This document shows, piece after piece, positions 1-64,000 of a DNA stretch of 64,000 bases. The translations under genes were made by a program, and so were the position numbers. Source of the stretch: a virus; IMG/VR virus record IMGVR_UViG_3300046512_000174, positions 1 through 64,000 of that record; one strand, written 5' to 3'. How positions within the stretch are numbered: the first letter of the stretch is position 1; every line of letters begins with the position of its first letter. The notes under the pieces were generated by a model that saw nothing but the letters and a program-made list of their open reading frames with translations, searched no databases and had not been told where the DNA came from.

Positions 1-770
1 TCCTCGAACCCCCGGCGGGCGCGACGAAGTGGCGCGTTTTGCGCAAAGGCAGCGACACGATCGCATCCTTCGATGACCCGTCAGCGCTGCTGGTGTTTGA
101 GGGTGAAACCAAGTTTTTCGTTGATGCTGCATCGCTGCCTAACGAGGTAATGGCGTTCTACAAGCCGTTCTACTGGGTCAATGGCGCGTGGGTCGCTGGC
201 CAAGGCAGCAGCGGAACGCCAGCAGCAATCTACGAGGATCACAGCACTGACGTGGTGGCCTTCCTGCGTGAGCGGCTTGAGGCTGGCTTGCAGGTCGAGG
301 TGCAGCGCGGGAACTTCAATACCGAGTTGGGCTACATCCAAGTCTACACAGCGCCACCATCCCTTGAGCAGAACCTGATGTTCCCCTGCGTCACCGTTGA
401 ACTCAACGATGAAGGGCGCGGCGAATCTGGTATCGGCGAAGACATTGGCAGCGATGAGGATGACGAAGAATCCGAAGGCTGGCTTGAGGACGTGTCCGTC
501 AGCATGGTCGCATGGTCCCTCAATCCGCTCGAACGTATCGAGCTGCGTAAAGCGCTTCGCCGCCTGCTTCTGGCGAATCTGCCGGTGCTCGATGACCACG
601 GGATCCAGCAGGTCAGTTTCCGCTTCAGTGACGTCAATGCGGTCAATGGCGAATTCGGCGCACCGGTCTATCAAGTGCTTTGCAATCTTTCATGTGTTGC
701 GCCAGCGCGTGTCAGCGCCCGCGTCAGCACGATTCAGGATGTTGTGGTCACGCTCTCGACCACCACGTAA
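1..770 (+). CDS. Virion neck/tail-completion-type protein (5' truncated by window edge)
   Basis: Frame is open from position 3 (LEPPAGATKWRVLRKGSD...). Lies just upstream of the sheath gene. Confidence 0.55.
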   Translation, partial: LEPPAGATKWRVLRKGSDTIASFDDPSALLVFEGETKFFVDAASLPNEVMAFYKPFYWVNGAWVAGQGSSGTPAAIYEDHSTDVVAFLRERLEAGLQVEVQRGNFNTELGYIQVYTAPPSLEQNLMFPCVTVELNDEGRGESGIGEDIGSDEDDEESEGWLEDVSVSMVAWSLNPLERIELRKALRRLLLANLPVLDDHGIQQVSFRFSDVNAVNGEFGAPVYQVLCNLSCVAPARVSARVSTIQDVVVTLSTTT

Positions 771-809
771 ACCGCCTGCGCGGCGGATTGTTTCCATAAG
801 GACCACACC

Positions 810-1115
810 ATGGCAGCTAAAAGCACCACCAGCGACACCCCTGAAACGACCGAGGCTGTCGCCTCTGCCGCGCAGGTTGCAGCTACTGAAAAACCGACTA
901 TCGCAGAGGACGCAGACATGTCGAACACGCCGGTTCCCGCTGCGTTTCAAATCACTCTGCAGGAATTCATGCAGAAGCTTTCGGCCCGTGATAATCGCGT
1001 TGAGCTGATCAACGCGTTCTATTACACCGAACGCCAAGCCGGCCACATCAAGGACTTCGAAGCGAACTTCCAAGCCCGTTTCGTAGCCTTCACCCAACTT
1101 GTCATTGAGGACTAA
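810..1115 (+). CDS. Hypothetical protein in tail operon
   Basis: AAGGA SD, 101-aa ORF, tightly packed before sheath. Confidence 0.7.
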   Translation: MAAKSTTSDTPETTEAVASAAQVAATEKPTIAEDADMSNTPVPAAFQITLQEFMQKLSARDNRVELINAFYYTERQAGHIKDFEANFQARFVAFTQLVIED

Positions 1116-1120
1116 AATCA

Positions 1121-2839
1121 ATGTCCCTTTTCTTCAACGGTAAGCTGTGGATCACCCCGGCTACGATGTCCAAGATCGACGACTCTGCAATGCAGAGCGC
1201 GAATCTCGGCGTGGGCAACTATGCCGCGCTGCTGGGCACCTGCACTGGTGGTAAACCCAATACGCAACTGGCATTCAGCACCCCGGCCGAGGCCAAGGCA
1301 GTACTGCGCAGTGGCGCACTGCTGGACGCCATCAACAAGGCATTCGCGCCGAGCGCTGACACTGGCGGCCCGTCGACCGTTTACGCCATCCGCGTAAACC
1401 CGGCCGTACAGGCGTCGCTCGTCCTGAATGACACCCCCGGTAACGCGGCTGTCAATCTGGTTTCGACCGACTACGGCCTGTGGAACAACCAGATCAAGGT
1501 CAAGATCGAAGCAGGATCGGTATCTGGTCTGGCGATCACTACCCAGTATCAGACCGACTACTTCTCTGAAGACAACATCGCTCGCGATGCCTTCACGATC
1601 CAGTACACCGGCGCGCTGGCCAGTGCTGCAATGACCGTGACCGGCACCAGTATCGTGTTGCAGGCGCCATCCGGCACCACGGTGGCGACTGTGGATCTCA
1701 CCACCTACGGCACCTATGCGCAGGTGGTCGACTTCATCAATACCGTGCCGGATTTCAGCGCGCTGATCAGCGACACGTCGAACGATGAACTGGCGTCGCT
1801 GAATGGCTTCGATTTTTCGGCCTCGGTCGATGTGAAGACGACTCCGGTCAAGGTTACCGCCAACCTGCAAGCTGTGGTTGACTGGTTCAACTCGAACGGC
1901 GAAGGCTACGTGACCGCAAGCCGGGCGACCGGTGCAGGCGCAATCCCGGCACTGACATCGTTCAAGTACCTCACCGGCGGCTCTGACGGCATCACCAGCA
2001 CCCCGGAATGGTCGGCGGCCTTCACCACCCTGCAAACGGTCGATGCGCAATGGATCACCCCGGTGACTACCAACGCTGCGATCTGGGCGATGACCGAAGC
2101 GCACGTTCAGTACATGTCCAAGTTCGCCGGGATGGAGCGTCGCGCCATCGTTGGTGCGCCGCTGGGCACCTCGGACGAGGACGCCTTGACCATGGCCAAG
2201 TCGCTGGGCAGCGATCGCACCTCGATCGTTCACCTCGGCTACTACGACTACAACGCAGCCGGCAATCTGGTTCTGTTCTCGCCAGCCTACATGGCGGCGC
2301 TCCTGACTGGCATGTTCGCGGGTGTGAACCCGGGCACCGCGTTGAGTAACAAAACGATCACCGTGAGCGGTCTGGAGCGCAAGCTGCGCAACCCAACCGA
2401 CACCGACGCCCTGATCAAGGGTGGTGTTCTGTGCATCGAGGACACCAAGACCGGCTACAAGGTTGTCCAGTCGATCAGTACGTGGATCAAGGACAAAAAG
2501 TTCAACAAGGTTGAGCAGTCCTGTGGCTGGGCGGCTGACTACACCGCGCGCACCGTTCGCGAGGCGCTGGACATCCTGCGCGGCGAAAAGAACAACCAAG
2601 TCAACCTTGGTCGCGCAGCGAGTATCACCCAGACCGCCCTGAAAGCGCTGGCAGTTGCTGAGCCTTCCGGCCCGGGTGTTCTGGCCGGCGATAAAGCAAA
2701 TCCGCCGTTCCGTGGTATCACCGTCACGGCAGATGGCGACGTGCTGGCTGTGGCGTTTGAATGCTCCCCGGTCATCCCTATCAACTACATCCCGGTTTCG
2801 ATCTCGCTGAAGATCTTCACCGGCACTGCCTCGGCATAA
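1121..2839 (+). CDS. Contractile tail sheath protein
   Basis: 572 aa, GAGG SD, sheath-like motifs (YLTGGSDG, ERRAIVG, C-terminal PVIPINYIPVSI), directly followed by tube-sized gene. Confidence 0.9.
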   Translation: MSLFFNGKLWITPATMSKIDDSAMQSANLGVGNYAALLGTCTGGKPNTQLAFSTPAEAKAVLRSGALLDAINKAFAPSADTGGPSTVYAIRVNPAVQASLVLNDTPGNAAVNLVSTDYGLWNNQIKVKIEAGSVSGLAITTQYQTDYFSEDNIARDAFTIQYTGALASAAMTVTGTSIVLQAPSGTTVATVDLTTYGTYAQVVDFINTVPDFSALISDTSNDELASLNGFDFSASVDVKTTPVKVTANLQAVVDWFNSNGEGYVTASRATGAGAIPALTSFKYLTGGSDGITSTPEWSAAFTTLQTVDAQWITPVTTNAAIWAMTEAHVQYMSKFAGMERRAIVGAPLGTSDEDALTMAKSLGSDRTSIVHLGYYDYNAAGNLVLFSPAYMAALLTGMFAGVNPGTALSNKTITVSGLERKLRNPTDTDALIKGGVLCIEDTKTGYKVVQSISTWIKDKKFNKVEQSCGWAADYTARTVREALDILRGEKNNQVNLGRAASITQTALKALAVAEPSGPGVLAGDKANPPFRGITVTADGDVLAVAFECSPVIPINYIPVSISLKIFTGTASA

Positions 2840-2852
2840 GGAGGGGTAGACC

Positions 2853-3275
2853 ATGAGAGAGAATCGGAAGGTCCAGAGTGGTAACCGGATCATCATCACG
2901 TATGACGGTTTCCAAGTGGGCATGGTCCAGTCGGTCCGCATGAACGACGACTACTCGCCCGAGCCGGCCTCTGGCATTGGCGATATCCACGCTCAGGAGT
3001 ACGTGCCAACCATGGCGCGCCATTCCCTGACGGTGAGTCGCATGATCCTGATCGCCGACAAGATGCGCGAGCGTGGCATTTTTGCCGAAAACGGCGATGC
3101 CATGCTGCAAGGCTTGGTCTTCGACATCGAGACCTACTCCAAGGATGATGGCACGCTGTTGCGCAAATACATTGGCTGCTCTTACGCATCGGGCGACCTC
3201 GAAGTATCCAAGCACCAGATCCTGATTGGCTCCGGCCAGTTCAACGCTCTGGACACCAGCGGCACCGGCGCCTAA
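2853..3275 (+). CDS. Tail tube protein
   Basis: 140 aa after sheath, strong AGGAGG SD, tube-like motif VGMVQSVR...GIGDIHAQEYVP. Confidence 0.85.
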   Translation: MRENRKVQSGNRIIITYDGFQVGMVQSVRMNDDYSPEPASGIGDIHAQEYVPTMARHSLTVSRMILIADKMRERGIFAENGDAMLQGLVFDIETYSKDDGTLLRKYIGCSYASGDLEVSKHQILIGSGQFNALDTSGTGA

Positions 3276-3293
3276 CTGCGCCAAGGCAACACC

Positions 3294-3320
3294 AAAAAGC
3301 CCGCCTAGTGCGGGCTTTTT
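3294..3320 (+). terminator. Rho-independent terminator (bidirectional-type)
   Basis: AAAAAGCCCGC-CTAGT-GCGGGCTTTTT after tube gene. Confidence 0.85.
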
Positions 3321-3336
3321 GTCGTGACCCAACAAT
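3321..3336 (+). promoter_or_regulatory. Putative late promoter (GTCGTGAY-N2-NANNMT)
   Basis: GTCGTGAC-CC-AACAAT immediately after terminator. One of five intergenic copies. Confidence 0.65.
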
Positions 3337-3374
3337 GACGGAATTGTGTTCAATCCTGACCACTTGGAGCCGAT

Positions 3375-3803
3375 ATGAGTACCGAAGAAAAAAACCGACA
3401 GGGCCGCGCCGCAGCTGCCACTGATTTCCATCTGCACGTTGACAGCATCGGCAGCTTCACTTTTGCGCGCCGCACCATGCGAGACGAGATGCGTATTGCG
3501 GCCGAGTATTCCAGATTCACCGAAGGCCTCACCCAGCCGAGCAATTACCTCGACACGATGGCCGGGTGGATTGCCACGCTGAACGTGCTTACGGTGTCGA
3601 TGCCGCACAGTTGGGATCCAGAAAACATGGACCCTTTTGATCCTGAGAGTGAGGAAAAAATCCTCAAGGTCTATAGCGCGCTTCGCGTCAAGGAGGGATC
3701 TTTTCGCCCTAAAGAGAAAGCAGCGGGCGAAGATGTCCGGACGGGAGATGGCGGAGCGGGTGAGCTTCTGGTTTCGCCACCGGTACCACCTGCCGCCGAC
3801 TGA
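3375..3803 (+). CDS. Tail assembly chaperone (G-type)
   Basis: Between tube and tape measure, GGAG SD, overlapped by a +1-frame ORF. Confidence 0.75.
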   Translation: MSTEEKNRQGRAAAATDFHLHVDSIGSFTFARRTMRDEMRIAAEYSRFTEGLTQPSNYLDTMAGWIATLNVLTVSMPHSWDPENMDPFDPESEEKILKVYSALRVKEGSFRPKEKAAGEDVRTGDGGAGELLVSPPVPPAAD

Positions 3804-4023
3804 TCCGCGCTTTCTCGATATGACGCTCGAGGCTATGGAGGCTGAGTACTGGGCAGTTCATTACTTCGAGAACAAGGATTCCAACAGCGAGGAATTTGAG
3901 GACGACGATTTCGATGAGGCGGCAATTCTTGCGCAGATCGAAGCCGATGCGCTGGAAGCTGAAAAACGACGTGAGGCCGAGGAAGGCCCACCCGACCCGG
4001 GTGACTGGGAACCAATTGAGTAA
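3703..4023 (+). CDS. Tail assembly chaperone extension (T-type), probably reached by frameshift
   Basis: +1 frame ORF (3637-4023) with YHLPPTDPRFLDMT motif and acidic tail. Candidate slip site TCT TTT CGC at 3699-3707. Confidence 0.6.
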   Translation, partial: FALKRKQRAKMSGREMAERVSFWFRHRYHLPPTDPRFLDMTLEAMEAEYWAVHYFENKDSNSEEFEDDDFDEAAILAQIEADALEAEKRREAEEGPPDPGDWEPIE

Positions 4024-4031
4024 CTGATCGC

Positions 4032-6635
4032 ATGAGCATCAAAATCCCCGTAAGCGCCGAACTGAACCAGCAGCAGATTACCGGCCAGATTGATCAGGTC
4101 CGCGATGCGCTGAACAATCTCGGCCGCGATGCTCAGGGCGCAGGCAAGATCAAGTTTGACCCCATCAACAGCGTGAGCCTTGAAAACGTCAAGAAGATGC
4201 GCGCCGAGTTTGACGCCATCGTCAAGATGTCGCCGGGGCTTAAAAAAGCGCTCGATACAGCCGGTCAAGGCGGCAAACCTTTCGATGAAGTTCGTTGGGG
4301 AAAGGTTTGGACTGATGACAAACAACGTCGTGAGCATGCGGCAACGCTGCTGCGTCGTCTGGCACCAAAGCAGCTGTCTGACAACCCTGCCCCTGAAGCG
4401 CCTGCCGTTAATCGACGATCTGCCCAGCCAACCCCGGGAACCGGTGGATGGGGCCGGGCAGCGATGGGCGGCGTTGCTGGTATTGCCGGCGGCGTTGCCA
4501 GCCAGATTGGTGGAATTGGCGGCGGGATGGCGTCTGGCGCCCTTGCTGGGGGTCTTGCAGGCGGCCCTATCGGCGCGGCTGTCGGCGGCTTGGCTGGCGC
4601 CATAACCAGCCTGCTCGGCGCTATTGGTGAAGCCAGAGACATCGCTGTAGGGCTGGACACGCTGAAGCGCACCCTCGGTGACACCAACGTATCGTTCAAG
4701 GATCTGCAGGACAGCACGCGCAGCCTTGCGGATGAATACAGCCTTGCGGATACCGAGGCGTCCGCCCTGACAAAGCGCTATGCAACGCTGGCGAACTCTG
4801 GAAAGGATACAGCCGCGCTGCGCAACGAGGTCGGTGTTGGTGTTGGGTTCTCCCGATCGTTCGGCCTTGATCCGTCTGCGGGCGTTGGCTTCTTTGGCCA
4901 GATGCAGGGCATGGGGATCACCCGTGGCGCTGATGACAGCAAAAAGCTTGCGCTGCTGATCGGTGAAAGCGTCGCCAAGGCCGGTGACCTGCCGCGTCTT
5001 GGCGACGTGCTGGCCGGGCTTACCCGGTTCATGGAAGGTGCTGCACGCACCAGCCTGACAAATCCGAACGCGACGGCATGGTTGTCGCGATTCGCGGGAC
5101 TGGAAAAAAGCGGGCTGTCCGGTATGGATCCGACCACGGCCGCCAGCATCATCGGCAGTATAGACGGCAGTATCCGACAGGGTGGCATTACCGAAGCCGG
5201 CAAAAACTTTATGAACGGCGTGCTGCAGCGCGATCAAGGTCTGAATACGATTCAGGCTGCGATCCAGCTGGAGGGCGGAGCGTTCGGCACCGGGCGCTCA
5301 ACGTTCGGTGCCGACTCGCCGATGTCGCGGTTTTATTCAAGATTCGGCGGTGGTGCGCCACTCGATTCGTGGAGTGCCGATGAAAGCAACGTCAGCGTGC
5401 TACAGAAAAATCTGGTCCAGCAGTACAGGGGTAAACCGCCTGAATTGATGCTGGACGCCTTCAAAAACACCTTCGGCACCAGTTACGGGCAGTCAGCGGC
5501 ATGGATGGCGACTGACCCACAACAAAATGACAGCATGCTCAAGCGCATGCAGCGTCTGGGTATCAACTGGAAGGACGTGAACGCTTCGGGCGTTTCGAAA
5601 ATCAGCCAGATTGAAGCGAACGGCAACCTCTCGGAAAAGGAAAAGGACAGTCAGATCCGCAAGGCCGCCGCGAATTACCAAGAGGACACGGTCGGTTCCG
5701 AAGCGCGGCGCGCCAGTATCGACGGATCGAACGCCATGGTTCGATTGGCGACAGAAGGCCTGCCAATGATCAGTTCGATTCAGGCCGGCGTATTGAAACT
5801 TGCCGGGCTGGATGGATTCAGTCCGCAAAAGGCCGCGCTAAAGAGCGAGCATGAACGGCGCATGGCGGAGATCGATAATGGCCCGCTGGCAGCCGAGCGC
5901 GGAAAAGCCGTGAAAAACTACAAGGATGTTGTTCCTTTGTGGAAGCAAATCAGCGGCGTCGGCCTGAACGATGATGAGCAGCAGGCAAAGGATTGGCTTG
6001 ATAGCGCGAACAGTGACATTTCTGCCGCCAGAGAGGCCGAGGACGCGAAGTACAACAGCAGCCTCGATGTCCTCAATACCAGCCCAAGCCCGGGGATCTC
6101 CTCGGCCGCTGTGAAGCCAACCGACGACTTGCTGGCACGCGCCGCTGAGTCGGACAAAAAGGCAGGCCTACCGCCGGGTACGACCGCTGGCCTGATGATG
6201 CAGGAAAGCGGATTCAATCCGCAGGCAGTCAGCTCGGCAGGTGCTCTGGGCATGCACCAGATCATGCCGTCGAACATCAAGTCGTTGTCCAAGCGCGCCG
6301 GGCGCAAGCTCGATCCGACCAATACCGATGACTCGTTTTACATGTACGACGAGCTGATGGCAGAGCGCAAGCGCAAGTACGGCAGCGATACCGACAAGAT
6401 GCTGCGCAGCTACCATGGTGGCTACGATGAAACCGAATGGGGCAAGGTCAATGCTGACTACATCCCGGCGATCGAGCGGCGCAAACGCGAGCTGGCGAAG
6501 AACGGCGCAGGTACATCGGTCTCGCACAAAGTTGAGGTCGATGTCACCATGCGCGATCAATCTGGCAACCAGATGAACAACGCCTCGATCAACACCACGG
6601 TCGGGAAGCCAACAGTCAGCGGAGCAGCAGAATAA
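4032..6635 (+). CDS. Tape measure protein with C-terminal lytic transglycosylase (SLT) domain
   Basis: 867 aa, Gly/Ala-rich helical region, SLT motifs MMQESGFNPQAVSSAGALGMHQIMP and SYHGG. Confidence 0.85.
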   Translation: MSIKIPVSAELNQQQITGQIDQVRDALNNLGRDAQGAGKIKFDPINSVSLENVKKMRAEFDAIVKMSPGLKKALDTAGQGGKPFDEVRWGKVWTDDKQRREHAATLLRRLAPKQLSDNPAPEAPAVNRRSAQPTPGTGGWGRAAMGGVAGIAGGVASQIGGIGGGMASGALAGGLAGGPIGAAVGGLAGAITSLLGAIGEARDIAVGLDTLKRTLGDTNVSFKDLQDSTRSLADEYSLADTEASALTKRYATLANSGKDTAALRNEVGVGVGFSRSFGLDPSAGVGFFGQMQGMGITRGADDSKKLALLIGESVAKAGDLPRLGDVLAGLTRFMEGAARTSLTNPNATAWLSRFAGLEKSGLSGMDPTTAASIIGSIDGSIRQGGITEAGKNFMNGVLQRDQGLNTIQAAIQLEGGAFGTGRSTFGADSPMSRFYSRFGGGAPLDSWSADESNVSVLQKNLVQQYRGKPPELMLDAFKNTFGTSYGQSAAWMATDPQQNDSMLKRMQRLGINWKDVNASGVSKISQIEANGNLSEKEKDSQIRKAAANYQEDTVGSEARRASIDGSNAMVRLATEGLPMISSIQAGVLKLAGLDGFSPQKAALKSEHERRMAEIDNGPLAAERGKAVKNYKDVVPLWKQISGVGLNDDEQQAKDWLDSANSDISAAREAEDAKYNSSLDVLNTSPSPGISSAAVKPTDDLLARAAESDKKAGLPPGTTAGLMMQESGFNPQAVSSAGALGMHQIMPSNIKSLSKRAGRKLDPTNTDDSFYMYDELMAERKRKYGSDTDKMLRSYHGGYDETEWGKVNADYIPAIERRKRELAKNGAGTSVSHKVEVDVTMRDQSGNQMNNASINTTVGKPTVSGAAE

Positions 6636-8144
6636 ATGGATATCAAAGTCCACCTACCGCGCTATCAGGTTCTGGTGACGAAAACGGTAAAGCGCAAGAC
6701 CGTGGACGGCTACATGCCGACCTCTACCCGGTTTCAGGGAGCATTCGACACCATCGATCTTGCCCCATGGCTTGGTGATGGGTCTTCGATATCGACGGTG
6801 AAAGGAGTGAATCAGGCAGCTGGTGGATTTTCCATCACCATCCCCGACATGCCAGTCACGTCGTCAACCGGCGGCCTAGACACGCTCTATGGCATCATCG
6901 AACCGATGGACCTGATCCAGATCAAAGTTCAACATTCACCTTCGGAATGGGCCGGCAACAAATTGCCGGTGATCATGCGCGGGTTCGTCTCTAAGGTGAC
7001 CCGACAAGAAGGCATGTCGCCTGATGGGAAGCCCGGAAGATTCGTCATGATCAACGGGCAGGACTACGGGAAAATCTGGCAGATCATTCAGATTTTCTAC
7101 GGACCGTCGTACATCTTTGGCGAGGACATTCTTTCCGCGTTCAAGCTGATGGACAAGTTCGGCGCCGGCTTCAAAAATGCCATGAGCAACATCGAGTTTC
7201 TGCAAACAGCGATCGACCAGATCATCAACCCATTTCTGACTCGGCTGCTTCCGGAGGGAAGCGGGTTCCCACTGATCAGTTTGAATACCGATCACGTTGT
7301 CGAGGGAGCCGTTGGCATTACCGGGATCCAGTCCGCCGAGGGCACGATCTACCAGTTGATGCGCAATTATCTGGATATCGGGCCATTCAACGAGCTGTTT
7401 ATCGCTGATGACGACGCTGGTACCCACTGTATTTACCGGCAGAATCCGGCAATTGGTCTCGATGGCTACCCGCTTGCGCCAGACGTGACTGAGCTGCCAT
7501 CGTCAAACCCTCTCACCCTCTCGGATGCGACCACGCTGAACATCATCGACGTTCCAGCCGAGGACATCATTGCGATGGATGTTTCGCGCTCTGATGAAGG
7601 TGTGGGCAACTATTACTGGGTGTCGGCGCCGAGCTTCAGCCTGAACAGTGACGCCCTGCAGCGGCAGATGGGTTACAGCAGCTCCGAGCGAGCTACCATC
7701 GACCTGTCAGAGTACCCCAACAGCTCGTCGACGCTGTACGGCACTCGCCTGATGTGGATCGATACAAAGCTGGGCGGCCCCGCCGTCACCAACACCAAAT
7801 CGGGGCTGTCGGAGGCCGAGCAGGATAAGCGCGACATAAACCTGTTCGACTGGCTGCGGATCCGCCGAGAATTTCTGGTGGCGCAGAACCGCGACAACAG
7901 CATCCTTGAGAGTGGCACGCTGCGGATGCGTGGCAACGAGAACATCCGCGCCGGGAACTATGTTCGAGTGTGGCGAGGAACTTTCATCGCGGTATTTTAC
8001 GTCGCCTCAGTCTCGCACAGCATTATGCCTTTGCGCGGGTTTTACACCACACTAACCCTGACCCGTGGCACCGGATTTGCCGATCGCATCCGAATGGCTG
8101 GCGGTGTAGATTCCCCTTATCTGAGCGAACTGGCGGGGCTATGA
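6636..8144 (+). CDS. Baseplate hub protein (gp27/VgrG-N-like)
   Basis: 502 aa after tape measure. C-terminal GTLRMRGNENIRAG...FYVASVSH...YTTLTLTRG pattern. Confidence 0.7.
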   Translation: MDIKVHLPRYQVLVTKTVKRKTVDGYMPTSTRFQGAFDTIDLAPWLGDGSSISTVKGVNQAAGGFSITIPDMPVTSSTGGLDTLYGIIEPMDLIQIKVQHSPSEWAGNKLPVIMRGFVSKVTRQEGMSPDGKPGRFVMINGQDYGKIWQIIQIFYGPSYIFGEDILSAFKLMDKFGAGFKNAMSNIEFLQTAIDQIINPFLTRLLPEGSGFPLISLNTDHVVEGAVGITGIQSAEGTIYQLMRNYLDIGPFNELFIADDDAGTHCIYRQNPAIGLDGYPLAPDVTELPSSNPLTLSDATTLNIIDVPAEDIIAMDVSRSDEGVGNYYWVSAPSFSLNSDALQRQMGYSSSERATIDLSEYPNSSSTLYGTRLMWIDTKLGGPAVTNTKSGLSEAEQDKRDINLFDWLRIRREFLVAQNRDNSILESGTLRMRGNENIRAGNYVRVWRGTFIAVFYVASVSHSIMPLRGFYTTLTLTRGTGFADRIRMAGGVDSPYLSELAGL

Positions 8145-8908
8145 GCACAAAAACACGCGCAAAAGTGATTACGATCCATCCTGAAGACCACTCTTGCGAC
8201 GTCCGCCTTCTGCGCGATGGTAGCCTGCTGGCGGGTCTTCAGGTTTTGTCGTCATCCGCCAGCACGAACACCGGTCTGAATGATCTGCCAACGCCATCCA
8301 CTCCGCCAGCAGGGCAATGGATTCAGCGCACTGATCGCGACATCATCGCCATTGTCGATTGGTGCGATGGCGTCCCATACGTGGAAGGATTTCTGTTTCC
8401 GCAGATCTGCCAAATGACTTTCAAGGAAGCTAACCGAAAGGTTGATCGGCATGCATCGGACTTTTACCACACGGTAGATGCGGCGGGGAATGCTGAGTGG
8501 TACCACCCGAGCGGGACCTACCTGCGCATGGGCGAAAGTCCCGCTCACGAAGATCTGACCGGCAAGGACGTGGACAAGAAGTGGGCAATCACCAAGAACA
8601 CCACTCGCGCTCCACATGTGCAGTTGGTGGTGGCCAGTGCCGGTGCGGCCGCGCTGACGATCAACATTGATCCCGGCGGGAATCTTACGGTGACCAGCGC
8701 TGCTGGTGCCGCTACGCTGGTGTTCCCCGGAGGGACCACCATCGATACCCCGCTGACTACAATGACCGGAGATCTCAAGGTAGACGGCAACATCAAGGCT
8801 GATGGCGAGATTACGGACCACACCAGATCGATGCAGGGTGATCGCGACATCTACAACATCCACACTCACCCGGCGAACGCGACCCAAGCACCCAACCAAC
8901 AGATGTAA
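8141..8908 (+). CDS. Baseplate central spike (gpV/gp45-like)
   Basis: ATGA overlap with hub, OB-like N-terminus, beta-repeat region, C-terminal HxH metal-binding tip (YNIHTH). Confidence 0.8.
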   Translation: MSTKTRAKVITIHPEDHSCDVRLLRDGSLLAGLQVLSSSASTNTGLNDLPTPSTPPAGQWIQRTDRDIIAIVDWCDGVPYVEGFLFPQICQMTFKEANRKVDRHASDFYHTVDAAGNAEWYHPSGTYLRMGESPAHEDLTGKDVDKKWAITKNTTRAPHVQLVVASAGAAALTINIDPGGNLTVTSAAGAATLVFPGGTTIDTPLTTMTGDLKVDGNIKADGEITDHTRSMQGDRDIYNIHTHPANATQAPNQQM

Positions 8909-8912
8909 ATCC

Positions 8913-8928
8913 GTCGTGACGCCATTAT
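8913..8928 (+). promoter_or_regulatory. Putative late promoter
   Basis: GTCGTGAC-GC-CATTAT, ending 6 nt before ATG 8935. Confidence 0.6.
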
Positions 8929-8934
8929 GGCGTC

Positions 8935-10089
8935 ATGGACCTATCTACGCCCGCATCGCAGAAAGCAGACGAATGCCCCATTACTTTTGTGATGGAGGAC
9001 GAGTCTGCCGGTACGTCTGACGAACTTACCCTCCTGATTCGACCGGAGGAGCTGTCTATCGGCTTCCCGAGCCGCATGTCTGTCAATCAGACGCTTGGCG
9101 GAGGATGGGCTGACAGTTTCGGCGAGGGCATCGAGGAAGGCACCTACGCGGGCACGCTGGGTTGGCGCGCCACCAGCTCCGACAGTGGCGGCACCGAGCG
9201 GCTGGCAAAAATGAAGGAATTCACCTACAGCGACTGGCACGCGCGCCGCGCCGCTGCCGTCGTAAAAGGTGATGACCCGAGCATGGTGCGGCTGATTCTG
9301 GTCGACACCCTGAACAACTATTCGCGAGTCATCGCGCCGAGAATATTTGAGCTGAAGCGCAGCAAGAGTCGGCCACTGCTGTCGCAATATCGGTTCAACT
9401 TCGTGATGCTTTCCAAGGACGTCACTCGACAAGACCTGCTGCTGTCCGACACGGGTTTTGGTGGGATTCTTGGGACCATCGGTTCGTGGATCGACAGCTT
9501 TACCGCGTCGATCAACAACATCACCAATCGCATCCGTGAAGCCTACAAATGGATCGATAAAACGATCATCGCGCCGATCAAGAAGTTTGTAGCTACCACC
9601 ATGCGGCTGTACAACGCGGTGAAGAATCTGGTCACAGCGGGTGTTGGCATCATTCGACAGGTCGGCAGCATTGCGACACTGGCCACGCAGGCCATCACCA
9701 ACGTTTTGCGCGCGGCAGCGATCGTGATCAACATCCCGAATATAGGCAAGGCCGCAATCATGAATGTGGTGCGTGAATACACCAACCTTTTCTGCCTCCT
9801 GAAGAACGCAAAAAAGGTTCTCGATTATGAAGACTACTCGGACATTTACGGCGCCTCGAACTGCTCGTCTACCGGTGGCGGCCGCTCCATTTCCGTTTAC
9901 TCTGGGTCGACCAACAACACGTTCGCTGCAATCGCCAAGGAAACGCCGTCGCCAGTCATCGTTACGCAGGCTGCTTCGAACAGCATGAAGACTCTCGCGG
10001 GGACTGACTTGGTGACAACGCCACTACCGAGTTCGGTGATCGCCAGCAACCTCAACGTGATCAATTCCGGCGTGTCGGTGACGGCATGA
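8935..10089 (+). CDS. Tail/baseplate protein (tube-initiator-like)
   Basis: 384 aa within baseplate cluster, PEELSI...VNQTLGGGWADSFGEG motif. Confidence 0.6.
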   Translation: MDLSTPASQKADECPITFVMEDESAGTSDELTLLIRPEELSIGFPSRMSVNQTLGGGWADSFGEGIEEGTYAGTLGWRATSSDSGGTERLAKMKEFTYSDWHARRAAAVVKGDDPSMVRLILVDTLNNYSRVIAPRIFELKRSKSRPLLSQYRFNFVMLSKDVTRQDLLLSDTGFGGILGTIGSWIDSFTASINNITNRIREAYKWIDKTIIAPIKKFVATTMRLYNAVKNLVTAGVGIIRQVGSIATLATQAITNVLRAAAIVINIPNIGKAAIMNVVREYTNLFCLLKNAKKVLDYEDYSDIYGASNCSSTGGGRSISVYSGSTNNTFAAIAKETPSPVIVTQAASNSMKTLAGTDLVTTPLPSSVIASNLNVINSGVSVTA

Positions 10090-10709
10090 CCGACTTTACC
10101 AAGCAGTATTCCGGCTATCGGTTCGTAAATACCCAGCGCGGCGACACGCTGCAGATGGTGGCGTTCCGTGAGCTTGGCAGCGCCAACGACTGGGCAAAAC
10201 TGGCATGGTTCAACGACCTGTTGCCGCCATTCATTACGGATGATGCGTCGCTGGCCGGTGACCGGGTGCTGCTGTCTGGGCAGCAGATAAAAATCCCTTC
10301 AACCGTGGCTGAGTCGGAGTCTTCGACCAGTGACGCAGATAATGTGCTGCTTACCGACTGCCGACTGCGAAACGGGAAGTTGTCGGTCGATCTTGAAACT
10401 GGCGACTTCGCGGTCGTGTCGGGACGCGATAATCTCAAGCAGGCCATCACATTCAGGATCGTGACCGATCAGGGCGAGCTGATTTTCCATCCGGCGTATG
10501 GATGCAAAATCAGTCGGCGGCGCGGAAACAAGAATGCGGCCGTAGCCACTCTCCTTGGCCGAATGGATCTTCAAGATGCGCTGGTGCAGGAGACCCGCCT
10601 GCGCCGAATCAACAGTATCACCACCACCAGTAGAGGTGATGTTCTGTCGGCATCTGTCGACGTCACACCGATTACTGGCGACTCAGTGCAAGTGGATGCG
10701 AGCGTATAA
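10086..10709 (+). CDS. Baseplate protein: LysM-like N-terminus plus gp25/W-like domain
   Basis: TQRGDTLQMVAFRELG (LysM-like) and VSGRDNLKQAI...GELIFHPAYG (gp25-like). Confidence 0.75.
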   Translation: MTDFTKQYSGYRFVNTQRGDTLQMVAFRELGSANDWAKLAWFNDLLPPFITDDASLAGDRVLLSGQQIKIPSTVAESESSTSDADNVLLTDCRLRNGKLSVDLETGDFAVVSGRDNLKQAITFRIVTDQGELIFHPAYGCKISRRRGNKNAAVATLLGRMDLQDALVQETRLRRINSITTTSRGDVLSASVDVTPITGDSVQVDASV

Positions 10710-11825
10710 ATGGCCTTTCAGGTAAAAGATTTCGTTTCGATTACCGCATCCATGATCAACTGGATGCGGGCGACTACCCGCCGGGTCAGCGACTACAACA
10801 TCGGTTCGATTGTTCGAACCATGCTCGAGGCCGTTGCGGCGGAAATCGACGAGCTGTATCAGCAGTTTTTCATCGGTGTCAAAGAGGCAATCCCGGTCTC
10901 GGTCTACAACTCGTTCAGCTTCGATAAGCTGGCGGCGATCAGCACCAATGGGCTGATTCGGGTCACGCTCACCCCGTCTGATACGGCCGGTCTGATCTCG
11001 GCCGGAACGACGTTCTCGGCCACCGGACTGCCTACGACTTATACGTCACTTACGGATGTGGTGGTCGGCATTGGCGTTTCGTCTGTCGACGTGTCTGTGA
11101 AGGCCGATATCGCAGGCTCGATCGGCAATATCGCCGCACTGCAAGAGTTCACTCTCAACCCGGCCCCGGACAACTTCGTCAGCGCGACCAACCTCACCGG
11201 CTGGGCTTCTGGCGTTGATGCCGAGACTGATGATGAGCGAAAGATCCGTTTCGCCGCTTACATCGCATCGATCAGCCGATCGACCAACGCAGCTCTGCGT
11301 TACGGCATGAGCACTGCGACGCTGGTGGACGCCAACGGCAATATCATTGAGCGTGTTGCTACCGCGATTACGGTAGAGCCGTATCTTGACGACTCTAACC
11401 AGCCGATCGCGAAGGTCGATTGCTACATCCACAACGGTGTCGGAGGAACCTCGTCTGCGCTTCTTGCGCGAACTACCCAGATTGTTGATGGCTATTACGA
11501 TGAGAATGGTGTGGCTGTTCCCGGATACAAAGCATCAGGGATCAAAACCACGGTATTCATTGCTGAGGAACAGCTGGTCACGGTTGTTGGCGAGATCACC
11601 CCGGAAGCGGGTTATGACGAGCCTACCCTGATCGCCAGCGCAACCACCACCGTATATGCCTATTTGCAAAACCTTGCGATCGGCGAGACTGCTGTGCTTG
11701 CTGAGGTGATCTATCTGGTCAAGGACATCGAGGGGGTTTATGACTTCCAGATGTCTACCCCATCAGCGAACGTGACTGTTGCGAAAAACAAGAAGCTGAT
11801 GCCCGGGAGTATCGACATCACATGA
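10710..11825 (+). CDS. Baseplate J-like wedge protein
   Basis: 371 aa with GSIGN and SGVDAETDDERKIRF motifs. Confidence 0.9.
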   Translation: MAFQVKDFVSITASMINWMRATTRRVSDYNIGSIVRTMLEAVAAEIDELYQQFFIGVKEAIPVSVYNSFSFDKLAAISTNGLIRVTLTPSDTAGLISAGTTFSATGLPTTYTSLTDVVVGIGVSSVDVSVKADIAGSIGNIAALQEFTLNPAPDNFVSATNLTGWASGVDAETDDERKIRFAAYIASISRSTNAALRYGMSTATLVDANGNIIERVATAITVEPYLDDSNQPIAKVDCYIHNGVGGTSSALLARTTQIVDGYYDENGVAVPGYKASGIKTTVFIAEEQLVTVVGEITPEAGYDEPTLIASATTTVYAYLQNLAIGETAVLAEVIYLVKDIEGVYDFQMSTPSANVTVAKNKKLMPGSIDIT

Positions 11826-14104
11826 ATCTGGTTCAGAAACTCCTCGGATTGCTGCACCGCGTTTTTGATCCTGACCCGGAGCAGTTTCTCGCGCTGCAAT
11901 TCCAGTACGACGGCCTGATGGTCTGGACCGTGGCTGATAACGTGCTGAGCACGTCTGTCACGGATGGCAGCGGCGAGAACCTATCGATCAATCTCGTCGA
12001 TTACACCATCAGCGGCCTGATCAATTTCATTTCGCAGCAGGCCGGGTACACGGTATCCACCAATGCGGCGCCTGATAAGCTCGCCCTTTCCGCGCGCACG
12101 CTCATCGACGGGAGCAAAAACCAGTTTGCGTCCAATGGCGACCATCTTTACGCCTATGCCAGTCTGATTTGGGTGTTCATGAGCGCTGTCGCCAGCGAAT
12201 TACGGGCAGCCGGCGCGCAGATCCCGCAGGCAATTCGCCAGATGACCGTGACTGAGGCGTCTGATGACTGGATCGACGAGCTGGGCGGCTACTACGGCGT
12301 AAAGCGCCAGCAGGGCGAGTCAGATGCCAGCTACGGACCGCGCATCATCGCGGAGGTTGTGCGGCCACGCTGCAACAACATCGCCATGGAGGCGGCCATC
12401 TCGCTTTACACGGGGCAGAGCACCAAGGTGACCGACGTCGTCATCTACGGCGCCAGTTTCCCGAAGTATGACAGCACAATTTTCCGCGACAGCGTGTATC
12501 AGTACCAGTCGGTATCAGCTCCGCAATACGGGTTGTTTGACGTCGAGTACGGATATGACCTGCTGGGTGGTGATGATGTAACGGACTTCTCGGCGCGCGT
12601 GCGTGGAATCATCGACACGCTGCGCGCTGCGGGTACTCACCTGCGATCGCTGGTGCTGAAAGCCGGTTCGTTTGGCGACACGCTGACGCCGCCGATTGAT
12701 GAGGCCATGCCGCTGCGCTTGACCTTCAATCAGGCAGACACCCTGACCGCGCCGAACGACGACCTGTTCACGTTTGACGCGGCTCTCGGCGCATTCAACG
12801 ACTCAGCTGCTTCTGGGACTGAAAGCGAGTTCAACGCGATTCACTACAACCAGCGGTACAACAGTGTTCGGACACGCAACAGCGCGATCAATTTCGCCGG
12901 CGGCACCATCGAAACATTCCCGGTTCTGGCGAAAGAGTGGCTATTCACCACCGGATCGCTTCCGGCAGACGTCAGTGTTTCGCGCGCAAGCGTTGGCGCT
13001 CGATTCAACGCGCAAGGGGTGCTTGAGTTCGTCGGCGCAGATCTCCCACGCTTTGACTACGACCCGTACACCAGGACCACGCGCGGACTGATGATCGAGG
13101 AGGCCCGCACCAACCTGCTGCCATATTCCAGCGACTTCACCAATGCTGCGTGGGGAAAAACCGCCTGTGCCGCATCTGTCAGCGCGATGAATGGCCCGGA
13201 CAACGCCACCGCTGCATCGCTGATCGTGCCGAACACCAGCAATACCTCGCACTACGTTGGATCGACTGCGATCGCGGTAACGGCATCAAAGGCCTACACC
13301 GAATCGATTTTCGTTAAGGCGGCCGGGTACACGCAGGTTCGCTTGCTGATATCCGATAACATTGGTCAGCTGATCGAAACCGTATTTGATACGGCAACGG
13401 GGACTGTGATCGCCGGCAGCACGGCTGCCATCATCACGCGAATGGCTAATGGCTGGTGGCGCGTGGCGCTGACAGCGATCACCAGCGTCGGAGCATCGAC
13501 ACTGACCCTGCAGGCGTGGGTATATTCTGCTGGGAGTGGCGTGTTCACAGGTGATGGCACGTCGGGCCTGTATCTATGGCACGCGCAAATGGAGCTTGGT
13601 GCGTTCGGCACTACACCGATCGTCACCGCCGGATCCGCAGCCACCCGCGCGGCAGACCTGCCAACAATTTCAAGTTTGTCGCCATGGTACAACGCATCGC
13701 TTGGCACCTTTATCGTCCATGCCACCGACCGCATGCCTTCGACCGCCAACGGATACACCCTCTCGATCGGTAGTGATAGTTCGAACTACATGGCATTCGG
13801 CCAAGTAACCACTGCTGGACCGACAGGGACGGCTGCATTTATCAAAGCCGGTGCAGGGCCAGTAGGGCCGGACCTATTCAACCGCAGCAAGATGGCGCTC
13901 GCGTGGAACGTGTCCGCTGTGAATCAGGCAGCGGATGGTGTAGCGCTTGGCGGTGCCACGCACAGCGGAATTCCGGTTGTCAGCAGTATCTGGCTGGGTC
14001 GAGGGCACTCAGGAGGCCCGACGGTCACCTGCTACATCCGCAAGATGACGTATTGGGCTGCGCGGTTCCCTGATGGGACTTTGAAAATCATGACCGAGGC
14101 CTGA
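11822..14104 (+). CDS. Baseplate wedge (gpI-like) fused to a C-terminal beta-sandwich spike/adhesin region
   Basis: WIDELGGYYGVKRQQGESDASY and LRAAGT motifs in the N-terminal half. SRAS...PRFDYDP...GLMIEEARTNLL module in the C-terminal half. Confidence 0.7.
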   Translation: MNLVQKLLGLLHRVFDPDPEQFLALQFQYDGLMVWTVADNVLSTSVTDGSGENLSINLVDYTISGLINFISQQAGYTVSTNAAPDKLALSARTLIDGSKNQFASNGDHLYAYASLIWVFMSAVASELRAAGAQIPQAIRQMTVTEASDDWIDELGGYYGVKRQQGESDASYGPRIIAEVVRPRCNNIAMEAAISLYTGQSTKVTDVVIYGASFPKYDSTIFRDSVYQYQSVSAPQYGLFDVEYGYDLLGGDDVTDFSARVRGIIDTLRAAGTHLRSLVLKAGSFGDTLTPPIDEAMPLRLTFNQADTLTAPNDDLFTFDAALGAFNDSAASGTESEFNAIHYNQRYNSVRTRNSAINFAGGTIETFPVLAKEWLFTTGSLPADVSVSRASVGARFNAQGVLEFVGADLPRFDYDPYTRTTRGLMIEEARTNLLPYSSDFTNAAWGKTACAASVSAMNGPDNATAASLIVPNTSNTSHYVGSTAIAVTASKAYTESIFVKAAGYTQVRLLISDNIGQLIETVFDTATGTVIAGSTAAIITRMANGWWRVALTAITSVGASTLTLQAWVYSAGSGVFTGDGTSGLYLWHAQMELGAFGTTPIVTAGSAATRAADLPTISSLSPWYNASLGTFIVHATDRMPSTANGYTLSIGSDSSNYMAFGQVTTAGPTGTAAFIKAGAGPVGPDLFNRSKMALAWNVSAVNQAADGVALGGATHSGIPVVSSIWLGRGHSGGPTVTCYIRKMTYWAARFPDGTLKIMTEA

Positions 14105-14115
14105 CAAGGCCTCGC

Positions 14116-14131
14116 GTCGTGACGCCAGACT
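14116..14131 (+). promoter_or_regulatory. Putative late promoter
   Basis: GTCGTGAC-GC-CAGACT upstream of tail-fibre genes. Confidence 0.65.
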
Positions 14132-14155
14132 GCGCGTACCGCACGGAGAACCCAC

Positions 14156-14611
14156 ATGACCGGCTTCAACCTAAAAGACCATTACGACAAAGCGCCAAGC
14201 GGCCTGTTTCTGCTGAAGGTTTACCGCGCTGGCGAACTGATCGAGGTCTTTGAAGAAAAGAACCTGATTGTTGATCTGTCGAAACAAATCCACGCGAAGC
14301 TGCTCGGCGGCGCAGTGGCAAACCAGTCTGTAACCCAGATCGGCTTTGGCACCAACAACACTGCGCCTGCCGTTGGAAACACTTCGTTAACCAGCCCGTA
14401 TTTGAAGGCCTTAGACAGCGTGACCTATCCGCTGACGAATCAGGTGTCTTTCAACTTCTCGCTGGGCACCACCGAAAACAACGGCGTCAACATCGGTGAA
14501 TTCGGCCTGTTCACCGCAGGCGGCACTTTGTACGCCCGCAAAACGCGAACCACTGTTCTTCCAAAAGCGTCCGACCTTTCGTTCGCGGGCTCTTGGATCA
14601 TTTCTTTCTGA
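14156..14611 (+). CDS. Tail collar/fibre-attachment protein
   Basis: GGAG SD, NLIV...IGFGT...IGEFGLF...LYARK pattern. Confidence 0.7.
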   Translation: MTGFNLKDHYDKAPSGLFLLKVYRAGELIEVFEEKNLIVDLSKQIHAKLLGGAVANQSVTQIGFGTNNTAPAVGNTSLTSPYLKALDSVTYPLTNQVSFNFSLGTTENNGVNIGEFGLFTAGGTLYARKTRTTVLPKASDLSFAGSWIISF

Positions 14612-14622
14612 GGCCCTGATTA

Positions 14623-15618
14623 ATGGCTAACCAACCGGAAGTCGCCGTCTACGACAGCGGCGTATACCAGATCGAGGTTTCCGACCCGGTAGATGGTGGC
14701 GTCGGCGCGAAAACGAACGCACCGCTGCTGGCGCTGGCGAACCGTACCGCGTACCTGAAAGCACACCTTGACGCTATCGAGGGCGGTGCGTTCCTTCTGC
14801 CCGGCTATGCGCTACTTGATTCGCCAGCCCTGATCAACTCGCCAACCGCGCCGACTCAAGCTGCTGGCGACAACTCGACCAAGATCGCAACCGATGCGTT
14901 CGTGCAGACAGCTGTTAACGGATCGGTCAGCGTCAGCGTAGCTGGCGGCGCTACTACCACGCTTACGCAAGCCCAGTATGGCGCTTCAAGCATCGTATTG
15001 ACCGGCGCCATCACAGCGAATAAGGCCGTCGTTCTGCCAAACGGTCCGGGCCGGTGGCTGGTCACCAACAACACGACCGGTGCATTCACTATCACGTTGA
15101 AAACGGCTGCAGGTACCGGCGTCGTGGTCACCCAAGGCAAGAGCACGCTGGTGTTCTCCGATGGGACTAACGTGCGCCTACAGCAGAGCGACTTTGTCAG
15201 CCCTGCACTGCTCGGTACGCCAACCGCGCCAACAGCTGCGCCGGGAACCAGCACCACGCAACTGGCGACAACTGAATTCGTCACGCTGGTTCAAGGACTT
15301 TCGGTCCCGCAAGATAGCTCGGTGGGCGCCGCCCAGCTGCCAACCGGCACTAATGCGCAGCGCCCGGCAAATGGCGCTGGCAAGCTTCGATTCAACACCG
15401 ACATCAATCGTGCCGAGATCAACAACGGCGCCGCATGGGGGTCGTTGGGCGGTGCCACTGGCGGCGGTAACGACGCAGTGTTTTACCTGAACGATCAAAC
15501 CATCAACAACGACTACACCGTTGCCGCCAACCAGAACGCGATGAGTGCTGGCCCAATCACCATTGCCAACGGCAAGACTGTCACGGTTTCGACCGGTGCC
15601 GTCTGGACCGTGGTTTGA
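14623..15618 (+). CDS. Tail fibre shaft protein
   Basis: N-terminal LANRTAYLK, two SPAL-G/N-PTAPT...T.LAT..FV repeats, C-terminal MSAGPITIANGKTVTVSTGAVWTVV cap. Confidence 0.85.
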   Translation: MANQPEVAVYDSGVYQIEVSDPVDGGVGAKTNAPLLALANRTAYLKAHLDAIEGGAFLLPGYALLDSPALINSPTAPTQAAGDNSTKIATDAFVQTAVNGSVSVSVAGGATTTLTQAQYGASSIVLTGAITANKAVVLPNGPGRWLVTNNTTGAFTITLKTAAGTGVVVTQGKSTLVFSDGTNVRLQQSDFVSPALLGTPTAPTAAPGTSTTQLATTEFVTLVQGLSVPQDSSVGAAQLPTGTNAQRPANGAGKLRFNTDINRAEINNGAAWGSLGGATGGGNDAVFYLNDQTINNDYTVAANQNAMSAGPITIANGKTVTVSTGAVWTVV

Positions 15619-15628
15619 GGATCTTTCG

Positions 15629-16036
15629 ATGAGTCTTATTCTTTCCGGCACCGGCGGCCTTACAATTCCAAGCGGAAGCGTATTATCTGCAAGTCCGGCA
15701 ACCGGAGATCGCTCTACTGCCATTGCGACGATGCAGAAATTCGCTGATGAGTTCAGCGCCAACCTTGCAGGCAACGGTTGGCAGAAATTTCCTAACGGCC
15801 TGATCATCCAATGGGGTCAGGGTGCTGCAAGCAGTTCAGTCAACACCTCGGTAAACATCAACTTCCCCACTGCATATACAGCTCAGGTTCTTTGTGTGTC
15901 TGTCACCAGAACATCCACCAACATTGCAACGGACATTAACAGCTTCGCTGTTGGCGCGATCTCCTCACTAACGAGCTTCCCAATAAAATGTCAGCTCGCT
16001 TCCGCAACATTTTTCTGGATGGCCTTGGGCTATTAA
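15629..16036 (+). CDS. Small tail-fibre tip protein 1 (gp53-like C-terminal domain)
   Basis: GAGG SD, ATMQKFADEF...NGWQKFPNGLIIQWG...FWMALGY. Confidence 0.75.
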   Translation: MSLILSGTGGLTIPSGSVLSASPATGDRSTAIATMQKFADEFSANLAGNGWQKFPNGLIIQWGQGAASSSVNTSVNINFPTAYTAQVLCVSVTRTSTNIATDINSFAVGAISSLTSFPIKCQLASATFFWMALGY

Positions 16037-16045
16037 GGGATTGCT

Positions 16046-16510
16046 ATGAGCACAGTAAAAGCCAACCGCTTGCAGCTCGGCCAGTCCGGCACCGCGACGC
16101 AGAACTTCACGTTGGATGCCTCGGCCGCTGACGGAACCATGAAGCTGGCACGCGGTGTTGCAGGCGGCACCACGCAGGACGTTATGCTTGTCAACGCCGC
16201 TGGCGAGGTGGATTTTCCCCAACTGGTGCGGCTTTATGGGTCAAATGGTTATCAAAAGATGCCCGGCGGCCTGATCTTGCAGTGGGGAGCGTCCACAACG
16301 CCCGCCGGGGGAACCATCGCCGTGGCATTCCCTATCATTTTCCCGAATGCACTATTTCAGGTTTATGCGGCTGACTACAGCGTTAGTAACGGCACTACCA
16401 ACATCATCGGCTGCGATGCTGGAACGGTAAATGGCTGTAACGTTTATACGAGTGACGCCGCAGGCACTGCTCAAGGGTCGAATTTCAAATGGTTCGCCAT
16501 TGGTAATTAA
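16046..16510 (+). CDS. Small tail-fibre tip protein 2 (gp53-like C-terminal domain)
   Basis: NGYQKMPGGLILQWG...FPIIFPN...WFAIGN. Confidence 0.75.
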   Translation: MSTVKANRLQLGQSGTATQNFTLDASAADGTMKLARGVAGGTTQDVMLVNAAGEVDFPQLVRLYGSNGYQKMPGGLILQWGASTTPAGGTIAVAFPIIFPNALFQVYAADYSVSNGTTNIIGCDAGTVNGCNVYTSDAAGTAQGSNFKWFAIGN

Positions 16511-16520
16511 GGAGAAATGT

Positions 16521-16859
16521 ATGTTTTCTGCAAACTCAACTCGCGGTTTTTATGACCCGGAAATCCACACCACGATGCCAGAAGACGCCATCGAGATGCC
16601 TGATGGTCTGCACGCTGAGCTGATGGCCGGGCAGTCTGAAGGGAAGGTCATCACGTGGGGTAAAAAGGGGCTTCCATATCTCGCTGATCGCCCAGCGCCA
16701 ACGACCGATGAGCTGAATGCCAGCGCCATTGCCGGCCGTGAAGCGGCCTACCGCAGCGAAGCGGACCCACTCTACTTCCAGTTCCAGCGTGGCGACGTCG
16801 AAAAGCAAGTCTGGCTCGACAAGATCGCTGAAATCAAAGCTCGCTTTCCGAAGGTGTAA
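16521..16859 (+). CDS. Tail fibre assembly chaperone
   Basis: AAGGAG SD, FS...GFYDPEIH..MPEDAIE...EADPLYF...IKARFP. Confidence 0.8.
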   Translation: MFSANSTRGFYDPEIHTTMPEDAIEMPDGLHAELMAGQSEGKVITWGKKGLPYLADRPAPTTDELNASAIAGREAAYRSEADPLYFQFQRGDVEKQVWLDKIAEIKARFPKV

Positions 16860-16861
16860 CC

Positions 16862-17323
16862 ATGTCCGTCTCTCTACGAGCTGATAGCGGTGGCGCAACT
16901 GGCGCTATCCAGCTGAATGGATCTGACAAGCTGGTGCTCAATGCCGACGGCACGTTGAGCGGTACGGCGAACCCGGCGACCGGCCTGCGCAGTCAGGCGC
17001 TGGCGACCATGCAGAAATTCGCCGATGAATTTAATTTATTGGCGGGCGACAATGGCTATCAGAAGCTTCCGAGCGGATTGATTATCCAATGGGGTTCTGT
17101 AACTTCTAGCGCTAGCGCTGACCTTGTTGTCAATTATCCAATTCAATTTCCAACCCTTCAATTCGCATTGGTTGCTACTGCGTATATCAGTGGAAACTCT
17201 ACCAGAGACACCAACGTCATGGTTCGCAGGGACGCTCCCGGACTCTCTCAGTTTTCAGTTGGTACGTTCCTTACCGCTACTCGAATATCTGAAGCTATTT
17301 TCTGGATGGCTCTTGGACGCTAG
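16862..17323 (+). CDS. Small tail-fibre tip protein 3 (gp53-like C-terminal domain)
   Basis: ATMQKFADEF...NGYQKLPSGLIIQWG...FWMALGR, AT-richer 3' half. Confidence 0.75.
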   Translation: MSVSLRADSGGATGAIQLNGSDKLVLNADGTLSGTANPATGLRSQALATMQKFADEFNLLAGDNGYQKLPSGLIIQWGSVTSSASADLVVNYPIQFPTLQFALVATAYISGNSTRDTNVMVRRDAPGLSQFSVGTFLTATRISEAIFWMALGR

Positions 17324-17346
17324 TAATCGCCCAGTAAAATAGTATC

Positions 17347-17362
17347 GTCGTGATGCCACCAT
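17347..17362 (+). promoter_or_regulatory. Putative late promoter for lysis cassette
   Basis: GTCGTGAT-GC-CACCAT. Confidence 0.65.
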
Positions 17363-17394
17363 CCGCTTAGTCACCCAACTAAGCGGATTTTCAC

Positions 17395-17703
17395 ATGACT
17401 CCATTCCGTCGCATCAAAGCCCTTGTCGATACGTCGGCGTGGATCCTGATTGCACCCTCTCTGATTGCCCTGTTCTTTATCGATGAGTCGATGCTCACCA
17501 CACTGGTGCAATGGCTGGTGTTCGCTCCGGTGCTCGCCGGTGTAGCCGTGATCGTCAGCCGCATCGTTTTCCCGCAGATCCACCTGACTGACTTGGTCAG
17601 CGAGGCGATGCGCGGGAATCGTGCTGCAGCGACCGTGGCGGGCGCTCTGGTGATCTTTGTCGCCATTCTGGTGCTGGCGCTCGCTATCTGGTCTCGCGCC
17701 TGA
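17395..17703 (+). CDS. Holin (three predicted TM segments)
   Basis: 102 aa, three hydrophobic stretches, directly upstream of endolysin. Confidence 0.7.
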   Translation: MTPFRRIKALVDTSAWILIAPSLIALFFIDESMLTTLVQWLVFAPVLAGVAVIVSRIVFPQIHLTDLVSEAMRGNRAAATVAGALVIFVAILVLALAIWSRA

Positions 17704-18401
17704 TGAGCCGCCTCCTGATCGCCCTGCTGGTGCTTCTGTCGGTGCCGGCTGCCGCTGAATCCGTTCCTGCGCGCGCTGAGATCTACTTGCCGACTCTGGT
17801 TGGCGCCCAGCGCTCGATCTGGCCGGACGCGCCAACCCCATCGTTTCTGGCTGGGCAGGTCGAACAGGAATCGTGCATCACGCTCAAGCACTCTAAATGC
17901 TGGAACCCTACCGCGCAGCTGAAGACCTCTCGCGAATGGGGGCGCGGCCTTGGCCAAGTCACCACCGCATATCGCACCGACGGATCTGTTCGGTTCGACA
18001 AGCAGGAGGAGTTGCGGCAGCAGTTTCCTTCGCTTCGCGGCTGGACCACGGCGCGCTGGGCAGACGCCACCTTCCAGATGACTGCCATCGTCGAGATGGA
18101 CAAATCGATTTACACCCGGCAGCGCGATGCGGCTACACCCCGTGACCGTCTGGCGTTCACCCTGTCAGCTTACAATGGCGGCGAGGGTGGTGTTCTTCAG
18201 GATCGTCGACTCTGCGCAAACACCAAGGGCTGCGACCCGACGCGATGGTCTGGCCACGTCGAGCGCACCAGCCTGAAAAACAGGGTGGCCAGTTCCGGCT
18301 ACGGCAAATCATTTTTCGAGATCAACCGCGAGTACGTCACCAACATCCTCGATGTAAGGCGGCACAAATATGAACCCTATTTTCAGGGCGAGCCTAAATG
18401 A
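17703..18401 (+). CDS. Endolysin, SLT-family transglycosylase with N-terminal signal peptide
   Basis: QVEQES catalytic Glu, GLGQ, SAYNGG, N-terminus MSRLLIALLVLLSVPAAA. Confidence 0.85.
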   Translation: MSRLLIALLVLLSVPAAAESVPARAEIYLPTLVGAQRSIWPDAPTPSFLAGQVEQESCITLKHSKCWNPTAQLKTSREWGRGLGQVTTAYRTDGSVRFDKQEELRQQFPSLRGWTTARWADATFQMTAIVEMDKSIYTRQRDAATPRDRLAFTLSAYNGGEGGVLQDRRLCANTKGCDPTRWSGHVERTSLKNRVASSGYGKSFFEINREYVTNILDVRRHKYEPYFQGEPK

Positions 18402-18625
18402 ATCCAGTACAACGTGATGAATTTCAAGAACTTGAGATCACGGTGCAGCACGTCGACCGCAATGTCATCCGCCTGCAAGAGCAGGTGAAATCGATGCAAA
18501 AAACCATTGAAGACTTGGTGTCGCGCGCCGAATTCGCACCGGTCAAACTGATCGCCTACGGACTGGCCACTGCCGTCGGCTCATCGGTCATTTTCGCCAT
18601 CTTGGCCAAGGTGATTATAAAATGA
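18398..18625 (+). CDS. Small coiled-coil protein with C-terminal TM (lysis accessory)
   Basis: 75 aa, ATGA overlaps, C-terminal hydrophobic helix. Confidence 0.6.
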   Translation: MNPVQRDEFQELEITVQHVDRNVIRLQEQVKSMQKTIEDLVSRAEFAPVKLIAYGLATAVGSSVIFAILAKVIIK

Positions 18626-19092
18626 CAGTTCGCATGGCTTTCCGCGATCGCGCCTTCGTGTGCGTCAGCGTGTATCTGGCGGGTCTGTTCATCTCGCTGG
18701 TTCTGCTGGGCTGGCTGGTGTTCGTTGGCGGAAACCCGCTAACCGTCAAGAACTACGGCGCCGTAAGCTCGACCGGATTTCCCAATGATCGGTTCCACGC
18801 CGGTGATGTGGCCGGCATCAAGCGCCAGCTGTGCGCTGACAAGGACATGGCCATCCAGCTATTCCCCGCCCTGAAAGACTCTCGCGGTTTTCTGTTCCCC
18901 TTGCCGGTCACCATGAGCGAGACCATGTCCGGCTGCCATGACAATATCTACGGTTTCGTCATCCCAAACCTCCCGGCAGGGGAATATACCTACGTCAGCA
19001 GTATCAGGTTCCAGAACAACTTGGTCGGGCGTGATGAAGCGACTACCTTCCCACCCATTCGCGTAAGGATCATGTATGAGCGCAATAATTGA
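18622..19092 (+). CDS. Membrane-anchored protein with periplasmic domain (lysis accessory)
   Basis: N-terminal TM, two Cys in the beta-rich C-terminal domain. Confidence 0.55.
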   Translation: MTVRMAFRDRAFVCVSVYLAGLFISLVLLGWLVFVGGNPLTVKNYGAVSSTGFPNDRFHAGDVAGIKRQLCADKDMAIQLFPALKDSRGFLFPLPVTMSETMSGCHDNIYGFVIPNLPAGEYTYVSSIRFQNNLVGRDEATTFPPIRVRIMYERNN

Positions 19093-19513
19093 TATTGCGC
19101 TCGGCACAGCGTCGAGCGCCGTAAAGAAAGCAATCCTACCGTGGCTGATTCTTGCGGCGACGCTGGCCCTCGGTACAGCAGGTGCTGCAGGGATGTACGC
19201 TGGCTTTGAGATCTCCAACGCCCGCCATGCGCGTGATCGCGAAGCCCTGCAGGCCGCGCAGCTCGAAGCTATGACGATCTCGAAAGACGCACTAAAGGTG
19301 GCAATAGCCAACGGTAATCAAGTGTCTGGCGAGTTTTTGGCTGCATTGAAAGGGATCCAGATCGTCAATACGACGATCACCAACGAGGTCCGCAAGGAAA
19401 CTGAGAAGCTGATTTATACCGACTGCAAGCTTCCAGACAGCGGCGCAGACCTACTAAAACGCAACCGCGACTCTGTGAACTTGCGCCTGCTTGGAAAGGG
19501 GAAAAATAAATGA
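19076..19513 (+). CDS. i-spanin (Rz-like)
   Basis: N-terminal TM, helical periplasmic domain, IYTDCKLP motif, followed by lipoprotein. Confidence 0.75.
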   Translation: MSAIIDIALGTASSAVKKAILPWLILAATLALGTAGAAGMYAGFEISNARHARDREALQAAQLEAMTISKDALKVAIANGNQVSGEFLAALKGIQIVNTTITNEVRKETEKLIYTDCKLPDSGADLLKRNRDSVNLRLLGKGKNK

Positions 19514-19770
19514 GGATGGTTGCTGCTTTCTTTGTCGCGCTAGCACTGTCAGGCTGCGGCTCGACCACGTTTAAAACCTATGTGCAGAACGACAAGGTCC
19601 CGGTAGATCCGAACATCAATCAGACTTGCGATTTGGTCCCAGAGACACCGCCACGATCATCTGATTTCGGAAAGGTCTATCAGTTCGCCAACGACATGGT
19701 CGGCCTGTACGGTGTTTGCGCTTTGCGGGACAAGGCAAAGGCCGACTGGATCAAGTCGCAGGGTCACTGA
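19510..19770 (+). CDS. o-spanin (Rz1-like lipoprotein)
   Basis: Lipobox LSGC, Pro-rich, YGVCALR...WI. Confidence 0.8.
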   Translation: MRMVAAFFVALALSGCGSTTFKTYVQNDKVPVDPNINQTCDLVPETPPRSSDFGKVYQFANDMVGLYGVCALRDKAKADWIKSQGH

Positions 19771-20009
19771 CGGCGCAAATGCTTCCCGGCAGCCTCAAGA
19801 CCTGCCTTGCATTCAACGCAGATCGTGTAGCCGTATTCGCGGCGCTTATCCTGCAGTGGGTTGTCGCATTCTTCGGTGGTGCAAATTTCCGGACCGTAGC
19901 CATTTTCGCCCGGCTTATACGTTGGCTCAGGTGTGCGCGGCCGGTTATTGCGCTTCCATTCTTCCAGCTCGACAACCTGTGCATGATCTTCGTTTGACAT
20001 ATCTTTCAC
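19764..20009 (-). CDS. TraR/DksA-family C4 zinc-finger protein
   Basis: N-terminal EDHAQ tip, C...C...RR...CVECK. Confidence 0.8.
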   Translation of the reverse strand: MKDMSNEDHAQVVELEEWKRNNRPRTPEPTYKPGENGYGPEICTTEECDNPLQDKRREYGYTICVECKAGLEAAGKHLRRQ

Positions 20010-20068
20010 TCAAAAAGAGACGCCGGGGATCCAGCGTCTTGGTTTATTCAGTTTGCTGTCACGCCGAA

Positions 20069-21355
20069 TCAGGCGACCAGCGCTGGCGACCATGGGGTAT
20101 GGTTTCCGAAAAGTGCCGCGTCCAGCCACGTCGACCACTTGCCCATCGCCTCTTTCATCTGAGGCAGGTAGTCGGCCCGGTCGTAATTCTTCGAGCCCGT
20201 GTCACTCTTGGCGTGCTGCTGGATCAGATCGCGGGTGAAGCGCTCGACACCGGCATCATGCGTGCGAGACTTCCACGTCCGGCGCAGATCTCGCGTCTGG
20301 AAATGGGCAACCGTCACGCCCACGCTGTCCAGCCAGCGCGATATCGCCTGATTGACACTGCGATGGTCGATCAGAGCCGATTGGCTTCCGCCACGGGACG
20401 GGAACAAAGGTCCGTCGCCATGGATCGCAATCAGATCACGCAGCACCTCAACGACCTGTGATGGCAGCGGGATGATGTGCTGGTGCTTGCGGCCTTTGGT
20501 CTTGTGCGCCGGCATTTTCCACAACCCGGCATCGAGGTCGATATCGGCGCCGTCAATACGCAAAGTTTCCTGCACGCGCTGGCCGCAGCCGATCAGCACG
20601 CGGATGCATGCGGCGATCTCGGCGGCGAACCCGGCGGTGCCGGTGGCTTCCCACAACATACGCAGCTCTGGACCTGACAGGTTGCGGTCGCGGGTGTTGA
20701 TCGCCCCGGCATCCTTGGCCACGTCAGACGCAGGGTTGCGCTCAACGCCCCAGTCCTGCCGCTCTTTCGCGGTGTAGTCGTTAGCTGACTTCATTGCCCA
20801 GCTGTATGCGGAGGCGATATAGCTTCTCGCCTTGTCAGCGGCGCCGCGATGGCCAGCGCTGAAGAACGTCGACACGTAGTTGACCACATCCATCGGCGTC
20901 GGCTCGGAGGCTGCTCGATCGCGGCCAAGGGCATCAGCAGCGTTGTTGGCTGCCAGTAGCAGCACACGCTCGACCTCGTCAGCGCTCACCTTACCCTTCG
21001 CACGCATGCTGGCGATGTAAGCCTCGAACATCAGGCCAACGGTCGCCTTGAGCTGCGCAGGCTCGCTCCTGACTGGCTTGCGGTCGGCTGCGGGGTCCTG
21101 ACCTTCCGCTACCTTCGCAAACTCCTTGCGCGCGAGTTCGCGAGCCTTATCCGGCGTCAGGTCGGTGCAGCGCGCCAATGTCAGCTTGCGCTGGGTGCGA
21201 GCCGCATCCTTGGTGCGGTAGCGAATCGCGTAGGTTTTGCGGCCGCTGGCTTGGATGCGAACGCCGAAGCCTTCCAGCTCGCTATCCCACAACCAGCTAT
21301 CACCTTTTTCAGGGCTTGGCGCATTATCAACGATCGTCTTTGTCAGTTTAGGCAT
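20069..21355 (-). CDS. int: Tyrosine recombinase/integrase with N-terminal arm-binding domain
   Basis: WDSELEGFGVRI...GRKTY arm domain. Catalytic R (GQRVQE), K (HKTK), RDLRRT, H (QQH), Y (NYDR). Confidence 0.85.
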   Translation of the reverse strand: MPKLTKTIVDNAPSPEKGDSWLWDSELEGFGVRIQASGRKTYAIRYRTKDAARTQRKLTLARCTDLTPDKARELARKEFAKVAEGQDPAADRKPVRSEPAQLKATVGLMFEAYIASMRAKGKVSADEVERVLLLAANNAADALGRDRAASEPTPMDVVNYVSTFFSAGHRGAADKARSYIASAYSWAMKSANDYTAKERQDWGVERNPASDVAKDAGAINTRDRNLSGPELRMLWEATGTAGFAAEIAACIRVLIGCGQRVQETLRIDGADIDLDAGLWKMPAHKTKGRKHQHIIPLPSQVVEVLRDLIAIHGDGPLFPSRGGSQSALIDHRSVNQAISRWLDSVGVTVAHFQTRDLRRTWKSRTHDAGVERFTRDLIQQHAKSDTGSKNYDRADYLPQMKEAMGKWSTWLDAALFGNHTPWSPALVA

Positions 21356-21382
21356 GATAAACCCCGCTAATTTGCTTGTGCG

Positions 21383-21400
21383 TTAATCATAAATGATTAA
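21383..21400. promoter_or_regulatory. Palindromic operator upstream of integrase
   Basis: TTAATCA-TAAA-TGATTAA, matches the genome-wide 18-bp palindrome. Confidence 0.65.
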
Positions 21401-21431
21401 CTTGGTTATTGCCAATATTTTTGCCATAGCG

Positions 21432-21467
21432 AAAAAAAGCCACTGCGCCAGACCGGCGCAGTGGCTT
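21432..21467 (-). terminator. Rho-independent terminator
   Basis: Minus strand AAGCCACTGCGCC-GGTCT-GGCGCAGTGGCTTTTTTT. Confidence 0.85.
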
Positions 21468-21482
21468 GAGTATTGACCAAAT

Positions 21483-22355
21483 TCAGGCAAGTGTTTTTTC
21501 AGGATCCAGCCGATCAAGGCGCTCAATTTCGGCGATGATCAGCGCGCCGGCTTTTACCAGCTGCTCGCGCCGAGGTTTTTGACTCTTTTGAAATGCCCAG
21601 CTTGCAGCATCCGGGTATTGATCAGGCATGGCGTAATCGGCAGCGGCCAGAGCTATCTCTCCATAACTGTGTTCGTCATCATGCTGGTGGGTGTAGCCCT
21701 TTTCGGAGATCTGGCGAACTCTCTCGTTCACCAGATCGCGCCATGGGATCCCCTCGCCATGGCGCATCAGGTCCTGAAGGCGAGTCACCTCATTGTCAGC
21801 AGCCTGCGCGGCCTTCTCGGCGCCACGGACGCGCTCGATCAGTTCGGGCAGAGCATTCACCGCCTCGATTGCCAATAAGGCATCACGCCACTGACGCAGC
21901 GCGCCGATCTGAAGGTCGTAAACCTCGGTGAAGGTCATTCCATCAATGCTGCCCGCGCCATCTCGGCCAGCGCGCCATTCGCCCGGTTTGTGACAGGCCT
22001 CCTCGATCATCTTTTCCAGATGAGTGACGATATCGACCTTCTGCGGCGTAAGTCCGGTGAGGTGGGTGGCGGCCTTCTCGTCTGGAACCGCCAACGCTTC
22101 AATATCTCGGAGCGTATCAAACACGCCTTTGGCAACTTCCTGCCGCTGAGTGAGCGTAACCGCCAGCACCGGAACGCTGACAGAAAGCAGAACCTGAGCA
22201 ACGCTGGCGATCGCCTCGCGCGGGCGACTTCCCTCTGGCCGCAGCCACTGGCCCACAATCTTTCTGATTGCGACAATCCCTTCGACAGGAGTCAATTCCG
22301 GCGCAGAAATAACTGATTGAGCATTTTCCACCTGTAATCCCCTTATTCCGAGCAA
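21483..22355 (-). CDS. Conserved phage hypothetical protein
   Basis: C-terminal ERVRQISEKGY..HDDEH...LVKAGALIIAEIERLDR domain common in phages. Start uncertain. Confidence 0.65.
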   Translation of the reverse strand: MLGIRGLQVENAQSVISAPELTPVEGIVAIRKIVGQWLRPEGSRPREAIASVAQVLLSVSVPVLAVTLTQRQEVAKGVFDTLRDIEALAVPDEKAATHLTGLTPQKVDIVTHLEKMIEEACHKPGEWRAGRDGAGSIDGMTFTEVYDLQIGALRQWRDALLAIEAVNALPELIERVRGAEKAAQAADNEVTRLQDLMRHGEGIPWRDLVNERVRQISEKGYTHQHDDEHSYGEIALAAADYAMPDQYPDAASWAFQKSQKPRREQLVKAGALIIAEIERLDRLDPEKTLA

Positions 22356-22405
22356 TAAAAAGCGGGGCGCATGACCCCGCTGACAGCATCACATATCAGT
22401 CGATA

Positions 22406-22678
22406 TCAATTCACCGCGTCTTTCAACGCCTTGGCCGGGACAAACTTCAGCGCGACCTTGGCATCGATCACGATCGCTTCACCGGTGCGCGGATTGCGAC
22501 CGGGGCGCTCAGGCTTGTTCGTGGCTTTCAGCTTGCCAATCGATGGCAACAGGACTTCGCCATCGGCGCGGAGGCGCGCGACAGTGTCAGAAAACAACGC
22601 GTCAAGCACTCGGCCAACAGTAGCCTGTGACTCATTGGTCTTCGTAGCGATGCTGGCGACAAGTGCGAGCTTGCTCAT
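22406..22678 (-). CDS. HU-family histone-like DNA-binding protein
   Basis: GRNPRTGEAIVI...FVPAKALKDAVN signature, GGAG SD. Confidence 0.92.
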   Translation of the reverse strand: MSKLALVASIATKTNESQATVGRVLDALFSDTVARLRADGEVLLPSIGKLKATNKPERPGRNPRTGEAIVIDAKVALKFVPAKALKDAVN

Positions 22679-22702
22679 GGTGTTTCTCCAGTTGTTGGTG
22701 GG

Positions 22703-23905
22703 TTAGAAAACGTCTTCTTTGGATGGATCGATAGCGTTGCTTTGCTCTGGATCCGGCTCTGGCTCCGGTTCTGGCTCCGAATTATCGGACCCGGTCCCGG
22801 TAGCAGCTGCGGCTTCACCTTGGGAAACCGCATTAGCCTCGGCAGCCTTATCGACGGCCTTGGTTAGGTCGGCAGTCACCTGTCCCTGCGCCTCGGTAAC
22901 ATCGGCATCGGAACCTGCGCCAGTTGGCAGCGCCTGATTGGTAGCATCTTTCGGCTGCTCGGCCTTGGCCTTGTCAGCTGCCGTCTGGCGCTTCACCGGT
23001 GCAGCTTTGGTTGCTGGTGCGGTCTTCGCGGTTGCCGCCAAAGCGCTGCCCGTCTGCTCGGCTGCCGCCTCGGTTTCCGGCGCACCGAAGAACTCGGCCG
23101 CTGGCGTGCCGTCCTTGAGCGCAGCGTAAACGCCCTGCAGGTTGATCAGCTCGTCGAGCAGGATGTCGTCAAGACTGTGCCCGAGGTACGTTTCAAGATG
23201 CGAGACCGTGACGCCGTAGCCGCTGAAGGCTCCGATCATTTTGCGGGCGCGGACAGCTAAAGGCTCAGTGTTCGCCCCAGCGATGGTCTTCTTGCACTCC
23301 TCGGACGCGGACTCGATCATCCACTTCGGCATCATCGCCAAGATCCGGCCACGCATCTGCTTGCTGGCGACGTTGGCAATGCGGTTGTCGATGTCCTTCT
23401 GGTCGCGCAGCTTGCGCGGGCCGTCTTTGGTGTCGATGACGTGCAGAACGGTCAACTGGCGAATCTGCCGGTTATTGGTCTGCTTGTCCCATGCGTAGAT
23501 CTCGACCTCGGACCGGCCAAAATCACGCGGCTCAGGGCCTGCTTCAGTGCGCGACAGTTCGCGGTGACCGTATTCGAAGTTGCCATAGACACGGGCAATT
23601 TCCTCAGCAAACCGGATACTGAGGCCGGTAACCTTGCTGCCGCCCTGCGGGATCGTATAGAACGCCACGTTGGCGAATGCCGGGATTGCGCAAGCCTCTT
23701 TCAGCTCCTCGAATGCCGACATCAGGTTGCGCGGGAAGCGCTTGGCCATGATCAGCTGGCCCTGCGCTTCGGCGATCGCCCGTTCCTGCTCGATGGACAC
23801 CGCACCGGCGTTGATGCCAGCGGCCAGTGGTTGCCGGTTGCCCATGGACAACTGGTTGCCCTGCTGAGCCGTGCGCTCAATCAGTTCCTGCGTACCTTGC
23901 GTCAT
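22703..23905 (-). CDS. Putative ssDNA-annealing/recombination protein
   Basis: RAIAEAQ...AKRFPR...GLSIRFAEE core, long Ala/EP-rich tail, acidic-Phe end, co-located with RecE-like nuclease. Confidence 0.5.
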   Translation of the reverse strand: MTQGTQELIERTAQQGNQLSMGNRQPLAAGINAGAVSIEQERAIAEAQGQLIMAKRFPRNLMSAFEELKEACAIPAFANVAFYTIPQGGSKVTGLSIRFAEEIARVYGNFEYGHRELSRTEAGPEPRDFGRSEVEIYAWDKQTNNRQIRQLTVLHVIDTKDGPRKLRDQKDIDNRIANVASKQMRGRILAMMPKWMIESASEECKKTIAGANTEPLAVRARKMIGAFSGYGVTVSHLETYLGHSLDDILLDELINLQGVYAALKDGTPAAEFFGAPETEAAAEQTGSALAATAKTAPATKAAPVKRQTAADKAKAEQPKDATNQALPTGAGSDADVTEAQGQVTADLTKAVDKAAEANAVSQGEAAAATGTGSDNSEPEPEPEPDPEQSNAIDPSKEDVF

Positions 23906-23954
23906 GAATTGTACCTTTCGTTACTGGTTCGTTAATTGTAAATGATTATGCAGG

Positions 23955-25361
23955 TTATGCCGTGGTTTGCACGTTAAATTCTTCACCATTGACCGTGGTG
24001 ACGAAAAGTTGCAAGCCTGATTCGAGAACCTGCTCGCGGAATGCCGCGAAAGCGTCAGGATCCAAGCATTCCAGCCGGTCGACGCAGCAGATACCGAGGT
24101 CACCGGTGCGCAGCTTGGCGATCTCGACCGCAATCTCGACCTGCTGTGCAGTGTTGAGGCGGTCAAACACCACACCGCCACGGTAGATTTCACCATCACG
24201 AACCTCGACGCCGGGAATCGGCAGCGCAGCGAGCAGTTCCAGTTTGTACGCGTCGATGTCTTCGAGTGCTTTTGTCTGTGCTGCGGCGTCCAGCTTGAGA
24301 TCTTCCAGCTCCTTTTCCAGCAGCTTTATGGTTTCCAGTGCCTGCTCACGCTTGGCGTGCGCGCTGCGGTTGGTGCGGATGGCTTCGAGCGTTTGGTTGA
24401 TCGGGCCTACCGTGTCGTTATGGGTCTGGATGGTTTTCTCGCGCTGCTGACCAGCCTTCTGCTCGATTTCACGCTCGCCGGTCTGGATGGTTTCGATAGC
24501 TGCGTTCGAGGTGTTATTGATGGCTTCGACTTCAGCAGAGCCTTTGGCTTTGAGTTCGTCGATCTGGCGCTGGGTCTCGGCACGAATCTCATCGACCTTG
24601 CCTTGCGCTTCTGCACGAATCCCGTCGATTTTCTTCTGGTTGTCAGACTTGATGCCGTCCAGCTTGTCGCGAACCCGGGTCAGCTCAGCGTCTTTCTTGC
24701 TGGTCGATTCCTCGACCTTCGCGCGCAATTCGTCTTCATTGCCTTCAGCGCCGCCGGGCACATCTGGCATCGCCAGTTGCAGCTGGTTGATCGTGTTGTC
24801 CTTTTCCTTCACGGCACGGTTGGTGCCGGTACGGTCTTCGTAAACTCGCTTGCGGATCTCGTCGATGATCGCCAGACCGTGGATGGAGCCATCCATGATC
24901 GGCGCCATACCGCCGATGCTCTCCAGCCGCTCGGCATCAATCTCGATCGGCATCGCCTCGAGTAGAACCTTCACCCGGTCTTTTGGCTGGGCAGTCAGGA
25001 ACGCGACAGGGTTGACGCTCAGGCTATCAACCAGCGACTTCATGAACTCGGCGGGCTTGGTGACCTTCTTGCCGTCGGCATCGGTGACGCTGGTGGTGCT
25101 GCGCAGACCGGTTACGCGCTTCTTGATCTCGGCGCCGTCGTCGAGGACCAGCACGATTTCGCCTTCATCAGCGCCCAGACGCAGCAGTGTGGCGTCGTGG
25201 CCTTGGCCGGTGGCAGCCTTGATCGCCTCGAGGACGCTGGTCTTACCCTCGCCATTTTTGCCACGGATCTCGTTGAAGCCTTCCGGGCTGAATTCCAGCT
25301 CATCGATGCCGAGGATATTGGAGATTTTGAGGTGGGAAATTTGCAGCAATTTATCAGTCAT
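23955..25361 (-). CDS. SMC/Rad50-like coiled-coil ABC-type ATPase
   Basis: Walker A GKNGEGKTS, long coiled coil, LNTAQQ signature-like motif, Walker B CCVDRLE. Confidence 0.8.
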   Translation of the reverse strand: MTDKLLQISHLKISNILGIDELEFSPEGFNEIRGKNGEGKTSVLEAIKAATGQGHDATLLRLGADEGEIVLVLDDGAEIKKRVTGLRSTTSVTDADGKKVTKPAEFMKSLVDSLSVNPVAFLTAQPKDRVKVLLEAMPIEIDAERLESIGGMAPIMDGSIHGLAIIDEIRKRVYEDRTGTNRAVKEKDNTINQLQLAMPDVPGGAEGNEDELRAKVEESTSKKDAELTRVRDKLDGIKSDNQKKIDGIRAEAQGKVDEIRAETQRQIDELKAKGSAEVEAINNTSNAAIETIQTGEREIEQKAGQQREKTIQTHNDTVGPINQTLEAIRTNRSAHAKREQALETIKLLEKELEDLKLDAAAQTKALEDIDAYKLELLAALPIPGVEVRDGEIYRGGVVFDRLNTAQQVEIAVEIAKLRTGDLGICCVDRLECLDPDAFAAFREQVLESGLQLFVTTVNGEEFNVQTTA

Positions 25362-25393
25362 GGGTTGGGTTCCTTCAGGTGCTATGTCGGGTG

Positions 25394-26398
25394 TTAAATG
25401 GCGAATTCTTCTTCACGCATTGCCCAGAACGGCAATTTGGCTTCGAGCATGTCGCCTTCGGCGGCGCCCAGCCAAAGGTTGTTCTGCTCGCAGTGGATCA
25501 GCCGAGCCAAGTCGCGCTTGTAAAGGCGGCGACCGCGCTCGATCTGGAAGTCATTCAGGTAGTGGACGGCCACGTCATACGGGCGCCCTTTCTGTGCGGC
25601 GATAAAAGCGAACCCACGCGGTGCGTCGCGTCCGTACAGGCCTCGGAGGATGTCCAGATACCACGCGGCCTGAACTTCGTAGCGGCGCTGGGCGATGGTT
25701 TTGCCGAAGCCTTCGAGACTCACGTCGTCGGTGGTCTTGAGGTCGACAACCCACATACCGTCATGAGTGATGGCGTCAGTTCGGCATTTTCGCAAAACCG
25801 GCACCTTGACCACTTTCTGGGTGTCATGGTCGATGTAGTCTTCCTCAGTCTCGAGGAAAAACGATCGCTCTACCGTGGCGCCGCTCAACAGGCCGCCGGC
25901 CCATGGGTCACGATCGACTGCGCGCAGCATGCCGAGCATGCCTTTATAGTCCTTTGCCGGGATGGCGATCTTTCCGACCATGCTTTCTTCATGCATTTGC
26001 TTGAGGAAATAGATGATCTTTTCACGCGGGTAGCCGGCTTCCTCTACCAGTCGGCGCGCCAACTCAGGCTTGGATCCGCCAGTCATCAGCGACTCATCGA
26101 TCAGGACGCGCTTCATGTCGTCGACCGTGTCCAGTGCTTGAGGGAAGGCTGACTTGTCGAAGTCGACCGCGTAGGTCTTTTCGAAGGTGCCCGGCTCTAA
26201 AACCAGCTTGTGGGTGCCGTCACCAACAGCAAAGCAGTGCTTGAATTCCTGCTCCTCGCGATCCGGGTTGATGTACTGATCCCAGTAGTTCAAGCCGCTG
26301 ACAGCGATCGCATCCAGCTTGCTTTTACTGACCCCGGGGCCGGAATGGTACTCATCGTTTGTAAGCACGACTTCGCCGTGCAGTTTGGGTAGGTTCAA
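25394..26398 (-). CDS. RecE/exonuclease VIII-like PD-(D/E)XK nuclease (DUF3799-like)
   Basis: NDEYH...VSKSKL, KCRTD...VVDLKTT, YEVQAAWY. TTG start inferred. Confidence 0.85.
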   Translation of the reverse strand: MNLPKLHGEVVLTNDEYHSGPGVSKSKLDAIAVSGLNYWDQYINPDREEQEFKHCFAVGDGTHKLVLEPGTFEKTYAVDFDKSAFPQALDTVDDMKRVLIDESLMTGGSKPELARRLVEEAGYPREKIIYFLKQMHEESMVGKIAIPAKDYKGMLGMLRAVDRDPWAGGLLSGATVERSFFLETEEDYIDHDTQKVVKVPVLRKCRTDAITHDGMWVVDLKTTDDVSLEGFGKTIAQRRYEVQAAWYLDILRGLYGRDAPRGFAFIAAQKGRPYDVAVHYLNDFQIERGRRLYKRDLARLIHCEQNNLWLGAAEGDMLEAKLPFWAMREEEFAI

Positions 26399-26574
26399 GG
26401 TCTGATCTCGGTTGAACTCTGGAGGTGCGCAGAATACGCGCAAATTTGATTAACGCGCAAGTCATCACGACCATTTTTGTGCAGCTTATATAGTTTCGCT
26501 TTTTTCGTGCCGGGGGCGATTTATTCGTTACACCCGTTAATCAAATCCGATACACTTGGCCGGCAGTCAATCGA

Positions 26575-26832
26575 GTGAGCACTACCATGAACGAACAGAA
26601 CAGAATAGAAACAGAAGGCGATGCGCCGGAGAGCTTCGATCAGATCTTCTATCAGTATCTGGATCAGCTTGAGCGTCGGGCACATGCGGTCAATATGACG
26701 TTGACCGATCTTTGTCGTGATTCTGGAGTATCGAGGGCGACCCCGGATCGTTGGCGGAAAAGTCTGCCTAAAACGATCCAGAACGTTTGCGACCTCGAAG
26801 CCATCGTTAAAAAGGCTGAGCGGAAAAAATAA
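26575..26832 (+). CDS. Cro/CI-like HTH DNA-binding protein
   Basis: MTLTDLCRDSGVSRATPDRWRK HTH, at the divergence of the recombination and replication operons. Confidence 0.75.
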   Translation: MSTTMNEQNRIETEGDAPESFDQIFYQYLDQLERRAHAVNMTLTDLCRDSGVSRATPDRWRKSLPKTIQNVCDLEAIVKKAERKK

Positions 26833-26881
26833 CCCCTAACTTTGGGGCGTGGACCTATCAATAAAGCCACGCTTGTGCCGA

Positions 26882-28543
26882 ATGAAAATTCAACCCCGCG
26901 ACTATCAGCAATCGCTGATGGATCAGGTTCGTGTTGCCTTTAGAGAGGGAAAGCGCAGTCCGTTGGTAGTTGCTGCCACCGGCGCGGGAAAGACCGTCGT
27001 GTTCAGCGCTATCGCTGACAGCGCGGCGGAAAAGGGGCATGAGGTGCTGATTCTGGCGCACCGTGACACCCTCATTAAGCAGGCCAGCGCCAAGCTCAGG
27101 CAGAACGGCGTGAAACACGGCATCATCATGGCGGGCTTCACACAAGACCTTCGCCAGAAGGTGCAGGTTGGGTCAGTGCAAACGCTGGCCCGGCGCCTGT
27201 CAAAGCTGCGCTGGAAGCCGAAACTCATCATCATCGATGAGGCCCACCTGTCCGCTGCAAAAACCTACCGCGACATCCTCAAGGCCTTCCCTGACGCGCT
27301 GGTACTGGGCTTCACGGGATCGCCGTGCCGGCTCGACAACAAGCCTCTGGGCAAAGAGGCTGGCGGCATTTATGACGACCTGATTCAGGCTATCTCCATC
27401 AAGCAGCTCATTGCGCGCGGCTTCTTGGTGCAGCCGCAGGTGTTCGGCGCCGCCGAGGCGCTGGATCTGTCCGGCATCAAAAAGAGCATGGGCGACTACG
27501 CCACCGCCGAACTGGCGGCCGTGGTGGATAAACCCAAGATCACCGGCGACGCTGTCGCGCAATACCTCAAGATCTGCCCGGATGTCCCGGCGGTGGCGTG
27601 GTGCGTAACGGTTGAGCACGCCCAGCACGTTGCTGACGCCTTCAATGCGGCGGGGATCTCGGCGCTGATGCTCTGCGGCGAACACGACAGCGATTACCGC
27701 GACAAGGCGCTCAAGGCGCTGGAAACCGGTGAGATCAAGGTCATTTCTTTTGTCGGGATCTTGATCGAGGGCGTCGACCAGCCCGCGATCGGGGCAATCA
27801 TCCTGCTGCGCCCGACCATGTCCCTCGCCAGTTACCTGCAGGTGATCGGTCGCGGACTTCGCCCATACACCGATGCCAACGGTATCAAGAAAGAATGCTG
27901 CTACGTGCTTGATCACGCGGGGCTCTGGCAACGCCACGGCTTCGCTGATGAGGAACGCGAGTGGGAGCTGAACATCGAGGTCAAGAAGGGCGCCAAGAAA
28001 AAGGAAAAGGAGACAACTGTCGACCTTATCCAGTGTCGCGGCTGCTTTGCGGTTTTCTCCCCGGTACAGGCTGCCGAGGCAGGCCAGAAGCTGATTGAGG
28101 AGCGTCCGGGCTATCTCGGCGCGCCATGCTGCCCGAACTGCAAGAAGGCGATCGAGATCAAGGTCCGCAAGCTGGAGCAGGTTGATGGCGAGCTGATCAA
28201 GATCACGCCGGAAATGCGTGCGGAAATGGAGGCTGACCGCAAAAAGACATCGCTTGAGCAGCGCCGCATGCAGGGTCAGACCCAGACGCTCGAGGACCTG
28301 AAGGCCTACGGCGCGAAGATGGGCCGCTCTGCGCAGTGGGCGGAACACGTTTGGAATGCTCGCCAGCGCAAGAAAGAACCCAAGAAATCGCCGCCAGTCA
28401 TCGATCTGCCGCCGGTCCCTACCGATGAGCAGCTGGCCGTCATGACACTGGAGGAGCTGGAGAAAGTCCGCGCCGAACAGGGCTGGCCCCTCAGCTGGCC
28501 AACTGAATTTTATCGCAGCAATCAGTCGAACCTCAATTTCTAA
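26882..28543 (+). CDS. SF2 DEAH helicase (RadD/UvsW-like) with zinc finger
   Basis: ATGAGKT, DEAH, TGSP, QVIGRGLR, CxxC...CPNC. Confidence 0.92.
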   Translation: MKIQPRDYQQSLMDQVRVAFREGKRSPLVVAATGAGKTVVFSAIADSAAEKGHEVLILAHRDTLIKQASAKLRQNGVKHGIIMAGFTQDLRQKVQVGSVQTLARRLSKLRWKPKLIIIDEAHLSAAKTYRDILKAFPDALVLGFTGSPCRLDNKPLGKEAGGIYDDLIQAISIKQLIARGFLVQPQVFGAAEALDLSGIKKSMGDYATAELAAVVDKPKITGDAVAQYLKICPDVPAVAWCVTVEHAQHVADAFNAAGISALMLCGEHDSDYRDKALKALETGEIKVISFVGILIEGVDQPAIGAIILLRPTMSLASYLQVIGRGLRPYTDANGIKKECCYVLDHAGLWQRHGFADEEREWELNIEVKKGAKKKEKETTVDLIQCRGCFAVFSPVQAAEAGQKLIEERPGYLGAPCCPNCKKAIEIKVRKLEQVDGELIKITPEMRAEMEADRKKTSLEQRRMQGQTQTLEDLKAYGAKMGRSAQWAEHVWNARQRKKEPKKSPPVIDLPPVPTDEQLAVMTLEELEKVRAEQGWPLSWPTEFYRSNQSNLNF

Positions 28544-28555
28544 GGTAACCACACC

Positions 28556-29014
28556 ATGTCATCCGTAAACAGCGTCACCATCGTCGGTCGTGTCGGTCAG
28601 GATCCAGAAATCCGCTTCCTGCCGAACGGCGACGCGATCTGCAACCTGTCCGTGGCCACCAGCAAGCAATGGCTCGACAAGGCATCTGGCGAAAAGAAGG
28701 AAAAAACTGAGTGGCATCGCATCGTGCTGTTCGGGAAAACCGCCGAGCTGGCGGGCAAGTGGACCAAGAAGGGCACCGTGGTTTATGTCCGAGGCGAGCT
28801 GGAAACCCGCGAGTGGGAGAAAGACGGCATCAAGCGCTACACCACCGAGATCAAAGCGCTCGACTTCGATCCGTTCATCAGCGGCGTCAAGGCCGAGCCG
28901 AACCAGACTCAAAGTCGTGACGGTAACAATCAGACCTCGCAGCAACGTTCTCAGGCCGCCCCGCAGCAATCCGCGCCGCCGCCGAAGGACAAAAATGACG
29001 ATATTCCGTTCTGA
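28556..29014 (+). CDS. ssb: Single-stranded DNA-binding protein
   Basis: [22 protein letters not shown]-terminal DDIPF. Confidence 0.95.
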
Positions 29015-29015
29015 C

Positions 29016-29049
29016 GCCGCCCCGCATTGAGCAATGGAGGGGCGGTTTT
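29016..29049 (+). terminator. Probable terminator after ssb
   Basis: GCCGCCCC...GGGGCGGTTTT hairpin with short U tract. Confidence 0.5.
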
Positions 29050-29086
29050 CCACTCTGGGGCCTCCCCTCCTACAAGGAAGCCGTAA

Positions 29087-29308
29087 ATGAAAGACAGTAT
29101 TTTGCAGGCGTACCAAGACGAGCGCGATAGCTCGCATCCGGACAGCAAAGCTCCTGCGCTGACGGCGCATGATCACGCGGTTGCTGCCATTGCTGCGCTG
29201 TATTCCGAGAATGACCTACGGCAGGCAGCGGCAATGCGTGGCGCATACGAGCGCAAGCAGCGCCGCGAAGGTCTCGCGGCCCAGCGCAAAGCGAAGGCTG
29301 TCAAATGA
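29087..29308 (+). CDS. Hypothetical protein
   Basis: AAGGA SD, ATGA overlap with next gene. Confidence 0.65.
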   Translation: MKDSILQAYQDERDSSHPDSKAPALTAHDHAVAAIAALYSENDLRQAAAMRGAYERKQRREGLAAQRKAKAVK

Positions 29309-29634
29309 GCCCGGTTATCCTTTGTCCACGGGTTGAAGGCTACGAAACCCTTGAAAGCGTGCTCGACGCCGCGTATGCGCAAGCTGCGCATGGCAAGGGC
29401 AAAGAACGTCACGCCAATGACCTGCCGTTTCACAAGCAGCGTATGCAGTCGATCAGCGATCTGCTCGACTCCGATGAGGGCATGGCTTATCAGGTCATCA
29501 AGAAAATGACCGAAGGCCTGCAATTCACGGATCCGGCCGCGCGCGAGAAAGAATTGCTCGGTGCCATCGTCTACATCGCCGGTATCGTCGTCCGCCAGCG
29601 TCAGTCTTTGGCGGGCACACCCGATGGCCAGTGA
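29305..29634 (+). CDS. Conserved phage hypothetical protein
   Basis: QAAHGKGKERHA...ELLGAIVY pattern, coupled overlaps. Confidence 0.7.
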   Translation: MSPVILCPRVEGYETLESVLDAAYAQAAHGKGKERHANDLPFHKQRMQSISDLLDSDEGMAYQVIKKMTEGLQFTDPAAREKELLGAIVYIAGIVVRQRQSLAGTPDGQ

Positions 29635-30070
29635 AGGCGTAATCCAGAAAGAGATCATCGGTGCCCTCGGCTTCCTTTCTCGCTTATTCCGCCTGAATGG
29701 CGGCAAAGCTTGGATGTCAAACCTCGGTCCAAAGGGCGTTATAACACTCCCTGACGGTTCCAAACTGATCAAGGCGCCGCGCCCGGTCGGACTCGGCTTC
29801 ACCATGACCAACGGTGACAGCGTTCCGGGGCAAAGCGACCTTGGCGGCTGGACCAAGGTGACCATAACGCCGGAGATGGTTGGCAAAGACATTGCCGTTT
29901 TTACCGCCATTGAAACCAAGCGCTCGAAGGGCGGAAAGGCATCCGACGACCAGCTCAATTTCGTCGACCAAGTGCAGCGCCAAGGCGGTATCGCGGGCAT
30001 TGCCAATAGCGTCGACGCCGCTCGTAAAATTATTGAGCAATGGGCTAGTAAAATCGGCGCTATTTTGTAG
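29624..30070 (+). CDS. VRR-NUC domain nuclease
   Basis: E..IQ...GQSDL...AIETKR..G..S.DQ..F...GGIAG. Confidence 0.85.
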   Translation: MASEGVIQKEIIGALGFLSRLFRLNGGKAWMSNLGPKGVITLPDGSKLIKAPRPVGLGFTMTNGDSVPGQSDLGGWTKVTITPEMVGKDIAVFTAIETKRSKGGKASDDQLNFVDQVQRQGGIAGIANSVDAARKIIEQWASKIGAIL

Positions 30071-30130
30071 TATCATCGCGACGCTTCCTATTGCTTAAAG
30101 TGTTGTGGCCCGGGCTTGGGCCGTGTTGTT

Positions 30131-30254
30131 GTGGGCTAGGGTCCGGTTAGCTCCCGAACTCGAAAAGCGCATCCTGATGGCGCCGCCCATTTTTTTTATC
30201 AGTCAGACTTCAGGGGTCAGGATGAACACTTTAATGGGCGGGGACATTCAATGA
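30131..30254 (+). promoter_or_regulatory. Structured primase leader: attenuator-like stem plus 10-codon leader ORF (30222-30254)
   Basis: GTGGGC/GCCCAT stem followed by T tract. CATCCTGA/TCAGGATG and CCGCCCATT/AATGGGCGG complementarities. The uORF stop overlaps the primase ATG (ATGA). Confidence 0.5.
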
Positions 30255-33130
30255 ATGACCACGCGGCAATCAACAAGTTCCTAGAAGCAATGGCGGAACA
30301 AGACATCGTTCCGAGCCAGAACCTTAATTTCGAAGGAAAGCTTGAGCGTTTCCACGTTCAGGGTGATGCCCTCGGCAGCCGAAACGGCTGGGCTATCCTT
30401 CACATCGACAGCGCACCGGCCGGTCAGTTCGGTTGCAACAAGCGTTACGGCGATCATAAGTTCTCTTGGAGCGCTGGCATCAGTGCCACTCCGATGACTG
30501 AAGCCGAAAAGAAAAAACAGCGTGAAGACTGGGCAAAGCAGAAGGCAGAAACAGAGAAGCGCCGCGCTGCTGAGCGTGATGCTGCCGCTGTTCGAGCGCA
30601 GTCCGTCTGGGACGCCAGCGCACCAGCCACTGATGATCATCCGTACCTCGTTCGGAAGGGCGTCAAGGCGCACGGCCTGCGCGTGGGCAAGTGGGAATTC
30701 ATCAATGCCGATACCGGTGAAGTAACCTGTCTGACCAATCAGGCGCTGCTGGTTCCGCTGAGCGACAAGACCCGAAAAATTCACAGCCTGCAGGGCATTT
30801 TCCCCGGCAAAATCCTTGGTCGCGGCGAAGGTGCGCGCGATAAGGACTACCTGAAAAATGGCGCCAAGATTGGCATGTTTCACGCCATCGGCAAGCCGCA
30901 GATGGTCGACGGCAACCCGGTATTCGTTATCTGCGAAGGCTATGCCACCGGCGCATCCATCCATGAAGAAACCAACCATCTGGTGCTGGTCACTTTCGAT
31001 GTGACCAACCTGCTCACGGTTGCCAAGGCGATCCGCGACAGCAAGCCTGATGCGATCATCGTGTTTGCCGTCGATAACGATGTCTGGACCAAAAAGCCAG
31101 TCGAAAACCCGGGCGTCCATTACGCAACGATCGCGGCAAAAGCCGTTGGCGGGCTGCTGGCCATTCCGCCATTCGTCCATGCCGATGGCACCCAAGATTC
31201 GGCCGGCAAGTGGTCTGGCCCCACTGACTTCAATGATTTGCAGGTGCGTGATGGTGCTGGCGCGATAAAGGCCATCTTCGACGACGTCATTGCAAACCGA
31301 AGCCTGCCGCCAGAGCCCGAGCCAGAACCTCCGATGCCTTGGGAGGACGGTCCACCCGACTACCTCACCGAAGACATCCCGCCGGCGGCATTGGATGATT
31401 CAGCCGATAGCGCATCATCTCCACCGGCAGAGCCACCAGCGGCGGCAAGCGGCGGCCCGAAAGACCCGATTGTCCCCGCTGAAAAGGATGAAGACGATCT
31501 GGTCAAGAATGCCCACTTCACGATCCTCGGTTACGATGGGCAGACCTATTTCCTGTTCCAGCACGAAAAGAAACAGGTGCTGGAGATCACCAAAAAGGAC
31601 CTGAGCGATGTTGGCCTGATCGAGCTGGCCGACCTTTACTGGTGGGAGATGAATTTCGGCAACGGCAACGGCGGGATCGACAAAAAGGCCGTTGCTCAGT
31701 GGCTGTTCCGCACGGCGAACGGTCGCGGTATCTACGATCCTTCGCGGATCCGTGGGCGTGGTGCATGGGCTGATAAAGGGCGCGCGGTGTTCCACCACGG
31801 CTCCTACCTGACCGTAAATGGCGAGCACACCGACATCACCGCCATCAAATCAGCCTACGTCTACCCGATGGCGCGCGAACTGCCGCAGCCGTCAGAGACG
31901 CCGCTGACCGATGCGGAAGGCGACCATCTCGTCGGCGTTGCCGATATGGTCCGCTGGAACATGCCGGGCAGCGCGGCGCTGATGGCCGGCTTCGTGATGC
32001 TGGCTCCGATCTGCGGTGCGCTGACATGGCGTCCCCACATCTGGCTGACAGGCGTGGCCGGCTCTGGCAAGTCAACCGTTCAGAACAAGTTCTGCGCGGC
32101 CCTGCTGCGTGGTGTTGGCCAGTACTACTCTGGCGACAGTACAGAGGCCGGTATCCGTCAAGATCTCAAGGCAGACGCGCTGCCGGTGCTGATCGATGAG
32201 GCTGAATCGAACAACGAGCGCGACAAGCAGCGGATCGAGAACGTCATCGGCCTGATCCGGAAAACCTCGACCGAGTCGCAGATGCACACGGCCAAGGGCA
32301 CCGTTTCCGGAAACAGCCAGCACTTCCAAATCAGGTCGATGTTCTGTCTGGCTTCGATCAACGTCAACCTGCCGACCAAGGCCGATATCGACCGCCTGAC
32401 CATCCTCTCGATCAAGAAGGCAAAAGAGGGTGACGTCGACAACTGGCCTGAGCTTGAGGCTGAGCTGAACAAGATTGATCAGGACGAAACCATGTCCAGC
32501 CGGCTGTTGGCCCGCGCGCTAAAGCTGATGCCGGTGATCCTCGAATCGGTGAAGGTGTTCCGCAAGGCCGCCGCCATCCACTTCAAGGACCAGCGCTATG
32601 GTGACCAGTTCGGCACCCTGCTGGCGGGCTGCTGGTGTCTGATGAAAAGCTACGTGCCGCAGGAATATGAGGCACTGGCCATGATCAAGGGCTACAACTG
32701 GCAGGAGCACACCGAAGATCAGGATCAGGATGACTCGGCCAAGGCGCTTGAGGCGCTGCTGAGCGCGAAGATTCGCCTGCCGGGCAATCTAGGTGACCTG
32801 ACGGTCTACGAGCTGATACGCGAGTCGACAACGTCGTTCCGTCACGGTGGCGGCGTTGATATGGACGTGGCCGACCAAACGCTGCGCCGTCACGGGATCC
32901 TCGTCGAGAGCGGGCGCCTGTTGTTCGGTACCGGCGTGAGCAACCTCAAAGAGCTGATCGCCAAGATGCCAGCCATCACCAACTTGCGCGACCAGCTGCT
33001 GCGAGTGAAGGACGCCGATCGAGTGGGCACCAAGAGCTTCAACGGTACCAAGTCAAAGTGCGTGTCTATCCCTCTAGTTCCGATCCTCGGCGAGGCAAAC
33101 AAGGAGGAGGACGACGGCAAGCCGTTCTGA
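30251..33130 (+). CDS. Primase-helicase (TOPRIM primase plus C-terminal P-loop domain)
   Basis: HPYLVRKGV, ICEGYATGASI, VDND, DFND, GVAGSGKST, LIDEAE. Confidence 0.9.
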   Translation: MNDHAAINKFLEAMAEQDIVPSQNLNFEGKLERFHVQGDALGSRNGWAILHIDSAPAGQFGCNKRYGDHKFSWSAGISATPMTEAEKKKQREDWAKQKAETEKRRAAERDAAAVRAQSVWDASAPATDDHPYLVRKGVKAHGLRVGKWEFINADTGEVTCLTNQALLVPLSDKTRKIHSLQGIFPGKILGRGEGARDKDYLKNGAKIGMFHAIGKPQMVDGNPVFVICEGYATGASIHEETNHLVLVTFDVTNLLTVAKAIRDSKPDAIIVFAVDNDVWTKKPVENPGVHYATIAAKAVGGLLAIPPFVHADGTQDSAGKWSGPTDFNDLQVRDGAGAIKAIFDDVIANRSLPPEPEPEPPMPWEDGPPDYLTEDIPPAALDDSADSASSPPAEPPAAASGGPKDPIVPAEKDEDDLVKNAHFTILGYDGQTYFLFQHEKKQVLEITKKDLSDVGLIELADLYWWEMNFGNGNGGIDKKAVAQWLFRTANGRGIYDPSRIRGRGAWADKGRAVFHHGSYLTVNGEHTDITAIKSAYVYPMARELPQPSETPLTDAEGDHLVGVADMVRWNMPGSAALMAGFVMLAPICGALTWRPHIWLTGVAGSGKSTVQNKFCAALLRGVGQYYSGDSTEAGIRQDLKADALPVLIDEAESNNERDKQRIENVIGLIRKTSTESQMHTAKGTVSGNSQHFQIRSMFCLASINVNLPTKADIDRLTILSIKKAKEGDVDNWPELEAELNKIDQDETMSSRLLARALKLMPVILESVKVFRKAAAIHFKDQRYGDQFGTLLAGCWCLMKSYVPQEYEALAMIKGYNWQEHTEDQDQDDSAKALEALLSAKIRLPGNLGDLTVYELIRESTTSFRHGGGVDMDVADQTLRRHGILVESGRLLFGTGVSNLKELIAKMPAITNLRDQLLRVKDADRVGTKSFNGTKSKCVSIPLVPILGEANKEEDDGKPF

Positions 33131-33145
33131 CCATTCGGAAACGAC

Positions 33146-33170
33146 AAAGCCCGCAAATGCGGGCTTTTTT
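33146..33170. terminator. Bidirectional terminator at convergence
   Basis: AAAGCCCGC-AAAT-GCGGGCTTTTTT between convergent operons. Confidence 0.85.
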
Positions 33171-33181
33171 GTGGGCAGGAT

Positions 33182-33397
33182 TCAGTCTGGCTTGATCGGT
33201 CGACCCAGCATCCCGAAGTCAGCCCAGAGTGCTTCACGCTCTCCGCAGTGTGTGCATTCGCGGATTTTCATGCTGATGTATCGAACCCATATGTGTTTCC
33301 CGGGGCAGGGCGCTCCGTTCGGACGCCACTCCCAGATATCCGTGTTCGGGATCTCGGCTACGGCGCCGGGCGTCCATTTATCTACTTTGAATTGCAT
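33182..33397 (-). CDS. Hypothetical zinc-ribbon protein
   Basis: MQFKVDKW..., C..H...CTHC. Confidence 0.6.
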   Translation of the reverse strand: MQFKVDKWTPGAVAEIPNTDIWEWRPNGAPCPGKHIWVRYISMKIRECTHCGEREALWADFGMLGRPIKPD

Positions 33398-33409
33398 TGC
33401 GTACCCCAT

Positions 33410-33433
33410 AAAAAAGCCCGGCACTGGCCGGGC
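33410..33433 (-). terminator. Rho-independent terminator
   Basis: GCCCGGC-CAGT-GCCGGGCTTTTTT on minus strand. Confidence 0.75.
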
Positions 33434-33449
33434 GGTCTGCAGGTCGGCG

Positions 33450-33734
33450 TTACGGGATCCAGACCTGCCAAGTGAAGTCGGTCCAGTCGGCATGCTCGAC
33501 GAGGGCCTTTTCCAGTTCGGCTTTGGCGAAGGCCGCTGCCGACCAATATGGCATCACGCTGGTGTCCATGTTCAGGCGGATCACCGGGCGCTGTGTGGCA
33601 CCGGGCTCGAACGGAAGGTCGATGATGAGGCGGATGTGCCATCGGCGCTGCGAGTTGGTGAAGGTGCGAGGCCCAACAAACACGCCAACGCCCTGCTTGT
33701 GCTTGCTGTGGACAAAATTACTCAGGTGCCTCAT
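33450..33734 (-). CDS. Hypothetical protein
   Basis: AGGAGG SD, ATGA overlap. Confidence 0.65.
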   Translation of the reverse strand: MRHLSNFVHSKHKQGVGVFVGPRTFTNSQRRWHIRLIIDLPFEPGATQRPVIRLNMDTSVMPYWSAAAFAKAELEKALVEHADWTDFTWQVWIP

Positions 33735-33904
33735 GCAGCCTCCTGACTGAAGGACCGGGCTTCCTGCCATGTTTCCCAGCGAACCTGAACCCCACGATTG
33801 GAGTAACGGCCGCGCCCGTTGACATGCAGACGTGTGACCCGGGCAATCAGGTCGACGCTGTATTTACGGCAATACCACTGTTCAAAAAGTTCGCGCTCTG
33901 TCAT
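33731..33904 (-). CDS. Small hypothetical protein (57 aa, absent from ORF track)
   Basis: MTERELFEQWYCRKY...RWETWQEARS, overlaps both neighbours by ATGA. Confidence 0.65.
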   Translation of the reverse strand: MTERELFEQWYCRKYSVDLIARVTRLHVNGRGRYSNRGVQVRWETWQEARSFSQEAA

Positions 33905-34140
33905 TTGCGAGGAGGCCCTAAAATTGCTTCAACCTTGACCATGGCGGCCCGGACTCGCGCTCGGCTTGCGGCCGCATCGATCTTGTTCTGAGCGTTCACC
34001 CGAAGCCAGTACTGCTCCATCTGGGCAAATTGCTCATCACGGGATGATCGTGCGGACGGGTCTGTTCGCCGGGCGATATCGCGATCCATCTGCCGTGCTT
34101 GCGGGCTGTCCGCGTATTCGATTGCTTCGTTCATGCTCAC
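33901..34140 (-). CDS. Hypothetical protein
   Basis: Coupled overlaps in early array. Confidence 0.6.
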   Translation of the reverse strand: MSMNEAIEYADSPQARQMDRDIARRTDPSARSSRDEQFAQMEQYWLRVNAQNKIDAAASRARVRAAMVKVEAILGPPRK

Positions 34141-34676
34141 TTGCTCAGCTCCATGTCTGCATCATGCCAGCCAGCCATCCACCACCCGCGAAGTACTCGG
34201 TCAAGACCAGATGGCGGTGAATTATTCGCATGGCAGGCCCGAGCCTGCTTGCCTTCGGCGTAGGCATCTTCTGGTTTGACCTTAACGTCACACGGCCCGG
34301 CCAGTGCAATCTCGATCCGGCGTAGAGTGACCGCTTCGGCCACTTCCAGACGAAAGGAGTCGGTCACCCTGATCGACTTCCCATGCCCTGCTATCCGTAG
34401 CCAGCCGCCACCACCTTCTGCTCGAGTGGCTTGCGTATAGCTCATCATCAGCGAGCGCTTCACCAGAAGGCCGGGGGAACAGCAGACAAAATCAGCGGTG
34501 TACTCAGCAGCAAGCAGACGAATCGTCATGCGGGCAGGCAGATAAAGCGATCGCCCATCGATCAGATCCGCCATGACGACGCGGTCGTCTGCCCGGAACC
34601 ACATGACGCTGTCGACTGAGAATTTGGTGACGCAGTCACCAAGTCTGGCACTGAGAATTTTGCGAGCGGGTTTCAC
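34137..34676 (-). CDS. LytTR-like domain protein with C-terminal Rmf-like motif
   Basis: VDSVMWFRADDRVV...TIRLL...F.CCS..LLV (LytTR-like) and AYAEGKQA...P...R.WWMAGWHDA (Rmf-like). Confidence 0.55.
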   Translation of the reverse strand: MKPARKILSARLGDCVTKFSVDSVMWFRADDRVVMADLIDGRSLYLPARMTIRLLAAEYTADFVCCSPGLLVKRSLMMSYTQATRAEGGGGWLRIAGHGKSIRVTDSFRLEVAEAVTLRRIEIALAGPCDVKVKPEDAYAEGKQARACHANNSPPSGLDRVLRGWWMAGWHDADMELSK

Positions 34677-35206
34677 AGATCGTGACCGCTGGCGATCGGC
34701 TGCATACGCTTGGCGAAGTCTTCGGGCTCACGGAAAAACAACTTACCGCTGGCAATATCGCGGTACGCCCGACCAACCAACCCCTTGGCCTGACCGGCAC
34801 CGGTAATGGTGCCCAGCACGGCATATTCGCCGCCCTTGCTGAGGCTGGTGAAGCGCGCAACGCCTTGCAGGGCATCACGCTCGGCGGTCACCTTGGTCAG
34901 CGCTGCCAAGGCCCACGCCATGAGGCCTGACTGATCAACTGGGCGCACGTTGCGGGCATTGCCGACCAACCAGCTTTGCAGCTCAGCAGCTTCGGCGCTG
35001 TCGCGCTTGCGGGCTGCAACGGCGACCTCATCGAGCGGTTGAGCCGGTGCCGCTGCGACCATCTTGGCGAAGTTACTCGCCATGTTTTCGCGGTTGCGGG
35101 CTTGGGTCAGGCAGCACTGCGGCTCGATCAAGCCAACAAATGGCGCGTTGGCCATCTCCGGAGTGGCAGTCGTTGGCAGCATTTGCCACTGAATCGGCTT
35201 TTCCAT
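34673..35206 (-). CDS. Hypothetical protein
   Basis: GGGG SD, 177 aa, KGGEY...F.RE..DF..RM C-terminal module. Confidence 0.65.
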   Translation of the reverse strand: MEKPIQWQMLPTTATPEMANAPFVGLIEPQCCLTQARNRENMASNFAKMVAAAPAQPLDEVAVAARKRDSAEAAELQSWLVGNARNVRPVDQSGLMAWALAALTKVTAERDALQGVARFTSLSKGGEYAVLGTITGAGQAKGLVGRAYRDIASGKLFFREPEDFAKRMQPIASGHDL

Positions 35207-35219
35207 GGTTTTCCCCTTT

Positions 35220-35336
35220 TTAGATCGATGAGTGAACGAAAGCGATACCGCAAACGACCAGAATCAGCAGCGCCGAAACCCAGAGATGGGCCTTTGTTAT
35301 TTCCGCTTCGTGGTGCCGCTTGGTTTGGTTGCGCAT
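35220..35336 (-). CDS. 38-aa single-TM microprotein (absent from ORF track)
   Basis: MRNQTKRHHEAEITKAHLWVSALLILVVCGIAFVHSSI, AGGAG SD, first gene after early promoter. Confidence 0.6.
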   Translation of the reverse strand: MRNQTKRHHEAEITKAHLWVSALLILVVCGIAFVHSSI

Positions 35337-35366
35337 CGACTTCGCTCCTGCGTTTATGATGCCCAA

Positions 35367-35400
35367 ATAATAACGCCGTTACTCATATTTGAGCAACGGC
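35367..35400 (-). promoter_or_regulatory. Early sigma70-like promoter with palindromic operator
   Basis: TTGCTC-N18-TATTAT, palindrome TTACTCATATTTGAGCAA 35379-35396. Confidence 0.75.
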
Positions 35401-35427
35401 GCATGTAGAACTGTTTGGAATATGCGA

Positions 35428-35619
35428 TTAGCTATTTTCGCAATCAACCTTATTAAAACCGGGTGGCAGCGGGATAGGGCTGTACTGCTTGGAAAGGATC
35501 ATCTGACGCACCTTCTCACATCCGTCCATTGTCATGCTGGGTGGCAATTCGAGTTTCTGAGTCACTACGCATTTTTCAAGTGCAGCGTTGACGCAAGCGG
35601 CGAAAATCAGGCTGATCAT
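35428..35619 (-). CDS. Small hypothetical protein
   Basis: MISLIFAACV..., AAGGA SD. Confidence 0.55.
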   Translation of the reverse strand: MISLIFAACVNAALEKCVVTQKLELPPSMTMDGCEKVRQMILSKQYSPIPLPPGFNKVDCENS

Positions 35620-35638
35620 GGGTTGGCTTCCTTGTTGA

Positions 35639-36253
35639 TTATGGGGCGTTGCAGGCGCCGCAGTTCGGGCAGGCACCATAGTTCTGTGATTCTGTAAGGA
35701 ACCGACCGCACGGCTCGCAGCGGTAGGTATAACGGGTGCGCTTGCGTTTGAATCGCTTGATACCGGATCCGCTCAGGGCTTCGGCGAGGCTCAGCTTGCC
35801 TTGATGGACCAGACGCCGGGTTTTCGTCTCGATGTAGGCCAGCGGCCAGATAATTTCGTTTTCACTCAGTCTCTTGGCATGCTCGAGTGAAATGCGGTGA
35901 GCCTGCTCGAACTTTGGCGATGTGCCGATCGGCCACCGCGCCCAGATCAGATCGTTGCCGTTCCACTCGCCCTTGACTTGCACCACGCACTGGCAGCCTT
36001 CTACCAGCATCGGCGCAGCCTCCTCGGCGCGCACATACTGGTGGTCGACGCCGAGGTGCGCGCGCTGGTCGATGTAGGCCTTCGGCCAAGGAATGTCATC
36101 GCCACAGCGATCTTCGTGCAGCTTCTGCGCGCGATCGCGGGTGAATACCTCGGCCCTGTCCAGATCAGTGCAATAACCACCGCCCAGCGCCCAGAACATC
36201 AGGCCGTCGCCGGTATTGCCGTGCGGGCTCTGCAGGTAAAATTCGTCAATCAT
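35639..36253 (-). CDS. Hypothetical protein with internal tandem duplication and C-terminal zinc ribbon
   Basis: Repeats ending IPWPKAYID and IIWPLAYIE, CEPC...CPNC. Confidence 0.7.
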   Translation of the reverse strand: MIDEFYLQSPHGNTGDGLMFWALGGGYCTDLDRAEVFTRDRAQKLHEDRCGDDIPWPKAYIDQRAHLGVDHQYVRAEEAAPMLVEGCQCVVQVKGEWNGNDLIWARWPIGTSPKFEQAHRISLEHAKRLSENEIIWPLAYIETKTRRLVHQGKLSLAEALSGSGIKRFKRKRTRYTYRCEPCGRFLTESQNYGACPNCGACNAP

Positions 36254-37011
36254 TGAGCCACCTCTACTGGCGCTTGCTCGATCGCCGTACCCAGCGCCTT
36301 CATCGCCATGATCGCCTTGGCGGCGTGGTTGATCATGTAGAGGTTGCCGTAGACGCTTTCGCGCACTTTCTCAACGCTCTCGCTGTCGACTTCGGCCATG
36401 TGCAGGTCATCACCGCTTTCCTGCACGAAGATCATGGCGGCCTCGGTGTATTCGATATCCTCGGCCTCCTGCATCATGTCGTAGAGGTTCGTCCAGCTCA
36501 GGTCAACTTCGTGCTCTCGCATCGAGTCAACAAAGGCCATGACCTCGGCGTAGATCTCGCGGGACTGAAGGTCGGTGTTGTTTACCCACTCCGGCCACTT
36601 CTCCGCTTCATCTTCAGATGAAATTTCAGTGATCCGCGAGCAGGCGCCTTTGACCACCAGCTCACGCCAGCGATCCTGATCGAACTCGAACTCCTTGCAC
36701 TTCGGGTCGAGCTTGCTGTGGATGTAATACTGGACGTCATCTTTTGCCAGAAACTCCATCCCGTAATAGCTGCCGACCACAAAGGACATGTTTTCGATAT
36801 CGCCGACGACGCTGATTCCGAAGCGGGTGATCAGGATGTCGAAGGCATGAAATGTGCTGCGCGGATCCTTGCAGCGCCACGCCTCGACCGGGCCTGTCGC
36901 GATCTGGGTGTAGCGGTGGTCAAACATGTTTTCGGCAGCGCGGGCCTTGTAGCGATCTTCGGTCGCCTTGCGTTCGGCGATGTATTCCGCATGTGATTTT
37001 TCAGTGTTCAT
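36250..37011 (-). CDS. Hypothetical protein
   Basis: 253 aa, coupled overlaps. Confidence 0.7.
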   Translation of the reverse strand: MNTEKSHAEYIAERKATEDRYKARAAENMFDHRYTQIATGPVEAWRCKDPRSTFHAFDILITRFGISVVGDIENMSFVVGSYYGMEFLAKDDVQYYIHSKLDPKCKEFEFDQDRWRELVVKGACSRITEISSEDEAEKWPEWVNNTDLQSREIYAEVMAFVDSMREHEVDLSWTNLYDMMQEAEDIEYTEAAMIFVQESGDDLHMAEVDSESVEKVRESVYGNLYMINHAAKAIMAMKALGTAIEQAPVEVAQ

Positions 37012-37436
37012 CAGCAGTCCCAGTTCAGGCCTTCGTAATATTCAGGAGTACCGCAGTTCGTGTCTTCGATCGGCGCTAAGGCGGCAGCGATCAGTTCATC
37101 GACCTTTTCCTTTGCCGCCTTGGCGGTGGCCATCGCGTATTCGAGGTGCAACAGATGGCGAACCTTGCGCTGCTGGAACGAATGCAGCGCCTGCGTGCGA
37201 TCGGCATAGCAGTATTGAAGTCGGGCACGGTCCTTGCTGATTTTGCGACGCTGTTTCGTCAGCCAGTCCGGGCCGAATGCAAACGCGTGCTCAGCAACGT
37301 ATTTGGTGACCACGTACCAATAGAACGGCGTCTGGCCAACCACCACGAACGTGTCGCATACCAGCGTGACGCCGTCCGGGCCGCCCTCTGCGCGATAGCG
37401 ATAATGGTCTGGTCCAATTTTCACTTTTGCATTCAT
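37011..37436 (-). CDS. Hypothetical protein
   Basis: ATGA overlap with upstream gene. Confidence 0.65.
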   Translation of the reverse strand: MNAKVKIGPDHYRYRAEGGPDGVTLVCDTFVVVGQTPFYWYVVTKYVAEHAFAFGPDWLTKQRRKISKDRARLQYCYADRTQALHSFQQRKVRHLLHLEYAMATAKAAKEKVDELIAAALAPIEDTNCGTPEYYEGLNWDC

Positions 37437-37918
37437 GCGAATTGTTCCTCGGCTTCCCGCTGCGCGGCTTTGTATTTTTTGAGGGCTTCCTTGTAGCTGG
37501 CCTTGGCTTCCGCTGCCGTTAGCGACCACTCACCTTCTACGTCCCGGTCATAGAGAGAATCGTAGCCGGAACGGGTGCGGTACATGCGGAACTGGCGCCG
37601 GCCATCAACAACCCGGCGTTCACGGTGTGGTTTGTTGATCCGAAGCCATTCATGGAAGTAGAGGCCAGACTCGTCGTGCTGGAACTCTTCGTAGTTCGAC
37701 CGGCGCGGCGGCTTCGGCAGCTTCTCGGCCAGTTCGCCATAGACGATGCCATCGGTTGGGTGATGCGGGCGCGGACGGCGCTTCGGATCATCGTCGAGCA
37801 CCACGCCGATATAGGCGTTGATGGCGGACATGATGATCCCGGGCTTGCCGTAGGCCACCACGCGGCGGCCAACCACGGCTGGCACCGCGTAATATTCGCG
37901 GATGTAGGACAGGCTCAT
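37433..37918 (-). CDS. Conserved phage hypothetical protein
   Basis: YIREYYAVPA..G.RV...GKPG.I...HP motif. Confidence 0.7.
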   Translation of the reverse strand: MSLSYIREYYAVPAVVGRRVVAYGKPGIIMSAINAYIGVVLDDDPKRRPRPHHPTDGIVYGELAEKLPKPPRRSNYEEFQHDESGLYFHEWLRINKPHRERRVVDGRRQFRMYRTRSGYDSLYDRDVEGEWSLTAAEAKASYKEALKKYKAAQREAEEQFA

Positions 37919-38412
37919 TTGACTGGAGCCAGACCGGCCGCCGCGAAGGCTTCATTGACCTTAGCGTTCAGCGTGTCACGGGTGATGGTCTGGACTTTGT
38001 AGTCAACCATTTTCTGGATACTCGGTTCCATACCGTCTTGCCACTTGGTCAGCCGCTCCTCGATCAGCTCGACCATACGGGTTTCAACATGATCCTTGAA
38101 TACCTGCTCAACCTTCGCCTTGATGGCGACGGCCAAACCGCCACCCTCACGAACCTCCAGAACCTTCTGCCAGCCTTTTCGCTCGAACAGTGATTCCATG
38201 ATGCCTTCGGCATCTATTTTTTTGGTGGCTTCGTCGACGTGCGCTTTGAGCGCGCCAGTGACTTGTTCAGTCAGCTGGCCCTTAACGAATTTTCCGGCGG
38301 CCTCGGCCAGCACAGCAGACTGCAGCTGGACGCGGGCCTCGGTGCCTTCAGGAAACAGCGCGTTCAATGCCGAGGTGTTCAGTCGCAGGATTACTTGTTC
38401 GCCAATGTTCAT
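37915..38412 (-). CDS. Hypothetical protein
   Basis: GAGG SD, helical 165 aa. Confidence 0.65.
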   Translation of the reverse strand: MNIGEQVILRLNTSALNALFPEGTEARVQLQSAVLAEAAGKFVKGQLTEQVTGALKAHVDEATKKIDAEGIMESLFERKGWQKVLEVREGGGLAVAIKAKVEQVFKDHVETRMVELIEERLTKWQDGMEPSIQKMVDYKVQTITRDTLNAKVNEAFAAAGLAPVK

Positions 38413-38421
38413 AGGTGTTCC

Positions 38422-38580
38422 TCAGTTAAGGTGCCAGCCGTTGCAGTACTTGCAGCGCGGGCAAACGGTTTTTGATACGTGAGTGCGGCGGTAGATCTGT
38501 TCCACAGCAGCGCGCGCCGTCTCGGCCGAAGTGAAACGGCGGCGCGGGTGGCACAGCCGCTTTTCTTTGACTTCGGCCAT
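38422..38580 (-). CDS. Small C2H-type zinc-finger protein (52 aa, absent from ORF track)
   Basis: MAEVKEKRLC...CKYCNGWHLN, AAGGAG SD. Confidence 0.65.
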   Translation of the reverse strand: MAEVKEKRLCHPRRRFTSAETARAAVEQIYRRTHVSKTVCPRCKYCNGWHLN

Positions 38581-38589
38581 GATGGCTCC

Positions 38590-39135
38590 TTACGCGTAGT
38601 CTTCGGCTTGGAAGGATTTCATCGCGGCATCGAAGCCGTCAGGATCCTTGTCGGTGAAGCTGTAATCAGCGACAAGGTCAGACCCTTCGCCAAGAATCAT
38701 CAGGATGCGATGGCTGTTCCCGGCTGCGTTGCTGACCTCGACGCGAACCTCGTCGAGGTCGAAAATCAGTTCCATCGCCGACTTGGCGTCAGAAACCAAG
38801 GTTTCTTCGTCACCATCGTCGATCTCGGTGACCTTCCAGCCGTTGAACTCGAGCCATGCCAGCAGATTGGCCACGATACGGCGCTCCATCTTGGCGCTGG
38901 CGTGCATTTCACTCCCCTTGTAGAGCAGCGCATCGATTTCCAGATCTGGCGGCTCGACCGGCATGAACACGGTCGGCGCCGAGAATTCAAGAGCAGCGCG
39001 CGCATTGTCTGCCAGCGCGGTGTTGCCGGTGGCGTCGTGCAGCGGGATCAGCAGCGCGATCGTGGCGCTCAACTGGTTGCGCTGGGCAATCACAGTGGCA
39101 AGTTCGGCCTTGAGGGTTTTTTCGTTGATGGACAT
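38590..39135 (-). CDS. Hypothetical protein
   Basis: GAGG SD, acidic 181 aa. Confidence 0.65.
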   Translation of the reverse strand: MSINEKTLKAELATVIAQRNQLSATIALLIPLHDATGNTALADNARAALEFSAPTVFMPVEPPDLEIDALLYKGSEMHASAKMERRIVANLLAWLEFNGWKVTEIDDGDEETLVSDAKSAMELIFDLDEVRVEVSNAAGNSHRILMILGEGSDLVADYSFTDKDPDGFDAAMKSFQAEDYA

Positions 39136-39163
39136 AGCTGAATCCTCGGATTGGTTGCAGGCG

Positions 39164-39196
39164 TTGGTACCGGGGAAGCCCCCAATTAAGGGGCTT
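39164..39196 (-). repeat. Hairpin-CCGGTACCA element 1
   Basis: AAGCCCCTTAATTGGGGGCTT-CCCCGGTACCA on minus strand. Confidence 0.75.
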
Positions 39197-39213
39197 ATAT
39201 GTGATCGGGGCGA

Positions 39214-39432
39214 TCAGACCGCTTCGTCTTCGATGATGGCGAGGAAGGCTGCTACAGCCAGATCTTTCTGGGCGAACGTCCCTTGGCTGAAGTCGTTGCG
39301 CAACACCATGAATTCGCCGGTTGATGACAGCTGGCAGATCCGGATGGTGATGGTGCGTGCAAGCAGCGAAACGACCACCTCGGCAATAACGGTTGCGGAA
39401 TCGGTGTTGATTTTGATCTGGTCGTTTTTCAT
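39214..39432 (-). CDS. Hypothetical protein
   Basis: AAGGAG SD, MKNDQIKINTD..., flanked by two hairpin-CCGGTACCA elements. Confidence 0.65.
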   Translation of the reverse strand: MKNDQIKINTDSATVIAEVVVSLLARTITIRICQLSSTGEFMVLRNDFSQGTFAQKDLAVAAFLAIIEDEAV

Positions 39433-39449
39433 GGTGCGGCTCCTTTGGC

Positions 39450-39479
39450 TGGTACCGGCTTGGCCCCAATCAAGGGGCC
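39450..39479 (-). repeat. Hairpin-CCGGTACCA element 2
   Basis: GGCCCCTTGATTGGGGCC-AAG-CCGGTACCA. Confidence 0.75.
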
Positions 39480-39485
39480 GTGACA

Positions 39486-39842
39486 TCAGAAGTTGTAGTC
39501 GTGGAATTTGCAGGGCTTGTCGCTCATGCGGTGCATGCCGTAGGCCGATTTCCAAGTCATGCAGCGGTTCGAGTGCGATGGCTTGACCCGGCGCATGCGG
39601 ATGACCGGAGCGCTTTCATCCTGCTCGTAAATCCATTTTTGGGTGTGCTGGTTGTGGCAGTGGCCAGCAAAACCGCCCGGGGTGATTTCCGGTTTCCAGT
39701 CCGGCGAAAGAGTCGCCTTCATCTTGCGGATCTCAACGGTGGTTTCCGAGATCGCCCGGATCACTTCGTAGGGTTCGATATCGGTGTGCAGGACGAGGTT
39801 GGCGTAGGCTTCGATGCGTGGGATGGCGGCAGGCTTGGTCAT
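39486..39842 (-). CDS. Conserved phage hypothetical protein
   Basis: GGAG SD, TDIEPYEV...PGGFAGH...KFHDYNF. Confidence 0.75.
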   Translation of the reverse strand: MTKPAAIPRIEAYANLVLHTDIEPYEVIRAISETTVEIRKMKATLSPDWKPEITPGGFAGHCHNQHTQKWIYEQDESAPVIRMRRVKPSHSNRCMTWKSAYGMHRMSDKPCKFHDYNF

Positions 39843-39875
39843 GGCTGGAACTCCGTGTTCGTGTTTGATGGAGCA

Positions 39876-39905
39876 ATAATAGCCGCATTACTCAAATTTG
39901 ATCAA
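39876..39905 (-). promoter_or_regulatory. Early promoter with palindromic operator
   Basis: TTGATC-N18-TATTAT, palindrome TTACTCAAATTTGATCAA 39888-39905. Confidence 0.8.
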
Positions 39906-39908
39906 CAA

Positions 39909-40286
39909 CTATTTTTCTTTTTCTTTGTTTAAGGTCTGCGCATCTCTCGCCTTCTCAAGGGCGGACGCACGTAACGCCTTCGCATGCGGTTGCTTCCGCT
40001 CATCATGGGTCAAGAGTGAGTAGCCATTCTCATCGCACTCGGCGCGGAACAGGCGGGATAACTCAGCAGCGTGCTGCGCCCGGGCGACCATGTCGACGAT
40101 GCTCAGGGTCTTGTCATGGGGCAGCGATGCTTGCAAGCGAGCCAGTTCGGTCTCGGCAGCGTCCGAGGTCAACAGGTAGTCTGGATTCCCGGCGTACCAT
40201 GCGCGGTAGTTCCAGATCAGCTCGCGGCCGTCCGGATCGTTCTTCGAAGAAATGGCAAAACGTTGTGGCTTGGCGTGGGTGATCAT
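39909..40286 (-). CDS. Hypothetical protein
   Basis: GAGG SD, ATGA overlap. Confidence 0.6.
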   Translation of the reverse strand: MITHAKPQRFAISSKNDPDGRELIWNYRAWYAGNPDYLLTSDAAETELARLQASLPHDKTLSIVDMVARAQHAAELSRLFRAECDENGYSLLTHDERKQPHAKALRASALEKARDAQTLNKEKEK

Positions 40287-40537
40287 CGTGTTACCTCTTT
40301 GGTGGCTCCGGAAGGTTGCAGCGTCGCCTGATAGGCCAGCGCCATTTCAAGATTGGCGGCCTTCTGCTCAGGGGTGTCAGTATCGGTCTTCAGTTCACGC
40401 AGACGCTCGCTCGCCATGAATCCGCGCTTGGTCAGCGTGTAACCGGATCCACCGCAGCCCCGGCACTTGATATCGGCATGACGACCAAAACCCCGGCATT
40501 GTCTGCAAGGGTTGTGTTCGAAGGCAGGCTTGCCCAT
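40283..40537 (-). CDS. Small DnaJ-type zinc-finger protein
   Basis: CRQCRGFG...CRGCGGSG. Confidence 0.65.
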   Translation of the reverse strand: MGKPAFEHNPCRQCRGFGRHADIKCRGCGGSGYTLTKRGFMASERLRELKTDTDTPEQKAANLEMALAYQATLQPSGATKEVTR

Positions 40538-40959
40538 CAGTAGTTGTACGACACGCGGGCTTTCACGGAGAACTCACCGCGCCCGGTTGGCCGCGCATCG
40601 GCGTACACGCTGGCACAGCCGCAGCAGTCGTATTCGTGGTGGCAGCCGTAGCTGCTGTAGTGGTCCTCGATCGCTCGGCGCAACCAATGGGCGAAGGTCG
40701 TCGGGATCGATGCCTGATTGCGATTACCGTTCGCGCGGTTGCGGCGGTATGACTTCCGGGCTTCCAGCATCTGGGTAGCGGTCAGCGACACCACGAAAGC
40801 ACGGGTCAGGCCTTCGGATGGGTCCTCGCCGTCTGGCGTGCTGACAGTGTAGGGGCCGGTTGCGCGGGCGCTGCATACTGGCGCCCACTGGTCGAGGTGC
40901 TGGCAAGAGCCAACATAGCTGCGAGTGATGCGGGTTTCGATACGGATTGGCGTTTTCAT
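40537..40959 (-). CDS. Hypothetical protein
   Basis: GGAG SD, GCHHEYDCCGC motif. Confidence 0.65.
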   Translation of the reverse strand: MKTPIRIETRITRSYVGSCQHLDQWAPVCSARATGPYTVSTPDGEDPSEGLTRAFVVSLTATQMLEARKSYRRNRANGNRNQASIPTTFAHWLRRAIEDHYSSYGCHHEYDCCGCASVYADARPTGRGEFSVKARVSYNY

Positions 40960-40990
40960 GGGACTGCTCCATTTCGTGTTCAATGGAGCA

Positions 40991-41020
40991 ATCCTATATC
41001 AATTACTCAAATATGATCAA
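40991..41020 (-). promoter_or_regulatory. Early promoter with palindromic operator
   Basis: TTGATC-N18-TAGGAT, palindrome TTACTCAAATATGATCAA 41003-41020. Confidence 0.75.
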
Positions 41021-41026
41021 GGGCAT

Positions 41027-41794
41027 TTAAAGCTTTTTGCTTTTTTCATTTCGTAATTCTGCGAGTTCGGCACGCAACCGGGCAATCTCCAGCTGCTGCG
41101 AGTCATCGCCGTTGATCACTTCGCCATGCAGGTCGATGGCGCTGCGCAGCGAGATCTTGGCGAAACGACCGGACTTCATGTTCACAAACATCAGCTCAGG
41201 GTCTGTGACCGCTTTCTCGATAGCGACAGATTTTTCCACCATCGACACCATGTCGCTCATCACCATCAGCAGCTGCGGGCCGGTCAGCGGCATATCCGGG
41301 TTGGTGATGCCGCACTCGATCGCGGCTTTCCCGATCGCGGCGGCGAGGATGTTTCGCTCATCAAGGATGTGGTGCAGATGGTCGAGCACGACGTCGTCGG
41401 CATAGGCATGGCGGGCTGGCAGCCACTGACCATTAATGCCTCCGGTCACGGTAAGAGGGTCAGCGTAGAACTCCCAGCAATTAGTATCCGGACGCTTTTT
41501 CCCGCGCCGGAACAAGACGCCGGGGAACAGCTCGACTGTCGCGATCGGCTCGAAGGCAATGCAATCGATGCTCGGGCCGAGCTGCTTGATCATCACCGCT
41601 TTGCACTCATCGCACAGCGCCATTGAGCCCAACTGGCCATCGCCGATCAGTGGAGTCACCTCCTTGGCGATGACGGTTGGAGTTCGAGAGCATTGCTGCA
41701 TACGTGGGCGACCGCCGAGCGAGAACGCGGATTGCCCGTTTGGCAGCATCGCCTGACAGCGATCGAGGGTTGGGGGAAGCAGTGGTTCAGTCAT
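41027..41794 (-). CDS. Hypothetical protein
   Basis: AGGAG SD before MTEPLLPP. Confidence 0.65.
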   Translation of the reverse strand: MTEPLLPPTLDRCQAMLPNGQSAFSLGGRPRMQQCSRTPTVIAKEVTPLIGDGQLGSMALCDECKAVMIKQLGPSIDCIAFEPIATVELFPGVLFRRGKKRPDTNCWEFYADPLTVTGGINGQWLPARHAYADDVVLDHLHHILDERNILAAAIGKAAIECGITNPDMPLTGPQLLMVMSDMVSMVEKSVAIEKAVTDPELMFVNMKSGRFAKISLRSAIDLHGEVINGDDSQQLEIARLRAELAELRNEKSKKL

Positions 41795-42146
41795 TGATCT
41801 TCTCCTGTTGAATTCTGACTTTGTTGGCCTGCTCGAGCAGCTTTGCCAGCGCCGCGTGAAACTGCATCTCGGAACCAATGCAGCTGAATTTTGTGACCTG
41901 ATCCCTGAGCGCCACCAGCGCCGCGCAAGGATTGCTCAGGTTGAAACCGCCGCGCCCATCCCAAAGGACGTCCAGCCATTTTCCACCCGTATAGGTTTTC
42001 GCTTCGAGGAACCAGTCAGGACCGAAGCGGTAGCTGAATTCATATATGGTGTGTTCGAGGTCTAGCTCGACCTTGTCGATTTGGAACCAGTCCAAAACGT
42101 ATCGATGGCGCTCAACGATCGCTGTTTTCGGTTTCTTGGCGCTCAT
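41787..42146 (-). CDS. Hypothetical protein
   Basis: MSAKKPK..., packed in array. Confidence 0.6.
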   Translation of the reverse strand: MSAKKPKTAIVERHRYVLDWFQIDKVELDLEHTIYEFSYRFGPDWFLEAKTYTGGKWLDVLWDGRGGFNLSNPCAALVALRDQVTKFSCIGSEMQFHAALAKLLEQANKVRIQQEKIND

Positions 42147-42148
42147 GC

Positions 42149-42352
42149 TCACAGCCCGTGATTGGTCGATCTGAAATGGTGGGTGCAATAGACGCTCGCC
42201 ACGCCACCGTCGTAGGTGTAGACCTGCCGCCATGGCAAGCCAACCTGCTCGCACTTCATCGCCTCGGCAATGATCGCGTCGTTGGTCATGTGCGTCGGGC
42301 CGGCGCAGCCACTCATGGCGAGCAGGGTCAGCAGTACGATCAGGATTTTCAT
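42149..42352 (-). CDS. Small lipoprotein
   Basis: MKILIVLLTLLAMSGC lipobox. Confidence 0.7.
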   Translation of the reverse strand: MKILIVLLTLLAMSGCAGPTHMTNDAIIAEAMKCEQVGLPWRQVYTYDGGVASVYCTHHFRSTNHGL

Positions 42353-42363
42353 TATGACGCTAC

Positions 42364-42822
42364 TTACTGGGTGGGTTGCGTGCGTTGCGATTCCAGCGCG
42401 GCTTGGCATTCCCGGTGGCGGACTTCGTCAATCTCGAACGCCGGGCGCAGGTCGGTGGGCAGACGCTCTCCGGCATTCACCAGCCGGTTGATCTCAGCAA
42501 CAAGCGACTTGGTGTCGAGCAGACGTTCGAACTTCCTGCCGATGATCGGCACGGATCCATGCTCTGGGAGATCTGCGCCATGTTCAAACAGCGTCCAGCC
42601 GACTGCGTTCCGGCCAATGGCGTGAAAGAATCGGCCGCCCAGCACCGTCGAGCGCTCGCGGCTGCCGTGAATGGTGAACAGCATCTTGCCGGACGTGATC
42701 TGCTTGTATGGCTTGCCCGGGTTTCCGCACTGTCGGCAGTCGTGGCCTTTCGGTTGAACCAGCGCGCAGCGGGTGCAGGTGGTGAAGTCCCAGCGGAACT
42801 TCCCGTCGGTTTCAGTTCCCAT
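42364..42822 (-). CDS. Hypothetical zinc-ribbon protein
   Basis: CTRC...CRQC. Confidence 0.6.
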   Translation of the reverse strand: MGTETDGKFRWDFTTCTRCALVQPKGHDCRQCGNPGKPYKQITSGKMLFTIHGSRERSTVLGGRFFHAIGRNAVGWTLFEHGADLPEHGSVPIIGRKFERLLDTKSLVAEINRLVNAGERLPTDLRPAFEIDEVRHRECQAALESQRTQPTQ

Positions 42823-43318
42823 CTTTATTGGCTTCCTGCTGCGAGGCCACGAACTCAGCTAGCAACTGCTGACGCTCGGCTTCGGCCTTCTTGCTGTCGA
42901 TGCCGAAGAACTCGGCGATGAATTCCAGCTTGCCGCGTGGGCGGGTGGCCACATACAGGCTGTCGGTGCCTTCGTGGTATTCAGCCAGAACGATGCCCTG
43001 CTCCTGCAACCACTCCAGAAACTCGCCGATCGCCTGACTGCCAGCGGCCTTGGCTTCGACTTCCTTGGCCAGCTCAGGGAAGCGCGGTTCGCAGGTGCTG
43101 TAGTGGGTTACGAGGACCTTCTCGCCGGAATTCCCAACAATGCGGTGACGGTCCCAGTTGAGGCTGGCCGCGTTGTTCTCGGCTTTCTGACCATCAGACC
43201 ATTCAGCGCGAACGTGCTCATCGCCAGCCACTGGGCAAATGCCATGGGGAACGGTGTTTTCATGGCGAGTCCAGATCATCTGCTCACCGCTCAGGGCGTA
43301 AAAGCGTTTCGATTTCAT
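42812..43318 (-). CDS. Hypothetical protein
   Basis: SQAIGEFLEWL...ERQQLL module, AGGA SD. Confidence 0.65.
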   Translation of the reverse strand: MKSKRFYALSGEQMIWTRHENTVPHGICPVAGDEHVRAEWSDGQKAENNAASLNWDRHRIVGNSGEKVLVTHYSTCEPRFPELAKEVEAKAAGSQAIGEFLEWLQEQGIVLAEYHEGTDSLYVATRPRGKLEFIAEFFGIDSKKAEAERQQLLAEFVASQQEANKDGN

Positions 43319-43578
43319 TGCTGGTGTTCCTGTTCAAGTTGATCACGGATGATGCGGGCCGAGCGGGCGAGGTAGTAGGACGCTGCCTTCTGCCAGCCAA
43401 TCCAACTATCGTCGGTGCCACGGTCGAAGTAGTGCGAGAACTGGCCGTTTACCTTAACGGCGCCGAGCGGCCAGCCCTCTGATTTTGCATAGGCCTCGAA
43501 GTCGGTGCGCGAGCTGCACATCAGCTCAATGATTTGCGGTGGCTTGTGCGACGGGATCAGGCGTGGAGTGGTGGCCAT
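43315..43578 (-). CDS. Hypothetical protein
   Basis: RTDFEAY...Y...W.GWQKAA. Confidence 0.6.
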   Translation of the reverse strand: MATTPRLIPSHKPPQIIELMCSSRTDFEAYAKSEGWPLGAVKVNGQFSHYFDRGTDDSWIGWQKAASYYLARSARIIRDQLEQEHQQ

Positions 43579-44642
43579 CAGTTCGCTTCCCATCCGGATG
43601 CAGCGGCGATATCGGCGGGGATCTGGACTACGGCGCCGAGCTTCGACATAACGACCGCCCGGCACACGGCGAGGAGTACGGTTTCGCAGCCATCCTGATC
43701 GGCAGTTGGCGCGCCATCATCACCGTAGATCTCAGCATCCCAGCCGACAGGCTCAACGTCTTTAACCGGCGCCGACAGCCAGACATGGTATTTTTCGATC
43801 AGCGGGCCGCCAATTTCCCAGCCGAGCGGATCCCAGCAGCCGTGGTCGTCGGTCCACATGTTCTGGATGCCGGCGCCGTCCTCGAGCCAGCACCAGCGCA
43901 ACTGCTCGAGCAAACCCTCGGCACTGGCCACCGCGTAACGCAGCGCCGGGCCGGTCAGTTTGGATGTGCGCATCGAGACCATTTCGGTGGGTGCAGGTTG
44001 TTGCACTTTGTCTGTCACGGCGTCCGGCATACCGAGGCGCAGCACGTTGCCCGCCACGTCGAGGATCATGGCGAACGGCTTCTTGCTGCGGGCGATATCC
44101 ATCACGCGCTGATCGCGGGTGCGGTTCGCCATGCGGGTTTCGTATTCCGGTCGGCTTTCACCTTCGCGACGCGGCTCTGGTGCGGGCACAACAGCGGCGG
44201 CGACAAACCTGCTGAAGCGAGTTCGGCTCGCAGTAGGCGTAGCAACAATGACCACATCGACTTCTGGCAGCTTGCTTTCGAGCAAGACATTGCAGGTAGT
44301 CAGCACCAGCAGGGAGCCTTGTTGTAGTCGCTCGATATTCACGTCGCGCTCTGCCCTGTTTTGGCTGGCCAGCACCGACGCGGCTGGAACTCCGGCGTTG
44401 ATGAATGCAGCTGTAACCATCTCGCAATGCTGGACCGTCGCGCAGAACACAATGGCGCGCTTGCCGCTTGCGTGCTGCAGGTACGGATTGACGATGGTGT
44501 GGCCGATGCCGGTGGACATGCCGAGCGGAACAGCATCAAAGCTCGGCGGAGTCGCAAAGTACTTCACCGGGGTCAGATAACCCTGTTCGATCAGGGAAGC
44601 CAAGGTGACGGACTCGAGAGGTTCAACGGTGGCCTTTTTCAT
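43578..44642 (-). CDS. Degenerate SF2 helicase C-terminal domain fused to NinX-like domain
   Basis: AAGGAG SD, AIVFCATVQH...VLTTCNVLLE, then LTGPALRYAVA...W..GGPLIEKY...LLAVCRAVV. Confidence 0.65.
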   Translation of the reverse strand: MKKATVEPLESVTLASLIEQGYLTPVKYFATPPSFDAVPLGMSTGIGHTIVNPYLQHASGKRAIVFCATVQHCEMVTAAFINAGVPAASVLASQNRAERDVNIERLQQGSLLVLTTCNVLLESKLPEVDVVIVATPTASRTRFSRFVAAAVVPAPEPRREGESRPEYETRMANRTRDQRVMDIARSKKPFAMILDVAGNVLRLGMPDAVTDKVQQPAPTEMVSMRTSKLTGPALRYAVASAEGLLEQLRWCWLEDGAGIQNMWTDDHGCWDPLGWEIGGPLIEKYHVWLSAPVKDVEPVGWDAEIYGDDGAPTADQDGCETVLLAVCRAVVMSKLGAVVQIPADIAAASGWEAN

Positions 44643-44848
44643 TTCGATGCTCCTTGAGTTTGGACTGGTGCGCCGCCCTCGACGCGGATGGTGTTGCGAA
44701 CCACGGTCAGGATGCTGCGATCGCTGAAGTAGTAGCGATCCTTGTCGGCGCGGTGGTCGCGGGTCATGTGCGAGCATTGGGCCTGCGCGGCGCGGCGGAC
44801 TTGGCCGGCGGTGTGGTGCTCGCGGTTGATTTTGTTCGCCATGCTCAT
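44639..44848 (-). CDS. Hypothetical protein
   Basis: Coupled overlaps. Confidence 0.55.
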   Translation of the reverse strand: MSMANKINREHHTAGQVRRAAQAQCSHMTRDHRADKDRYYFSDRSILTVVRNTIRVEGGAPVQTQGASK

Positions 44849-45450
44849 TTCGAGGAGTCCGGGCGGTTAATGCCGTCGGTCAGCAACGCGGTGTTGATCG
44901 GGCCGCCGATGTTCAGCGGAACGCCGAAGTACTTTGCCAGCAGAGCCGAACTCATGGCCGATGCACCTTCCCCCGCACCCCCTTCCCGCGAAAGCAGTGG
45001 TAGCGAATCGGTCGACCACTGGATCTCCGGGCGCTTGCTGCGACCGATGCTCTGCACATGAAGGGTTGGGGACTGGACCGGTCGAATGTCGCGATGGCAG
45101 AAATGGCGACCGCAGACGCTCATGCCCAGCACCGAACCATCTGGCCGGCGGTAAACGGTCGCGCCGATCGAGGGCTGGTAGGAGGCGATCAGCATGCCGG
45201 CCTTCGTGCAACCGATGATCAGGCGGTCCAGTTCGATCTGGGTGATCTCGCAGATATAGCCAGCAAACAGCGCGGTCTTGCGCTTGATCAGGCTCCACGC
45301 CTCGGCCGGGAACATCAGGCCATCGCCGCCGTCAACGTAGTCCTGTGCGATGGACGCTGCTGGCGTGTTGGCGATGGCCAGCGCGCTGCTGATGTCCTGC
45401 AGCTCGTTGATCAGGTCGCTGACTGGTGCGGTGATATCGACTGGCTTCAT
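44845..45450 (-). CDS. Hypothetical protein
   Basis: GGGAG SD, 201 aa. Confidence 0.65.
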   Translation of the reverse strand: MKPVDITAPVSDLINELQDISSALAIANTPAASIAQDYVDGGDGLMFPAEAWSLIKRKTALFAGYICEITQIELDRLIIGCTKAGMLIASYQPSIGATVYRRPDGSVLGMSVCGRHFCHRDIRPVQSPTLHVQSIGRSKRPEIQWSTDSLPLLSREGGAGEGASAMSSALLAKYFGVPLNIGGPINTALLTDGINRPDSSK

Positions 45451-45466
45451 GGTGATGCTCCCGTGT

Positions 45467-45497
45467 TGGTACCGGCGAACCCCCAGTTAAGGGGGTT
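45467..45497 (-). repeat. Hairpin-CCGGTACCA element 3
   Basis: AACCCCCTTAACTGGGGGTT-CG-CCGGTACCA. Confidence 0.75.
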
Positions 45498-45513
45498 GAG
45501 GTGGGTGCGTTGG

Positions 45514-45696
45514 TTAGATGCGCGAGACTTCGACTGAGTGAACCATTTCTGACTTTTCACCAACACTTCCAGCAATTTCAGGATCTTTGAAAAAGGCGGT
45601 GAACGCACGCTCTACCGAAAGAGCAAAACCACCGGTATTCGTGGGAAAAGTAAAAATTGCCTTTCCTTTTGCATCCTTGAAAATTACTTGCTTCAT
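45514..45696 (-). CDS. Small AT-rich hypothetical protein
   Basis: GGAG SD, between early promoter and hairpin element, visibly lower GC. Confidence 0.65.
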   Translation of the reverse strand: MKQVIFKDAKGKAIFTFPTNTGGFALSVERAFTAFFKDPEIAGSVGEKSEMVHSVEVSRI

Positions 45697-45728
45697 GGCT
45701 CTGCTCCGTTGTGCGTTTCAATGGAGTG

Positions 45729-45758
45729 ATTGTAGGCGCATTACTCAAATATGAGCAA
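45729..45758 (-). promoter_or_regulatory. Early promoter with palindromic operator
   Basis: TTGCTC-N18-TACAAT, palindrome TTACTCAAATATGAGCAA 45741-45758. Confidence 0.8.
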
Positions 45759-45788
45759 GCGCCTTTTGCAGATTTATTGATGAACGGT

Positions 45789-46067
45789 TTATGAAGCGTA
45801 CACACCGCCGAACAAATGAAGCACCAGCGCCCCGTCGCCGAGCTGAAACGTTCCAAGGAACGGCCAGACCACAGCCATTGGCAGAAGCGGGTTGCCGGTG
45901 CTGCATACTTCAAAACGCTGCGCCTTGAGCGGGCGGCTGTCGTCGACGCGGAACCACATCTGCGCGGTTCCGTGCTGGACTTGGACTGACAGGAAGGTAG
46001 CGCCTTCTGGCAGGTCGAGAGTGAACGTCTGTTCAAGCGGGACGGCGTGTTTGTGGATGGTGATCAT
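45789..46067 (-). CDS. Conserved phage hypothetical protein
   Basis: TIHK..L...LPEGA..LSVQ.Q...W...TG...FLGT.Q...LVLHLF. Confidence 0.7.
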   Translation of the reverse strand: MITIHKHAVPLEQTFTLDLPEGATFLSVQVQHGTAQMWFRVDDSRPLKAQRFEVCSTGNPLLPMAVVWPFLGTFQLGDGALVLHLFGGVYAS

Positions 46068-46444
46068 GCTGGGGCTCCGGAGGTTGTGGGTTGTTGTGCC
46101 CGCAGCCAGCGCGCGTACCGGCTTTCAGGCTGTCCCGGCGGCAGGGTGCGTTCGATCATCTGCACCAGCGCCAGACGCAGCGGGAACGTGCCCTGCATCA
46201 GAACGGTGGTGCGAAGTTCATGCCGGGCGCCGTTGGTTGCCTTGGCAGTGATGGCGGCGATGGCATGGAACATCTGCTCGGTCGGCTCGATTCCGTAGGA
46301 ACGCAGTTCCGCGTCGACCAGCCAGCGCGCCGGGCCTCGATTCAGCTTTTCAAAGGCTGCCTCGATCGCCGGGCAGGTCTCCGGCACCATGTCGAACGAC
46401 AGGGCTTCAGCCGGAGTGACCTTTGTGTCTTCTCGGAATGCCAT
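46064..46444 (-). CDS. Hypothetical protein
   Basis: AAGGA SD, VPETCPAIE. Confidence 0.6.
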   Translation of the reverse strand: MAFREDTKVTPAEALSFDMVPETCPAIEAAFEKLNRGPARWLVDAELRSYGIEPTEQMFHAIAAITAKATNGARHELRTTVLMQGTFPLRLALVQMIERTLPPGQPESRYARWLRAQQPTTSGAPA

Positions 46445-46446
46445 GG

Positions 46447-46737
46447 CTATTCCTTTGGCTTGCTGATCGTGGCGAGGTTATAGCTGCGCAGCAGGTCTTT
46501 CTTGATGGCAGCGACTGTTCCGGCGCTGAGGCCATCGCGGATTACGACCGGGTTGATGATTTCGCGGCCGCCCAATGCGGTCAGCTGGATCAAGACGCCG
46601 GACCCGGTCAGGGTGTCGCCAGCCTTTTCGATTTCACGGCTGGCAGCAGCGTAACTGCCGGCGAGCTGGGCTTTCAGTTCGAGGTTCTGACGCGCCAAAT
46701 CCTGATAGGTCGGCTTTTTCGGTTTGGTGCTAGACAT
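46447..46737 (-). CDS. Hypothetical protein
   Basis: AAGGAG SD, IRDGLS..T motif. Confidence 0.7.
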   Translation of the reverse strand: MSSTKPKKPTYQDLARQNLELKAQLAGSYAAASREIEKAGDTLTGSGVLIQLTALGGREIINPVVIRDGLSAGTVAAIKKDLLRSYNLATISKPKE

Positions 46738-46752
46738 GGCGGATCTCCTTGG

Positions 46753-46783
46753 TGGTACCGGAAAAGCCCCGGGAAGGGGCTTT
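46753..46783 (-). repeat. Hairpin-CCGGTACCA element 4
   Basis: AAAGCCCCTTCCCGGGGCTTTT-CCGGTACCA. Confidence 0.75.
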
Positions 46784-46800
46784 GGTGTTGAAGTGGGCTG

Positions 46801-47064
46801 CTATAGAAAGAAGCCTTCGACGACCTGCAGGGGAACGCCTGTCTTTTCGGTCCACTCGGCGGCGTAGGCTTCGGCCGCTGCCTTGGCCTTGGCCTTCTGT
46901 TCTTCATTGCCGTCAGTGAACTGGAACACTTTGCAGCCGTCCCAGCCGGCTTCCTTCAATTTCAATTGTTGCTGGGTGCGGCGAAGGCGGCCGGCGTCGA
47001 TGGTGTTCTGTTCTTCAGGAAGTCGGTAGCGGACGCGGGCGGCATAGTGGGAAAGGGTTGGCAT
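46801..47064 (-). CDS. Hypothetical protein
   Basis: AAGGAG SD. Confidence 0.7.
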   Translation of the reverse strand: MPTLSHYAARVRYRLPEEQNTIDAGRLRRTQQQLKLKEAGWDGCKVFQFTDGNEEQKAKAKAAAEAYAAEWTEKTGVPLQVVEGFFL

Positions 47065-47103
47065 GGGTGTGGCTCCTTGATGGATGGGGTTTGCTTGGCA
47101 GCT

Positions 47104-48039
47104 TTATTTCACCACGTACCAGTACACGCTGCCGTTCGAGGCGCTGACCAAGCGGGCATTCATGTATTGGCGCCCATTCACCGCCTGAGTGGCAACTTCC
47201 TTGGCGCTGGCTTCGCGCATCGCTGCCTCACCGGCCAAGCGAATCCAGTCACCGCTGAGTTTCTGATATTCGATTTTGTACATGTCAGCCTCTACCCGTT
47301 GTTGTTCGCGATCGAACAGTTCGCCGATGGTGCCCTCATTCAGTGGATCCGCAGCGCGCCATTCGATGGCGTCGGCTTCGAATGCAAAGGTGGCGCGGTA
47401 CTGTCGTCCAGCGTAAGCCAACCATTCGCCGCTGTTGGCGATGCGTTCGATGCGGCGGAAGGCTGGTGCTTCTTCGGCCGGCTCGGCAACTGGTGGGGTC
47501 GGTGCCGGGGCATCGCAGGTCATGTCGTAGTGATCGGCGATCAGGGCGATGGCTTCGGTCTTGGTGACCAGCTTCGGGCGGGCACCCACATGCTGTGCAT
47601 TGGTCAGCACCCAAGTGACCCGAGGCGTTGTCCCATTGTATTTGGTGTTGCAGCGCAGCACGCCGGAAGTGACACGGCCGTTCTCACGGTACTCGATGCC
47701 CATGCTGGTGCAGCCGGCTTCTTTGGCATGTTCGAGCATCTGGCCTGCGGTGATTTGAGCAGATTCTTGATGAGTGTTCATGCTTGGCTCAGCTGGTATC
47801 GCTGCTGGCTTGTGCGGGCTATCAATGCGGGCAACCTCTTTACGAGTGCCGCTTTCATCATCGACCTCAACCACGCGAATTGGTGGGCGCATACCGCTGC
47901 AGCTGAAGCGCTCATTCATGCGGTGAACAGCAGCGTTGAAGCCGCGAGGCTTGTCATCGTGCTCCAGCCATTCCGCGTCAACGTCGAACGCTTTGCCGTT
48001 GGAGCCAAACACTTGCTGGGTCTCAATGCGGTATTTCAT
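47104..48039 (-). CDS. Multi-module hypothetical protein (first gene of leftward array)
   Basis: AGGGA SD, 311 aa with Pro/Ala linkers. Confidence 0.65.
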   Translation of the reverse strand: MKYRIETQQVFGSNGKAFDVDAEWLEHDDKPRGFNAAVHRMNERFSCSGMRPPIRVVEVDDESGTRKEVARIDSPHKPAAIPAEPSMNTHQESAQITAGQMLEHAKEAGCTSMGIEYRENGRVTSGVLRCNTKYNGTTPRVTWVLTNAQHVGARPKLVTKTEAIALIADHYDMTCDAPAPTPPVAEPAEEAPAFRRIERIANSGEWLAYAGRQYRATFAFEADAIEWRAADPLNEGTIGELFDREQQRVEADMYKIEYQKLSGDWIRLAGEAAMREASAKEVATQAVNGRQYMNARLVSASNGSVYWYVVK

Positions 48040-48077
48040 GGTCGTTTCCCTGTTCGGTTGATTGCTTGGATGGGTGA

Positions 48078-48106
48078 ATCATACGGCGTTACTCAAATTT
48101 GATCAA
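48078..48106 (-). promoter_or_regulatory. Early promoter with palindromic operator
   Basis: TTGATC-N17-TATGAT, palindrome TTACTCAAATTTGATCAA 48089-48106. Confidence 0.8.
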
Positions 48107-48339
48107 TGCCATTGTGATAACAATTCGTTCTAAGCCAAAAGCCACCCGCTGCGGGCAGGCATATGCCCTCACGGCCTGACCGCGCCGCCGAACGGACACA
48201 TTTGCACATAACTCAAAAAGTTCCGCGTCCAAAATGGCGAACCGACGACCTGACCGCCACGGTCACCCGCCAGCCGACCCCCTCGCGCACCCAAAACGGA
48301 ACCCCTCGCCATGGGTGGATTGCGGTCGATTTGAGGGTG

Positions 48340-48870
48340 CTGGTCACCAAAAAGGAGCGGTTACCGGGACGGTTTTTGGTGGTAACCGGTTACCGGAACA
48401 GCAAAGGTAACCATGCTCAGATATGAGTAAGCACACCTGTAAATGCTGGGTAGTTACCGGCAAAGTTACCACCTGTTACCCCTATCCGGTTACCTTTGAT
48501 GCAGTTACCTCGAAACCACCTGCAATTGCTGGGGTAACCGATTTGCGGTTACCGCCGGTTACGCCGCGTATTTGATGATTGCGCAAGCAATATAAGGGGT
48601 AACCGAGGCATGTCAGTTTTGCGGTAACCGGGTAACCCGGATCGAAAGCAAATATAAATTAACCCTCGGAAATATCATCCCCGACATCACCCCCTACAAC
48701 CCCCTCCAAAAAATACACGGTTATATATATCCAGTTACTGGTTACCTTGACCCTTATTATTATTATTTATTGAGTATCTAGTGATATATATAAAGGGCTT
48801 TTTGGGGTAACCAGAAAGGTAACCAAGGGGTAACCCGACCGCTTTTCCGGGGTTACCCGGTTACCTCTGG
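48340..48870. repeat. Putative replication origin: about 22 GTTAC/GTAAC iterons in both orientations around an AT-rich tract
   Basis: GGTTACC/GGTAACC/AGTTACC copies counted by eye, AT-rich 48650-48795, non-coding, at strand divergence. Confidence 0.7.
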
Positions 48871-49047
48871 AAAAATGCGGGGTAGCAGCGTGCCATTGTG
48901 TTGCACAGGGTTGCGTGCAATCGCTGAATGGTTAATCATTCTTGGGGTACACCGACCATCCCGACGAACGGTGATTGGATCCGTTAGCGCAGCCCAAGAG
49001 ATAACCGTATGATCGCCGGCAATCCCATTGACCCGCAGGTGGCTGTG

Positions 49048-49590
49048 ATGCAATCGAATTCGATTGAGTACTTCACGTATCCCGAGCTGCCTGATCGTCC
49101 GATGTTCGAGTGCGCAGCACTCAGGGCAACCCTGCAAGTCGAGCGCTGTGCAGGGATGTGGACCGAGGCTAATGGGAAAAACCCACCAGAACGTCTGGCC
49201 AAGTGCAGGAACTGTCCGATCGGCGCGCTGCATGCCGGGGAAGTGGAGTTCGACGTGTCAGTGCTGCGGGGAACCGGGATCTGTTCTCGGTGCCACCGGG
49301 GCGGCATGCGGTTGATCGGCGGTGACATCTGCGTCAGCTGCTGGAACAGGGCTCGCGAAGTCATCGTCGGACGCAATGCCAAGGGCAAACCGCCCAAGAT
49401 TCACCCGCCGCTGGCACCACGGTCGATCACCGTCCGGTCAGGCGGCCAGAACATCACGATCAAACGTGAGCACTCGGTCAGCACCGATGAGCTGGTGGTG
49501 GCCGGTTTGAGAGATTGCACCCGGCAGGTTCTGTTCGGATTCAGTGCAACGAGAAAGGTTCCTATTTGCGTCCAAGGGGAGTTGTTCTGA
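49048..49590 (+). CDS. Cys-rich zinc-finger protein
   Basis: C..C, CRNCPIG..H, CSRC...CVSC, ends QGELF. Confidence 0.65.
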   Translation: MQSNSIEYFTYPELPDRPMFECAALRATLQVERCAGMWTEANGKNPPERLAKCRNCPIGALHAGEVEFDVSVLRGTGICSRCHRGGMRLIGGDICVSCWNRAREVIVGRNAKGKPPKIHPPLAPRSITVRSGGQNITIKREHSVSTDELVVAGLRDCTRQVLFGFSATRKVPICVQGELF

Positions 49591-49991
49591 TGGAAGAAAT
49601 TAAAAATTGCGCGAATTCTCAGAATCCGAGCAGCATCGTCGACTTCGATGCCGAAAAACGTGCGCGCGAGGCTAAGTCTGACCAATCTGCGCAAGAACCA
49701 GTCTTCACGCTCATGCCGCACATCTGCCGACACTGCTTCGGCCGATTGGCGAGCCGTTTGAACGATGGGCTTCAGGAGTACCGCTGCACGAATTGCGAGA
49801 CGGTGACCGTGGCCCTTTCGCATGAGGAGGCCTGCTGCTGCGGGATGAAGATCCGCAAGCGCAACGGCGCCGGCCGCAGTGGTGGCCCGATGGTCGATGC
49901 AGGGATCCGCTGCATCCCAAACCCCGAGAAAAGTCCAGCATTTCCAAGCGCTTACGTCGCTTGCGAGGTGGTCAAAATCAAGCGACCCTGA
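49590..49991 (+). CDS. Cys-rich zinc-finger protein
   Basis: CRHCFGR...CTNC...CCCG. Confidence 0.65.
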   Translation: MEEIKNCANSQNPSSIVDFDAEKRAREAKSDQSAQEPVFTLMPHICRHCFGRLASRLNDGLQEYRCTNCETVTVALSHEEACCCGMKIRKRNGAGRSGGPMVDAGIRCIPNPEKSPAFPSAYVACEVVKIKRP

Positions 49992-50116
49992 TTCGCAATC
50001 AGGGCATCTGCAACAAAAAACCCTTATAAATCAACGTCATTCCGTGCGCCGCTGGATTCTAGGGCGCACATAGGGCGCAGACCTTTTTCGCTTAACCCAG
50101 CGCATTTGCTAAGGCA

Positions 50117-50134
50117 TTGATCATATTTGATTGA
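50117..50134. promoter_or_regulatory. Degenerate palindromic operator
   Basis: TTGATCATATTTGATTGA upstream of 50178. Confidence 0.55.
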
Positions 50135-50177
50135 TATACTTGCACCCTTCGCTGCACTCACGATTCGGGGGAACACC

Positions 50178-50606
50178 ATGGATTCATCACCGCAACCACG
50201 CCTGCCAGTTGTGTACATCGCCGGGCCTTACCGCGCCGCGACGCAAGCCGGCATCGAGCTGAACATCCAAGCCGCTCGGTCGATAGGCCTGCAAGCCATT
50301 CGACGTGGCTGGTCGCCGATCATTCCGCACTGCAACTTCGCGCAGCTGGATCTGGTCGACCCGGCCATTGGCGACAGTTTCTGGCTGGCCGCGACCATGG
50401 AGCACATGCGCCGGGCCGACGTGGTGCTGCTGGTGCCGGGCTGGGAGAATTCGACCGGCACTCAGGCCGAGGTGCGGGAAGCGAACCGCTGGAATATTCC
50501 GGTGTTCGGATCGCTCCGCCAGCTGCCGGACGCCACCGAGTACATGGCCGACTGTGAAAAAATCAACACTGTTCGCCGCGTCGTGATGGCAGGTTCGCCC
50601 ACATGA
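50178..50606 (+). CDS. DUF4406/DUF1937-like nucleoside deoxyribosyltransferase-fold protein
   Basis: VYIAGPY...PIIPH...ADVVLLVPGWENSTG...E..EA. Confidence 0.75.
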   Translation: MDSSPQPRLPVVYIAGPYRAATQAGIELNIQAARSIGLQAIRRGWSPIIPHCNFAQLDLVDPAIGDSFWLAATMEHMRRADVVLLVPGWENSTGTQAEVREANRWNIPVFGSLRQLPDATEYMADCEKINTVRRVVMAGSPT

Positions 50607-51937
50607 ACCAGACCGAACTCCCATACCGACTGCACCTCGGCGACTGCCTCGAAGTCTTGCGCTTTCTGCCGGATAACTCGGTCGACAGCGTCGTGACCGA
50701 TCCGCCGTATGGCATTCGGTTCATGGGCAAGGCGTGGGATGGCAAGGACATCGAGGAGCGCACTGCGCACCGCGCCGGGATGCCATCGCACGACGCTGCA
50801 TGCGGCGAAACCGGTGGCCATCGGTCGGTCGCCGCCGAAGCGGGCAAGTACGACCTGACCCCGGACGGCATGAGGGCTTTTCAGGCCTTCACGTTGGAAT
50901 GGGCATCGGAGTGCTTGCGGGTTCTCAAGCCCGGCGGCCACCTGCTGTCGTTCGCCGCCGCCCGGACCTATCACCACATGGCGGTCGGGATCGAAATGGC
51001 TGGCTTCGAGATCCGCGACCAGATCATGTGGGTGTTCGGCTCAGGCTTTCCGAAGTCGCACAACCTCAAGGGCGATCGCGCTGGATGGGGAACTGCGCTC
51101 AAGCCAGCACACGAACCGATCTGCATGGCGCGAAAGCCTCTGATCGGCACGGTGCTGGCAAACGTCGCGGCGTTCGGGACTGGCGCGTTGAACATCGACG
51201 CCTGCCGGATCCAGACTGGCGACAACCTGAACGGTGGCGCCTACGTCGACGGCGGTCGCAAGTCGGTCTCGGATTCGCTGCGTCAGGGCAGCGGCATGAA
51301 CGCCGTTGGCTCATCGGCGGGCGAATACGTCCAGCCATCAGGTCGATGGCCAGCCAACCTGATCCACGATGGCTGTCCAGAGGTGGTGGCGATGTTCCCC
51401 GCCGAGGCCGGCGCATCCGCTCCGGTCAAGGGCACCGAGCCAACCGCCAACGGATTCAGTGGTGCGGTTTCCTACAGCGGAATGCGCGAGCGCGTCGAGG
51501 GTGCATTCCACGGTGACAGCGGCAGTGCCGCACGGTTTTTCTACTGCGCCAAGACCAGCCGACGCGATCGCAACGAGGGGCTGGTCGATCCCGGGCCGCA
51601 GTTCAAGCGCGGCACCACGCTGCGAAAGGTCGAGAACACCGACACCAAGGGCAACAACCATCCGACCGTCAAGCCTACCGACCTGATGGCGTACCTGCTG
51701 CGACTGGTCACGCCGGTTGGCGGCACCACGCTCGATCCGTTCCTCGGCAGTGGTAGCACCGGCAAGGCCGCGATGCTCGAAGGTTTCGAGTTCATCGGGA
51801 TCGAAAAGGAAGCGCCGTACATGGCCATCGCCAGCGCTCGGATCCGTCACGCTCACGCAGCCGCCGTCACCGCTGCCGATCTGGCGGACGCTGTCGCCAA
51901 CCCGGTGCAAGCCGACCTGTTTGGGTTGCTGGCATGA
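50603..51937 (+). CDS. DNA amino-methyltransferase (beta class, N6-A/N4-C)
   Basis: VTDPPY before HPTVKP and DPFLGSGST. Confidence 0.92.
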   Translation: MNQTELPYRLHLGDCLEVLRFLPDNSVDSVVTDPPYGIRFMGKAWDGKDIEERTAHRAGMPSHDAACGETGGHRSVAAEAGKYDLTPDGMRAFQAFTLEWASECLRVLKPGGHLLSFAAARTYHHMAVGIEMAGFEIRDQIMWVFGSGFPKSHNLKGDRAGWGTALKPAHEPICMARKPLIGTVLANVAAFGTGALNIDACRIQTGDNLNGGAYVDGGRKSVSDSLRQGSGMNAVGSSAGEYVQPSGRWPANLIHDGCPEVVAMFPAEAGASAPVKGTEPTANGFSGAVSYSGMRERVEGAFHGDSGSAARFFYCAKTSRRDRNEGLVDPGPQFKRGTTLRKVENTDTKGNNHPTVKPTDLMAYLLRLVTPVGGTTLDPFLGSGSTGKAAMLEGFEFIGIEKEAPYMAIASARIRHAHAAAVTAADLADAVANPVQADLFGLLA

Positions 51938-52302
51938 ACGCCTGCAGCTGGATTCATGACGTCGTCACGCTGGCCGATGGCCGCAAGATCGCCAGCAACA
52001 GCGAAGAGTGGCGCGCAGAATGTGAGGCGCGCCACGTCCTGCGTATGAACCACACCGCGCGCACTGAATTCATGACCTTCATCGAACAGCGACGTGGCGC
52101 AGCTGCTGCCGAAAGCCTTCGCGCCTGCATCGAGGCGACCGAACCGGCCTACGTGCTGGAGCTGCCGAACAAAGCCCAGCGCAACGCCTATTTGCGCACG
52201 GTCGAGCTGAATCAGGGCGAGAACGCATCCGAGCACCTGCGCAACCGCTGCATGGACCTGCATGGCAAGCGTGAAGCCGCTTGTGCGGTGTCTGCCGCGT
52301 AG
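51934..52302 (+). CDS. Hypothetical protein
   Basis: SEEWRAECEAR motif, ATGA overlap. Confidence 0.7.
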   Translation: MNACSWIHDVVTLADGRKIASNSEEWRAECEARHVLRMNHTARTEFMTFIEQRRGAAAAESLRACIEATEPAYVLELPNKAQRNAYLRTVELNQGENASEHLRNRCMDLHGKREAACAVSAA

Positions 52303-52352
52303 CGCATAATTGAGCAATGACGCCGTGATCCCCACGGCTTTATGGTGATCCT

Positions 52353-52766
52353 ATGAACGTATTTGAATTCATGAGTAAGCATCCGATCCTTACCGTCATC
52401 CTGACCCTGATCATCTGTGGCAGCATCAGCGACGCGTTTCGGGATGTGATCAGTGTCGGGTGGTGCCAATGATCATCCCAGTGTTTGCCCTGATGTTCTT
52501 GGCCCAGCACATTCTGCGCGGACCGCGCCGGTGAGACTGCAAGTGATGGCCGTCACCGGTCACTTCCAGTACGCGTGGACGAACGTGCAGAACATTCGAT
52601 CCGGCTACCTGCGTGCCCAGCGCTGCAATGATCCCGGTAAAGACCTGCCGTACAGCCGCATTCGGTGGAAAAAATGAAAATCCTTGTCCTGCTGTACGCG
52701 CTGGATCTGCCGATTGAGTTCGAGATCCGCCGCCACCTGCTGCTGCGTATCCGGGGGCTTCGATGA
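52353..52766 (+). CDS. Chain of four coupled microprotein ORFs (52353-52472, 52469-52534, 52531-52677, 52674-52766)
   Basis: Each overlaps the next by ATGA/GTGA, three are hydrophobic. Confidence 0.5.
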
Positions 52767-53056
52767 GCCTGACCGGTCGCACGCGCTACCGCACCGGCTG
52801 GTTCGGCTGGATCATCCTGCAGGTCGAAGAAACAGCGCTTCAAGCACATGAAGGCACCGAAGGCCGTGGCACCGACTGGCTGCCAACGGGCCGTAAGTGG
52901 CGAGACGCCAAGACCGAAGACTTTACCGAGTCCAGTGTCCGTCCGCTCTTTCGTGATGCTCCAATGCCCTACCCGGGCCAGCGCCCACAAACCGAACGCC
53001 GACCGCTGCCAGATATGGTTCCACCGGCACCGCCCGCCCCACCAACCGGACGATAG
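52763..53056 (+). CDS. Hypothetical protein
   Basis: LTGRTRYR.GWFG.IILQVE...WRDA..ED motif. Confidence 0.7.
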   Translation: MSLTGRTRYRTGWFGWIILQVEETALQAHEGTEGRGTDWLPTGRKWRDAKTEDFTESSVRPLFRDAPMPYPGQRPQTERRPLPDMVPPAPPAPPTGR

Positions 53057-53061
53057 ACCAC

Positions 53062-53253
53062 ATGACCCAACCGACCACGATGAAACGCCTGTACGCCGAC
53101 GATGGCAGCTACGCCGGTGTTTGCGCCGTCACCGCTGATGATCGCATTGCTCAGATGTTCCGCTATCGCCCGGGCGTCCGAATGGAGCTGACCCGCATGT
53201 CCATGGCCGTGCGCCTTGGGATCACCCGTATTCTTCTGGAGCGTCGCGCATGA
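53062..53253 (+). CDS. Hypothetical protein
   Basis: Packed, ATGA overlap. Confidence 0.55.
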   Translation: MTQPTTMKRLYADDGSYAGVCAVTADDRIAQMFRYRPGVRMELTRMSMAVRLGITRILLERRA

Positions 53254-53732
53254 GCGTTATGAAAACCGAGGTGTTCGAAACCCTTAATCAGCGGATCATC
53301 GTCGAGACGCCCGTGGTCACCCGCGAGCAGCTGCAAGCCGCGCTGAGCTGCTTCGTGGGGCGACTGGTTACACCAGAGCTTCAAAGGGATATGCAGGTTA
53401 CGGTCACTATGCTGCTCGCGCCTAAGATCACCATCGAGGAATGCTTGCCACGGAGCAGCCTGTTGATCCAGCTGCCGCTCTACCAGCACATCTCGGTCGG
53501 CCATCGGCAAGTACGCGCGCTGAAGGTATCCGCTGTCATCCCGAACCCGCGCGGCATCGAACTGCACTTCGAGAACACCCGCTACGCGCCGATTCAGGTT
53601 TCCAACCGCTGGAACATCGACTGGGCGCCAGAGCCGGGTGGCTACTACGGCCATGCTGAGAATGGCGAGCCGTTCTACATGGGCGCCGATGGCTTCAAGG
53701 AAAACTACACCATGATCGAGGTCGGCGCATGA
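53250..53732 (+). CDS. Hypothetical protein
   Basis: H.QVRALK...PEPGGYY...F.ENYT module. Confidence 0.65.
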   Translation: MSVMKTEVFETLNQRIIVETPVVTREQLQAALSCFVGRLVTPELQRDMQVTVTMLLAPKITIEECLPRSSLLIQLPLYQHISVGHRQVRALKVSAVIPNPRGIELHFENTRYAPIQVSNRWNIDWAPEPGGYYGHAENGEPFYMGADGFKENYTMIEVGA

Positions 53733-53986
53733 ACCTGTCCCGCGTGCTCGACATCCTGATCCCGCGCTTCATGACCGAGGACGCAGCGGCTGATCTCCAC
53801 TTCTGCGATCACTGCAACAAGCCGCACCCGCAACCAGTCTGCTCGATGAAGGATATCGAACCCGGCGAGGTCTTCGCGGGCATCATGACCGTGCGGTTCT
53901 TCAACCTGTTCGGCCTGTCGCTGTTCCCGCGCTTCGACGGCGTGATGCGACCATGGGTCAACCCCCACGACAAGGCTGAGCCCTGA
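53729..53986 (+). CDS. Hypothetical protein
   Basis: GAGG SD, overlap. Confidence 0.6.
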   Translation: MNLSRVLDILIPRFMTEDAAADLHFCDHCNKPHPQPVCSMKDIEPGEVFAGIMTVRFFNLFGLSLFPRFDGVMRPWVNPHDKAEP

Positions 53987-54423
53987 TGGCGAACATTGAC
54001 GAAATCCGGCAGGACCGGTCGGCCGACCGCGACGCCATTCAAGCACAGATGGATGACTACCTGCGCAATGGCGGCATGATCAGCAAGGTGGACTGGGCCG
54101 GCAACGTTGTCGGCTTTGCCAGCGAGACACCATCCGGACCTCGCCCGATTCCGAAGGGCATGAACTTCAATCCGCCGATCAATAGCGATCGAACGGCGAA
54201 GCTCGCTCCCACAGTGCCAGCCCCGGCCAGCAAGGCTTTGCCGGTCAAAAAGGTCGAGTTCGCTCCCACAGTGGAAATCGCACCGGCGCCGGTCACTCGC
54301 CGGGTGAAGCCAGCGCCGACCTCCACCGTCATCGATATCGTGCCCGAGCTGCGCCGCATCCGCGCTGACGCCGAGCGCGCACTGGCTCGGCTGAACGCCG
54401 CTGCCGAAAGGCGAACCGCGTGA
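53986..54423 (+). CDS. Hypothetical protein
   Basis: I.AQMDDYLRNGG.I N-terminal module, Pro-rich linker. Confidence 0.6.
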   Translation: MANIDEIRQDRSADRDAIQAQMDDYLRNGGMISKVDWAGNVVGFASETPSGPRPIPKGMNFNPPINSDRTAKLAPTVPAPASKALPVKKVEFAPTVEIAPAPVTRRVKPAPTSTVIDIVPELRRIRADAERALARLNAAAERRTA

Positions 54424-54536
54424 CAACCCTGACCAGTGATCAGGGTGTCAGAGGCGCAAACACCCGCAGACGCTGACCGCCTGCGTACACACCGACAGTT
54501 CGGGCGCCATAAGGGCGCGAAGCCATGGAGAACCGC

Positions 54537-54713
54537 ATGATCGAGACACCTGAAAACTGGGAGGTACTGGCCAAGTCGCTGAGCGATCCGCGCGCCAACC
54601 ACCAGTGCAAGACCTGCAGCGGCAAGGGCATTCACAAATGCCCCGGCTCGAAACCGGCACCAGTTCGCTCGGTCGCCGATCATGAGGAACTGCTGGCCAA
54701 GGCCGATCGATGA
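54537..54713 (+). CDS. Small zinc-finger protein
   Basis: GGAG SD, CKTCSGKG.H.C. Confidence 0.55.
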   Translation: MIETPENWEVLAKSLSDPRANHQCKTCSGKGIHKCPGSKPAPVRSVADHEELLAKADR

Positions 54714-55006
54714 GCAGCGTATTCCACGGCGAGCCGGGCGGCCATGCCCGGTCTGTGCGCGACGTCACCTTCGGAACACCGAAGCGGCCATCGACCGGCA
54801 ACCAGAAAGGGCACAAGCCGCTGCTGACCGACGCGGAAATCCTTGAGATGCGTGCGCTCAGTGAATTCTCCGGCTGGACTCGCGAGCAGCTGATGGCTCG
54901 TTTCGTCGTCGATTACGACATGGTGTACCGCGTGCTGTCGGGCGTGACCCGGTCGCGCTTGGTCGCCACCCGCAAACACCTACCGAAGAATCTGGAGTCC
55001 GCATGA
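54710..55006 (+). CDS. Putative HTH DNA-binding protein
   Basis: LTDAEILEMR...TREQLMARF.V...V.RVLSG.TR. Confidence 0.6.
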   Translation: MSSVFHGEPGGHARSVRDVTFGTPKRPSTGNQKGHKPLLTDAEILEMRALSEFSGWTREQLMARFVVDYDMVYRVLSGVTRSRLVATRKHLPKNLESA

Positions 55007-55275
55007 TCGACAAAGAGCTGTCGCTGATCGTTTACCCGGTTGAACTGGGTGAGGATCCGCCATTCTGGGTGGCTGAGTCTCAGCACTTCAAGTACCTGCA
55101 CCCGCTCGACGGCAAGGAGGAGGCTTTCCGCTTTCAGCAGAAGGGCGCCAGCGCAGAGGAGGCGCGTGAGAAGGCGCAGAAGCAGCTGGACTGGTTCAAT
55201 GGCGATCGAGGTCACTGCATCACCGAGATCGAAGACTTCACCGCCGAGCAGCTGGCCAAGGTGACGCCGGTATGA
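55003..55275 (+). CDS. Hypothetical protein
   Basis: GGAG SD, overlaps. Confidence 0.6.
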   Translation: MIDKELSLIVYPVELGEDPPFWVAESQHFKYLHPLDGKEEAFRFQQKGASAEEAREKAQKQLDWFNGDRGHCITEIEDFTAEQLAKVTPV

Positions 55276-55577
55276 GCCAAAGAGCGGAGTACCTCGACTA
55301 TGCGACTCTGGACAGCGGAATGATGCATCGCGTGCGGGTGCGCGCCGAGACCGTCGATATCGGTGAAGCGAAGGACGTTCCTTGCGGCCCGGTAGCTGTC
55401 GCCCTGACCCACTTGAACTACGGCTGGTATTCGTGGCGCCAGAAAGCCGAGTTCGGATTCATGCGACTGGTGCGCCGCAAGCCTCTCGCGGCACAAACGG
55501 CCGCACTCATCTCGCACGACCGGATTCTCAACGGTCAGATCGCGTCGCGCGGGCTGGTGGATTTTTACATCACCTGA
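55272..55577 (+). CDS. Hypothetical protein
   Basis: ATGA overlap. Confidence 0.6.
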   Translation: MSQRAEYLDYATLDSGMMHRVRVRAETVDIGEAKDVPCGPVAVALTHLNYGWYSWRQKAEFGFMRLVRRKPLAAQTAALISHDRILNGQIASRGLVDFYIT

Positions 55578-55682
55578 TACGGAATCAGGGCGTCAGCCTG
55601 CTGTGCGATCAATAGACACTGATGGCTTAAACGCTGAACTTCACTTCGGGCGCCAACCGGGCGCAAAAATCAAGGGGTATGC

Positions 55683-56495
55683 ATGAACACTAAAGATAAT
55701 CTGAACACCGCTTCGATGCTCGGCAACACCATCGCCGGGCTACTGGTGATTTCCACCAACAACAGCGCGGCAGTGCAAACGGCAGTCGGTGATTTGATCG
55801 TTGCCATGGCAGCCAAGGCCCGAGGTCTGCTGAATGGCGATCAGCTGGAATTATCCATTCCGGATGGCCGGCCGGGCCGCGCCTACGATGCCGCTGCCGC
55901 GCAATGCCCTGAAGCCAAAGAGCAGCAGGTCGCTGCGGGCGCGGAATGTGCGAAATGCGGACAGGTCGATGCTGGACAAACCGGCGAGTACCCTTGCGCC
56001 GATTGCGGCTTGCCAAAAACGCACGACTCCGACTGCTCGACCAACAATCGCGGTGTGCCGGAACTGCTCGGCAAGTGCGACTGCTCGATCGCGCCGTGTG
56101 AGCACAATGCCCCTGCTTCCGACTGCCCGTGCGCGAGCGAGTCGACGCGCAATCTTGGGCGCCCTCACAACCTCAACTGCAACTTCGAGCACTTCCTCGC
56201 TTACACGGGCCTCATGAATGAGTCGCCTGAGATCATCGCCAAGGTCAAGCTCGGTTACGCTGATCAGTGGCGCGCATGCGTGCAGCTCACCGAGCTGGAG
56301 TCTGCTCTCAATCAAACAGCGCCGATCGCCACCATGCGGACGGCTGTGACAGAACATCTGCGGCGTGGTTTTGCTGATGGTCACATCGACCATGTCGTTC
56401 GCGTTGTGTCCGACTCGGCCGGCAGCACCGAGTTTTATATCCGTCCGCTGAAGGGCTCTGGCGAAACCACCCAGTTCGTCGTCCTCAACGACTGA
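55683..56495 (+). CDS. Cys-rich multi-module hypothetical protein
   Basis: AAGGGG SD, GQTGEYPC..CG.P..HDSDC...CDC. Confidence 0.65.
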   Translation: MNTKDNLNTASMLGNTIAGLLVISTNNSAAVQTAVGDLIVAMAAKARGLLNGDQLELSIPDGRPGRAYDAAAAQCPEAKEQQVAAGAECAKCGQVDAGQTGEYPCADCGLPKTHDSDCSTNNRGVPELLGKCDCSIAPCEHNAPASDCPCASESTRNLGRPHNLNCNFEHFLAYTGLMNESPEIIAKVKLGYADQWRACVQLTELESALNQTAPIATMRTAVTEHLRRGFADGHIDHVVRVVSDSAGSTEFYIRPLKGSGETTQFVVLND

Positions 56496-56536
56496 TCAAC
56501 CCAGCGCCACGGACGGCGCACCACCGAGGCTTCACC

Positions 56537-56923
56537 ATGACCCCTGTTGAATTCTGTTACTGGCTTCGCGGCTCGACCGAGATGCACCCGGTCGCACAAC
56601 CAACCCCTGAGCAATGGGCAATGATCCGCGAGCACGCTGGTCTGGCGACATCTGACCTCAGCCCGGCGCCGATCAGCATTGCGTGCGATCGGTTCGCGCA
56701 GTGGATCCACGGATTCGCGCAACTGGCCATCGAAGGCCCCAGCCCAGATCAGTGGCTGATCATCCAAGAGCGGCTGCGTCAGGTATTCATCAAGGTTACA
56801 TCGACGCCTGCATTCCGGCTCGACAATAGTGGGCTGCGCACGCTGGAGCTTCGGCAAGAAGACCGAATTGCCGAATTGCTTCGCGAACAGAACTATCCGC
56901 TGCTGCACACCGCCACCTGCTGA
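56537..56923 (+). CDS. Hypothetical protein with internal duplication
   Basis: FCYWLRG...PTPEQW..IREH and FAQWIHG...PSPDQW..IQER. Confidence 0.7.
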   Translation: MTPVEFCYWLRGSTEMHPVAQPTPEQWAMIREHAGLATSDLSPAPISIACDRFAQWIHGFAQLAIEGPSPDQWLIIQERLRQVFIKVTSTPAFRLDNSGLRTLELRQEDRIAELLREQNYPLLHTATC

Positions 56924-56965
56924 CCACCATCGCCGGCCCATCCGTGGCCGGCCTTCCCCTGCGTC

Positions 56966-56981
56966 GTCGTGACAATACCCT
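56966..56981 (+). promoter_or_regulatory. Putative late promoter
   Basis: GTCGTGAC-AA-TACCCT upstream of probable TerS. Confidence 0.6.
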
Positions 56982-57015
56982 CGCTCAATACCCTACCCAA
57001 CCCACGGAACGAATA

Positions 57016-57534
57016 GTGTCAAACGACGATCTCGAAACCACGATTGCGTATGCCCGCGCGCTATACGAGGGCACGCATGGCATGACCATCACGCAGCTGT
57101 CGGAGATCACCCAGATCGCGCCGCGCACGCTGAAGATCTACAGCAGCGATCAGAAGTGGAAAAAGGAACTCGAAACCAAGACCGGCGCCACCACGCAGTC
57201 GGCGATCGAGGCTGCTGCTCATTTCTCCGGTCAGCAGCTGATGCGCGAGAAGGAAGGCGAGGAGGCGCCGGCCGAAGACAATGCGCTGGTCGAGCCTTTG
57301 CCATCCGAGCGTGATGAACTGCTGACCCGGCACAAGGCTGAATGGAAAGTGCCGCGCGCGATGGCGAACGAATCGGTGAACCTGCGCACCACCAACCCGA
57401 TGGCCGCATTCGAGCGCGCCAAGATGGCCAAGATCACCGCCGAGAGCCTGAAAATCATTCAGGACGGTGAGCGCCGGGCCTACGGTATCGACAAGCCGGA
57501 CGGCGACCACACCCTGCTTCTGCAAAGGACCTGA
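57016..57534 (+). CDS. Probable terminase small subunit
   Basis: N-terminal HTH (ARALYE...TITQLSE...TL...KWKK), C-terminal IIQDGERRAYGI, late-type promoter, adjacent ParB-MTase. Confidence 0.6.
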   Translation: MSNDDLETTIAYARALYEGTHGMTITQLSEITQIAPRTLKIYSSDQKWKKELETKTGATTQSAIEAAAHFSGQQLMREKEGEEAPAEDNALVEPLPSERDELLTRHKAEWKVPRAMANESVNLRTTNPMAAFERAKMAKITAESLKIIQDGERRAYGIDKPDGDHTLLLQRT

Positions 57535-57537
57535 TCG

Positions 57538-59043
57538 ATGGACATGAACCAGATGATGGGCCTCGACGTCGAGATCCCGCAAATCACCCTGCGGCCGATC
57601 GAAAGCATGGTCGCCTACCACAACAACTCGCGCACGCACTCGATCGGGCAGCTGGCCGAGATTGGCGCAAGCCTGCTGGAATTTGGTTGGACCAACCCGA
57701 TTCTGGCCGATGCGCTGGGCACCGTCGCCGGCCACGGACGCACCATGGCCGCCGCCGAGCTGTATCGCCAAGGCAAGCAGATCCTGTTCCCCAACGGTTC
57801 GCCGATCCCGATCGGCATGGTGCCCGTGGTCGACTGCACCGGCTGGAGCGATGCCCAGCGCCGCGCCTACATCATCGCCGACAACAAGCTGGCCCTGAAC
57901 GCGGGGTGGGACATGGACCTGCTGAGTATCGAATTGACCGAGCTGGGCGAACTGGGTTTCGACCTATCGCTGACCGGCTTCAACGAGGATGAACTCGCCG
58001 ACCTGCTCACGATCGAGGAGCCTGAGCTGCCGGACGCTGATCCAGATGCCGCGCCAGCGCTAGAGGACAACGCCGTTTCCGTGCTCGGCGATGTCTGGGT
58101 GCTCGGCCCGCACCGGGTCTGTTGCGGTGACAGCACCAGCCTCGATGATTGGGATCGCCTGATGCAGGGCGAGCGCGCCGATATCTGCTGGACTGACCCG
58201 CCGTACAACGTGGACGTCGGCCGGAAAAACCGCCTGATGGACACCGTCGATGGCCAGTCGCGAGGGGCAACCGGATCGCTGAAGAACGACAAGATGAGCG
58301 ACGCCGACTTCGGTGAGTTCATGCTCGACTTCTACAAGGCCACGATCGAGCAGCTGAAGGCCGGCGCGCCGATCTACGTGGCGCACGCCGATCGCACCGG
58401 GGACATTTTCCGGAACGCTTTCATCGCCGCCGGCTTCCACTTCAGTCAGACGATCATCTGGCGCAAGAACAACCATGTGCTCGGCGTGGCCGACTACCAG
58501 TCGATCCACGAACCAATCCTGTACGGCTGGCGCCCGGGCTCGAAACACAAGTGGCATGGCGGCCGGAAGAACAAGACCGTCATTGAAATCGGCGAAGGCG
58601 GCCCGATCAGCAAGACCGAGGACGGCCGGTGGGTGATCAAGGTCGGTGATCAGGTGCTGATCGTCGATGGTCAGGCGACCCTGCAGGAAAGCCAGTCGTC
58701 GATGATCTACGAGCCGAAGCCGGCCAAGTCAGGTCTGCACCCGACGCAGAAGCCCGTTGCACTGGTCGAGCGGATGCTGAAGAACAGCGCGCGCTCCGGT
58801 GATCTGGTGGTCGACGCGTTCGGCGGTTCCGGGACCACGCTGCTGGCAGCCGACCGCATGGGCATGTCTGCCCGACTTATGGAACTCGACCCGCGTTTCG
58901 CCGACGTGATCGTGCGGCGCTGGCAGGATTACACCGGGCGCCGTGCGTGCCATGCGCTCACTGGCGAACTGTTCCCCGGTGAGGGCGAGGTTCGTCCGGA
59001 TCCGGCGCCGCAACCACCGATGGGCGATGAGGATATTTTCTGA
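57538..59043 (+). CDS. ParB-like N-terminal domain plus DNA methyltransferase
   Basis: NSRTHS..Q...FGWTNPIL...AGHGR...IADNKL, TDPPYN, HPTQKP, DAFGGSGTT. Confidence 0.9.
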   Translation: MDMNQMMGLDVEIPQITLRPIESMVAYHNNSRTHSIGQLAEIGASLLEFGWTNPILADALGTVAGHGRTMAAAELYRQGKQILFPNGSPIPIGMVPVVDCTGWSDAQRRAYIIADNKLALNAGWDMDLLSIELTELGELGFDLSLTGFNEDELADLLTIEEPELPDADPDAAPALEDNAVSVLGDVWVLGPHRVCCGDSTSLDDWDRLMQGERADICWTDPPYNVDVGRKNRLMDTVDGQSRGATGSLKNDKMSDADFGEFMLDFYKATIEQLKAGAPIYVAHADRTGDIFRNAFIAAGFHFSQTIIWRKNNHVLGVADYQSIHEPILYGWRPGSKHKWHGGRKNKTVIEIGEGGPISKTEDGRWVIKVGDQVLIVDGQATLQESQSSMIYEPKPAKSGLHPTQKPVALVERMLKNSARSGDLVVDAFGGSGTTLLAADRMGMSARLMELDPRFADVIVRRWQDYTGRRACHALTGELFPGEGEVRPDPAPQPPMGDEDIF

Positions 59044-59249
59044 TGGATACCGTTCAGCTGGTAGAACTCAATACCCTGTCGCCCGGTGACTGGGTTCGCT
59101 TCATCGGCGGCGATATCGGCATCATCCGCGACAAAGTCACGGTGCCCGGGTACCGGCAATCCTACGTCGAGGTCCCCGGCGATCGTTACCCGGTGCGAAT
59201 CACGCCGCTCGACGTCAAGGTCGAACACCTTCCCGACCACCATCCCTGA
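59043..59249 (+). CDS. Hypothetical protein
   Basis: TGATG overlap. Confidence 0.55.
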   Translation: MDTVQLVELNTLSPGDWVRFIGGDIGIIRDKVTVPGYRQSYVEVPGDRYPVRITPLDVKVEHLPDHHP

Positions 59250-59340
59250 CTACCAATCAGGGAATCAGCCAGATGACGCGCCGCTTTGAGCGCGTTTTCT
59301 GTTTTTAGGGCGCCAATAGTCCGCAACGTCAATTAGCCTA

Positions 59341-59370
59341 TTGCTCAAATCCGATTAATGCGCGCATAAT
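59341..59370 (+). promoter_or_regulatory. Early-type promoter with degenerate palindrome
   Basis: TTGCTC-N18-CATAAT, TTGCTCAAATCCGATTAA. Confidence 0.65.
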
Positions 59371-59401
59371 CCTGCCATCAACAACGCAGCGGGGCAGGAA
59401 C

Positions 59402-60199
59402 ATGAATCAGCGCATCGTCACGTACACGACAAGGCTGAACGAAAACACTGGTGTAGCAACCCATGTGGTCGAGCTGAGCGGAAAACTGGTAGCTGACACG
59501 GGCATCCCACGGATTTGCAAGTCGTCTTATGAGGCTGTGCTGGCCTCCAGCGACAATATCGTCATGGCCCGGCACATCGCCGCCTGCCTGAATGCGTGCG
59601 AAGGCATCGACATTGAGGCGCTGGAAGCAATGCCGGGCAGTTTCGATACGCTGCTGTCCGCTGGCTTCAAGGAAGTCATCGCTCACCCGGCAATCAAGCT
59701 GATGATCGACAATGAGCAAGCCCGCGACTTTATCGCCGCGTGGAACGCCATGCCGGTTACTGGCCCGACCATCGTCGCAATGCAAGCGTCCGGCGACCTG
59801 CTACCGCCGGTTGAGATCGAGCAGATCGCGTGGCTGCAAAAGGCGCATACCCTGCACCGTCAGGTTTCGATGCTGTACATGGTCGATGGCTACGAGGTGA
59901 CGGTTACGTGGGATGAAAATCCAATCTCCGAAGCCTTCCATGGCGAAACCCTGCGCGAGGCGATCAGCAACGCCATGGCCGGGCACGACCTTGATGCGCG
60001 GCATCCGTACACCGACAATCAGCTGCGTTACCCGGAAGATGCGCAGCGCACCAAGCTGCTCAACACCCTGAAAGGTATCCGCGCGCACATTGAAAAAATC
60101 AGCCCAGATCACTGGTGGATCGACACGCCGGACCGTGGCGGTTTCGACACCGATGCGCTGGATGCCGTTATCTCTGAATTTGAAGGCGGTGATGTATGA
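59402..60199 (+). CDS. Hypothetical protein
   Basis: AGGA SD, ARHIAACLNACEGI motif. Confidence 0.65.
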   Translation: MNQRIVTYTTRLNENTGVATHVVELSGKLVADTGIPRICKSSYEAVLASSDNIVMARHIAACLNACEGIDIEALEAMPGSFDTLLSAGFKEVIAHPAIKLMIDNEQARDFIAAWNAMPVTGPTIVAMQASGDLLPPVEIEQIAWLQKAHTLHRQVSMLYMVDGYEVTVTWDENPISEAFHGETLREAISNAMAGHDLDARHPYTDNQLRYPEDAQRTKLLNTLKGIRAHIEKISPDHWWIDTPDRGGFDTDALDAVISEFEGGDV

Positions 60200-60789
60200 C
60201 CGATCAAACACTCAAGGCCGCCCCGCTGAGCATTTCTCTGGGTTACGGCGCTGTCATCACTCAAGGCAATCGAGAAGTCGCGAAGGTCGGCAACCTGATG
60301 GAAGCCGAGCGCCTTGCGGCCTGCTGGAACGTATGCGACGGGATCAGCACCTCGGTGTTGGAGCTGAACGCAACGGCAGGTGGCGTGGCGAATCTCGAGC
60401 GCCAGCGTGACGCGTTGCTGGCAGCACTCAAAAAGCTGAATAGTCGGTTCTGCTCAAACATTGATGCCGGGGCCGTCGCCACTGATATCGACTTCGAGTT
60501 AGTGGCTGAAATTGGAGTTGTGCTCGCAAGCATCAAGGATCTCAAGCCAGCCGAACCGCCAAGCTACCACGACGTCGTTGTCTTCGCCGGTGACCAGCGC
60601 CTGCGCCTTTTCGATTGCTCCTATGGGTTGCAGCTGCAATGTACACGCTCAGCCGGATGGGAGCTGTGGAACGTGTGGGACGGCAAAGAGGAGTTTCTGG
60701 CCGGCGAATACAGCAGCAAGCCGCTCCGCATCGAAGTGCGGGGCGTGGTGATCTGCGAAACGAAACCGTCTGAGGGTGATGATAAATGA
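60196..60789 (+). CDS. Hypothetical protein
   Basis: AERLAACWNVCDGI...QRDALLAAL. Confidence 0.65.
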   Translation: MTDQTLKAAPLSISLGYGAVITQGNREVAKVGNLMEAERLAACWNVCDGISTSVLELNATAGGVANLERQRDALLAALKKLNSRFCSNIDAGAVATDIDFELVAEIGVVLASIKDLKPAEPPSYHDVVVFAGDQRLRLFDCSYGLQLQCTRSAGWELWNVWDGKEEFLAGEYSSKPLRIEVRGVVICETKPSEGDDK

Positions 60790-61019
60790 AACCAATCCCA
60801 ATCTCAGCCGCCGAGCGCATCGCCAAGGATTACGGTTACGACCAAGTGATCATCATCGCGCGCAAGGTCGGTGATGCCCCGGATCCACATGGCGAGCACT
60901 GCACGACCTACGGTGTAACTAAGGCCCACTGCGAGGTTGCCGCACGTGCAGGCGACTTCCTGAAATACAAGGTGATGGGCTGGGTGAAGGACGAGGCGGC
61001 TGAGGTGCCTGAAGCATGA
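60786..61019 (+). CDS. Conserved phage hypothetical protein
   Basis: IPISAAERIAKDYGYDQVII...TTYG. Confidence 0.7.
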   Translation: MKPIPISAAERIAKDYGYDQVIIIARKVGDAPDPHGEHCTTYGVTKAHCEVAARAGDFLKYKVMGWVKDEAAEVPEA

Positions 61020-61252
61020 GCCTGCCAATGAACTACTTCGTCAACGAAAGAACTCGCCTGTGCCGCACCCTCAGCGGGCGCGGCCCGGACCACACGGCCA
61101 ACCTGCTCGAAGCCGAAAAGGATGGATTTAAGGAGGTCACTCCGTTTGAGTTCGACGACTTCCGCGCTGAAACCCAGAAGGCCAAAGACGCCGGCTGGAA
61201 TCCGAACCGCATGCGCTACGCCACGTTCATGGCCAAGCAGGCCGCCAAATGA
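61016..61252 (+). CDS. Hypothetical protein
   Basis: Coupled overlaps. Confidence 0.6.
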   Translation: MSLPMNYFVNERTRLCRTLSGRGPDHTANLLEAEKDGFKEVTPFEFDDFRAETQKAKDAGWNPNRMRYATFMAKQAAK

Positions 61253-61458
61253 TCCGCTGCTGCCGCGACCGCTGCGAGCCCGGCACTGAATGCGGCTGCC
61301 CTGCCTGCTCGGCGAAGAAATACCCGCAGTACGCGAAAATAGAACCAGAACAAATGGCCGGCATCTGCGGCGGTTGCCAAGGGATGCTGGTTTACCGTAA
61401 CGGCGCGCTGGTCCATTCCAGCCCGCGATCTACTTGCCCGGGAGTTATTAGGCGATGA
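61249..61458 (+). CDS. Small Cys-rich protein
   Basis: Coupled overlaps, multiple CxxC. Confidence 0.5.
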   Translation: MIRCCRDRCEPGTECGCPACSAKKYPQYAKIEPEQMAGICGGCQGMLVYRNGALVHSSPRSTCPGVIRR

Positions 61459-62042
61459 GCGAGAACAAAGAACCGAATGCGATTTACTGGCCAGCAGGCG
61501 GAAAGCTGCTCGCCCGCATCACCAAAAACGGGAAAATGGTTGCAATTTTCAAGGTTCCGCCAACCGATGAAATTGGCAATGCCATGGCCGCAGCCCTTGA
61601 TGACGCTAAAGACGTCACCCAGATCCTGCTCAGCGTCACCCCCGGTCCCGATGGTGAAGGCCAAGAGAACTACGCCAAATCGATTGACGATGTCGTGGAA
61701 CGTCTCGGCGAGCAGAGCGATCAGATCGAAGCGCTCGAAGCCCGCAATGCCGAGCAACGCATTGCGGAGCTGGAGAAGGACGCCGCACGCTACCAGTGGC
61801 TGCGCGATAAGAGCCAGAATCATCATCAGTTCTACCTGAGCACCCCGCTCTATTTCACGGGCGTGAAGTTCAGCAAAGAGAACGTAGATAGCACAATCGA
61901 CGCCGCCCTCAATCCCAACCCCGAGGCAGAAATCCCCCTGTGCGGCACCTGTCACGGCCAAGGCATCATCGCCACCGGCATCGCCGAGGCTTCATCAACG
62001 ATCTGCTACAAGTGCGAAGGCACTGGGAGAAAGGGTCAGTGA
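61455..62042 (+). CDS. Hypothetical protein with DAARYQWLR module and DnaJ-type zinc finger
   Basis: KDAARYQWLRD...IDAAL, CGTCHGQG...CYKCEGTG. Confidence 0.65.
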   Translation: MSENKEPNAIYWPAGGKLLARITKNGKMVAIFKVPPTDEIGNAMAAALDDAKDVTQILLSVTPGPDGEGQENYAKSIDDVVERLGEQSDQIEALEARNAEQRIAELEKDAARYQWLRDKSQNHHQFYLSTPLYFTGVKFSKENVDSTIDAALNPNPEAEIPLCGTCHGQGIIATGIAEASSTICYKCEGTGRKGQ

Positions 62043-62281
62043 AAACCGAAGCGGGCAACACCCTGCAGCAACACATTCTCGATTCAGCAAAAAAGCTCAA
62101 CGATACCGCTACGATGTATGCGGTCACGTATGCCCAGACCGACAGCCCGGAAAGCAAAGCATCTTTCGACCGCTATTCGTTTGCCGCTGAGGAGATCCGG
62201 AAACTGCATGCCCCGGCGTGCCAGATGCTCCATGCGATCGAGGCGATGATCCCAAATCCAAAGGAAGCGAAAAAACCATGA
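62039..62281 (+). CDS. Hypothetical protein
   Basis: GTGA overlap, VKTEAGNTLQQ... Confidence 0.55.
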   Translation: MKTEAGNTLQQHILDSAKKLNDTATMYAVTYAQTDSPESKASFDRYSFAAEEIRKLHAPACQMLHAIEAMIPNPKEAKKP

Positions 62282-63522
62282 CCAATAACCCAACGATTGA
62301 CGGCCTGCTTCTGGAAACGCTGAAGAAATGGCGCCGCGACTTCGATGCATGCCAGCGCGTGATCTGGCTGGCCGGCGGCTTTGACCCTGCCTATTGCACA
62401 GATGCTCAGGCCTGCATTGCCGAGATGGACGCTTTCCTCGATGAGCGTGCGGCCCACCCATCCAGCGGCCCCGCCGGCCCGCGCGAGCGCTTCGAAAAAT
62501 GGGTCATGGCCAAGAAGCATCCGGTGCTGGGTTTCCTCGACGGGCACTGGCTCAAGCGCGGCGATGACCGCGAAGGCTACGCCAACGAGTACGTGCAGGG
62601 CCTGTGGGTTGCGTTCAAGGAGTTCGACTTGCCGCCGCTGATCAAAACCCTGCGCGAAAATGGCGACCTGATCGCAGCTGAGGCGACCATCGCTCAGTTG
62701 CAGCAGCGTGTTGCGCAGCTGGAGAGTGGGCAGTCTGAGAAAATCCATCCAGAGCTTGGTTCAGCACCGTCAGCTCACATGACTTGGCTTTTGGAGAAGG
62801 TCGTAAATCCCCGCGACTACCCTGAAAAAGTTCTGCACGAACAAATCCGATCGACGCTTGAGGTGTTAAACAAAAAACCTTCTGCAACGCCGGAACCGCT
62901 CGGCTGGGTTTCCCAGTATGAACTGAACAGGATCCGCAACAAGCAGGCGCACTGGGCAACACTCTGGGCAACAGATGGCAGTGAGAATCCATCGCGCATG
63001 GACCCGACGTTTGCGCTGTACGCCTATCCTCAAGAGCCTGCGGCAGTTGCATGGCGAGACATGGCAACCGCGCCGAAAGATGGAACGCTGCTGATCCTGC
63101 TGGTCGAGTTCGATGAGCATTCCACCGAGGACGAAAAACAGGCGCCGACCATCGGGGCGAACAACTTCACCAATGACGGGCAGGACGAATGGGTGTTTGC
63201 CGGCTGGTGCTGGAGCCATGACCACTGGACGCAGGGCGTCGGTAAGCCGATCGGGTGGCGCCCATTGACCGCTGAGGTTCCGGAACCAAAACAGCTTCTC
63301 GCGCGCGCCTTCACCACGTTGGAATCTGGTGATGGGCGGTACAAGATCGTGGCCTGCTTCCAGAACCGTGATGATGCCTACGAGGCCTATCGGCTGATCT
63401 GCGGCGGCAAACAACACATCCCACCAGTCAGTTCCGGCCATTGCCGCAATGGCGACGCCTGCGTGTGCGGCGGGGATACCGCTGGTGTGCGCGCCACTTG
63501 TGGGAACTGGGTGAAGCCGTGA
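62278..63522 (+). CDS. Multi-module hypothetical protein with DUF551-like domain
   Basis: WRDMATAPKDGT...P.GWRPL and RERFEKW modules. Confidence 0.65.
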   Translation: MTNNPTIDGLLLETLKKWRRDFDACQRVIWLAGGFDPAYCTDAQACIAEMDAFLDERAAHPSSGPAGPRERFEKWVMAKKHPVLGFLDGHWLKRGDDREGYANEYVQGLWVAFKEFDLPPLIKTLRENGDLIAAEATIAQLQQRVAQLESGQSEKIHPELGSAPSAHMTWLLEKVVNPRDYPEKVLHEQIRSTLEVLNKKPSATPEPLGWVSQYELNRIRNKQAHWATLWATDGSENPSRMDPTFALYAYPQEPAAVAWRDMATAPKDGTLLILLVEFDEHSTEDEKQAPTIGANNFTNDGQDEWVFAGWCWSHDHWTQGVGKPIGWRPLTAEVPEPKQLLARAFTTLESGDGRYKIVACFQNRDDAYEAYRLICGGKQHIPPVSSGHCRNGDACVCGGDTAGVRATCGNWVKP

Positions 63523-63758
63523 CTGATAAGCCGAAGGCCTTGATCTTGGTTATTGGCGGATCACCAGCAGCGCATCGCATCTTTTGTGAGGAATACTGGC
63601 GCCTCATGTTCGAATTCGATGTCGAGGTTTTGGACGCTGGAAAGCGTACGGAACTCGGTACGGAACTCGGAAACCTGATCACCGCTCAGCAATTCCCGAA
63701 AGAATTCAAACAGCCTGACCGCAGCAAAATCCAAAACCGATGGGGGCGATACAAGTGA
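63519..63758 (+). CDS. Hypothetical protein
   Basis: GTGA overlaps. Confidence 0.5.
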   Translation: MTDKPKALILVIGGSPAAHRIFCEEYWRLMFEFDVEVLDAGKRTELGTELGNLITAQQFPKEFKQPDRSKIQNRWGRYK

Positions 63759-64000
63759 ACCAACAACAACGTGAAGCATTCGAAAGCCACATCCGCAAGA
63801 CCAAATCGGCCGAGTTGATCGCCAAGACCGAGGGCGGGATCTCGCAGGCTGCTGCTGAGCGAATCATCCAAGCGACGTGGCTTTCGCAGATTTTCGGCAC
63901 TGATGAGTACAGCGCCGAAGGCACCCGGGAATTGCAGGCGCTTTGGCTGGCGGCGCAGGCGAGCATCGTTGTCGAGCTTCCGCCTGCTTTTCCATGCCCA
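63755..64000 (+). CDS. Hypothetical protein (3' truncated)
   Basis: VNQQQREAFESH...W.AAQASIVVELP, open to window end. Confidence 0.55.
   Translation, partial: MNQQQREAFESHIRKTKSAELIAKTEGGISQAAAERIIQATWLSQIFGTDEYSAEGTRELQALWLAAQASIVVELPPAFPCP

Follow-up and report, generated by a model that had tools for sequence, protein, structure and literature searches.

The question raised by this locus is what occupies the 180-nt intergenic gap (30071-30250) that separates a VRR-NUC gene upstream from a primase-helicase gene downstream, and whether it bears on how much primase the phage makes. The whole stretch of DNA that was analysed, hereafter the window, covers the initial 64,000 bases of a phage record that is 93,465 bp long and bears direct terminal repeats; a search for sequencing runs containing the stretch yielded two rhizosphere metagenome DNA runs and no RNA run. 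Upstream of the gap there are also an SSB gene and a helicase gene, the former being followed by a plain terminator (29016-29052), and homologues of the downstream gene are annotated as DNA primase or primase/helicase in the phages Touem01, PHB04, ST4, and Mecenats66. A preliminary description of positions 30131-30254 had proposed a primase leader resembling the rep control regions of plasmids, and we consider it probable that this segment is the 5' leader of the primase-helicase mRNA. The candidate promoter of this leader is a -10-like hexamer, TATCAT, which or a similar TATACT is found at the equivalent position in diverged relatives (alignment A5); a promoter scan did not call TATCAT at 30071-30076. 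At the position of the hairpin P0, which precedes the structure discussed below, the relatives have a hairpin too, but one of other sequence. The coordinates of all features are collected in Table 1.

Table 1. Features of the primase-helicase leader and its flanking genes, numbered as in the window
Feature	Position	Strand	Remarks
VRR-NUC gene	29561-30070		directly 5' of the gap
TATCAT, -10-like hexamer, candidate leader promoter	30071-30076	+	adjoins the VRR-NUC stop codon; weak, putative
P0 hairpin (GGCCC...GGGCC, then U/G-rich run)	30104-30125	+	upstream of the junction; flagged as terminator-like
Three-way-junction RNA, int-alpA type	30131-30190	+	MFE of isolated element; covariation; R1 81.8 bits
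P1	30131-36 with 30185-90	+	
J1/2 strand, UA	30137-38	+	
P2	30139-61	+	loop UUAGCUC, 30147-53
J2/3 strand, GAAAA	30162-66	+	
P3	30167-70 with 30180-83	+	pyrimidine-rich loop AUCCUGAUG, 30171-79
J3/1 strand, C	30184	+	
U tract (U7) after P1	30191-30197	+	possible intrinsic terminator/attenuator or pseudoknot linker
Site 1, AUCAG	30198-30202	+	complement of CUGAU in the P3 loop
uORF ribosome-binding region	30210-30224	+	UCAGG and AGGGG, 30210-16, then UCAGGAUG, 30217-24, including AUG
uORF, 10 codons, MNTLMGGDIQ*	30222-30254	+	stop overlaps primase start as ATGA
AAUGGGCGG, 9-nt complement of 30183-91	30233-30241	+	exact here; in full-leader MFE
Primase-helicase gene, 959 aa	30251-33130	+	ORF list; Pfam Toprim_3 and a weak RNA_helicase match

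Much of the local structure can be read directly from the sequence, as it had been in the preliminary description: GTGGGC (30131-36) pairs with GCCCAT (30185-90) through one G-U pair among others, a T run follows at 30190-30197, and the pairing encloses a small hairpin with GCGC arms (30167-70 and 30180-83) around the loop AUCCUGAUG. The fold is nevertheless larger than was then described, namely a three-way junction of P1, P2, and P3 followed by the U tract, in which P2, the second hairpin absent from that description, is formed by 30139-42 with 30158-61 and 30144-46 with 30154-56 around the loop UUAGCUC. This junction is the exact minimum-free-energy (MFE) structure of the isolated element, at -20.2 kcal/mol and with 36% of the ensemble; the folding energy is no better than that of shuffled sequences, the z-score being about -0.2 for the element and the whole intergenic region alike. 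Since the single sequence does not beat chance, the case for a junction RNA rests on the relatives.

The order of VRR-NUC gene, gap of about 170-230 nt, and primase gene is found in many uncultured contigs and in Pseudomonas phage Touem01, Bordetella phage PHB04, and Aeromonas phage ST4, as well as in Morganella phage Mecenats66, Yersinia phage fHe-Yen8-01, and Enterobacter phage phiT5282EW. All examined relatives of about 85-98 kb carry the junction except L019 and L020; the gap is absent from phages of 42-44 kb whose primase is related (FoX5, Mano). Covariance model R1, which like alignment A2 comprises 12 phage leaders, detects a single copy in the phage genome of 93,465 bp and recovers unseeded copies before the primase gene of PHB04 (E 2e-7), Mecenats66 (2e-6), L119 (1e-4), L023 (3e-3), and phiT5282EW (0.03), the E-values of this and our other models being rough. 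Six further R1 matches were rejected as false, those in L136, L116, and L128 lying inside coding sequence and those in L052, L053, and L059 inside the primase gene.

Covariation in the upstream regions of 21 relatives bears out the earlier claim that the leader folds into a conserved RNA structure. In the alignment of these sequences (A4), 90.4% of the cells are paired as against 68.6% in shuffles and 32-47% with slid partners, changes on both sides occur in 17 of the 19 junction pairs, and none of 500 shuffles reached any of the observed measures; A4 was fitted to the model, which favours the structure, yet the margin over the slid controls is still large. P1 ranges from 4 to 12 bp with wholly different sequences, P2 is variable in length, and P3 is short; conservation is concentrated in the junction strands (UAG, GAAAA, C/CU), and the stems covary freely. 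The frequent G-U pairs assign the structure to the + strand, and hence to RNA, and we conclude that the primase leader is a real, conserved structured RNA on that strand. A tertiary pairing between the P2 loop (UAGCU) and J1/2 (GCUAG) was dropped on inspection by eye, since copies with other P2 loops still keep CUAG.

The same comparison bears on the plainest explanation of the locus, in which the GC-rich P1 and the U7 tract are a mere intrinsic terminator of the SSB/VRR-NUC operon, of a kind with the plain terminator found after the SSB gene, and the remaining pairings arose by chance. We find this hardly credible: P2, P3, the junction strands, and the pairing of loop and site described below are conserved or covary, some copies are without a U tract, and the same RNA heads operons in integrated elements. 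By our own count, a run of at least four U within 8 nt of P1 accompanies about 15 of 20 phage-clade copies; it is missing in several phage copies and occurs in few bona fide copies of the int-alpA family to which we now turn. In the present phage, P1 with its U7 tract probably stops part of the transcripts, and the tract may add attenuation or release a short RNA.

As to the identity of the RNA, an Rfam search of the window returns chance-level matches only, and the model of the int-alpA RNA (RF02996, gathering threshold 35.8 bits) has no match in the window even at E <= 10, and none in the whole phage genome. The Rfam search that had been proposed for this leader was informative all the same when extended to relatives, since RF02996 matches the element in L094 (27.5 bits) and L011 (22.2 bits), although below threshold. 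A scan of bacterial genomes for primase homologues further yielded L240 and L233, in which Rfam's model finds int-alpA copies at 61.3 and 50.7 bits, respectively, and R1 finds both as well; these RNAs follow an integrase gene and an HTH gene and lie 1.1-2.1 kb upstream of the primase homologue. When 151 genomes were sampled from one bacterial order, 26 of them had a match to RF02996 above the cut-off. A second model, R2, made of 27 bona fide int-alpA copies only, matches at least eight phage relatives at the right place, including L094 (E 8e-4), L011 (4e-3), L119 (5e-3), L016 (0.017), and PHB04 (0.03), with L013 and Touem01 weaker. It does not find the window's own copy; its match at 29016-29060 of the window was rejected, being the plain terminator after the SSB gene. 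Because both the Rfam model and R2 miss the window's copy, its membership rests on these intermediates, through which, on the evidence of sequence comparison, the element is joined to int-alpA as a divergent branch.

The likeness extends over the whole length of the RNA, in the order P1, UAG, P2, GAAAA, P3, C(U), 3' strand of P1, pyrimidine-rich tail, and purine site. As in int-alpA, P1 closes two hairpins in a three-way junction with covariation in all three helices; the family's junction strands, C-UAG following P1, (C)GAAAA(G) joining P2 to P3, and C(U) preceding the 3' strand of P1, appear in the window as GGGC-UA-GGG, C-GAAAA-GCG, and GCGC-C-GCCC; and the P3 loop sequence CUGAU is complementary to the purine site AUCAG after the tail. 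The Rfam consensus has the same topology and junction strands, with a pyrimidine-rich tail that ends in AgGG opposite a CCuU loop. Some bona fide copies carry the P2 of PHB04, GGGUAGCUCCC, and bona fide copies, too, are found upstream of homologous primase genes. The window's copy differs in its shorter P1 (6 bp rather than 8-9) and longer P2, and in the U7 tract that P1 is followed by. A 10-codon uORF overlapping the primase start, rather than an ordinary gene, is the first ORF downstream, and the context is the replication module of a virulent-looking 93-kb phage rather than an integrase/alpA island. In the E. coli K-12 prophage CP4-57 (intA-alpA), where a textbook int-alpA copy seemed likely, neither RF02996 nor R1 has a match. 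Rfam types RF02996 as 'Gene; sRNA' and not as a cis-regulator. The motif reportedly stems from the survey of 224 motifs by Weinberg et al. in 2017. Our literature search found no published functional test of int-alpA, and the main text of that survey (PMC5737381) does not discuss it.

We consider next the pyrimidine-rich loop of P3. It had been noted that CATCCTGA (30170-77), mostly in this loop, is the exact complement of TCAGGATG (30217-24) at the uORF start; this is correct for the present phage, but as a conserved pairing it fails, the exact 8-bp match being specific to this phage and absent from L090, its nearest distinct relative (79% protein identity). The more general proposal, that the hairpin loop makes a long-range pairing of pseudoknot type, holds in that such a pairing, a pseudoknot or kissing contact, covaries, but the covarying partner is site 1, which lies 5-12 nt past P1 in the relatives, and not the AUG of the uORF. 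To quantify this, the P3 hairpin of each genome was compared with its own downstream sequence and with those of the other genomes: the longest Watson-Crick match averages 7.05 nt with the own sequence and 5.27 nt across genomes (p < 1e-4), and for the duplex of loop and site 1 the own dG is -14.3 versus -10.8 across genomes (p < 5e-5), a result with which a wider mixed set agrees, the permutation tests here and below treating related sequences as independent. At least ten different loop/site pairs occur, such as CUGCGA/UCGCAG, CACUGCUG/CAGCAGUG, CUGUUGA/UCAACAG, and CUGUCG/CGACAG, and a compensatory change separates the window (CUGAU/AUCAG) from L090 (CUGCU/AGCAG).

Site 1 is one of two purine-rich partners of the loop, the other being a ribosome-binding region. 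In this phage both stretches of the uORF ribosome-binding region (30210-30224) are complementary to the P3 loop, and the predicted duplex energies are -7.9 kcal/mol with the Shine-Dalgarno (SD) sequence, -14.2 with the uORF start, and -6.1 with site 1. As site 1 offers 5 bp only and the uORF start a far more stable duplex, the balance between the loop partners may differ in this phage from that in its relatives. Complementarity between loop and SD region is supported in 22 mixed copies (p = 1.5e-4) and covaries across subclades; within the window's own subclade the pairing is conserved (CCUGC with GCAGG) with no covariation (p = 0.31). In Yen8, L023, and phiT5282EW, the best partner of the loop is the SD of the primase itself, with 10, 8, and 7 bp, respectively, and these loops also match a second site after P1. 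The 8-bp pairing first noticed is, then, the lineage-specific form of a family-wide property, in which one pyrimidine-rich loop has two purine-rich partners.

The property is shared by the bona fide int-alpA copies, in which the P3 loop matches site 1 at 5.41 as against 4.28 across genomes and the SD window of the next ORF at 5.07 as against 4.38 (both p < 5e-5, 27 copies). The next ORF begins 12-24 nt past the end of the RNA in 25 of these 27 copies, the exceptions being L253, at 42 nt, and L286, which was mis-called. In bona fide copies the SD often lies in the loop of a small GC hairpin (P4); a corresponding SD-presenting hairpin is weak and inconsistent in the phage clade (-2 to -9 kcal/mol) and is not claimed for the window.

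The first start codon downstream of the RNA in this phage is that of the short ORF which the preliminary description had pointed out: MNTLMGGDIQ* is indeed encoded from the ATG at 30222, and the stop codon of this ORF, the TGA at 30252-54, overlaps the start codon of the primase, the ATG at 30251. A short uORF overlapping the primase start is, as we find, kept across diverged phages, being present with 10-19 codons in all 14 relatives in which it is not fused to the primase (12 ATG and 2 TTG starts), beginning 5-9 nt past a conserved purine-rich SD and ending 3, 7, or 10 nt beyond the first base of the primase ATG. The chance of such an ATG uORF is about 0.19 per locus when the gap is shuffled, and at least seven separate lineages keep it. 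Its peptides are poorly conserved, so that its position rather than its product seems to matter. In L015 and L018 the uORF is fused in frame to the primase and its start codon is the primase start, which shows that the uORF start is a genuine translation start; the purine-rich ribosome-binding site before the uORF is, where the two are fused, the primase's own. In several relatives no SD can be recognised by eye ahead of the primase ATG, which fits coupling of primase translation to that of the uORF. A programmed frameshift leading from the uORF to the primase frame was considered and rejected: a slippery site is absent, and the offset between the two frames varies among the relatives.

With a sensor-like junction, an anti-SD loop, a decoy, a real ribosome-binding site, and an overlapping uORF in a row, the arrangement points to a control that acts on translation initiation and is relayed to the primase. 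The reading that we consider better than even, drawn from the sequence comparisons above, is that of a divergent int-alpA RNA acting in cis as an anti-SD leader with uORF coupling. The pyrimidine-rich loop of P3 would act as an anti-SD sequence. When engaged with site 1, the decoy beyond P1 and the U tract, it would form a pseudoknot and leave the ribosome-binding site free; when engaged with the ribosome-binding site of the first downstream start, it would block initiation. In this phage the regulated start would be the AUG of the 10-codon uORF, and the primase would be translated mainly by ribosomes that terminate at the ATGA overlap and restart there, a coupling expected to hold primase production at a low level and to make it dependent on the state of the RNA; P1 and U7 would probably also terminate part of the transcripts. 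The leader most likely sets the amount of primase made. We infer the assignment of on and off states, the trigger, the coupling, and the termination from the arrangement of these parts.

The leader fold of SAM-II and preQ1 pseudoknot riboswitches, and of the translational operators of phage T4, likewise sets the accessibility of a ribosome-binding site. They differ from the present element in that a decoy and a real site for one loop are an unusual design, and no ligand or repressor protein is indicated here. Our preferred explanation includes, as a special case with a named kind of trigger, a riboswitch-like version of the anti-SD leader, in which the junction would bind a metabolite or protein and thereby choose between site 1 and the ribosome-binding site as partner of the loop. 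Conserved junction strands among freely covarying stems are the usual pattern of an aptamer, and the two-partner loop resembles an expression platform; against this stand the lack of any indication of a ligand or protein, downstream genes that differ between copies, and the class that Rfam gives to int-alpA, which is not riboswitch. We therefore regard this special case as distinctly improbable.

A different comparison is offered by the small RNAs c4 of phages P1 and P7 and CI of P4 (C4, RF01695), which lie inside the leader of the operon that they control and consist of a closing stem and two hairpins, with a pyrimidine-rich loop complementary to downstream sites on the same transcript. The resemblance of our element, whose loop complements downstream sites in the ribosome-binding region of its own transcript, is functional only. 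In P1 the target of c4 includes the ribosome-binding site of icd, a small ORF with which the following gene is translationally linked by coupling. The C4 model has no match in the window or in 19 relatives (E <= 5-10), its positive control being the 55.9 bits obtained in L175, where a C4 RNA stands at the corresponding place before a primase homologue (62% identity). The closing stem of C4 is moreover 17 bp long, and its only junction strand is a J3/1 of 7 nt, J1/2 and J2/3 being absent; RNase P excision and the role as immunity factor belong to C4 and CI.

These RNAs suggest that the phage element might itself be a trans-acting, self-targeting sRNA. Transcripts ending at P1 and the U tract would lack site 1, their P3 loop would thus be free, and it would pair with site 1 or the ribosome-binding site of read-through mRNAs, so that the uORF, and through it the primase, would be repressed in a dosage-dependent manner. 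Such a role would accord with the sRNA type assigned by Rfam, with the U tract after P1 in most phage copies and the loop targets just beyond it, with the similar build of C4, and with related bacterial primase operons headed by int-alpA (L233, L240) or C4 (L175) or containing isrK/c4-a1b1 matches (L185); the P4, P1, and P7 systems work by loop-target pairing on the same transcript (PMC3632133). Several phage copies and most bona fide int-alpA copies, however, have no U tract, most of the latter have an ORF 12-24 nt after the RNA as expected of a 5' UTR element, the window has neither a C4 match nor a junction layout like that of C4, and a single genomic copy with targets only in cis also fits a pure cis mechanism. 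Weighing both sides, we think this trans-acting role unlikely.

The likeness to plasmid replication control, from which the preliminary description set out, is of another kind. In the IncI-alpha plasmid ColIb-P9 (repY/RLP-repZ) and in R1 (tap-repA), the stop codon of a short leader ORF overlaps or abuts the start of the replication protein, whose synthesis depends on prior translation of that ORF, and a hairpin loop makes a long-range downstream pairing in IncI (PMC4705826). The leader-ORF geometry is the same in our element, with the ATGA overlap here and the uORF kept at the primase start in the 14 unfused relatives, coupling being putative. The pseudoknot of IncI has its partner next to the ribosome-binding site of the initiator gene, where translation of the leader peptide exposes it (PMC4705826); here the covarying partner lies before the uORF, and the geometry proposed earlier is not that of this locus. 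A counter-transcribed RNA competes for the loop in IncI, and the two RNAs are unrelated: any resemblance by descent to plasmid rep leaders gives way to membership of int-alpA. An antisense RNA over the leader, which had also been envisaged, is not indicated by a minus-strand promoter scan, in which no site falls over the leader and the single site called (30480-30453) lies inside the gene and within shuffle expectation.

An IncI/IncB-type switch would moreover need a structure to be opened by leader-peptide translation, and the candidate is the fourth pairing of the preliminary description, between CCGCCCATT (30183-91) and AATGGGCGG (30233-41). The two are exact complements as claimed, but the pairing is not conserved: over the family the own match averages 4.7 nt and the cross match 4.4 nt (p = 0.13), and L090 has 5 bp only. 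When the region is shuffled, about 4% of the resulting sequences contain an exact 9-nt inverted repeat. For the full leader, the predicted MFE does use this pairing and breaks P1 (-39.4 versus -30.3 kcal/mol with the junction enforced, pseudoknots being unscored). In the nearest relatives the uORF retains a motif of GGCGG type that is able to pair with the C-rich 3' side, and one suggestive compensatory difference between L096 and L097 keeps a 5-bp pairing 6 nt before the ATG; the pairing may thus have a local role in this phage. For the full switch, in which leader-peptide translation opens this pairing, a pseudoknot activates the primase, and an antisense RNA opposes it, the overlap of uORF stop and primase start, the position of the pairing against the primase ribosome-binding region, its dominance in the predicted MFE, and its traces in the nearest relatives can be cited. 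The pairing's lack of family-wide conservation, a covarying loop partner that stands upstream of the uORF rather than beside the primase ribosome-binding site, and a sole minus-strand promoter-like site at shuffle level inside the gene make this switch very improbable as an account of the locus.

Returning to the cis-acting anti-SD leader, two things are new, namely a clade of primase leaders that escapes Rfam's model and a conserved uORF relay, the latter being an extra layer in this phage clade. The RNA precedes the primase-helicase gene in a clade of phages of about 85-98 kb with Pseudomonas, Bordetella, Aeromonas, Morganella, Yersinia, and Enterobacter hosts, and int-alpA, an orphan motif in Rfam, receives from this locus and its relatives a concrete, testable job. 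On a broader and more tentative view, which we would put at well under even, int-alpA RNAs are widespread, re-targetable anti-SD switches before replication genes of phages and mobile elements, here extended by a uORF relay that meters primase-helicase. If this were true, a sensing junction, or the trans dosage of terminated copies, would decide between decoy and ribosome-binding site, and the phages would possess a counterpart of plasmid copy-number control built on a different RNA. The cultured relatives Touem01, PHB04, ST4, Mecenats66, and fHe-Yen8-01 make the mechanism directly testable. For annotation, the element accounts for the intergenic gap, about 170-230 nt long, that precedes these primase genes, and it makes at least two gene calls in published relatives questionable.

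The operons of related primases seem to be headed by one or the other of two RNA types, C4-type or int-alpA-type, because in Methylobacterium soli a C4 antisense RNA (RF01695; L175:453-536, 55.9 bits) precedes a primase homologue that has 62% identity by about 2 kb, and in a Pseudomonas genome matches to isrK and c4-a1b1, both sub-threshold, are found close to another primase homologue (L185:1554-1642). The three-way-junction element itself is also found in another setting: on a 43-kb IMG/VR contig, a copy detected by R1, the covariance model built from 12 phage leaders, does not immediately precede the primase but lies some 850 nt further upstream, in front of a different ORF, which by our placement starts at L033:391 and runs to 822.

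The first three bases past P1 are very often N-C-C (as in ACCC, UCCC, and AUCC), both in the bona fide int-alpA loci (L251-L286) and in the phage-type relatives L094, L096, and L097. This tail resembles the CACC tail of C4 RNAs as well as the tRNA 3' end, an analogy by which it may hint at processing by RNase P. In the copy from a Paraburkholderia MAG, a separate hairpin, small and with a CCCC/GGGG stem ahead of UUU (L180:2452-2468), stands between P1 and site 1, the P3-loop complement, as if the terminator function had been relocated from P1. The window also carries an ordinary intrinsic terminator next to its SSB gene.

On the 5' side of the junction, a -10-like hexamer, TATCAT or TATACT, is kept at or directly after the VRR-NUC stop codon in the diverged relatives L001, L004, L011-L013, L094, L096, and L097, and may be the promoter of the leader; between it and the junction lies the hairpin P0, which varies in sequence among relatives and may form an additional structured part.

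Features located in the window and in related loci
Feature	Location	Details
Element copy	L033:301-358	IMG/VR contig; R1 E 1e-3
-10-like TATCAT	window 30071-30076	directly after VRR-NUC stop codon
Primase, Morganella phage Mecenats66 (OL614104)	annotated start L005:922	proposed start, ATG at L005:874
fHeYen801_045, Yersinia phage fHe-Yen8-01	L006:728-838	annotated hypothetical gene, 36 aa
Ordinary intrinsic terminator	window 29016-29052	CCGCCCC...GGGGCGG then TTTT; directly 3' of SSB gene

Two published gene calls look questionable. Homology and the uORF overlap put the Mecenats66 primase start at the ATG at L005:874, and the annotated start thus seems to have been set 48 nt too far 3'; and fHeYen801_045, which covers the RNA element at L006:749-819, is probably not a real gene.

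In two contigs from IMG/VR, the counterpart of the uORF start codon of the window's clade runs in frame into the primase (L018:1162 and L015:1165), giving the N-termini MSTLHDAADYGGVIDRF... and MSTSPSAADPGRALDQF..., respectively; compared with this fused type, the uORF type appears to have some 22 additional nt, with a stop and a new ATG.
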